64,000 nt of DNA from Magallana gigas (lineage: Eukaryota). Each line of letters begins with the position of its first letter. Within the stretch, counting starts at the first letter, position 1. The translations under genes and the position numbers were made by a program. The stretch lies in the NCBI RefSeq assembly GCF_963853765.1, contig NC_088858.1, positions 35,526,001 through 35,590,000 on the forward strand, written 5' to 3'. Below the pieces are notes generated by a model. The model did no database searches. It saw nothing but the letters and a program-made list of their open reading frames with translations, and had not been told where the DNA came from. Below, in pieces: positions 1-64,000 of the stretch.

Positions 1-455
1 AGGCGAGCTTCGGCGCTTTTTGCGATCGAAATGATTTTAAACCTTAATGCACAATTTCAATCTTCCGTCTACCATCACTGAATTTTAAGTGTATGTCTGC
101 TATAGTTTAAAAGGAGTACTGCCGAAAAAATACCTCTCTGAAAATCGACAAAACGACTATATCTCAAAACCTGAAGTGACGTCATCAATAAAAAAAATTT
201 GCAATACGGTTCACATCGTCATCTATTAGATCGACAAGTTTCATAAAAATCAATTGAGTAGTTTTCGAGATCTTGCGTGCACAAAATTTGTAAGAAAAAA
301 AAAAATAATAATATAGAAGAATAGGGAAAAAGTAACAAAGCAATAACAATAAGGTTTTCCGTTGGAAACGGAAGACCTTAATAATAAGAAAAGTGAAAAA
401 GAAACAATAGAATAATAGAAGAGTCATCCGCTGAAGACGGAAGACCCTAATAATT
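1..455 (-). mobile_element. 5' end(s) of Helentron-type non-autonomous element(s) (HINE/DINE-1-like), running off the window start
   Basis: Two short stem-loops: aaggttttccgttggaaacggaagacctt (351-379) and gagtcatccgctgaagacggaagaccc (421-447), each followed by taataa. The same hairpins recur at 2925-3008. Family assignment is from resemblance to known non-autonomous Helentron termini (inference). Confidence 0.55.
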
Positions 456-1719
456 AAAGAATGTTATTGTCAAAAACGAGTGTTTTCAACTTGCACTTCA
501 GTCCAACAACCCCTTTATTTTGAATATCTTAGTTAGAAAGTCCAAAAAAATGGAGGGAAGGAAATAGAGAGAAAGAACAAATCTTTGCTCCGGCGAGATT
601 CGAACACACAGCCTTTGCATGTGTCAGAACAGTATTTCATCGTAGACTGGTCCTCTGTCTCTATCGTACGAAATATATATCGCACATATCAGACAGGCAT
701 TGCCAGTCTATATTTCATCATCGAAGGTTCACGTCAAAACATGGCTGACGCGAAATAATTCCCGATTTTCTCTTTGAATTTGGGGCGTTTCCGCCCGGGA
801 CAGGAGCTGAATTTTTGTATGAGATGAAAAACAACGTGTAAGATGTCTCACTACTCAGGTTTGGTAACAGCGCGAGGTCATTTGAAATATTGATGCGTGT
901 TTGTGTCGGGGGGGGGGGGGGGGGGGGATGAAAAGGACCGAGCTTGATTTTCGTCGTAAATAAATCGAAAGTAGAATTTTGAGGTGTGGATCTCGGATTC
1001 GGTTAACGACAATTAGGGGAAGTCCTAAAACAATGACTGATGCATTTTACACATGTATTTCAGAGTAGAGATTTTTTTGTGTCGTTTACTATTATGTTTG
1101 ACTGTTTTATATCAACAGGATTGATAAAATTCTTATAAATGTAGAAATAACGAAATCAGTAACACGTGAATTTATTCATAAAAAAATTGATGACAGTAAT
1201 TTCCACAGTTCTAACATTCATAAGTAGTTCACACGCTATCGTAGATACAGACTAAACGGAAAACAAGAAATATACATGGAACAGAAATATTACGCGGCTG
1301 CTTATATCCCTTGCACTGTGTAAATTTTAAGTCCCCGTACAGGCTATACTCGCGGCTTGATATCGGAAATTTCTTCTTAATTGTTCAACCCGCTGCAAAT
1401 TTGGCAGAAAAACAGAATGAGGTCCGAGGTACATTTACACAAAATTTCATGAGGATTGAGTGAAGGGCTCGGGAGTTAGAATTTTTTTCTACAGTACATG
1501 TCAAACACGAAAATTAAAACTCAAATGCTAAAAAGTTCATACAATGTAACTCTGTTAATAATGAACGAATTGGTCTGGTAATTAGTGCGGTAATCTAGAA
1601 TGGTACTAAGTTGAAATTAAAGGTCCGAGATCAAAGATCAAGTAAAATCGGGCCAGAAAAACTAAATGATTTTATGAAGGGTGGGGGGGGGGGGGCGGTG
1701 GTCGGTGACTTCTATATTA

Positions 1720-2976
1720 AACGGAAAATACTAAATTCCCAATATCACTAGAGTTTGAGATACATGCTTGACCTTTATTTTGCTATTTACCAGCTAAACA
1801 TGATTTGGAAATAGAATGAAAAATCCTTTGATTTTAAACAGACTCTTTTCTTCAATGTCTATATCCTCTTTTTCTTTTACAAATAAATCATAAATGTATT
1901 GGACTTCTCGCCCTTGTTTTGTTTCTGATATATGTATAAGAGCTTTGATTGAAACATTTAGAGCCCTCTTATCATGTAATTTGAGGGGCTAGCCCCTTTT
2001 TCTTGATATCAATGAAAGGTCCCTTAATATTAAACACATTTTGTTCAACAAGTGTTTAGAAATTTGTTACTGTTTTTGAGATATTAGGGAAAGATTGTTT
2101 TAGGGGCCGACTCTTTATCTCCTTATAAGGACCATTAAACGAAACTTTGATGGTTGAATATTATTACGAATATTATTCTGAGTATATTCTCTTCTATAAT
2201 GCATTTCAAAATATTTCTCCTTTTTAAGAAATAAATGATCAAAATATTGGACTTCTAGCCCCTTTAAAATCCAAATTATGTAACATATCAGAAAACTCTT
2301 AACAAATATAGGTAGATAACTGGAAGATACACATTTTTGCTTCTTTAATACATTACAAAATATTTTTCATTAAAGAGATATAGATAAAAGACTTTAGACC
2401 CCTCTTGGCCCCTGATATTAGGGGTCAGCCCCTTTTGCTTGGTGTCAGTTGAAAGATCTTTTATAGATTAATTTTTGATGCTCTACATGTGTTAGCAAAA
2501 TATTGATTAGAAGAAAGATATTCGTGATCAAATCTCAAATTTCGTAAAAATTGTCAAAAACATTTAACATCAACATTTTCAGTTCCGGGCGAGCTTCAAG
2601 GATGATGACTTCTGGTCAAATCTAAAACAAGCAAGCAAATCTACCATAACCACTCTATCTTGCATATAAATTTCAAGTCCCTAACTATAACAGTTTTAGA
2701 GGAGATGCGTGAACAATATCATGTTCCAAAATACATGAAAAAGGGAGATAATTCAGACGCGGAAGTGAATTTTCAGACAGGAAGTAGGATGCAAAGAGAT
2801 ATTCACCTAAGACATCATCCCTGTAAAAATCATTAAAATCGATTGAGAAATGGCTGAGAAATTAAGGGTGACTACCAAGAAGAAAAATAATAATATAGAA
2901 GAATGAGAACGCGTAGAAAAACAGTAAGGTCTTCCGCTGAAGACGGAAGACCTTAATAAGAAATCGTACGAAAACT

Positions 2977-3012
<36 letters not shown>
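1720..3012 (-). mobile_element. Helentron-type non-autonomous element with degenerate internal tandem repeats
   Basis: Terminal hairpins taaggtcttccgctgaagacggaagacctta (2925-2955) and taaggtcttccgttggaaacggaagacctta (2978-3008). Recurrent internal motifs ggacttct..gccc (1901, 2249) and gggg(ct/tc)agcccc (1985, 2420). The left boundary is approximate. Confidence 0.55.
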
Positions 3013-3213
3013 GGAAATAAATAATATAATTATTAATAAAGAAGTTAAACTATTTTTAGAGGTTGTTTAAATTTATTTGTCAAGTAATTTGATGAAGTGA
3101 CCCTATTGGGCATTAATTTAAATGAAATTCAAAATTACTGATATGATTGTAGTGTTTTGGCAATTTTAAAATTGTTTGTAATATTAAATTTTCTTTTTTA
3201 CATATTTTTACAT

Positions 3214-6013
3214 AGTCATCCAAAGTCAGTTAAAGTGCCCCAAAAATTTTCAAAAAACGGCTCAATACAGATATCGCAGAAAATGTATAAATTTGGAAAG
3301 AGCAATATCTGAATGACCAGAAAACACATATAAGAGCTCTGGAAAATTAGATGTTATATTTTTCAGACATATTCAACAAATCCAGTGTAATTTTAGAAGT
3401 GAATTACGTAACTTCATGTAATACTATACAAAATGTAAAATAAATTTTTATTGTAGCATTCAAAATAGTGTTTCAAGTAATAATACTTGATGCAGATAGA
3501 GTAACTATCCGATTAAAAACCATAGTTCAATGGAAAATTGACTATCAATTCTAAAATAGTCCATTTTACACATAGTATCTGTAAGGTAAAAAGAAAAAAA
3601 TGTCGTCTTTTAAAAAAACTATTTTATTTATTCTTTTTTTAAACTTACTTATTAAATTCAATAAAGAATTATGCATCTGCTTTCATTTGTATACCTTTTA
3701 CGAAGAGATTCTTAAGTTTTTGTAATGTTGAAACTCGGAGGAAATACTTTTTTGAGACATAGTTAAATGGTCTTCTTTGTAACGTAATTCACATTAATTC
3801 CTTAAATTACAAATCAATATGACTTTTTATGATTAAACAACAGTATTTTCTCAAATGAAAGTATGGGAAATAAAAAAATATATATTGCAATACTTATGCA
3901 AATGATAACATATATCTCTAATGTGTTATGATTGTTTCAAATCAGACTATGTCACATTTCACATATCTTGTTAAACATCAGGGGAATTCAAATGCTATAT
4001 GTTCTTAAAGAACATAATTACTACTTACTACAAATAATGAAAGCAACATTTTCTTGTGTCCATATAAATTTGATTGGAATGGGCAATAAATTATATTCCA
4101 AAATTAGTCTGTAGAATAAAACAAGCAACGTAACGTAATTCACAAACGAGGTTGTAAGAGTCAATATGTTACAAATAAACATTAAGAAGTAAATTAAGTT
4201 ATCTTATTGAAGAGATTTTAACAGTTTATCACACAAACTTTGAACTTTTCCTCATATATTTCAGAAAATTTAAACATATTCATAGTCTCTTCCTGCTAAA
4301 TACTGGATCGTTCAACGAGAATAGGATATCACTATTTCTCTGTACTAGGAATCCAAGTTTTGTCTGTCTGTTTGGGCCATCTAAAAGACTTTTCCCCACC
4401 TATCAAAAAATGTGATATGATATCCCTGGTCTTATTTGATAATTTTTTGAACATACAGTGTACTATAAACCTTCATACATGGTGGCAACATGCGCGCATC
4501 TACTTGATCTACTTGATACTTTCATTCACCTATTATCACTAACAATATATTTGTTCCAGTGCTTGCTTTCTGTAAAACTATTGGTAGGGGTGTCACTCTC
4601 ACTGCCTTGACAAGGAACAGAGCTCATACAACAAGTTACACACTCTTTGCAAGCCACATGGTACCAAATTGACGTTTTTGAAACATGCGTCCCCGTAAAA
4701 TGATCTGCACGGCTATTACAACTCACAACCCCCCCTCCCCCCACCACATGTGAAATAACAGCATAATAACCTCTTTTTTGCGATAGTTTTCTCTAACCTT
4801 TGGTCTTTTTTGTTCCCAGGATTTCTTTTAAAGCTTTGCATATTTCATTCTAGTAATTATATAAAATTAAAACAGTAGTTATGTATGTTCGTGAATTACG
4901 TTACACTGTTGTAAATTACGTTACACTCTAATACAGACTTATTCCTGATTTAAACACCCAGCGAACCAATGTTTTATATTTATGATATCAAAGTTTAACC
5001 TTTATTCTTCATTCTCAATATAAAATTCCAATAACATCATTAAAAATCAAAAAGTTTTCCTCAGTCACAAATAAGCATAATCACACTTCTGGCGATTGTG
5101 TACACTACTGCAGTAGTCAAAATGGTTCCCGCATGTAAACTTTCTTTCTACAAGTGCGTGTATGTTAAGCGGTGTCAGTGAAAAAAGATTCATGGTGATT
5201 TTGGCCCCAGTTAGGATTATTTTACAATATCAAGTAAATTGATCATAACGTAATTCACTGTAACGTAGTTCACAGTCTTGGCTTTTAATTAGAATATGAA
5301 ATAAAACTGCGGCAGTTAGAAGCATTGTGTATGTGGTGATTATGATAGGCAGCGGTGTGTTCATCAGTCAGGATAGTTGAAGTTTGTAGCATTCAGGCAC
5401 TGTGTGCAAGGTTGCGTAACGTAATTCACAATTTAATGTAAAAATGGAAAGTTTTCAAAATTAGTGATTCTTTTTTTTAAAAATGGTATCTTTTGTTAGT
5501 GAATCATAATTTTTTTTCCATATATCTTTGTAACATTGTGATCAGTTTTATCAATTTAACCTCACGGTAAATGCCTATTACAATTTCATCATTGATGCAA
5601 GAAAATCGTAACGTTATTCACAGCATTAAATGGGACACTCAAATTTTGGATTGTAATTTTTTTCTTAGGCCAATAGTGAGAAAATTTTAGACAAAAAATG
5701 TAAAGTCTATCCCTTGATCATTATAATATACATCACTTTGCTTCCTATATTGGTGTTTTTAGATTATTTTTTGTAACTAAACACGACCACTCTCGTTTGT
5801 GACATCCGGTTTTGATCAAATTTGGCTCATAAATTCTTTATTTTAGTACAGTAAATGGGATTAATACATCGTAATATCTTAATTCATAAGTCAGGCATAC
5901 CTAGATATTAGATTTTATCCCCTTAACAACTAAAGATGGAGAATTTTGTTTTCAAAAATAGCTTGTGACAACGAAAACTGGTTTTGGGGCACTTTAACTG
6001 ACTTTGGATGACT
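3214..6013. mobile_element. 2.8-kb non-autonomous DNA transposon with 32-bp perfect terminal inverted repeats
   Basis: agtcatccaaagtcagttaaagtgccccaaaa (3214-3245) is the exact reverse complement of 5982-6013. No transposase ORF is visible inside. Superfamily not determined. Confidence 0.75.
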
Positions 6014-6489
6014 GGTAATTATGGTAATGTTTTGGGAGTTTATTAAATTTAACAAGCTCATCAAAGAAAATCATAGTCCTGTGGGATCAATTTTCTGATA
6101 TGGAGTTCAATTGTGCCATAGGAGAAAGTGAGGAAAATTTGAAACAACTAATTGCATCTGTCAAGACTCTTATTAGAAAGATATTGAAAGTTTTATCAAC
6201 AGAAGAGCATTGCTTGGCTACCGGTATTTCTATTCACTGCAAAGGGAGGGGTTATTGTCATTTTGTTGGTTTTTCTTTAAATCAATTAAATTAAAAAAAT
6301 ATATCATCAAATACATACATTTGTAAATGTATTACTGTTATAGATATGTATTTACAGTGAAATTCTGACAATTTTGATTTTAATTTTTCTTTGTTAACTT
6401 TTTTTTTTTTTTTACAATTCTAGAATTTTTTTTTGTATGTGTTCCAAACCTTAATTATTATTCAATTCAATTATTTGTCCCATTTGAAA

Positions 6490-6535
6490 TTAGCCTAGCG
6501 GGGGTATTAGTCCCATTAGGACAGTTCTAGTTTTA
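6490..6535 (+). repeat. Isolated Helentron-type 3' terminus
   Basis: gcgggggtatt + short stem-loop (gtcccattaggac) + ctagtt, the same layout as the 3' end at 63009-63043. Confidence 0.4.
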
Positions 6536-7734
6536 TTTTATATTCATTCATTTTCTGATTTACCGCGGTAAGTATCGATATTTGCCTCAAAGAATTAAAC
6601 TTATTAACAATTTCATGTGTACGAATCCTAAATTGTGCAATGCTTCTGTTTGAACAATTGAAATTAAAGACGATGGGGGAATAAGATGGCGCAAATGCCC
6701 ATATGGTTTAGTAGTGAAATAAAATTTTGCATTCATTTTTTCCCAATTAAATCTATTAAAATATATTATAATACAATTTTGCAAAAGCACAATTTTTAAC
6801 TATATTCAGTTTTTATTAATACATTTAATAAAAGATAAAAAAATTTTTGGTGGTATCGAATCCATAACATAAAAACCTTATTTTTTTTATATATAAGGTA
6901 AGCTTATGTCCAGTACCCTAACCACTGAACCATTTCGGACACAACAAAGTATGCTGTTCAAACGTTATTGGCGACTATGACCACGAATTTACGGACTTGT
7001 ATTATTTTTTCAAAACTTTCAACTGTTGGGATACAAAATTATATTTTTAATGTATAGTGGGTCATCTCTCCACATGTTTGTTGATTGAAATCCGTTTGTT
7101 TTCCAATAGACCTTTAATATTTAGACTGAGAAAAATATGGAACACAGACCCACTCTATAAAAGAAAATGCCTTGGAGTTCTAAAAAATGACAGTATTTGC
7201 AGGTATTGATATATATACGCCTGTTTGAGTCAACATATTCCAAGTATTGAACCTATTTATAGGCTAAAAATCAATGATATGTTAGATATATATTGTTTTA
7301 AATAATTTTTGTTAATAAAAATCAGATTTATTTATATTTTAATTTTTTCAGTAGCTTGTTCGACCATGTATGGGCATTTTACACGCCTTATCCACCCATC
7401 TTCTTTAAATTGATGAAGGCAATTAGTTTTTTAAAATCTTATTTGATACTCTGTATCAATGTATGTTTTTTAAAAGTGGCTGAAAAAACATGTACATATA
7501 TATTTTGAACAAAATCATTCAATGAGCAAAAAAAAAAATTATTTGAGAAATGCATGGTTTATTTAAGCATTGAATGCATATTTTTGCATGTTGCCGGTCC
7601 TGTAACACCAAGCGGTGCAGACAAATTGAATACTGCATGTTAGTTCCAAACGTAGAATTCACATCATTTCTACATAAAAGCAGCTAACTTTCCTTTAAAA
7701 TTAAGGCATTCAGTATAATAAAATAAATAAATAG

Positions 7735-7855
7735 TGCCTGTTTGAAAGCGGAACTGTGGAATTTGACACCCTTCAAAAACCATTGTTAGCCTCTGCTTTG
7801 CGCTGTTTGACAATGGTTTTTTCTGGGTGTCAATTTCAACTGTTGCCCTTCCAAT
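7735..7855. repeat. Palindromic (fold-back) repeat fragment
   Basis: Arms gaatttgacaccc...aaaaccattgt and acaatggtttt...gggtgtcaatttc are imperfect reverse complements around a short spacer. Confidence 0.55.
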
Positions 7856-8051
7856 ATTGGGAATTTTATGAAAATTAGTTTAAAGGATAAAGTGGCCAAT
7901 GATTCTATCAGTAAATACAATATCTTATTAGAAATTGCACTGTAATGAACATATAATTTTGTGGATCAACTCCACGAAATGCCTATAAATTGGTATTCAA
8001 TAATGAAACCACAGTATTAAGTCTTTCAAATTCCTTGGGTATTGTTTAGCT

Positions 8052-8191
8052 CATCATCGCTAGCCAAGCGTTTCTTGATCCGCACCGCTTCTCACATCTT
8101 TGCTTGCCAAGGGTTTCTATCTTTCTGATTTGCACTGCTTCTCGCAGAAGGAGAAGCAGTGTGGATCAGAAACCCTCGACTAGGGAAGATG
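8052..8191. mobile_element. Short fold-back MITE (CATC...GATG ends) with partial duplication of the left arm
   Basis: Same family as 17279-17368. Flanks tgtttagct (8043-8051) and tgtttaact (8192-8200) form a 9-bp TSD with one mismatch. Confidence 0.6.
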
Positions 8192-8360
8192 TGTTTAACT
8201 GTACATTGCATTGGTTGATATCAATATAAAAGTATAGTACCATTTATATAAACAATGCACTGATATGGAATATATAACAAAAGGTACATGTAATATGTTT
8301 AGATGATTTATGTATAAATGCATTGCATGTGAACATAAAAGACGGCTGGTATATGTACGT

Positions 8361-11300
8361 CTAGTAACCAAACTTCTTATTCAAATGGGTCTTCCCATCT
8401 CCTGACTGGTCTACAACAATTAAAAAAGTGAATGTTACGTAAATGTACCAATAATTGTTATATTTAATTACCAAAACATTAAAAGCATGATACATGTACA
8501 GTCATTTTAAAAACAAAGGTTAACTGAAATGTTCCTGTTAAAAAAAAAGGCACATCATGTTTCCAGTATTTCATAATTTAACAAAAAAAACCCAATAATT
8601 ATTAGGTAGTTGTAGATTAAACTTAATGTACATGTAAGAAGACTTGGGAAACCATTTGAATTTTTGATGGATAGAGAGTGGATGAAAGATCTTACTGCCT
8701 GGAGGGACCCACACAGCATAGTCTGGATCTTCTGATTGGTAATTTGGTCCTAGTTTTATCTCTGACTTCTTGACCTGTAATGAAAATTTTAAGATATTGA
8801 AATCAAGCACTTATATTACATGATAAGAATTATCGGTACATGTACTTATAACAAATTGTAATGTGAACCAGGACTGTGTTTTTCTATTTTTAAAAGAAGC
8901 ATATCTGAGGTAAAGCATTCTGAAAGATGGTTGACACTTCACAATAAAGAAGCGAGAAAACTTGGCATGTTTTCATGAAAAATATAAAAGCAAATCAAAG
9001 GCAATAGTAAATCTATGCATGTACATGCATACCTTTGGACGTTGATTTTTCTTCTTCTGTTTTTGTGAACTATCATTTTCCCCAGTAGAACCTTCCTGTA
9101 AGTTACTTCCTCTTAACTCTTTTCCCCTTAGAGGTTTCTATCCTTTAACCCTTAATGACGCGTTTTGACGACCCTGGCCATATCCTTAATGACGACTTTT
9201 GACGCACCCTATATACAGCTCTTAATTAGACCCCTCAACACCTGTTGTTTATTATAAACAATACTGGTATACACCTGGCCATGTATACGGATGGTTGTTC
9301 ACTCATTCTAAATAAAGATATCACGTGATTTACCTGTGTATGGTGGCGTGATGCATTACTACAATAAACAAAGATGGCGGACTACGATGCGGACATCGCA
9401 CATGTTTTCACTTTTTGTTTATAATCAAGTTTAGGGGCAGAATTTTCTAGATTTATTGGTAGTGAGATTGAATGATGAAAGCCAGATGTCAAATTCATGC
9501 AAAATTTTGTGGAAAAATCTGTGTAGTTACAGAAAACGGAACACAAGGTGTGCATTACCTGCAACCCCTAAATACACGAATATACCGGTAAATTTGTATT
9601 TTTTCAAAAAGTCAACACACTTATTTTGTTAACATGCTAGATTTATCAAATTCTCTTACACCATTTATTGAAAAAAATTCGTAAATATAAGTCTGAAAAC
9701 GATAGACTTAAATTGAAAAGTCAGCCACAGGTACATTTAATTATTCACTATCAAAAAACGAATTCCATGATGATAATGGAATCTTTGTATAAAAATTATT
9801 AAATAATTATTTGTAATACATACAGTTTTAAATATGTTTATCAAGTATCTGTTGTGAAATTATTCTTAATAAAGCTTTAATGTAGAACACTCAGTTTTAT
9901 TTTCATATACCTGTCAGCACCTGTATTGCTTTATTAGTGACTTAAATAATTTTTTTTTCAATGAATATTAAAACTTTAATTTATTACAAATCCATTGATA
10001 TATAATTTTCTATGTGTTTGATTTGCTAAGACCTGTAATAAGTCTATTCAAAAACACACACCAGCTGTTTTCACTTCATCTGAAAACAGTCTAAGGGTAG
10101 CCCAGGGTAGTGTGTTAAGGATATGGCCTATGCGTCAAAAGGTGGCATTAAGGGGTAAAGAGTTAACTCAGGAGGAAATGCAGGGCCTTTCACCACAGGA
10201 ACATTTTTGTCCACTGATTTAGAAGTCTGTTTTACACTATTGTCTTTCTCAGTCACATGTTCACCCTGAGGAGACACTAAAGCAGTGTTCTTAACACTAT
10301 TAGTCTCATTTTGTTCCTCTGACACAGTCTTGTTCTCAGACACAGTATTCTCCCCTGGAGCACCTGTTGAGGAGGAGCGACTTATTTCTGAGATCTCCAT
10401 TGGTGTGTCCTCATCTTCCTCCTCCTCCACTATGTTGCCTTCACTCTCAGGTGGTTTTTGAGAAGGAGACTAGAAAACACACACACACAGTGGTACATGT
10501 ATGTACATGTAAATTACGGACAAATACATAATGGAACATATTTCTAAACCAAAAAAAATAATCTATTTTATGATCTATCTACAGTTTGTATTCCATGGTT
10601 GTATGTACATGTAAGTCACTCACTTTACATTTATGAATGCTCACTTGTACTTGCCAGTACATCTATTTTAAATAAACATTGTACTTTGGCATTTATGAAG
10701 ATAAATGAAGAAAAGATTAATACAAACAAATAATACAATTATTACCGTAGGCTTTGTATTTCCAACTGGTTTTCTAAGTCTACTAAATGTAAGTGAAGCT
10801 TTGTCCGTCTTGGCTTTCTCTGTAGAACTAGAAAAAATAAATATTCCAAAATTAATCCTGACCACTCAAATCTTAAGTTCATACACTGTACATCAACTTA
10901 TGATTCAACCGTAATTTTTCTGACTTACATGTATTACATTTACATGAACAATAAAGTTGGCAAATCAAGTAGATGTATGAAATTTTGAACCTTTTGAGGT
11001 CTGGTAAGGCTGCTGGCTTGGCCACATTGACCATTCTCTGGAGTTTCTGTTCCTCCTTTTTCAGTTCCAAAAGCTGTCTCTTCAGCTTCATCTTTGTTTT
11101 GGTGTCCATGACTCCTGACTTAATGGCCGACATGTAGGCGTCCAGGGCATCCATTCCATCCTCCTGCATGGCTTCTGTCTCTGTTCAAAGCAATAATAAA
11201 TAATACTAGATTGATTTCTGGTACTCTCTGTTTTAATGTCATACATGTATATCAAATATCATATATATTTTTTTTATCATTTTCAAAAAAATATATTTCT

Positions 11301-14300
11301 TTTTAGTTTTGAAATTATTGATTTTATTTTTAAGAATGATGAATGTTAAGGTAAATATTTGTAGATACATTGTGTATTTATAAAACTGTCTTTTAAAAAT
11401 TACAAACAAGGAAGAAATGAAAAACCTCATTTAAAAAAATTACATTAATAAATTATAAAATCAAATGTAGACTGATGTCTGCACAAATGAACCATCAGTC
11501 AAGTATACATATCAGTGATTCAGTTGAACTTCGATATCTCAAACACTGATATCTTGAATACAATGGATATGTCAAATTGATTTGTAAATTCCAGCCACTT
11601 ATTTTCTTAGTATTTCACCCTCAATATCTCGAATACTGGGATATCTCGAAGTTTTTAAACAGTCCCATCTAGTTCAAGATAATGAAGTTTGACTGTATTT
11701 AGTTTTGACCAATGCTTCATCTATAATTACAAATATTGCTTGCAAGAAGTATTGTGGAGTAATATTAAAGATAATAAACTACGTACATATTTTGTTAATT
11801 TAAAACTGAATAATACCAGTAAGCATATTTCTTTGAATTTTTTTTATGAGTTTCTGTAGTGTACAGTATTTTCTCCAATATTTCAAAGGCACCAAGACAT
11901 GTTTTGGTTCTAAAACTGATTACATATAATACAATGTACAAATCCAGTACCTTTCTTTGCTTTGGCTATGTTTTCTTCAATTTCCTTGATTTCTTTTTGA
12001 ATGTTGCTTAATTTTTCCAGCTGTAAGTTTTATAAAATTAATTAATTCAATAGCATTTGATAATTTTACCAATAGAAATCTTTTTTTAAATACATGTATC
12101 CCTAAAATATAAATATTAATAATTGATTTTACCAGAGACTCGTAAGTCTCCACTTGGTTGTTAAGTTTTCCTGCTTTCTCCATTCTTTGTTTCCTTTTCT
12201 TTTCAATGTCTCCAGTTCTGTCCAGAAATGTATCATCATCACTGTCATAATAATCATCATCCTCCCAGTTCTTTTTCTTTCTCTTCCGACTTTCTGTAGT
12301 GAAAAATTCATGGAGTTCTTTAAATGACACTGATGATGCAAAATGGCATGAACATGTACATATATTTACATACATGTATTGAACTGCCCATCCACCTTCA
12401 CTTTTTACATTCACATTTTATCAATTGACCAACCAATTCATATCCCTGTGAACTTCTTGACATTGCTGTTTATTTCTTTAATGACTATATCTCAGTGGTA
12501 AGACATGATATATCAACTGTTCAGGATTGAAGGCTTGTGCCCTTACTCTACCACTCGTAACTTTTTCTATACAATCGCCACTTCTTCATATTTTCAGATT
12601 ATACAACTCAACTTCCATAACTTTGTAAATACAATTGTAAAATTTCTTTGATTACAAAGTATGAAGAACAGACATTGAACATCTTGAGGAAGACAACAAC
12701 ATTTGAAGCATATCGGGTTGAGGATCGGACCTTACCATGAGTTGCTGCCCTTAGTAGCCCCATTCTATCCAAGAGTCTACAAGCCTCCAAAGCACACTGA
12801 ATTACAGCTTCTTTCTTCTTCCCTGACACAATTGCTTCTGCCACCATTGCCTCCCCTGTGGGAGAGTCTACAGGTAATCTAAAGAGAAGAAAAATATTTA
12901 ACCATAAAGAATAAGTCTTGTTTTCATTTTTTTTTTTATCATAGTACAGAAATTTTGAGCAATTGTGGACTTACTCAACAATGCATTTAAATTTTCCATT
13001 GCCATTTTCTTGAACATTGTACTCTGGTTCATCATACCCTAAAACAGAAAATACATGATGCTAGCCAAACATTTTTTTTTAACTGATAACATCAGTATGT
13101 GTGCTTTTATGATGACCATATACTACTTAAACATTGAAAGTTTCTAATCTATTTGTCATTTTTTTCAGATAGTGATACCTTCTCTTTCAAAAAATCCTTT
13201 TAGTGCTTTTTTAGGATCATCTATATACAGCTTTTCATTCTCTGGGTTGTTGATGATGTTTGCAAAAGGGTTTTCACCTTCATCTTCCTCTGCATCATCA
13301 CCTACAAAATACATATAAAGAATATTTTCACCACTGATTGTATGTTTAGAAAAATTCAGCATATAAAATAGCTGATAGAAAAATGTAACCAGTTCTCAAA
13401 CTATTTTATTAATAAAATGGAATGTCTGTTTAAAATTTAGAGGGAAGAAATATGAATAGATCTTTAGTTTAAGTATATATGTAAATGCAACAAAAAATAC
13501 ATGTAATTGCATTTGGATTTGCCAATAACCGACTTAATTTATTTTCCAATTGTGGATTGTTTAAATTAGTGTTGTACCTGAATTGAGAAATAAAGTAAAG
13601 AACTATATACAATAAGAGTTAAATTTGGCCCCCATAATTCCCGATTTTTTAAGTGTTTCGGGTACAATAAAATGTTAACTAATTTTTTTTAGAAGAGTTG
13701 ATATAAAATATATTTTTCATCTATTTATTTGATTTATTTGCACTCACTGGCAGTATATGACGTCAGAAGTGACGCCATTTTTATAATTCAATCAAAATCA
13801 GCCAAAAATTGACATTTTTCTTTCTATTTACGAATGGGAAATATAGAGCGCATGCTTGAACAAGGAAAATTTTTTTTGTCAGTTATTAGTCTTGGCTAGA
13901 TACATGTCTGATTAAAATATTTTATTTGTTCAAGAATGCGCTCTATGTTTTCGGAAGGAAAAACTGCTTGAAAACAAGCTGTTTTACGCTAAAAATGCAA
14001 AAATGGCGGGAAAAGGTTGTCTTTACAATGTCGTATTTCTAAATTGTGGGCACTTGAACCAAAATGAATATTATGTAAACACATCAAATATATATCTGTA
14101 CTAAGAAATCAAAGAATGATAGTAAAATGATGATGTTCATTTTAGGGGGCCATTTTAGGCCCTTATCATATATAGTCCATTACTGAAGTTCTTTGCAAAG
14201 TTTTTTTTATAAAAAAAATGGGCACTCCAGACGATGATTAGCAGCTGAAAATAGAATGGAAAGGATGAAATGGGAAGGGAGAGTAAGTTAACTTTAAATT

Positions 14301-15463
14301 CTTGTTTATACCTATTCCCCAGGAACATCCTCTGGCTTCCTCTTTGGCTTTTAATTCCTGGATCTTCCTTTCTTCTTCAGCCTGTTCTGCTTGTCTTAGG
14401 AAATCTGCCTCTCTCTTTTGTTTTTCTCTCTGTTGTTTCATCTCCTCTACACTAAGATTTGACTCCTCTTCTCTATCATCCTCTGGTCCCTATGATCAGA
14501 ATATGTTTTCAATATGAATAAAGGTATGTATTTAGAATGTATTGTAACATTTGTAAATGTATTAGATTCATCTCCTCAAAAATTTATCTTTAGTACCTGT
14601 ATAAAAAATTATTAGTAGTAATTTGAAAGTTGGATACATGATAAACAGTTACCTAAAAAGAAAATGCCTTCCTTATCCATCAGCTTTTTCATCTACAATT
14701 TATTTTTGCCTCTTTAAAATATTTGCAACGGCATGATTCTTACCTGTAAAATATGTAATCTAGAACTCCCACCAAATTTCAGGACATGACCCACTCGAAT
14801 TCTGTAATATTTTTTAGGGTACACTTTGTTTTTGTTTATCCAGGTACCATGTGTACTGTCTAGATCATACAGATACCATCCCTTTTCTTGCTCTGGGGTG
14901 GGAGTCTTGCAGAACTGAACGACAGCATGGTGTCGAGACAACGACGGGTGTTCCATGGGGACATCACAGCTTGGCAGTCTTCCGAACACAATGAAGGATT
15001 TATCTAACTTAACATTGTCAATAATTGTCCCATTTTTCAACACTTCAAATCTATATTCCTCCTCAGCGATGCCACCCCATGAGGGTTCTTTGTAAGGGAT
15101 GGCAATCCGGGATTGTTGAAGCTGCTCAGCCGGTGATAGTTTACTGAGAGGCTTAGACAAACTGGGTGCAGTGTCTGGAGACTTATGTTCTACTGTATAT
15201 TTGTTTTCAGTTTCTTCTGTTTTATCAGATGGTTCTGATTTACTGTTCTCTTTTTTCAAAGCATTGTCCGTTGGCGTAGTAATGACGTTTTTATCTTCTG
15301 TCCATTTAGGTTTACTAAGAGGTGGTAAAATGGGAGTTTTGAAATTAATGGGAGAATCTTTTTCAGTATTGCTCTTTATTTTTTCGGAACTTGTATCCTT
15401 TTCTGGCTTTAAATCACATGTTTTTTCAACCGAAACTTCAACTGCCTGAACTGGGTCTTCCAT
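8361..15463 (-). CDS. SLC4A1AP: Kanadaptin (FHA domain, dsRBD-like region, acidic and coiled regions); 12 coding exons, exon 10 interrupted by a transposon
   Basis: Exons: 15463-14744, 14489-14312, 13301-13179, 13038-12975, 12878-12736, 12293-12133, 12020-11951, 11180-10991, 10827-10746, [10469-10167 + 9116-9033], 8774-8696, 8410-8361. All GT-AG and phase-consistent, giving 748 aa. FHA motifs FGR...HPSLSRHHA...DLDSTHGTWIN are present. The C-terminus EDPDYAVWVPPGNQSGDGKTHLNKKFGY matches the conserved kanadaptin end. Confidence 0.93.
9113..10166. mobile_element. Non-autonomous piggyBac-like element with TTAA target-site duplication
   Basis: TTAA at 9113-9116 and 10163-10166. 14-bp TIRs ctctt(t/t)(t/a)cccctta with one mismatch. 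A subterminal motif ccttaatg..ttttgacg..ggccatatccttaa occurs at both ends in inverted orientation. No transposase ORF. Confidence 0.85.
11521..11695. mobile_element. Tc1/mariner(pogo)-type MITE in SLC4A1AP intron 7
   Basis: Imperfect inverted ends cagttgaacttcgatatctc / agataatgaagtttgactg, followed by TA on the right. Confidence 0.55.
13600..14178. mobile_element. MITE with ~37-bp imperfect TIRs in SLC4A1AP intron 2
   Basis: gaactatatacaataagagttaaatttggccccc versus the reverse complement of gggggccattttaggcccttatcatatatagtcc. No clear TSD. Confidence 0.6.
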
Positions 15464-16170
15464 ATTGAATCACTGACGCTTACAACGTTAAGAAAAATAA
15501 TGACATTTTTTCTTTCCTTGATTGTATCAACACTTTAATTTAAGATAACTAAATGCAAAAAATAAATAAATATATTTATCTATAACGAATAACGACATTA
15601 ATAAATTTTATTTATGTGGATTAAAAAAAAATGATATAAGTGTCTTTAAAAAGATGATGCTACTAAAAACCCACAAAGGATGTTTTTTTATGCGTATAAA
15701 AATCGAAGTAAATCATAATTTATTTTTAATTACGAACAATTCATTCGATCTGATAAATAATCAAGTAATAAACAATTTAAATGATTAGATTACCTTTATA
15801 AAACAATAAAATAGATTATTTTGATAAACAATTAATCGCTTTTTAAACTATACTGGCATGCCAGTATATATCTGAAATACGCGTCAATAAAATGTCACAA
15901 AACATAAAACACGATATTTAAAGAGTAACACATTGTTATCATTCTTCTATAATCATCAAACCACAATAAAAAGATTTTTGATCCGCACCTCACTTTCACT
16001 CTGAAGGGAAGACAACCTCAGTTTTTCCCAATTTTTTGTCGTCACTTCCTGTTTGTCTCGGAGTAAAGAAATCGTCGATCATCATCGTTAGAATCAATGA
16101 CAACGAATTCCCAAAATGGTTTCATGACAATTAGGTATTAGTTGGGCGCATTTTTATACAATGACTCAGG
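15464..16170. promoter_or_regulatory. Probable divergent promoter region between SLC4A1AP and the kelch gene
   Basis: Head-to-head arrangement. An ETS-like cacttcctg lies near 16044, with candidate 5'UTR donors at ~16133 (ag/gtatt) and ~16169 (ag/gtaat). TSS positions are not determinable from sequence. Confidence 0.35.
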
Positions 16171-17001
16171 TAATTCACATCTTTGAATCCACGAAAGACC
16201 CCAATATGTGTATTGTGTTAGATACTATTCGATATTAAGAAATGCAAAGCCAATGGGCCTCATGGCTCGCTTGCTGTGAGAAAAAGCTCATCCCCTAAAT
16301 TGTAAATCAGTTATGTCTAAGCTCTATGATTTTGGCATTTGATGATCAAGAAATCGTTAAAATTGCAATATTTAAAAAGCTTATTTTGCCTGTTTTTATA
16401 TAAAGGTATTGCGTCAATGCTGAAAATAGTTTTAATCTGAAGAATGACTCATTTCTCTTCATCTTTCATGCTTTGCATTTCTGAAATACACAATTCATTT
16501 TCTTTTTCAATGTGAATATGTTACTAATGTTTAATTGCAAAAATTGGATCATCTGCATTAGGACTCGAAGCCAGCTTATAACCTCCTTAACAAATGGAGT
16601 ACATAATATACAATATACATAAAAACAGAGGGCAACAATCCATTCAATAATATATGGATAGTGGGTGAAGCAATCCACTCTACATTTACTGAAAACATTA
16701 TATAGTATTAATGATATATATCTTAAAATGATGATAAATAGAATTACATAGGTTATATGTAATCATCATCAGAACCCACATCATTTCTATTCTTTTAATA
16801 CACTGCTTTCAAGGATAGTAATGTAGCAGATAAAACAGAAGCATGATTCCCATTATGATGTGTAATTACTAATAGGCTCTGTAGCTCAAGTTGAACTCCA
16901 GTATAAATGATATACCAGTCTAAGTTACAAAAATTGGCATTGTAGTACAAAATAAACTTCTTTTTTGAGCAGTGACAGTCAAGAAGAGGAGGTTATGGCC
17001 A

Positions 17002-19225
17002 ATGCCTGTAAGCCAGGTCCAGCATTCCAATGCTAAGAGGATAAGGTTGGAGGACAGGATGGCAGAGGACAACCAAGAAAGTCCTGCCAATGGGGTGTAC
17101 CGGGTCGAGGAACGCCCGGAACATGGCATGAAGATCCTACAGGGGCTTAACAAACTGAAGAATGATAAGATCCTCTGTGATGTGACCCTCATTGCAGAAG
17201 GTGAAACAAATTAATGAGAAGTATAGAAAGAATTTAATAAAAGAAAAAAAACCATTTTTGATTTATTTCCTTGATTACCATCTTCCTTAGCCAAGGGCTT
17301 ACGATCCGCTCTTCTGTTCCTCTTGTAGAGGAGAAGAGCGGATTGTAAACCCTTGGCTAGCGAAGATGCTTGATTACATACATTGGTTATATATGGTGTG
17401 ATTGTTTATCTTAATGTAAACTTTAAAATGAAGTAGCCTATTGTCATATTTTTTATAGATCTAAGTAAATTGGCATACATTATTATTAAAAATCTTGTAT
17501 GGACTGAAAGATACCTCTGTTGTAGATACCAATGTTCAACTGCATTTTAGGTAATAGAATTATTGGATTGTTGTAGGTCATCGATTTGAGGCTCATCGAG
17601 TAATCCTAGTGTCCTGCTCTGATTATTTCCGATCCATGTTTACAAGTGGCATGAGGGAGAGCAACCAGCGAGAGATTGAGCTCAAGGGAATCACCTGCAA
17701 GGGACTGGAGAAAACACTGGAAATCATATACACCTCTACCACTACTCTGGAGGGGGATGACATCTTTGATGTAATTGCTGCAGCAACTCACCTTCAAGTC
17801 ACGCCCGTTATTGAATTCTGCGAGAGAAATTTTTTAAGCGGAATGAATGTTAATAATTTCTATGATTTCATCAACACGGCCAAATTGTACAGTATGACAA
17901 ATGCTCTAAAACAGATCGATGTTTTCATTGCGAGAAACCTGCGGGAGATCTCCAAAGAAGGAACACTGCATCTTTTAACCTATGACCAGATGGTGAACTG
18001 TCTTCACAGCGACAGACTTTGCCTGAAGGAGATAGAAATATTCCATATAACATGGGAGTGGTATAGACTCAATAGCACTCAGGATGAGCAGGCCAACCGT
18101 TTAATGAGTCTCATCAGATTCCCATTAATTAATCCCACTGACCTTGTACAGCATGTACAGGCAGTGGAAAAGATGATGGAAAAACCTGAACTAAGGCAAA
18201 TGGTGCTAGCTGCACTGAACTACCATGTTGTGCCCCATTCCCAGCCTCTTGATAACTCCATTAATACACAGCTCCGATGCTTCATGGAGAGACTTGCTAG
18301 TGTTGGAGGGAGAGAAATTCACCCAAATCCCTGCCTACATGATGAAATATTTGTATTTGATTCCAAAATCACTTCAAACAGTCTTTTGAACAGATCAGAA
18401 ATTGCTTCCTTGCCCAGTGCATTAAGCCACATGCAGGTTGTCGTGTACAATAACTTTCTTTATGTACTTGGTGGGTGCACCACCCAGTGTGCGCATGGTG
18501 AATCTGCTGTGAATTCAGTCATGCGATATGATCCCAGATTTGATAGCTGGTTCCAAGTGAGCCCCATGTTACATAAAAGAGCATACTTCTTTGCAGGTGC
18601 ATTGAATAATCGTATATATGCTGTAGGAGGAAAATTCAAAGATGGCAGTTTGGCCACAGCCGAAGCCTACAACCCTGCAGATAACACATGGGAGTTGATA
18701 GCTTCCATGCCGATGTCTTACCACGCTCATGCTGGAGCAGTGTATGGAGATCATATATACGTGTCGGGCGGTTATAGTGGTAACCACTTCACTCCAGATA
18801 TGCAACGGTATGATCCATCCAACAACCAATGGGAAGACATGGCAGCCATGTTGACTCCTCGAGGCTGGCATGTTATGTGTGCTGCTCATGATAAATTGTA
18901 TGTGTTTGGAGGCTGCAACTTGAATGTGAACCAGCAGGCACAACCTGTTATGCAGTCTGAGTGCTATGATCCAAGCACTGATCAGTGGACAATTATCAAC
19001 CCTTTATCCATTTCCCACAAGGAGGCCTCTTGTGTTGTGTACAATGACCAGATCTATGTGTTGGGTGGGTACAATGTTCAGACTAAGACAGGGCAAAAGT
19101 TGGTCTCTCGTTATGATATTTACACGGGGATTTGGGAGACAGTGGGAGCGCTTCCGAGAAGTCTGACAGGGGTGGGATACTGCACCTTGAAATTGCCCGA
19201 TTATCTTGGTAGTGATAAAGATTAA
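17002..19225 (+). CDS. BTB-BACK-Kelch protein (KLHL9/13/26-like), ~615 aa
   Basis: Exons 17002-17200 and 17577-19225 (phase 1 join gives CDVTLIAEG/HRFEAHRVILVSCSDYFRSMFTSGMRE). Kelch repeats carry GG and Y...W motifs (LYVLGG, IYAVGG, IYVSGG, LYVFGG, IYVLGG). The exact start ATG is uncertain. Confidence 0.9.
17279..17368. mobile_element. 90-bp fold-back MITE with perfect 9-bp TSD, in the kelch-gene intron
   Basis: catcttccttagccaagggcttacgatccgctcttct... pairs with ...agaagagcggattgtaaacccttggctagcgaagatg. The sequence cttgattac flanks it at 17270-17278 and 17369-17377. Confidence 0.8.
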
Positions 19226-20982
19226 ACGGTTATCTTTCATCCATTACATGAATTCTATATTACTAGTATCAGACTGTGTGAATTTGTTTTAGTTGAATTA
19301 AACAATTGGAGAAGAATGTGATCTTGTACATGTTAATACAAGAATTTGTGGTAGACCTATTTAAGAAATGTTTGTGAAAGAAATGTGAAGCAATTGTGTA
19401 AGCTTGTTAAGCAGTCTGTAGAACATTTTTTCACCTTTTCATAATTAATTTTTTTTATTTTGTAATTTTCATGTAGCTTATGATTTGATGTGAATGAATG
19501 CAACTACGTTCATATTGAATGCATGCATTAAGTAGTCCATCATGAGCATGATTTTTACATGTATAAAGAACATTTTAGGATTTTTGCATTTTGCATGGAT
19601 AAAGGTCATAGAAGAGAAAAATTCAATTTCATATATGTTAATGAGTACTTAATTAAGATGCAATTTGCATGTTTTCATGCAAAATACCCGTTGTGCATTT
19701 TATGATTCTATGTAATGTGGTACTTCCCTTTTTATATACACAATTTACTGGTACATGTGTACTATGATTTAGGGGGTTTTACTCACACTTTTACGTACTC
19801 ATCGTACTGTGTTACACCGATGCTTATGCACGTAATTTATAGGTAACACAAAAAAATTTTTTTTTTAAAGAGAATTGATTACAATTTTTCCAAATCAAAT
19901 CGAGAAGTATATAACATTCTTGAAAGTTGTATTTCGGTGTGGTTTAGTCTCCAAATGTTATTTGTAACTTGTGGAAAAAAAGAATTTCTTATTATAAGAT
20001 ATCAATATAATAGTGCTGTTATAAACTTTATCAGTCACATTCAAATTGGAATCAAAATTACATTTTCTGGAAAACAGATTCTGAAAGTAATCTAGCAATT
20101 TTGTCATCTTATGGTCCATAATGGAAATGATAAATTTTAACACTAGAATAAAATAAAAGCCTCAAATCTAACCGCTATTTAGGCCATGGAATCTTTATTG
20201 ATAGAGTGAATGATTGATCATTTCATAAAATTTATAGATATCATTTATAAAAAAACATGAATTTTATGATTTTACCTAGATATACCTGAGTGTATTTCTT
20301 GCAAGTGTAACAGTAGTGGTTTTGTTTTAACCTGAGGAATTTTGCAAGAGTAAAGTAATGTTTTGTTATGGTATGTCTTTTATGATGAGATACTGTGAAA
20401 CAAATAATGTTGCTATTAGTGTTTGACAGCTAAATGACAAACCATGTGATTTGTTATTTAAGAGATTTTGTTGACATGCATAAATTCAGTCAACTTTCAA
20501 TAAAGTTTTAAAAAGCTTTCAACAAGTTGTGTTCATCTATCTCTCAGTCATAAACTACATGTATATATATTTCACTTTCTTTGAGAAATGTGCAGTACAT
20601 GTAGAACATGTATGTATTGGGAAATATCTTTACAAAATAAAACTTTTTAAAATTATCAAAAATGCTGGTAGTTTTTGTATTCTGATCATGCAACTACTGG
20701 TATTGCCAAAGAATGTATTAATTCATGGCCTTGATCTTTTGATCTAAACACTAAATTGGGGGGGGGGGGTATTTAGAGGATAATTGTAGGCAGTTCTATT
20801 ATATTTGTGATGATTTGGAGTGGGAGAATTATGAAAACCTTTGTCATCTGGAAAATAGTAATAACACTATGAATTTCTGACCTTTACCTTTTCACCTCAA
20901 AATTTATGATATTTGTTAGGCCTACTTATATTTCTCTTTGCAATAAAGAGTTACAATAAATCAAATTAAATAAAAAAGGTGG

Positions 20983-21205
20983 GAGTCCAAGTAGCGTAGT
21001 GGACAATGCACTCGCTTATCACCTCTGCGATCCCCGCGATCAACAGTGGTTGTATGTAAAAGGATATGGTGGTCGCCCACTTGGACACGTGGGTTTTCTC
21101 CGGCCACTCCAGCTTCCTCCCACATCATTGACCCCTTGTGCAAACATTATTATAAGTTGTAGAACTTGTTTATCAATCGTTGTAAAATAAAGTTCAGTTC
21201 AAATT
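20983..21205 (+). mobile_element. tRNA-derived SINE with V-domain-like core
   Basis: A-box-like head gtagcgtagtgg, central gtgggttttctccggccactccagcttcctcccaca resembling the V-SINE domain, and tail ataagttgtagaacttg...aataaagttcagtt that is shared with 26130-26790. Confidence 0.65.
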
Positions 21206-21554
21206 ACCATAAATGCAAAATCAGAATCACAAGAACAGATGATGTCAAAGCAAGAAAGAAAAAGCTCCACTTGTTTTGAAACTATTTATTGGATCTTTAA
21301 TTACATAAATAGAAACACAAAAACAAAAGGTGTTTTATTTTTGTAAGACAATTCTTCCATTGAATAAGATACATCATTGACATCATTGACATCATGATCA
21401 TTGATGATAAAGATTTAAGTTTTATACATTTCAATTACTGGCACCTTGTAACTATTGTAACCAGAACATGTTGATCTTCACATTCTCAATATGTTCATTT
21501 ACCATTTGTACATGTATTTTCAAATGCAAGGAAAAACTTAATTATCATAAGCAG

Positions 21555-21769
21555 TACTGTAAATTCCTAATTAAACGCGAGAAAACAATATTAAATCGCG
21601 ATAAGCACATCTTGCGGATTTTAAAATCTTGCTTTAATTTTTGTACAGATGTAAACTATTTGGAATTATGATAAAAATTTGGTGTTTGCAGTTTTACATT
21701 CTCGCGATTTGATGCTAAACCGTTGAAATGCGGAATTAAGTACTCCGGTAAAATAAGGAAACTACAGTA
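21555..21769. mobile_element. TA-flanked MITE (Tc1/mariner type)
   Basis: tactgtaaattcct...aggaaactacagta inverted ends. Confidence 0.55.
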
Positions 21770-22433
21770 TACATTTAAGTGTGGAATGACAGAAAGTCTA
21801 GATAAGTGTATCTGTTACATATAGGCAGTGTGTTATGGTTTCACATTTCAAGAGATTTTTACTGAGTTTGGTGTAAGTGATTTGTAGCTACTAGTATTTT
21901 GAACAAAGCCAGATTTTAGTAAATAGATATCCACATATACATACACATGTTATTTGTGTAGTGAGTTTTATAGCTATACAATTTATACTAATTAATATAG
22001 ACTTGGTTGGAACAATTTACATTTTTTCATACTACAAAAACTTAAAACTAAGTTTACATGAGTAAACATTTGTTAGTTTAACTATCAAACTTTATTTCTT
22101 AAAAATTATAATTTTCTATCAATAAAATTATGATAAATATTGTATCTTCCAGTACATAACCAGGAATTTGAACAAAATTCAAACATAACATGTAGACTTG
22201 ATTACATTAAAATTACATATTAATATATATATGAAGTAAAAATGTATTGAGTCATACTACTCTATTGCCAATCAAATATACTGTAGAATATCAGAAATTG
22301 AATTATCCTACATTTATTAAATCCTTTTATTAGACTATGAACGAATAATCTCAAAAATTCTATTTTGAATTGTCACTTTTTTAAAAACATCACTTGCATA
22401 AAATGTAAAATTCATAAAAATGTTTAGTCAAAC

Positions 22434-23322
22434 TCATGAGTTATGACCTATCAAATTCTGGAGTTTATTTTTCCACTCATCTTCTGAGATATCGCTTGCC
22501 CAGGTTGGAATGTTGTTTTCTGGCAGCTTAATGGCCGACATTGTCTTTTTGATTTGTTCTGATTGGTCCTCATTGATCTGAATGTCTCTGTTCACTTGCT
22601 GATTCCAAAGAAGTTCCCCAGGGGAGGGTCTCGGTAGATCAGGTACCTGAAATACCCACAAACTATGTTGTAAATACTAGAGTATATGATAGTGTGTTTT
22701 TTCTACCAGAAAAATTTAAGTCCTACAGGCAAAAACAATTGGTTATACTTAATTAAACAGCATCCTAAGAAAAATCTATGTATTACATTGTAACACCTAT
22801 CTTTTAATTACAAAAATACTAAAGCAGAACTTTTCTTATCACGTCTCTTCAGATAATCACTGGTAAAGATACTTATACCCATAATACTTTAAAAAAGGTT
22901 TCCTAGGATATACCGGTACACTATGGCAGTAATATGATATGATAGATATACCCATCAACATTCAACTTCAATACCTTCATATAAGATGGCATGGTCCCTC
23001 CAGCAACAAACAGTCCTGATGGTAGTCTGCTAGCTTCATCCGCTGTTGTACTTCTCTCCACATCAGCATCCACTATAACTCCACTTGTATCCACTGACAC
23101 AGCTGGATCAGCAGTCTCTGAGGTATCTTCATCATCATCTGAATCTCCAATCGACTGCTGAAGCATCTGGTATCCACCATAACCCATATCTTCATCATCT
23201 ATCTCGCTATCAGAACTGTCCGCTATAATAATCTGATCAGGGACATCAACAGCATCCACCTCTTCTCCGTGACTATTTGGTTTTTCATTATCATCCGGTT
23301 GGGGTATTGGTGCCATAGGCAT
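22434..23322 (-). CDS. MEA1: Male-enhanced antigen 1-like protein, ~186 aa
   Basis: Exons 23322-22975 and 22646-22434, phase 0 GT-AG. The N-terminal half is acidic with GYQML. The C-terminal IKKTMSAIKLP...PTWASDISEDEW matches the MEA1 conserved motif. The start may be ATG 23322 or 23316. Confidence 0.8.
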
Positions 23323-24328
23323 TAGATTAAATAAGTCTTTTCTTCTAAAATTGTTATTAAAAGATTTGTGTATCACGTACGTACCTCATCAACAAAGGGA
23401 GTACAGTCATTTCTTTTTTTTTCTGACTTTGAGTCCAGATTTTTAAACATGTTAAAGATGAATTGATGTTAAACATATTTTATGGCTAAAAATGTCAAAA
23501 GGATTGATCAGAAGTTCTTTATATCTTAGACTGTCCTCTCCTTAATACAAATATCATATATTACACTCCCATACAAATAAATATAATGTAAGGTATAATA
23601 AAATACTTATTTTAAATGTCTGTGAACAAGTAGAACTTTTTAAAATATTTTTAAAGCAAATATTAAACGTACACTTGTAATCTTCTTTGATCTCTTGCCT
23701 TTGGGTTTTCAATTACAGTCCCTCTAAAAAGTCAAACTACTGTCTAAAAATGTAAAGTGAAAGTAGATGTGAAAGAAATAAACCGTACAGTCGCTCATTC
23801 GTTTTGTTACAAACCATAAATCATAGATATACTATGAATGATATATCTTTTACATGTGCTATTTTGTGTTATTTTGTTTAAAATATACTTAAAATTTAAT
23901 TAAAAGATTCCACGTTGCCTAAGATTTGAAACAACTTCTCTGTACACATTCTGGTACAATCTAACCAATTCCGAACTGAGAAAATGGGTCATGTCATAAA
24001 ATTTTCAGAGGTATTCAATGTTTATTTTTCCTCTATTTATGTTTATTAAAAGATTTTATGTACCACAAAAGCCATATCAATTAATTCTTAAAACTACAGA
24101 CTTACTTTTGTGCTCCTTTGCTGATGTTTTGTATCTTATGTGGAAACAATTGCAATATTATACCGAGGAAATTCAAGTTAACTTTGATTTTAGCGTGTGA
24201 CAAGTTCTCGTCCTGTATTATTTCTTGTCAGTGCATTATTACGTCACTTTTTCAACACAAAAAATTATATACTATTATACTAGTAAACGAAAATGACGAC
24301 ACAATGCACTGGCTAGAACAGTGTAGAA

Positions 24329-27300
24329 ATGGTACTCGGCGATATCGCATGCCTGCAACTGGATACTGGAACTGACAGCAAGCTTAACTCTAGATAGGGG
24401 AAGAGCCTAGGATGATGATCATCACGGATAGAGATCATTGAAGGGGGAGGACTGATTCTGAATTCAATATGATACTTTATATGAAATTAAGAGATAATTT
24501 CTGTAATGGGATGGGAGAAATGATGATTGATGAACCAGACAGAAATTGAAACCCAGGCCCCCTAAATTCTTGCCAGAAGCTCTACCGACTGAGCTATCAG
24601 GTGCCGTTTTTTGATCCAGTTTGACTGTCACATTCCTCCCCCTTCAAATGATCTTTGCCTTCATAGATCATGCTTGGCTTTCCCCCCTATATCCTGGTCA
24701 CAGTACCAATTGTAACAAGATAGGAGAAATATGACAGACCAGACCGGGATTCAAACCCAGGCCCAAGAATTCTCTAGTCAGGTGCTTTAATAGCTGTAGC
24801 TTCCAGTCTGAACAAGTTTGGACAGATGACCTTGAATCAAATATTTGTACAGAATGTGTTAGGAAATAAGTTTAATCAGTAAAAAACTAGCGCAATGTTT
24901 GGTGCACTGTAAATTGCAGTAAGTAGTGAAAAATTTAGTGAAAAGTCTTATTGAGTGTTTTATTTTCATTAGTTGGCGAAAGCTCTGAGAACAGCTTCAG
25001 CTGAATTCAACAGAAGATTATGCAAGCAATGTCAAAATAACATCACACAACAAAGGTAATGCATGTGCACATATTCTGATTTTGTTCATCTTATATTTAC
25101 TCAATGTTTGATATATTATACTGGTCTCACTAATTCATATTTTGCTGTTTTTGATTTTGAATGAAAAAAAAAAAACTTCATAATCAGAAGGTACTGGTAC
25201 ATGAACAGAATGTGTATAACAACTTTCTTTAGAGTAAATAAATTTAAAAATTAAAAAAAAAAACGCTTTACCAGTATTTACTTAAAGATATATCAATTTT
25301 TATATATAATGTATCAGTAACTTATTTTTATTTAGGAGATGGTTTTCAACAGGTCCCAAGTTATTTGGTGTGTGGGAGCCAGATGGACTTGTAAGTGTTT
25401 AATTTTATACCTACATGAGTACATGTACACAAATATCAATTTATATTTGCATTTCCACTGTTCTTTCCCACTGTATGCCAATACGGAGGAGCTGCAATTA
25501 TATCTCTATAATCGCAATTGCTCTGTCTTTATACTATGACGTCATAAAGGTGTAACGTTATATATACTTTTCCATGACGTTATAGATTTAAACCACTATA
25601 CGATACATCATGTGTTTTTCTCCAACTCCATTAAAATTGACGTATTTAATATTAAAACATGTTTTTGATAACATATCAAAGGAGTTACTGTTATAACATA
25701 TCATTGATTCTGTTAACAAATCTATGTGAATTAAAAAGATACATTACAGTCTGAATGTTTACTTTTGATGTAATAGCTAAATGTAAAGGTCTAGGCTAAT
25801 ACAAGGTATTTGCGAGTAAAATGATGCAAATATAAGTAATAAACAACGATTATTTAGTGAACATGGCGTTATGAATAGCAACTGCTCTGCTGGCATATTT
25901 TCCATGATGCGCTAGCGCGCATCATGGAATATGCCAACAGAGCAATTGCTATTCATAACGCCATGTTCACTAAATAACGTTGTTTATTTCTTAAATAAGT
26001 ACTGTCCCTAATACTAATGAAAAATTTGGAAGCTCACTTTTCCACTATTTTTCTTTTGAAAGTAATACATGTACATTGTTCTGAGATCGAAAGTGATCTC
26101 CTTTAAGTACTTTATCTTGGTTGTCAAAGTAGCGCAGTGGACAATGCATTCGCTTCTCACCGCGACCAGAGTTGGAAAGTTACATAAGTTGTAGAACTTG
26201 TTATTCAGTCATTGTTAAATATTTGCATTTCCATTGTTCTTTCCCACTGTAAGCCCATACGGAGGAGCTGCAGTTATTTCTCTATAATCGCAATTGCTCT
26301 GTCAGTATACTATGACGTCATAAAGGTGTAACGTTATATATACTTTTCCATGACGTTATAGATTTAAACCACTATACGATACATCATGTGTTTTTCTCCA
26401 ACCCCATTAAAATTGACGTATTTACATGTAATATTAAAACATGTTTTTGATAACATTTTAAAGGAATTACTGTTATAACATATCATTGATTCTGTTAACA
26501 AATCTATCTGAATTAAAAAGATACATTACAGTCTGAATGTTTACTTTTGATGTAATAGCTAAATGTCAAGGTCTAGGCTAATACAGGGTATTTGCGAGTG
26601 GTAAAATGCAAATATAAGTAATAAACAACGATTATTTAGTGAACATGGCGTTATGAATAGCAACTGCTCTGCTGGCATATTTTCCATGATGCGCTAGCGC
26701 GCATCATGGAATATGCCAACAGAGCAATTGCTATTCATAACGCCATGTTCACTAAATAACGTTGTTTATTTCTTAAATAAAGTTCAGTTAAATAAGTATC
26801 TTGTTTTCGCAATTTCAGGATGAACCAAAGTTTGGTAAATACACGAAGATTGACATAAAGATGAATGGTTATGATTATGTGGTTTTGGAATCGTTTAGTA
26901 AATTTATGAAGTCCGTCAGTACCACTATGGACCTTGACATGAAAGTGTAAGTTATTTTATTATCAGCTTATGGCATGTAATTGCTTGTAGAAATATTCCT
27001 ATCTAGATCAAAAGTATTGTCATAAACTTTTTAAAATGAATGTCTTCTAGGAAAATATTTAATTCAGAGAGTAGTTTAAAAGAACAAGTGCATGAAAAGA
27101 ACAGCACATTCTTTATTAATACATACCGGTACTCAGCAAAAATAGAAAAATTTGACATAATGTTAGTTTCTCAAAACTTGATAGACACAATGATTTAACA
27201 TTTTTGTATTGTGATTTTTAAGTGAGATTCGTTACATGATTAATTCATGAATTTAGAGTGGATTATCGTATATTGTTGAGTAATATTTTTTTGGATACAT

Positions 27301-28377
27301 GTTCTCACCAAACAGTAAATGAGGTAACAGTTGAAAGGTACAGATATCTGGAGTTATATATTTTGCTATTAATAAAATTAAATACCCTATAGTGGGCTAT
27401 ACCTAATAATACACTTGCATTATTAGATAAAGGGCATTTATTTTTAATATGAGAAAAATATATAACGTCAGGTGCCTGTGTTGAAAGGCTTCGTGTTAGC
27501 AACAGTATTTTCATACTAATTGAATGGGATTTTTTTTATTTTGACAGAGTTGCTATTCCACCAAGAACCTCTTCAATAAAGACTTTCTTTGAAAACTCAA
27601 CTAAAGTTAAAGAAAATTTTAGTTTGAAAAGATATGAAAGGAAGCTACGAGTGAGTACCATTAACTTCTGTATTATAGATTACAATGACATGTATGTAAA
27701 CTGAAAACTTAATTGAAAATGGTATGCTATACAGGATTTATTTCATTTGTAATTAATTATGATCTTTTCATTTCAGTTTGACACTATTTTGTGCACAAAG
27801 TTTACTATATTTTTGGATGTCTTAAGACATAATTTACCAGCAGGAGTGGATTTCGAGTTAAAAAGCGTAAGTGAATGGAGTTTGTCATCTTGAATGTTCG
27901 TCATACCTGTGTCTCTTATCTGCTATTGTTTCATACTGGTATTTACTGTAGAATTACTTAACTTGTGACTATGTGAAAATGATTAATCTCTACCTCTTAT
28001 AAGAGTTCATGTTAATATACTAGTAAACAATGCAGATATCTTAATTAAAGGGGCCTCGATCATTAAATACATCATGATTTACCCTAGCATTTGAGAGCAA
28101 GTTCACAGGAAATGTATCAGAATATTGAAGTGCCATTTTTCGGAAATAAGTCTCATTTAACTAGCTCAAGTGAAATATCAAAATTTATGAAATGTTTTGT
28201 AAAACAGAATGGGAAAAAGATTGTTTAAATTTGATGATTTTTTTAAATTTGTAGTTCTCAAAGGAAGAGGAAGAATTCCGTTTTATACCAAGTGAAGAGA
28301 AATTATCTCTGTTAGCCAGACTTGCTTCATTAGAAAAAGAAAAATTAGAGAGAGAAAGGAGGAAAGACAAATTTTAG
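24329..28377 (+). CDS. MRPL48: Mitochondrial ribosomal protein L48 (S10-like domain), ~194 aa
   Basis: Exons: 24329-24331 (ATG only, tentative), 24973-25055, 25336-25390, 26819-26946, 27548-27650, 27777-27866, 28255-28377; all phase-consistent. Translation includes IKMNGYDYVVLESF...AIPPRT...YERKL...LRHNLPAGV, consistent with MRPL48. The N-terminus is basic and presequence-like. Confidence 0.85.
24433..24800 (-). repeat. tRNA-cored repeat with inverted ends plus a second partial unit
   Basis: gatcattgaagggggagg (24433) / cctcccccttcaaatgatc (24653). The reverse strand of 24541-24598 reads tagctcagtcggtagagc...gggtttcaat (A and B boxes). A similar partial unit lies at 24711-24800. Confidence 0.55.
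25443..25994. repeat. ~550-bp element, copy 1, ending in a ~160-bp hairpin
   Basis: Near-identical to 26219-26776. The palindrome spans 25833-25993 and is centred on catgatgcgctagcgcgcatcatg. Confidence 0.85.
26219..26776. repeat. ~550-bp element, copy 2, inserted in the tail of a truncated SINE
   Basis: Palindrome at 26615-26775, flanked by TTAA at 26215-26218 and 26773-26776. Removing it restores the SINE tail seen intact at 21170-21205. Confidence 0.8.
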
Positions 28378-28509
28378 TTCTGCCAAAAATAGATAGAATG
28401 GGAAATAATGAAATGTTTGAACATTGAGACTCAGTGTATATATTTGACATATATATTAATAAATGAGTCTTTTGATTCATGGACTGCTACATACACATAT
28501 CTTGCAATT

Positions 28510-29130
28510 TTTTTTAGTCCATCTGCCCACCTGACATCACTTGGGCCAAGGCCAAGTATATTTTTATCTCCCCTTAGTCCAGTCTTTCTTAAAGTTAACC
28601 CACAGAGTGTCTTTGGGTAAAGGGTGAACCAAGTTTGTAGGTAAGAGGTGAAGGTCATACCAGACAAGTAAAGTCCTTGTCCATAATTCCCAATTTGGCT
28701 AAAACTTCACCCACAAGGTGCCTTTGGTCAAAGCTTATGCAGTGACCTTGAAGAAGGTTTTAGGTCATAGTGTACAGTAATATCAGATCTTTTAAGAGAT
28801 TCTTGTGAAGACCATACCTATAAAGAGTGCTTGTGGGTAAAAGGTGTGAAGTGATCTTGAAACACATTTTTTAGGTCAAATGCAAAGGTCATAGGAAATC
28901 TCTTTGCAATCCAGTTTTGTTGTTCAGACTTTACTAAAAGACTGCCCTTGATTTAAGTTTCCATGTCAAATGTTAAGGTCATAGCAGGCCTCTGTGTAAA
29001 ATTTGTGTCAAGACCCTTTAGTTTTCTACTATTCTTTATCAGCTTAAAATTACACAGATGAAGTGCTTGTTGGAAGCATGATGAGCAATGATCTTGACTT
29101 ACATTTCAAAGTTGGAGGTTATATTTAAAG
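28510..29130 (+). repeat. Degenerate tandem array, probably an old Helentron-type element, between the convergent MRPL48 and WDPCP 3' ends
   Basis: Recurring gtg(c/t)(c/t)ttg..ggtaaa...gtgaccttga...aggtca motifs at roughly 120-150-bp spacing. Confidence 0.4.
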
Positions 29131-29756
29131 CAACATCATCTAAAATGTTTTCCATTCTATGTCCTATTAAAATTAAAGGAGTATTTATTTATGCTTGTTT
29201 AAACAAAAAACAAAACAAGCATTGTGTAAATTTAATAGTGAAGTTTTATTCTTCCACACATATCTAGTAACTACAGTTTCATATTAACTGATATTGATAA
29301 TAAATATTGCAGTACATGTATCTACATGAATTTTATTTATAGTACATTGTATATAGAAAATGAAAACTGCATACAGCCTTACATTTTGATATTATGCGGT
29401 GTATTACCGTTATGATTACAGGAACTGCTTTTGTGGTTGGATAAAATAGTAAAATTCTGAGGTGATTGATGCTTTCATCAAAATACAATTGTTAAAAAAA
29501 TCTGATATTTATATATTTGCAAAAAGTTTATTAATTTGAGGAGGGGGCTTTGCAAACTGAAAGCTGTTTACAGTGTACATTAATACATATGGTACAACCT
29601 CTAACCAGACACCATACACATCATCTGTGTACAACAAATGAATAAAAACAGATAATTCATGTACATGGAAGACATATGCTCTGAAAGACTTTGGTATAAG
29701 TAACATCCACATCAATGTAATGTTACACTACTCGTAAAACATTAGTATGCTGGTCC

Positions 29757-32700
29757 TCACACCACCCCAAAGTGAATGACTTTTACTGAGGCATCCTCCT
29801 CATCCTCCTCTTGATTCTGAAACAAACCATACACAGATAGATATTAAAACTCTACAAATTACATTTTGGTGTAAAATAGATGACAAAGTTATTGAAAAGA
29901 TTCTCAAAATCAAACTTTTAACAATTTTGGACAGTTTTCTTAATCATAGTATGCCTATGTACTACATTAACAGTCTAGGTTAAATTCAGTTTTTAAAACT
30001 TACCTCGCCATTCCCAGCATCAGGCAGGTCTGTAATTATAAAAGAGCTTGAATTTAAGGTCTGCTGATTTTTTGAGTGGTATCATATTGGCCTTTATATA
30101 TCCTATTCAGATACATCAACTCATAAATTACAATGCTGGAAGCTGCTGATGCTTAGATGTTAGATTTGAGGTTTTACCTTGACCTACAATTATTATATAT
30201 AATAATGTCTTGAATGCACTGACCTTGATCCTGCCAGTCGGTGTCCTCTATGTGGGAGTGAGAGAACCAGCCAGGGTCGTCCAGCTGTAGGGCCGCCGTG
30301 TAGTCGTGTATCAGGTCAGCCTCCAGTTCAAGGTCACCAAGGTAATTAGGTCTGTAAAGGTGATTTAGATAAAGTACAATAATTGTATTGACAATATTTA
30401 TTAAAGTTGGTTGAAATTGTTAATTCATTGGCAGATACATGGAAAATTGCCAAAGAATAATGTGCAAATTCTTCTACCAATATTAAACATTTTCCATTTG
30501 ATATTTTTTAAAAACTGTTAATTCCAACAAAACAAAGAATATTTTTAAGTAAAACTGCATTTGCTGAAAATTCCTAGACCCAGTAACAATTATCTAAAGC
30601 CTATTTACCAGAGCTTGTCAGCCAAATTTCCCTATCAGTCCAATACAAAAGTTTACCAGTGCTTGTGAGCACCCACTCTGCTGAACAGGCCTCCGATAGA
30701 GGTACATGTATTATCATCAGACCCTACCATCACCAAAATTTATAAATCACTTAACTCAGTCCTCAGCTCAAAGAACATAAATTTGAGGTCAAAACATGGA
30801 CTTGAGGCTGGGTATTGACTGAGGAAAGGTGGTGACTGGGGCCTGGACTAGGTTTACCTGTCTGAAAGGTCCCCATTGATGCCGTTATGTAGATGTCTGT
30901 TCTCCTGAAGAACCTGGTGCTCCCCGTGTTGCCATGGGTGTGTTCGAGAGGCTGGCAACTGTAAGAGTCATTCCATTTCACAATTTAGAAACTTTACAAA
31001 AAAATGATTAGATATTACAAACAGCAGATGAAGAAGATGAACTTTTTTGTCATGACTGGCATACCTCGTTAACATTAAAGTCGGAGTGATTCTGTGCATT
31101 GTTATTATGGTAGCCATTTTGTAACAGACCATCATCAAATCCATCAAAAGATTCTGAAAATAAAAACATTTTGGTAATCATACTTAAGTGCATGTCAATA
31201 TCATTACCTGACTCTAAATTTAAATGCACTTCTTTGCCAGATTCCTACTTTTCAAACACCTTTGAATACAGCTTACCAATGGATTCTGTCTCGACTTGTT
31301 CCGCTTTCCGTTTGGCCACCTCTGCTAATGCAGTTTCACCTTTGTCCAATGCCATGTAATGTATGTCCTTGAATATACACAACAATGATAAAAGATGAAA
31401 CCAGGTCAAGCACATTTATACATATTGTCAATGAGAGTTTAGAGTTTTACTTACCATGAACAAATCTCTTGCACCAATATCAACAGCTAGAAGGAATGCT
31501 TTATCAAATCTGGAATACCTGAAAGAGGAAAAAATTAGAGTATATATACTATATTACTTTATTAAACTGAAACAGAAAATCCATATACCGGTAACCAAAA
31601 AATTTTGATCATGTTTAATAATGTCTATATATGAAAAATTCTGGTATTCTACAAGGGGGATAACTTTTTTTAATGTACCTGAGGAGATGGTGGAAAAATC
31701 GGCGAGCCAGTCTGCTAATGGGATCTCTAAAGTCAAGGATGACGACTTCTGACAGTGGGTATTTTGGAGCATAGAATGTTCCCAACGTGGTCTCCAACTG
31801 GCCTACCATGATGAAGATCAGAAATACAGTGTACAAGCAAACATTAATACCATGAAAACAATTAATGAAAGAACATTTTATAAAATTTACAGGGAATCAC
31901 ATTGCTTCATGATTGTTGAAAATACATGTACCAATATTGTAGAGAGCATCAAAATTTTATCATAGCATGTACATGTATTGCAATCAGACATTTTTAAGGG
32001 AAATTCTTATAACAATCCCTAAAAATTTTCTATATGAAAATGACAGGTCTCACATCTTAACTGAAATAAAATACAGATATGGTACATGACTTTTTTTATT
32101 TCAATTTCCTAATAAGATGGGCTTACTTTCTCGCTCAGCATTGAGGGGAAGCCGAAGAAGGTGATTAACAATGGTGGAGAGGCTTGAGTATGCTGTAGTA
32201 CCATCCGTGTCCCAGTTCATACTGCTTAGCAATGTCACTGCCTACAACAAATAAAAGTAATTATTTAAAATCTAAAGTTCCATGATGTTAAAAATCAAAA
32301 CTAATTGTGTGGACCTTGAGCTATTTACTCAATTCATGTATTCAGTGGTGAGCTGGTACCAGTACCTACCTCATCTACCTGCCGATTCTTCAGGTACTCT
32401 TTTATCAGCTCCAGACCCGAGAAACGTTCTCTACTGACAACACCTAGATGAAGCTGAAGCAAACATGGCGGACCTCTGAAGGAGAAATTTATATGGAAGT
32501 TTAAAAACCAAATATTATAAGTCATGCTTAGTCTAGTCTTATAGTTAGCAAAAATACTATTGATTATGTATCATTTCTATTCAATGTGGTTTCTAGTACC
32601 AGTATTTACAATTTTATGAAACATGAAAAGTAAGATTTTTTTTTTTCATAAAAAAATATACTTTTCAAAATGCATGAAGAGAGCATCTGTGTAATCTCCA

Positions 32701-35700
32701 TTCCAATCCACTGAATCTGGGTCATGTTGACACCATTTGATCTCCTTCAAGGACATTTGAGATCTGCACAGAAAAAGATAAAGCCTTTAGTTGTATATCA
32801 GTGCAGCTTTTGATATGGCTTAAACACTCAACAAAAATTTGTAAACAAAAACAAACAAAAAACAAAAACTTCATCATTACTTGAAAAACTTGTGGAGCTG
32901 TAACACCCTCTGGGTCATCTGATCCTCTGAGACCAACTGAATTCTGAGAGGAGTCAAAGCCAGGTCAAATACCTACAAAATCAATGAAAACTAAGGTCAT
33001 TGATTTCAAAACCAATTGATAATATGTTCTTTAAACATTAAACTTTCTTCTTTTGAGAAGTGCTGATAGGCATTTCATCAGTATTCTCTTTCAAAATCTC
33101 TATTGAAATTGTCAACATTTTACTAACATCTGCCTATATTTGTATTTATACATGTACATTTATACAAGTGATAAAATTCTACCGGGTTAATACATGTACA
33201 TGCCTGTGTACCTGGTAATAAAACACCATTGATATTAAAAAGAATATTAATGAGAGAGAGTAGAAAAATCAAATAATATAAACTATTTGCTATTTATCAT
33301 TAAAGAGTACAATCAATTTTCAATTCTTTTATTTCTTTAAGTACACTGAGTACACACAATGTACCGTACTCATATGCTGTACCTGTAAATCTCCTCGGGC
33401 ACTTGCAGCAAAGAACACAGTTCCCTGGGGATGCCAAGCCACTGACACAGGAACCTATTGCATTAATGTTAGGAGAGAGAGAGAGTTACACAGCAAGAAT
33501 TCTTTATGGATATCAATATCTAGCTAGGCTCAATATTAATTGGTATACCCATCTCAAAGAAATATAGCTTAATTTCCTTATGATATGCAAAATATAAATG
33601 ATTTATCTAAAGAAAATTCAATCAATACATGTTTTAGTGCATTCCCTTTATGTTTCATGAGATATATACTTATCCTTGTATGGGGCAAGCATCAACTGGA
33701 TGAAATTGTGATGATGGAAGTTTTTCATCATGAGCTTTATACATTGAATACAGGGTTAAAGGTCACGATTTTGGTCAAAAATTATTTTTCTGATTTTAAT
33801 GTGTACAATGCTTCAGAAAGGCATTTTTAATAGGCAACCGAAATTTGAGTGCAATTTGTTGAGTTATAAGCGAGTTACAGAGCTTGAAATTCTTCGCTAT
33901 GTAAACAAAGCGTTTGTTTACATTTTCAACGTTGAAGTAAAAATTTCAGTTTTAAACTTAAAACGAATGTGTTAAACGTTAGGAACTGTTTATCCATGCC
34001 TAAAATAAATAAAAAGATAGACAAATAAGCTGGAAAAAGGTTTTTACTGGTATATTGACTATGTAAACAAAAACAGGGCACGAGCCTTGTTTACATGACA
34101 AAGAATTGTGAGCCCTTTATCTTGCTTATAACTTTTTGAATCACTCTCAAATTTTATTCGATTATTAGAAATGCCTTACTAAAGCATTGTAAATGATAGA
34201 AATCGAAAAATAAAATTTGACCAAAATCGTGACCATGCCCCTTTAATTTTGCCCCATGTAATTTTTGCCCTTCAACACTTGCAAACAAACTCGTCCCATC
34301 TTCAATTCATCCAGACAAGACACAGTTGTGTTTAAAGGGAGATGATTTGAGACTTTGGAATTCGCCCAGTCTTAATTTGCCCACAGACAACGAGGGCAGA
34401 AGGGGTGAAAATAAAATGGGGGGGGGGGCAAATTTTCCCTGTAAACAGTACCAGACTGTGAATAATTGCTTACCACTGAAGCTCTGATCATTAGTGTTGC
34501 CTTCCTCACTTCATCATACAGAACCTACCATTAAATACAATGTTTATACTGTATTCAATGGGTAAAATGTACAAATAAAATACCAAGATAACATCAATTG
34601 ATAATTACTTCAGGATAAAACAAACAAAAAATAATTTTTTTCCAGAAATTTCACTCACCAGTGAGCCATCAGAACATCCGAGAACCAGTTTATCTTCACT
34701 GGGATTGCGACACTGACAGATCACATGACTTTTGAGGGGTATGCTGGTCACACTTATTCTCTGAATCTAAAAGTATAAATGGTTGTTCACGGTGTATTTC
34801 TAACAAAACAGCAATAAGATTTTCTCAAATCCTCATGAATAAAGTACCGGGTTTGCATAAAGTAAAAGAGAGCAGCATACCTTTCCCTGCACTATCTCAT
34901 ATGTGCAGCACTGAGCAGTTGTGTCCCCGCCCCCACTCATAGCCTGCTCCACTGTGAACACTCTGTGTGGCTGTAGAGAACTAAATGACAAAAACTCCGT
35001 CATTTAACAGTAATATAACAGAGGTGTGATCAAGCTAAACACTTTATTAATCTGTTGTAGATTTTTTATATTGCGGTACAAGTAATTTGATCCCATATCT
35101 GCATACCTGAAACCAGCATATATAGGATCACACTCTGTCCTGGCAAAGGTCAACACATCAATGTTAGGTCTGTAAAATAAAACATGAAAACTCAAAAATA
35201 TGCTTCAAATTCTGTGCAAAAAGTTAAAACAATTTATAGAACTGACAATAAAGATAGTCAATTTAATTTAATTTAATGCTTTAATTAACATTTTTTTTTC
35301 AAATGATATCTGTAAATCCCGCAACTAAGAATGACTACTGACCCGTGTAATGATAAGACGATCATGTTGGCTCGGTCTTTTTCTGAGGACATAGGGGACC
35401 AGGGCCATGCTTCCTCACTGGATGTAGGCCACCACACCAACAGCTAAAAAACAAATATTTGATATACATGTTATCACTACCTATCAGCTGGAGAAATTAT
35501 TAATGGTACCTAATTTGGTTATTTTTATTTCATAAACCAAAAGAAAGGTTGCAAGTTCAATATCACTTATACATGTACAGCCCATAGCTCACCCCCCCCC
35601 CCCCAAAAAAAAAAACCAACAATATTGGATATGGCTAAAATGGTACTACTGCCCTAGCAGGGAAATATTTTTTTCCTCTGAATTCAATCTCACACCATGT

Positions 35701-38700
35701 TAAAGTCAATAGAGGAGGCTAGACAAAGCATTTTATCCATAAAAATTAAAACATAAATCTAGTCCAAATCAATCAAATAAATGTAAATACATGTACATAA
35801 ATCAGTCAACTGACAACACAATTCATTGCAGCTCATAGTCTGTGCATACACAAAATATTGCTCAATAAATTGTTATATAACATGTACATGTATCCATCTT
35901 TTCATCAATAATTCATATTATCATCAGCCAATGGAATATCAAGGTGAAAGTATAGGCCTGTCTGTTCTTATGGCCATCCTTCATTAATAATTCAGTCTTG
36001 AAGCAAGCACAGAAACAAAGCAAAAACAATATTCCCCTGTATCAATTATTCACAAACTCCTTCAGCATTATCTAAAGAATTTCCTGTAAATTCTTTATTT
36101 ACAGAACACTAGAATTATTGCTGGGGGATAAAATTTATAAGCTTGATAATTTGCAAATACACTGTATCATACATACAGCAAAAAGGTAAGTGGCCAAGTG
36201 TATTTGTCAATATATCTGACTATCTGTCTTTTATGATGACTATCTGTCTTTTATGATAATTCATTAACAGGTAAGTTTTGCATGCATACATTTCAGATTC
36301 TCTCCCACTCATAAAAGAAAAGAGGATGGATATAATTGAAGTTGAAACCGCAGCATCTCAGCTAAATAAAGAGAGGGAAGACCCACAAGTACCAGTGCAT
36401 ACTAATTGTGATTCTGTGGAGAAAACATATGCTTATTTCCTTCCATGTGAGAAATCACAGGTATGGTGTCCAAGGGAAATATTTCCAGAGAACATAGCTT
36501 TTATTGACAGGAAGAAGAAATTCTGTAGGGAGAGAAAGTCACAAGAACTCTCCTATCCCAAATCTCTGGATGCTGAATTCATAAAAGATCCTCAACTATG
36601 CGAAGAAGTTTTTCAGCTTTCACTTTATCAGACAATCTTGTATGGGAGTTCCAACATTCATACAAGGTTTACAAAAGGATACACTGATCTTAGCTTCCAG
36701 ACCAAGATCAATAAAATCACAGTCAGTGACGAGCTTAAGAAATTCATGTCTGCTGTCAGCATTAAGTGCTCACAAATATTGAGAGATGTTGGCCTGCTTT
36801 GTGATTACATTGAACTTGATGCCGAGAAGGACTTCTTTGTTATGTCTCAAGGAAGCATGATCAATGTCAGAATCTCTGTCAATGTATTAAGTCTGTCTGA
36901 GGAGCCCCAGCCTTGGCAGACGGCAAAATCCGACTCAGAGGAAGAGCAGGATGATGTGAGGGATTATGGGTATTTGAAAATTTCCTCTAAGAGCACAAGA
37001 GACAATCAAAGAAAGAAATTGTCTATTAGTGACAAAACAAGTGTCAACAAAAACGAAGAACAAAATTACAAAGACCCAAGTACAATCAATGTTATGTTGA
37101 GTTTTAGAAACTGGATACCTGCAAAAGAAGTTTTTTTGAAATATATGATTGGCCTGGCAAACACTAACCATAACACTTATCTGTTGGTATGTCACCTGGG
37201 TCCTTTGGTAGAAATACCCAGAATTACCCTGTATCAGTACATGATGAGCAGTCAAGTACGAAAATTATGTAAGAATCAGAAAGAAGAAAAAAGTGCAGGT
37301 GAGGAAAATGAATTAAAGATGGAAGCACATGGAGAATTCATTTATAAAGACAGCAGTGATGAAGAATCAAATGACAGTTCACCAGAGATTGCTGTAGTTG
37401 AAACAACTGATTTCAAGTTTGTTACTGAGAAGAAAGAAGAGGATGCGAAGCGTAAACACAAGAAGGTCCAGATTGGAGGCCACACTATTTGTGAGACTCC
37501 AGTTCCTTCACAAGATTGCATGCAACAGATAGTGATCCCTGTAGAATCAGAGAGTAGTGATGAAGAGGAGGAACCTACTGCCAATGTAGAAGCAACAGAA
37601 GCTCAAGTAAATGAGGGGCACAGGAAAGAAAAGGATGACCATTTCCATAACAAAATGGAAGCAAATGAGGAGAGAGTCTATTCAAATTCTAGTTCAGATG
37701 AAAAAGTGCATGAAACAGTGAACAATGGGGCAGATGGAGGCATTGATTCATGCTCAGGTTCTATGGACCAATCACAACTGCTGAAACTGACAATGGAGGA
37801 AATCTGGCAACACTGGAGCAGAAATGAGGGGCAGTATGTGTACGCTGAAACCAAACTAAAGGAATGTCTGAGGAACTACATATATGACCTACCTCCTTTA
37901 CCCAGGAGAGTACCAAGGAGAGTGAAAAAGAAAACAGAGAAGAAATGATTACAAGCACACATAAGCTACTTGTCAACCAAATCAATGATATATAATATAG
38001 ATGTACTCTTTATACATGAATGTTCAAATAAAGTACATAATTTTTTTTTTGGCACCAAAAGTCTGTTTTCATGATTCAAATTTGTAACTTCAGTCGGCAG
38101 ATTTTAACCTTTTTGCATATTAAATGAACAACAAACAAAAAATCTGTGCATGGGTTTATTTTTGTTATTCTATAGAAAGATATTGAATATCAAAGTTATG
38201 AAGAAAAAAATCCTTGATAAAGTTCTGGTACCACTGATTTCATCAAAACTGTGTACAGTGTAATTACTACTCACCATATCTAGCCTGGTATTGGCCGACA
38301 AGCGTCGCTCAATTCTTCTGCCCACAGGTCCAGGAATGTCTATTTGTGTTATCTACAAAAAAGAATTGAAAACATGCAATCTCTGTTTTGCATTAAATTT
38401 TAAAAATCGCACACACATATTTATATGATTTCCATCAACAAGACAATAAAGTATATCAAAATTAAGACATTGTATGGATGTTTCAAATTTTATAAGTCAA
38501 GAAGTTTTTGATTTTATAGATCAATTATTACATTATCAAAATATAAAACAAACATGGATATGTACCTTTGGTTCCCAAACAGAAAGCTTTTCTAGTCTCT
38601 TCAATCCTTCCCCTAAGGGTGGTCTTTTAACAAAATAACCGTAGTCTAGTCTGGGTCTGTCAGGGTAGCTGGTCATTAGGAAATGATCCGAGAGGTAAGC

Positions 38701-41071
38701 TAAGCAGACAAAAGATTGAAATGTGTAAGCTAGTGCAAAATGTATATTATTTATTCTGTTATCAATTTTTATATCTTGTCTTTGAAGTTAAAGAAAATGC
38801 TGGTAATTGTTCTAGAATTTTCCTTAGAATGTGTACATTGTACTGGTACCAGCATTAACTCATAAATAATACAACTTGCTTATCAATTAAAAAAAAAAAG
38901 AAACAGTACTGTGATACATGTAAAAAGTATATTTCAAAATCAATGCTGTACTTTTAATTAGATGCTCATGCATTTTAGTTACCCTCACAGAGGTCTTATA
39001 ATATTACATTTCATTACATGTAAAATCATGGTATATAAACACAGAGTAATCCCCCTTACCATCAGACACCATCTCGGCACTGAATTTGCCCACCATGGAC
39101 TTGTCCAGGAATATCCTCTCTGTAGAACCACTGCTCCCACTGAGCACAAAACTCACTGCCACCATGTTACTCAGGACAAGCTGAAAGAAGAGATTTTACA
39201 GAATTTGCAGATATTTGTATGTAAGGTTGATGAGAGAAAGAACAGTTAGAAAAGATGTCTTCTCTGATCCTGCATTTAATTTGATTTCATCTCACCTGCA
39301 GCACTTGACGATTTCTCCATCTTATCTGAACTATTCTATGAACTTGCAATAAATCCTGCAATGATATTGATGTAAATTCTTAAGGAAAAAACAGTTTATA
39401 TTATTTAGAAAACATATACCTAAAGCAACATAAGATGCACATTTACTGAAAAAGTATTTATAATACTGAGGTACTTTTATTTGGAACTCATTTGAATTTA
39501 ATTTATTATGATTTTAATTTCATTTGTCTTGTGAACACTGACAATTTTTATAAAATCAAAGTTAGCCATTGTGTATATATATTGTCACAATAAAAATGAT
39601 ATTCATAATGGTGAAACTTGCCTCAACTTCTTTTAGCACATCTCTTAATTTTTCAGGTCTCTTGTTTCTTGGTGCCCATAAAACATCCCTCTCTGTTAAA
39701 ATATCAATGAAAGTATAGTTCAGCATCATTGGATATGCATGTACAATGTACTGTAATATGCAAGGTGATTAATGAAATACTGAACAATGAACTTTTGCTG
39801 CCTTATTTTGTATGCACTGCTAATATCATTCTCCTAGTATACTAGTACCATACTTGTACTGATGATGCATGTTGTGTAATCGTTCATGGCCCTATAATCA
39901 TAGAAGAGAACAACTATGCTTACCTTCATCAAAATGTTGCTTTTCTTCATTATATAGCTGATCTACAGATGCTGAAAAAATGAAATTAAATAATTTAATG
40001 ATTCTTCCTTGGTCTATAACGGCAATGACAGGATTCGCATAATATGGCTTATTGGGGCATTTTACAAAGTAGTTATCTTCAACTTCAAAGTATGTACTCA
40101 CTAAAATCAATTGTGGACATTTTATACATGTATTGGTGAGGAAACTATGTACAAAATTCCATTACAGTAAAAAATACTTGGTCCTTGTCATAATTTTCAA
40201 GAAAGTAATGAGCATAAGTTTTTGCATTTATCTATTGCCCCTTTTTGTATGATGCTTCAGAAAGAAACAATAAATCTGGGTTCAGTGTCAAAAGGAGGCA
40301 ATCTGACAGGCCAAGTTTGGAAAACAACAATCGAGGTTTATTATATAATAAATATTTTTCCCCAGCTACTAACCCTATTCAGATTTTTTTTAGATTGAAA
40401 TTTTCACATTCAAATTAAAAACATACTATTACTTAATTTTTGTCACAATAATACTTCATTTACTACATGTAATTATGTAATCGGATTAACAGGTGTGGGA
40501 CTGTCAGTCAATATATCAGGTCTCAATATATAGCTCGTTGGTTAGAGCGCAGGCACGGTACACCAGAGACCATGGGTTCGAGACCCTGTTGTAACATGAC
40601 TTTTCACCACCTGTTACATTTACAGTCTTATTTATTCAAGTGTAAAGAACCAGGAAATAAGAATTGGGATATTAAATAAAAAGCAATTGAATAACTGCAC
40701 TATAAGAATAAATACAAACCTGAATGTGTCTTGTCATGGTAAGTATGACAGCCAATTACTTCATCTGTTTTAATGAAATAATGTTTGACAAAAATTAAAA
40801 ATTGCAGACATGTCTCTTTGAAAGTATTTGTTTTTATTAAACTGTTAAAGATTAGAAGCTTTATATTAAACCATTTTATCATGTACTATGAATTGAAACC
40901 ACGAAAAAGTAGACAATAAGCTTTATCTTTTGTTGAGGGGAATACCAAAGAAAGCAATTTTTGCTTTTGATTACAATAATTAATACAAAGTAATTGTAAT
41001 TAATACTTGCCTGGAATGTACACTTTATCTTTTATTGACCAGATAAAGAATTCGGTCATACAAGTCACCAT
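29757..41071 (-). CDS. WDPCP: WD repeat-containing and planar cell polarity effector protein (fritz homolog), 26 coding exons
   Basis: Exons (high-low): 41071-41011, 40764-40720, 39971-39924, 39692-39622, 39355-39296, 39180-39060, 38699-38566, 38352-38275, 35443-35343, 35169-35107, 34980-34881, 34766-34659, 34524-34474, 33454-33383, 32972-32881, 32763-32662, 32475-32370, 32241-32127, 31802-31679, 31518-31455, 31367-31277, 31153-31065, 30958-30858, 30351-30224, 30029-30004, 29816-29757. All are phase-consistent. Diagnostic peptides: NKRPEKLRD, EAWPWSPMSSEKDRAN, LGTFYAP...ARRFFHHLLRY..FDKAFLLAVDIGARDLFMDIHY, and terminal VIHFGVV. Confidence 0.95.
33756..34246. mobile_element. TTAA-flanked MITE (Kolobok-like) in WDPCP intron 13
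   Basis: ttaaaggtcacgattttggtcaaa / tttgaccaaaatcgtgaccatgcccctttaa. The left TIR is shorter than the right. Confidence 0.6.
36326..37948 (+). CDS. Uncharacterised ~540-aa protein nested antisense in WDPCP intron 8
   Basis: 1.6-kb uninterrupted ORF in AT-rich DNA. Acceptor tttcag at 36296, candidate 5'UTR donor ag/gtaagt at 36185, and AATAAA at 38027. The N-terminal half looks globular and the C-terminal half is acidic and low-complexity. Confidence 0.75.
   Translation: MDIIEVETAASQLNKEREDPQVPVHTNCDSVEKTYAYFLPCEKSQVWCPREIFPENIAFIDRKKKFCRERKSQELSYPKSLDAEFIKDPQLCEEVFQLSLYQTILYGSSNIHTRFTKGYTDLSFQTKINKITVSDELKKFMSAVSIKCSQILRDVGLLCDYIELDAEKDFFVMSQGSMINVRISVNVLSLSEEPQPWQTAKSDSEEEQDDVRDYGYLKISSKSTRDNQRKKLSISDKTSVNKNEEQNYKDPSTINVMLSFRNWIPAKEVFLKYMIGLANTNHNTYLLVCHLGPLVEIPRITLYQYMMSSQVRKLCKNQKEEKSAGEENELKMEAHGEFIYKDSSDEESNDSSPEIAVVETTDFKFVTEKKEEDAKRKHKKVQIGGHTICETPVPSQDCMQQIVIPVESESSDEEEEPTANVEATEAQVNEGHRKEKDDHFHNKMEANEERVYSNSSSDEKVHETVNNGADGGIDSCSGSMDQSQLLKLTMEEIWQHWSRNEGQYVYAETKLKECLRNYIYDLPPLPRRVPRRVKKKTEKK
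40487..40619 (+). repeat. tRNA-cored short element with inverted ends in WDPCP intron 2
   Basis: taacaggtg (40487) / cacctgtta (40616). Inside: tagctcgttggttagagcg (A box) and gggttcgagaccc (B box). Confidence 0.55.
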
Positions 41072-41199
41072 AATGTTACGAGTTGATTGAAGTTAGCTTA
41101 ACACTTTAAAATACATCACATTCCTCAGATACAACCCAAAACATGGCACTTCTTGTCAGATTATTTTCTTCACGTAATTAAAAGCAAATTCGAACTTGT

Positions 41200-41275
41200 T
41201 TACTGTAAACCGGAAGTGGAGATCAGCTCTGAATAAGTCGTACAATAAGTTATTCCTGTTGCAACCGGTATGTAA
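41200..41275. promoter_or_regulatory. Candidate WDPCP promoter element
   Basis: ETS-type ccggaagt at ~41210, about 140 bp upstream of the WDPCP ATG. Confidence 0.3.
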
Positions 41276-42049
41276 AATACATGAAGATAAAAATTGGTAT
41301 ATATGCCGTTTGAAATGAAAATTTCAAAGGAAAGAAATGTTTTTAAACATCGCTAAAATGCCTTTAAAAAAACTTCAAGTTTATGACTGCATTTCGTAAT
41401 TTGTTCAATAAAAGTGCTTTATCAGTTACGTATATCGAGCATTACGTTCAACAGCATAAAAACTTTGAGCTCAACATACACTGAGGAAACAACAAGGAAA
41501 GATAGAAATTATCCTGCAATTGGTGACGATCATCAATTTTTTAAAATATAAAATGTACGAATGTGCGGTAAAATATTATTGCTAATAATATTATACTGTA
41601 GTACTAGTTGGCCATCGCCCCAAGTCTGTTAATTTTTTAATCATTCTTTGATTCATTCATAACAGGAGACCAAAAAAAAATCATTAAATAAAATAAGAAA
41701 ATGAGTATGTCGTACCATGTTCGGATAGAATTAATACATTCATTTTTCAAGTATTTTGAATTTATTCGATATTTTTTTAATATGCACCAAAATTAATCAT
41801 GCATTGATTATTAAATAAATATACTAATTAAATAGTAGATGAATATAATAAATTATATGTTTTTGTGGGGTTTTTTTTTTAAATTAAGTTTGGTGAAGTC
41901 GATCGATCATCATATACAGTATGACCAGTAATAACTTAACTTTTTCATTTCACTTAATTTTTACTTAAACAAGATGCAAGAAAATATTCGATTATCAGAA
42001 AAGGAACTCTTGGCTCCAACAACTCAATATATGCTATTAAACATTTCTT

Positions 42050-43100
42050 AAAGGCACTGGGAACTCATTTCCAATTCTTGGAATCTTTTTGAGCCTCAGT
42101 GATAAGGAAAATGGGGAAAACAAAATGACGGCAGATGTATGGAGGTGTAAAAGACTTATCAATGCATGTATTGATATTTTTATCGAATAATCTTATGCAC
42201 TTGTAGTTTCAGTCTCCGATCCATACTCAAGCTGCCAATATCATCCCTGGTAAAAAGAATTCAAAGTTGCAAAAGCCAGACTATAGTTCTCATGTTAAGA
42301 CGTTCTAAAGAAAAGAAGATCTATAAATTCAAACTGGAATAGAAATAAAGACGGGTAGGAAGTGGTCATCCAGTATTGCAGCCCACCAGGCAGAAAGCAG
42401 GCTTGAAATTTGCAGACATGGTTAGCCCAACAGCAGAGGGAAGACAACGACTAGAAAGTTGGATGAGAGTAACAGCACTGAGAAACGTGGGATCATCCGG
42501 TCAAAAATACATCAAATCGAAGAAGAAATAAGGAAGGCAAGGGCAACAGAAATGGGAAGCCAGTAATGCACATGAACAAGACAGACAACAACAGCTAGAG
42601 AGAAAGCTGAATTTGGGAAAGATCTGGCGGATGGAACGATTGGAACCACACCTTATTCAGTTCCTAATGATTAAGATCTGTGTATGATCTGCTACTATCA
42701 TTAACTATAGCTTTACAGAAAACATAGACGGTATAAAGCTATGTGAAAAAAGAGGCATTCTAGAACATGGTTTTTTTTTCATCTTGTAATGTTTTAGCAC
42801 ATGACAGGTACAGATGGAGACGTGACCAAGTAGAACCATTTTAACAAGACCTTGGATTTCGATAGGACATATCTTTTTCTTGCATCAATACAAGTTATAA
42901 ATGACGCTTGTTTTGAGTAAAATATGCATAGTTTGCGTAGTCCAGACAAATCTGGTTGGTTTTAAAGTGCAATGCCTGAGTGGCCAATAATGAAATAAAC
43001 AGGTGTACGTTTGACACAGCTCCCCTAAGTCGAAGCTCGTCCTAAAATGGTTCTATTTACAGAACGCATAGAAGAAATGACCCAACAGGCCTGCAGGAAA
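42050..43100 (+). mobile_element. Degenerate non-LTR retrotransposon fragment (HERO/NeSL-like, restriction-like-endonuclease type)
   Basis: Frameshifted peptides TGRKWS..AESRL, IEEEIRKARATEMGSQ, KIWRME...LIQFL...SVYDLL and LCEKRGILEH...RYRWR resemble the post-RT and zinc-knuckle region of this clade as I recall it (not database-checked). Confidence 0.55.
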
Positions 43101-44304
43101 TCCTCGAAACACAAATCCATCCTAGATTTCCCTGGAGGTGCATGTGTACCTTGGACAACGGCCGGTATTTCCATTCATCATTCTGACAATTTTCCGCCCT
43201 GATATCATTCTTCGGGGCAAAGATTCTCTATGAAGTTTACGATATTAAATATTGATTTGATGGTCTTGAATTATCTGAGTATAACACTTGGTATGATGAT
43301 TTTGAGATACATGTATTTCTTCTTTGGTCAGTTCTCTCTATCTTTTTTTTTGTGTTTCTTTACTAGCATTACATAGAAAATTCATCAATGAAATCAACTC
43401 TAGAAATATTTACAAGAAATGATGTCTGATGTTTATGGTGAATATTTTGATTTTGAATTTTTACAGCATTGGAAGTATGAGTTGGATTTTCCCACGCGTG
43501 GGTTACATGTTGATATCACATATAGAATGCTGAATCAAAACGCCCAATATCAATCTGATTCTGTCAAGGTCATGCTATTTAATATACATTATTATTAGAT
43601 GAACATTTTCAAAACATGATTGTATATTTAATGTTTGGAAAAATTTTGTCAAAGTTTTGCCGTTAGCGAAACTTGGGAAAATAGCATTGTTTATTAATTA
43701 AGGTTGCAATAAATACAGTAGATGCATCCACAATTAATAGCCTCTTTCAAAATGACATTCACAAAATGTGAAATAATTCATCTGTTTGTTATGATCGTCA
43801 GTTGCAGTATCGATTGGTCTTTGATTTGATGTATAATGAACTCTTTGCTTGAGTTTTTCGGTCGATTTTTTTGTTTCTCTATTATTTTAATCATCGGTTT
43901 TTGTTTACTCTTATCAATTAAAGATGCCATTCTTCATGGGAGTTATATTGATTTTATTGTCCTTGGAAAAAATATTTCCTGCGACGTAAATAAAATTAAC
44001 TGGGAACCAAACAATTTAATTCACATCTACATTAATATTGTACAAACAACTTCATCAACAATTGATACATTAAATAAATGCATACATGTACATAATGTAA
44101 AAGGCCATTACAATGCAATTTATGTAACTTTCCTCGTATACCTTTTGTCAATCATTTCAAATTTATTTCATTTTCATCATCAAAACTTCTTTACTTCAAT
44201 CTTCGCCCATATATTGCGTAATACTGAGTGTTGATTTGATTAATTCTGTCCGAGGTTGCAGAATATCCACCACGCCATTACTGTGACGTCATCTCCTACT
44301 TGTT

Positions 44305-44559
44305 CTAAGCTCGCCTGCTAGGTGGAGCTGTAGTTATCCGTGTGGAGACTGTATTTGCTGTGGTGGCGCGAGTGTTAGGTCGTGACCTCCAGGGTGGAGG
44401 GGATGGACCCACCCTTCGTTTGTCCGTCTCAGAATTACTACATCCGTTACCACAGCAACAACACCAACAAATGCAAATTAGTGAGATAAGTCCGATAAAA
44501 AATCCGAATCCGGCCAGCAGTCCGGTGAGCATGTCTCCCGACAGGAAGGTGTTGGTAGA
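44305..44559 (-). CDS. Terminal coding exon of a small single-pass membrane protein with a juxtamembrane Cys cluster; upstream exons unresolved
   Basis: Acceptor tttgtag at 44560. Translation STNTFLSGDMLTGLLAGFGFFIGLISLICICWCCCCGNGC...PSPPPW...stop. GC content is locally raised. Candidate upstream exons are 48321-48172 and an exon ending at 52384 (aag/gtaagt). Confidence 0.5.
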   Translation of the reverse strand, partial: STNTFLSGDMLTGLLAGFGFFIGLISLICICWCCCCGNGCSNSETDKRRVGPSPPPWRSRPNTRATTANTVSTRITTAPPSRRA

Positions 44560-45928
44560 CTACAAATAAAATAATGTATAGAAAAAATATAACGTATTTG
44601 ATATTGTCTTCTTACATTTATAAATATATATCAAAAGGTTATTCAAATCACGCATAATCTCAAAATAAAAGTGGGTTCAGAACGAACCATACGAATAAAC
44701 GTGTCATTATTTGAGCTGGAATGAACTAACAGTCATGCGATATGGATACAGAATTGGTAAGAATCATGAAGTTCCGGAGTACCTTTGTGGCTACAGCCTT
44801 TGAATCCCAATTAAAGCAGTTAAAATCAAGCCATACCAAATGATTAGTGGCAATTAAGTTTTAAAGGCTGTGGATCTTGTAAATCGTGTACTTCGCGACT
44901 TTATAAATACGATTCGATTCGTTGATCACACGGGAGATTATTTGTTTTGCAAAGGTTATAATTTTCGTTTACATTTGACGGTATCGCATTAAAAAGAATG
45001 AGTAAGAGCACGACATGAGGACTCTTTAATGAGAGAGTCTACAGATAACCGACTGCTGATCTGTATAGCTGTACGGAAATGTTTGGGCTTAACAAATCGT
45101 AAAGCTACATATGAATGAAGTCATTATCAATAACTTGCAATTCAAAATGTACTAGTACCATCGCTGGAATTCATTAAAAAAGTGCACCAATCTTGGGCTA
45201 TTTTCCCGTGTTTCTCAAAACATCTTATTTGAAACTTTTGATACCAAACTCTTTTATTAGAGATTTTAACACCGAGTTTATCTCTATATTTTGCACAAAT
45301 TATTGTAAACTTCGTATGTATATATACGGAATTGTTGCACTACGGTCTTTCAATCCTACATTTAATTTTTCCATTTAAGCTAAACTTCAGAAGATAAGAG
45401 AGTCGAGAATGATATTCACACGGCCTTGTAAAAATTTTTTGGTGGTTCCTTGGCTATTTTGCATTTACCAATTTAAGCCATACAGGTACTTGTACATGTC
45501 GTAAACAAGTATCAATGTCTGTATACATGTACTTAATTAAGAAATAAAACATTGGTTAAGTGAAGTTTGAAAGAATAATTCTTTGTTCATATACTTGTTA
45601 AAGCTTCGTTTGAAATTACTATTCTTTGACAGCAAGCCTTTGTTAAACCCCATGAATGATTTGATTCCCTAGCCTATATAGCTAGCGGTAAAATTCGACT
45701 TTGAATCTCGTGAAAGGATTTTGCCTGTGTAAAGAAACTACACTTGAAATATCTTCTGTTCAATTTCTGCTAAACTAAACTTCTACAGCGTGAAAAATGC
45801 ATACATTGTGCTCCATTTTGGATTTTTTAAATCAATTAATAAACATGCATGCACGATTAATTAATTTTTTTGTGATATGCATTTAAATGTTTTACACTTT
45901 TACATAAGAGAGTTCATTAGCTTAAACC

Positions 45929-46175
45929 TACTGTAAAATCATCATTGTTCGTGGGGGACAAATGTTCGTGGCTTTCGTGGGTTACCTTTGCACATGAATT
46001 CACATCCACTCGAACCTATTTACAATTTTATTTTAGTACTTATTTACAAAATAGAACTTTTTTTAGTACTTATTTACAAAATACTTGCTACGGACAAAAT
46101 TGCGTCCCCATGAACCAGGAAAACTTTGGCTACCCACGAACATTGACCCCTACGAATAAAAATGATTCCACAGTA
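45929..46175. mobile_element. TA-flanked MITE (Tc1/mariner type)
   Basis: tactgtaaaatcat...atgattccacagta inverted ends. Confidence 0.6.
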
Positions 46176-59829: not shown

Positions 59830-60579
59830 ATTTAATTTAAACATATTTTATTGAGTAATCAAATGGATTAGGCAATAGGCAAAGCCTATATAAACCTTCT
59901 CCAAAATACAAAGTCAAGAAGTGGTGTTATAAAATAATCATAGAATATAGTGTATAGTATAATTTACCAGTTTACAGAGTGATATATTATTGATATTTTT
60001 TGTATACAAGACAAAGGATAATGGATAATAAATAATAAGCTTGACTTTTGTCAAATGATTATAAATTGTAAGTTAATTTGTTGTTTAGCATATACATGAA
60101 CACATTCATTCCTACATTTAGAAACCCATCACCTCATTTATTCATACCGACAGACAGACATAGAATATTGGTGTCATGATCCAGCCCATTTGAAAGAAAC
60201 AGTAATTAAAAAAAAACTAAGAAGTAAAAAAAAGTAAAAACGCTTAAAAGCTATAATATAACTGTGAACATAAGAAACGATTTTACAATTTAAGTTGTAT
60301 GAACTACCATAAAGAATATAGTTAATATGAAAAGGTACACTAATGTCATTAAATTGATTAAAAAGTTTAACTCTTTGTTGAATGTATCTTGGACACTCAA
60401 GAAAAAAATGTATATTACCTTCAGATTCAGACCAACAGTTTGTACATCGACTATCATCAATTAAAATATCCTTAAATAAATGAGCATTTAAATTGCTAGC
60501 TTTATTCCGTAATTGACATAAAATAATATTTTCTTTCCTATTGCCAAAGCTGTAGTGTTTGCAAGTTTTGGGTATATTT
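59830..60579 (-). mobile_element. 3' end of a CR1/L2-group LINE
   Basis: Peptide FGNRKENIILCQLRN...CTNC...E...HFFLECPRY, then a 3'UTR ending aataaaatatgtttaaa. It is continuous with 63043-64000 once the intervening element is removed. Confidence 0.75.
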
Positions 60580-63042
60580 ATACCCGCACTTTCTAAAGAA
60601 AGTTCGGATATATTGTTGTTACCCTGTTCCGTCCGCCTGTCACGTTTTACTTTCTCAAACTGCTCATACATCTTATAAACCAGCAAACTCAACTCTTGGA
60701 GTTTGATTTGGGGTATCATGTTGTTTTGTAAAAAGGTTTTAAAAATTCTCTGTCAAATAATTGGTAAAAAATGACGTTTTTTCACAGAAAACCTTCTTCC
60801 TCGAACTCCTCCTACATATTCAACAGTAGACAAATCATCTCTTGGAATATGTTTTAGGGTATCCTATAGATGCGCAATAAGGTTTCGGAATTTTCAATTT
60901 TGTCCTGGAGGTCATTTAATGGCTGAAAAATGACGTTTTTTACAAAAGACTGGTTTCAAAAACGTCATTTTTTTTGGCAGTAGCCAAATGATCTTCTAGA
61001 ATATGTTTGGGGGTGTCATATTGAGGTGTGATCAGGTACCAGATTTTTTTTTTATTAAGAGGATCAGTGGGCAACAAAAAATGACTTTTTTTGCAAAAAA
61101 AAGTATGGTTCCCAGAACTCCTCTTACAACTTTTGGAGTAGCTACGTCATCTCTTAGGATATAATTTGGGCTGTCCTATAGATGTGCAATAAGGTTTTAA
61201 AAAGTTAAATTTCATCCAGGAGTCAAATAGTAGCAGAAAATTGACGTTTATCACTGAAAAAACCATACATCCAAGAGCTCCTCTTATGATTTAATGGATA
61301 GACACATCATATTTGGGATATGATAGGGACTGTTCTATAGATGTGCAGTAAGGTTTTAAAAATTTAAATTTCATCCAGGGAGTCAAAAAGTAGTAGAAAA
61401 TTGACGTTTATCACTTAAAAAAAACATAGATCCTGGAACTCCTTTTATGATTTAATGGATAGAGACATCATATCTTGGGATATGATAGGAACTGTTCCAT
61501 AGATGTGCATTACAGTTTTGAAAAATGAAATTTAACCCTGAGGCCCATTACCTACATTACTTTTGATGCCCTTTAAGGATCAAGAATATATATGGTTAAG
61601 GGGTGAGGATCTCAACCTTTTTCGAGATATTCGTGCACTTCCTGTTCGAGGGGGGTCATTGACCACCCCCGGGGCCCATGACCTACATACCGTTTGATGC
61701 TCCTTGACACAAGAAACAAGAATATATATGGTTTAAGGGTGGGGATCTCAACTGTTTTGAAGATATTATGGGACTTGCTGTTTGAGGGGGTCAGGACCAC
61801 CCACAGGGCCCATGACCTACATAACATTTGATGTCCCTTGACATCAGAAATATGAATATATATGGTTTAGGGGTCATGATTATAACAGTTTCTTAGATAT
61901 ATGGTAACTTTTGCAATTAAAATGACAGAAACTTTACAAATGCGGTAGGATAGGTAACGATGATAAGCTTATTTAAGATGATGATACAGTATGCTGTCAA
62001 AGGGAGATCACATTTAGAAATTAAGTGAAAGTAGAACTTATGTATGCTGGCATCTCATTATATTGTGCTACTGCTACTACATGTATTATGCTTACCTATA
62101 TTGGTCAACATCATAAAGATAATCCAATTAAAACACAATAATGAGTTCCTTTAGCTGATCTTAACTAATCCTTTTCTGCATAACTGGCATTCTGGAAAAC
62201 ACATACATGTATGAATACACGTGAACCGGCCATCTAATCGAAGAGCTGGGTAAAACTAGTACCCGCTAATGAGAGTCACCTGCAGATCTGTGTTGTGTAC
62301 TTACTTGTAACTTCAGACAAAGATCAGTTATTTATAACATGCATGTATTTTTATGACCTATTCTTCAAATCCACTTGCACTATTTTATTAGGTAAATAAC
62401 AGCGTTAAGGTGGTGCAGGACACCTGCATTTTGTGATGTATACTTCCTATTGAGATAAACAATAAAGTATATTAAATATTAATTAAATATTTACCCCCCA
62501 AATAATGTTACCTAACATTGAAGCGCAGTGGGTTAGAGCGTTTACATGTCTGTAAGAGAATTGGGGTCCAAGGTGTATTTTTGGTAATTTTACTATTGAT
62601 ATAAATGAATTTTTATGGGGGGGGGGGGGGTGGACCCCTCACTCCCACCCCTTCTCTAAATCTGTGCACACGACGATGTACATGTAGGCACACAGAAGCA
62701 AATCTAAAACCGGCAACCGCCATGGGGAGGGGGCATAATTTAATTTTTAATTTTGTTTGTAAAAATCATATAGACCATTATACTTTCTATGACATGAAAT
62801 GTTAAGATTATTGATTAACTGAAAATTCACTGCAAACAGTTCAACCCCAAATTGCACATAAAGTGCTGCTCATATTATCATATGGGAAGGGATCTCATCC
62901 TTCAGTTATGAAAATTATAATTTTTAAATGTATTACCGGAGTTTGCATGTGGCCTTCATTTTTAAATAAACTGGTACAAAACAGTGTTATTTTAGGGGCA
63001 AACACTTGGTGCGGGTATTACTGTCTACCGACAGCATCTAGT
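60580..63042 (+). mobile_element. Composite 2.46-kb Helentron-type non-autonomous element carrying two tandem arrays
   Basis: 5' atacccgca...tccgtccgcctgtc (DINE-1-like start). 3' tgcgggtat + stem-loop ctgtctaccgacag + ctag. Contains a ~160-bp unit x5 (60750-61530) and a ~135-bp unit x3 (61540-61890). Inserted in a T run. Confidence 0.7.
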
Positions 63043-64000
63043 TTGTTTTTTGAGTTTTGACTTTTAAAAAAATAGACAAAGATGGTGAATGTTTTATTTC
63101 TGCATCAAGATTATTCCATAATTTCATTGTAGACGGAATAAAGCTATTGTAATAAGGAGTAGTTCGACATAGTGGCAGAGAGTAAAAATTGCCATTAGAC
63201 CAAAGATTATATGCATGTTCAGTTGGAAAGTATGGTTGAATTAAGTCTAACAAATACTGCGGTGCTAAAAACCATGAATTATTTTGTAGAAAAGAATAAG
63301 CTTATGTTTATCCCTTCGAGGTTGAAGGGTCTCCCAACCAAGTTCACTATATAAGATACTTTTAGAAGAGTTAACTCTCAACCCTGCTATTATTCTGGCT
63401 GCTTCTATTTGTACTTTTACAAACAATTCAGAGTTTTCTTTGGTACAGTTGCCCCACACAACATCCCCATATTCCAGTATAGGTCTGATAAAAGCCATAT
63501 ATATTTTAACCAGTGTTTCTCTATCAATTGTATGCTTGAGCAATCTCAATATATTCAACCTTTTGCATGCTTTTTCATAAATACCATTAATATGATTGGA
63601 CCAACCACCATCAAACTGTAGATGCAAGCCTAAGTGTACATGACTTTTTTTTTATTGTTTATGATTTCACCATTATATCCAAACAGAATTGCAGGATAGT
63701 TTATATTTTTTCTCGTAAAGTCAACATTTACAGTTTTATTTGCATTAAAATCTACAGCCCATGTGTTGGACCAATTTTTTATTATGTCAAGGTCATTAGA
63801 AATTGATAAAGTTTGTTGTAGAAACAATTTAATTATTGCACAGGTTATCACGTTCCGTTGTTCCTGAGAATTTCTATTTCACACATTATAATGTATCAAT
63901 TAATTCAACAATGGTCGAAAATTTAATATTCATATATGCATTTCTAAGTATGTTCTGTAACTTGGATGTTTCAAATATAACAGTGTTTTTACGTTTGCAA
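63043..64000 (-). mobile_element. Frameshifted RT C-terminal region of the same CR1/L2-group LINE, continuing beyond the window end
   Basis: DLDIIKNWSNTWAVDFNANKT; WSNHIN...KACKRLNILR; FIRPILEYGDVVW; LGWETLQPRR..HKLILFYKI; SFIPSTMKLWNNL. These are split across three frames. Confidence 0.85.

What the first reader, a model, noticed from the sequence alone, without database searches (positions are those of the whole stretch)
9113..10166. piggyBac-like element sits inside a coding exon of kanadaptin and would truncate its conserved C-terminus
Seen in sequence: TTAA duplication, 14-bp TIRs and inverted subterminal repeats bracket 1,046 bp. Deleting the element and one TTAA gives ...PAFPPELRGSNLQEGSTGENDSSQKQKKKNQRPK, ending at a phase-0 donor (9033) that joins in frame to the exon at 8774 and on to the conserved DPDYAVWVPP..QSGDGKTHLNKKFGY end (748 aa). 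With the element retained, translation stops at 10128, and 69 C-terminal residues are replaced by 11 element-derived residues (690 aa). The downstream exons are still open with intact splice sites, which suggests a recent insertion (inference). Options: a segregating loss-of-function allele, or an element that is spliced out. A weak GA/gttaac donor at 10167 and an AG at 9112-9113 would give an in-frame product losing only two residues, but that acceptor lacks a pyrimidine tract.
Basis: partly seen in the sequence, partly recalled or inferred. Interest (0 to 1): 0.85.

Follow-up and report, generated by a model that had tools for sequence, protein, structure and literature searches.

The report
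Jumping-gene insertion in oyster kanadaptin exon
In this Pacific oyster reference genome, a 1-kb non-coding piggyBac-type mobile element sits inside a protein-coding exon of the single-copy kanadaptin gene; other oysters lack it, so it is an ordinary but well-documented young insertion allele that probably cripples the gene copy carrying it.

Summary
A 1,046-bp element (9117-10162) with TTAA duplicated on both sides and 14-bp inverted ends splits coding exon 10 of 12 of kanadaptin (minus strand).

- **Family.** The genome holds at least 22 more full-length copies with the same ends and unrelated flanks.
- **Superfamily.** Two longer elements share its terminal and subterminal repeats and encode a piggyBac transposase (PF13843). 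It is therefore a non-autonomous piggyBac derivative, not Kolobok.
- **Empty site.** It reads ...PPELRGS... with one TTAA. It occurs in genomic DNA contigs of two independent runs, in the 748-aa M. gigas and C. angulata proteins, and in every transcript-derived protein I could inspect. No examined run holds this copy.
- **Family activity.** Three copies at different loci are 100% identical. A sister copy is inserted elsewhere in other oysters where this assembly has the empty TTAA.
- **Effect on the gene.** If the element is retained, translation stops 36 nt into it (690 aa), losing a C-terminal motif invariant from oyster to rat.
- **New point.** RefSeq's model for this assembly (XP_065944339.1, 751 aa) removes the element as a 1,041-nt GT..AG intron (+GKE). 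It uses the weakest donor and acceptor in the gene.
- **Untested.** No available RNA data came from a carrier, so what happens to the transcript is unknown.

Earlier scan notes list other piggyBac/TTAA elements in this genome, but none on this one.

The parts
9117..10162 (-). Non-autonomous piggyBac-type element, 1,046 bp, 32.5% GC, no open stretch longer than 65 aa. Coordinates exclude the duplicated TTAA.
9113..9116 (.). TTAA target-site duplication, copy on the 3' side in gene sense
10163..10166 (.). TTAA target-site duplication, copy on the 5' side in gene sense. Its first T, together with exon base G10167, makes the GT of the RefSeq-model donor.
9117..9130 (+). 14-bp terminal inverted repeat CTCTTTTCCCCTTA. 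In gene sense it contains the AG (9128-9127) used as acceptor in the RefSeq model.
   Evidence: (I5)
10149..10162 (-). 14-bp terminal inverted repeat CTCTTTACCCCTTA (13 of 14 match the other end)
   Evidence: (I5)
9143..9206 (+). Subterminal repeats at the 'long-spacer' end: two direct copies of CCTTAATGACGnnTTTTGACG (9150-9170, 9184-9204), plus GGCCATATCCTTAA (9176-9189)
   Evidence: D3, I1, I4, I10; the same layout occurs in the transposase-bearing elements
10115..10160 (-). Subterminal repeats at the 'short-spacer' end: an inverted copy of the motif (10131-10153) and a perfect 14-bp partner (10115-10128)
10167..10469 (-). Kanadaptin exon 10, upstream part (SPSQKPPE...GPAFPPE)
9033..9112 (-). 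Kanadaptin exon 10, downstream part (RGSNLQ...NQRPK), ending at donor AAG|GTATGC
   Evidence: An RNA contig in X25 joins about 9031 to 8772.
10128..10130 (-). First in-frame stop (TAG) if the element is retained in the mRNA. The product is 690 aa, with 11 element-derived residues.
9127..10167 (-). 1,041-nt GT..AG 'intron' of RefSeq model XP_065944339.1. It leaves 9 nt of the element's end in the mRNA (+GKE).
   Evidence: reproduces the 751-aa protein exactly from the window.
8361..15463 (-). Kanadaptin coding region, 12 coding exons in the empty allele: 15463-14744, 14489-14312, 13301-13179, 13038-12975, 12878-12736, 12293-12133, 12020-11951, 11180-10991, 10827-10746, 10469-9033 (split by the element), 8774-8696, 8410-8361
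   Evidence: Single locus in the assembly.
8361..8774 (-). Exons 11 and 12, encoding the conserved C-terminal motif DPDYAVWVPPGNQSGDGKTHLNKKFGY, which is lost if translation stops in the element

Best explanation
A non-autonomous, internally deleted piggyBac element transposed by cut-and-paste into a TTAA inside coding exon 10 of the single-copy kanadaptin gene. The chromosome that became this reference assembly (Magallana/Crassostrea gigas) carries it.

**Status of the allele.** The empty site is the ancestral and common allele. The insertion is young and rare, possibly private to the sequenced animal.

**Effect on the gene (inferred, not shown).** Unspliced mRNA from the insertion allele reaches a stop codon 36 nt into the element.
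- The product would lack the last 69 residues, including a motif invariant across animals.
- The stop lies upstream of two further exon junctions, so the message should also be a target for nonsense-mediated decay.
- The element carries 9 AATAAA/ATTAAA signals in sense, so premature polyadenylation is also possible.

The likeliest net effect is a loss-of-function or hypomorphic allele, carried like the other recessive load known in oysters.
For: **Shown**
- Exact element ends and a 4-bp duplication are shared with at least 22 full-length copies at unrelated loci.
- Two longer elements, at C7:29888040-29893472 and C4:25612627-25615544, have the same terminal and subterminal repeat layout. They encode PF13843 transposases, with E-values of 1e-66 and 2e-62.
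- The empty-site joint 9112->10163 (skips 1,050 bp, 4 shared letters) is seen in genomic contigs of runs X5 and X7, which come from different studies. The X5 contig includes both neighbouring introns and has the full local depth.
- At five positions where this copy differs from all other assembly copies (9261, 9746, 9787, 9915, 10111), X5 and X7 show no contig with the window's letter.
- The 748-aa proteins of M. gigas and C. angulata, and the 748-aa and 680-aa transcript-derived cluster members I could read, have ...PPELRGSN....
- No indexed run held all junction words.
- The family is recently mobile. L010, L011 and L012 are 100% identical at three different loci.
- The assembly has an empty TTAA at C8:43902176 where RNA of run X21 carries a sister copy. 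That copy shares 5 of this copy's 7 'private' letters.
- The gene is single-copy in the assembly.
- The C-terminal motif has 15 invariant columns from oyster to rat.
- The stop is at 10130-10128.
- The GT/AG pair that could remove the element is the weakest in the gene: donor TGA|GTTAAC, and an acceptor with 6 of 18 pyrimidines against 9-15 for the other acceptors.
Against: - No read or contig from any public run was found that bridges the exon-element junction of this copy. The insertion is therefore supported only by the assembly itself.
- No RNA from a carrier was available, so truncation or decay is inferred, not observed.
- RefSeq annotates the element as an intron with an intact 751-aa product.
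- Whether the sequenced animal is heterozygous or homozygous is unknown.
- The transposase-bearing relatives seen in this assembly are both interrupted, by a frameshift and by a TGA. The current source of transposase is therefore not identified.
Confidence: 0.75

Rival explanations
1. The element is efficiently spliced out as a brand-new intron. The GT is made from the exon's G plus the first T of the duplicated TTAA. The AG lies 10 nt inside the terminal repeat. The result is a functional 751-aa protein with three extra residues (GKE), as in RefSeq XP_065944339.1.
For: - The RefSeq protein for this chromosome is reproduced exactly from the window using the intron 10167..9127.
- The intron is GT..AG and in frame.
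- The insert falls in a poorly conserved, low-complexity part of the protein, 34-45% identical to other oyster genera.
Against: - Donor TGA|GTTAAC and the acceptor (6 of 18 pyrimidines) are the poorest of the 12 in the gene.
- Only the RefSeq genome model among the 15 listed members of the 42-member cluster contains GKE. The transcript-derived members I read in full (P0171, P0269) have PPELRGS, and the other listed ones are 748 aa, the empty-site length.
- Gene-prediction pipelines can place such introns simply to keep a frame open (own knowledge).
- No RNA read supports the junction, although no carrier RNA was examined either.
Confidence: 0.13
2. The enlarged exon (1,437 nt instead of 387 nt) is skipped. 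Exon 9 (ending at 10746) joins exon 11 (starting at 8774) in frame. The protein would lack 129 poorly conserved residues but keep the conserved C-terminus.
For: - Both flanking introns are phase 0 and exon 10 is 387 nt, or 129 codons.
- Insertions into exons often cause exon skipping (general knowledge).
- Exon 10 is the least conserved part of the protein.
Against: - No joint from 10746 to 8774 appeared in any run, but those runs do not carry the insertion.
- This rival is purely inferential.
Confidence: 0.08
3. The insertion is an assembly artefact, or a somatic event in the sequenced tissue, rather than a germline allele.
For: - No independent run was found with junction words: the best run held 3 of 5 sampled words, explicable without the junction.
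- None of the four laid runs bridges the junction.
Against: - A mis-join would not create a perfect TTAA duplication at the exact family termini in an otherwise collinear exon.
- The copy has its own letters, 2 to 7 of them private, so it is not a pasted duplicate of another assembled copy.
- The junction search rested on very few words.
Confidence: 0.03
4. The element belongs to Kolobok, the other eukaryotic superfamily with TTAA duplications, not to piggyBac.
For: - A TTAA duplication alone does not distinguish the two superfamilies (own knowledge).
- An earlier scan note, s1-356127, reports Kolobok-type TTAA elements in this genome.
Against: - Both longer elements with the same 14-bp ends and the same asymmetric subterminal repeats encode PF13843 piggyBac transposases. 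One of them, at 2.9 kb, leaves no room for a nested foreign element.
- The terminal repeat starts C-T-C, within the C[C/A/T][C/A/T] pattern reported for piggyBac-like elements (PMC5381638).
Confidence: 0.01

Closest known systems
piggyBac-like elements (PBLE) and their non-autonomous derivatives, as surveyed in Bouallegue et al. 2017 (PMC5381638)
   Same: - TTAA duplication, with occasional other 4-bp sites.
- 12-19-bp terminal repeats beginning C[C/A/T][C/A/T].
- Asymmetric subterminal repeats, one adjacent to the terminal repeat and one about 28-31 bp away.
- Relatives encoding a DDE_Tnp_1_7 transposase.
   Different: - This copy has no transposase, and its interior is unrelated to the coding elements.
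- The ~1 kb length is above the usual size of a miniature element.
- Copy number is modest, about 25 full copies.
- I could not check whether the family already has a Repbase or Dfam name.
Classical transposon-insertion null alleles in coding exons, for example the baculovirus FP mutants through which piggyBac was discovered (cited in PMC5381638)
   Same: Cut-and-paste insertion at a TTAA inside an open reading frame, with a premature stop a few codons into the element.
   Different: - Here it is a natural allele of a conserved nuclear FHA-domain gene, fixed into a reference assembly.
- Its phenotype and frequency are unknown.
Introner-type DNA transposons that create new spliceosomal introns, reported in algae, fungi and some animals (recalled from memory, not checked here)
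   Same: One splice site could come from the element (AG in the terminal repeat). The other could come from the target site (G + TTAA gives GT), and removal would leave a multiple of three (+9 nt).
   Different: - The splice signals are very weak.
- No transcript evidence exists, and there is no sign that other family copies behave as introns.
- The resemblance currently rests only on a gene-prediction model.
[quoted passage not shown]
   Same: - FHA domain, E 1e-35 to 4h87.
- A double-stranded-RNA-binding-like fold (Dicer_dimer hit).
- The invariant C-terminal motif.
   Different: This is the oyster orthologue, whose exon 10 region is fast-evolving. The function of the C-terminal motif is unknown.

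Membership tests
piggyBac superfamily (non-autonomous member) | 4-bp TTAA target-site duplication | tested here: met
   TTAA lies on both sides of this copy and of 19 of the 21 other full-length copies whose flanks I read. Those other two have CTAG on both sides.
piggyBac superfamily (non-autonomous member) | Short terminal inverted repeats (12-19 bp) beginning C[C/A/T][C/A/T] | tested here: met
   14 bp, 13 of 14 matching, starting CTC. The criterion is taken from PMC5381638.
piggyBac superfamily (non-autonomous member) | Asymmetric subterminal inverted repeats (short spacer at one end, about 30-bp spacer at the other) | tested here: met
   The motif directly follows the terminal repeat at the 10162 end. 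At the 9117 end it follows after about 28 nt. The same layout occurs in L043 and L044.
piggyBac superfamily (non-autonomous member) | Termini shared with an element encoding a DDE_Tnp_1_7 (PF13843) transposase | tested here: met
   L043 shares 230-280 bp at both ends at 78-82% identity. L044 shares 37-90 bp at its ends (78-95% identity). Both contain PF13843 open frames. Both transposase genes are interrupted in this assembly.
piggyBac superfamily (non-autonomous member) | Precise excision restoring a single TTAA | tested here: inconclusive
   The empty alleles have exactly one TTAA. That is equally expected for a site that was never occupied.
Miniature inverted-repeat element (strict sense) | Length below about 800 bp and high copy number | tested here: not met
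   The element is 1,046 bp. There are about 25 full copies and 77 termini. It is better called a non-autonomous deletion derivative.
Kolobok superfamily | Kolobok-type transposase in related autonomous copies | tested here: not met
   The related coding elements carry PF13843, the piggyBac transposase.
Kanadaptin (SLC4A1AP) orthologue | FHA domain, central dsRBD-like fold, conserved C-terminal motif, and best matches named kanadaptin | tested here: met
   - PF00498 at 1.7e-18 and PF03368 at 7e-8.
- 4h87 kanadaptin FHA at 1e-35.
- C-terminal alignment.
- Named orthologues in molluscs through mammals.
- Single locus in the assembly.
Transposon-derived new intron (introner-like) | Transcripts of carriers in which the element is removed at defined GT..AG sites | not testable with these tools
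   The sites exist (10167-10166 GT, 9128-9127 AG) and RefSeq models them. No carrier RNA was found, and the single read-laying run was already spent.

The most novel reading that the evidence does not exclude
The insertion is a nascent spliceosomal intron.

- Any copy of this family landing after a G at a TTAA gains a GT at its 5' edge.
- Both terminal repeats carry an AG 10 nt from the end.
- Removal would therefore always leave +9 nt, preserving the frame.

On this reading, a piggyBac derivative would be caught in the act of creating an intron in a conserved animal gene.
Probability: 0.1. Interest if true: 0.7.

Novelty: new member of a known kind. Interest (0 to 1): 0.3.

Why it matters
**Practical consequence**
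- The reference chromosome of the Pacific oyster carries a rare insertion allele at kanadaptin.
- The RefSeq protein for this assembly (751 aa) contains three residues translated from a transposon end.
- Users should prefer the 748-aa form.

**Biological points**
- It is a clean example of a currently mobile piggyBac-type family in an oyster: identical copies at different loci and reciprocal presence/absence sites.
- It shows transposon insertions contributing to the heavy load of recessive damaging alleles for which oysters are known.
- It offers a natural, easily genotyped candidate knock-out of kanadaptin's invariant C-terminal motif. The function of that protein is still unknown (PMC4157861).

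Tried and rejected
**Searches that were weak or blank**
1. The look-up of sequencing runs failed twice as busy.
2. The 80-nt junction query gave only 5 sampled words. The best holder, X25, had 3 of 5, which is explicable without the junction, because words starting at the TTAA also exist in the empty allele. This is weak evidence of rarity, not proof.
3. The raw polyA RNA run X21 had only 1-3 reads on kanadaptin exons and none on 8300-9082. It therefore says nothing about how the insertion allele is processed.
4. The look-up of encoding contigs for the RefSeq protein returned nothing. Records of the window's own genome are withheld. I matched the contig length instead.
It was replaced by exact peptide matching and explicit boundary testing.

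**Leads followed and dropped**
6. X25 contig 9597-9740 is identical to the window, including letter 9708T, which is 'private' among the assembly's copies. I considered it evidence that X25 carries and retains the element. I rejected this because run X5, which has the empty site at full depth, also has that letter. In addition, X25 shows only non-window letters at 9261, 9746, 9787 and 10111, and its element contigs run into the flanks of copy L014.
7. The joint '10471->10748, AG..CG' looked like a non-canonical intron. It is an alignment shift caused by SNP 10747 (Thr/Lys at residue 577). The true intron, 10745..10470, is GT..AG.

**What cannot be concluded**
8. Dating the insertion from the copy's divergence (1.7% from the majority, 7 private letters) is not valid for a cut-and-paste element. 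Five of the seven letters are shared with a copy absent from the assembly.
9. An intact 585-aa piggyBac transposase at C6:46218561 has terminal repeats starting CTCTTTCCC. It is only 40% identical to the partner lineage, so whether it mobilises this family is speculation.

Full report
**1. The observation**

On the minus strand the exon reads ...CCTCCTGAG|TTAA|CTCTTTACCCCTTA... and, 1,046 bp later...TAAGGGGAAAAGAG|TTAA|GAGGAAGT....
- TTAA is therefore duplicated at 10163-10166 and at 9113-9116.
- The ends are 14-bp inverted repeats matching at 13 of 14 positions. Further subterminal inverted and direct repeats are present (I5, I1, I4, I10, D3).
- Deleting the element and one TTAA restores an open frame, ...GPAFPPELRGSNLQEGSTGENDSSQKQKKKNQRPK, which ends at a GT donor.
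- With the element retained, the frame reads ...PPELTLYPLMPPFDA and stops at TAG 10130-10128.

**2. It is a mobile-element family, not chance**

A search of the window's own 564-Mb assembly found 44 matches. They include 23 full-length copies at 93-100% identity and one rearranged full-length match at 89%.
- The 21 other full-length copies whose flanks I read end at exactly the same bases, with unrelated flanks.
- Nineteen of them have TTAA on both sides and two have CTAG on both sides.
- The terminus pattern occurs 77 times, against 8 for the reversed control.
- The element is AT-rich and has no open stretch longer than 65 aa. It is therefore non-autonomous.

**3. Superfamily**

The genome holds many PF13843 (piggyBac transposase) matches. 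Two such elements carry the same termini as the element here.
- One lies at C7:29888040-29893472 (5,433 bp, locus L043). It shares 230-280 bp at both ends at 78-82% identity.
- The other lies at C4:25612627-25615544 (2,918 bp, locus L044).
- Their open frames hit PF13843 at 1e-66 and 2e-62.
- The terminal layout is the same in all three elements. At one end the subterminal motif abuts the terminal repeat. At the other it follows after about 28 nt.
- This is the asymmetry described for piggyBac, and the CTC start fits the C[C/A/T][C/A/T] pattern (PMC5381638).

Kolobok, which also duplicates TTAA, is thereby excluded. An earlier scan note prompted that check. Both transposase genes are interrupted in this assembly, and the lineage has only these two members here.

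**4. The gene**

Phmmer and word searches identify kanadaptin.
- The closest cluster holds M. gigas and C. angulata kanadaptins of 748 aa, plus about 35 transcript-derived sequences.
- Pfam finds FHA and a Dicer_dimer-type fold.
- The FHA domain matches the human kanadaptin structure 4h87 at 1e-35.
- Exact peptide matching and boundary testing give 12 coding exons. The element lies in exon 10.
- The gene is single-copy in the assembly.
- The last two exons encode DPDYAVWVPPGNQSGDGKTHLNKKFGY. That stretch has 15 invariant columns among oysters, a freshwater mussel, a brachiopod, an octopus, a cockroach, a shark, a rat and amphioxus.

**5. The empty allele exists as DNA and is the common form**

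I laid two DNA-type contig sets (X5, X7), one RNA contig set (X25) and one raw polyA RNA run (X21) on 8300-10900.
- A joint 9112->10163 skipping 1,050 bp, with 4 ambiguous letters (the TTAA), appears in both X5 and X7.
- In X5 it sits on a 931-nt contig that also contains the two neighbouring introns. Its depth of 47.3 equals the local single-copy depth.
- In X7 the contig runs 37 nt past the joint, up to an ordinary SNP bubble. There is thus no branch at the insertion site.
- At five positions where this copy differs from every other assembled copy (9261, 9746, 9787, 9915, 10111), X5 and X7 show no contig with the window's letter.
- The proteins XP_011419428, K1QNW6 and C. angulata XP_052702121 read ...PPELRGSN..., as do the two transcript-derived members read in full, P0171 (748 aa) and P0269 (680 aa).
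- An 80-nt junction query found no run holding all sampled words. That search was weak.

**6. The family is recently active**

- Copies L010, L011 and L012 are 100% identical over 1,063 bp at three loci with different flanks.
- In X21, abundant strand-biased RNA reads cover the element and run into flanks that are not kanadaptin's.
- Those flanks lie at C8:43902176 in this assembly, where they are separated by a single TTAA. That is a reciprocal presence/absence polymorphism.
- The X21 copy shares 5 of the 7 'private' letters of the kanadaptin copy. Only two letters are left unique to the kanadaptin copy.

**7. Consequence for the gene (inferred)**

- Retention gives a 690-aa product lacking the invariant C-terminus.
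- The stop lies upstream of two exon junctions, so nonsense-mediated decay is expected from general knowledge.
- Nine polyadenylation hexamers lie in sense within the element.

**8. The RefSeq model**

- The window's chromosome is 56,905,015 bp long. That is the contig length recorded for XP_065944339.1, the 751-aa kanadaptin of M. gigas.
- That protein is reproduced exactly from the window when 10167..9127 is removed as a GT..AG intron. This inserts GKE between PPE and LRGS.
- The GT is formed by the exon's G plus the first T of the TTAA. The AG lies in the terminal repeat.
- Donor TGA|GTTAAC and the acceptor (6 of 18 pyrimidines, against 9-15 elsewhere in the gene) are the weakest in the gene.
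- Among the 15 listed cluster members, only the RefSeq genome model carries GKE.
- I therefore treat this intron as a probable annotation device. It is the one reading that would make the locus really interesting, and it is untested.

**9. Limits**

- No independent read supports the junctions of this copy.
- The zygosity of the specimen and the allele's frequency are unknown.
- No RNA from a carrier was examined, because the read-laying tool allowed only one call.

Noticed in passing
L054 (G000:C8:43902176-43902205 and the next 40 nt): This assembly has an empty TTAA site exactly where the polyA RNA reads of run X21 carry a copy of the same element family. That copy is transcribed far above kanadaptin (depth 100-280 against 1-3) and with strong strand bias. 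It is a second, reciprocal insertion polymorphism inside a transcribed region.
   Followed up: partly
L010 (C4:44254955-44256017), L011 (C2:37912210-37913272), L012 (C2:36394217-36395279): Three copies of the family are 100% identical over 1,063 bp and have different flanks. This points to very recent transposition.
   Followed up: yes
L020 (C5:54514530-54515593) and L023 (C8:7529530-7530580): Two full-length copies are flanked by CTAG on both sides instead of TTAA. This is a non-canonical palindromic target for a piggyBac-type element.
   Followed up: no
L043 (C7:29888040-29893472) and L044 (C4:25612627-25615544): These are the transposase-bearing relatives of the element. The 5.4-kb copy has its PF13843 frame split into overlapping 455-aa and 160-aa pieces. 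The 2.9-kb copy has one in-frame TGA. No intact member of this lineage was seen in the assembly.
   Followed up: partly
L031 (C6:46217968-46220330 approx.): A 2.4-kb piggyBac carries an uninterrupted 585-aa transposase frame and terminal repeats starting CTCTTTCCC, similar to the tips of the element studied. One flank reads TTAA and the other ATAA. It is a possible source of transposase in trans.
   Followed up: no
L014 (C5:25960620-25961688): This copy of the family is present in the RNA contigs of run X25, with 25-26 nt of its own flanks. It is therefore transcribed as part of some host transcript.
   Followed up: no
window 10747: A common G>T SNP on the plus strand changes residue 577 from Thr (this assembly) to Lys (most public sequences). 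It shifts the aligner's placement of the exon 9/10 joint by two bases.
   Followed up: yes
window 10200-10328: Seven linked SNPs define two exon-10 haplotypes, both present in X7 (DNA) and X25 (RNA) at similar depth. One is identical to the window's haplotype, yet X7 has no insertion. The insertion is therefore younger than its haplotype background.
   Followed up: partly
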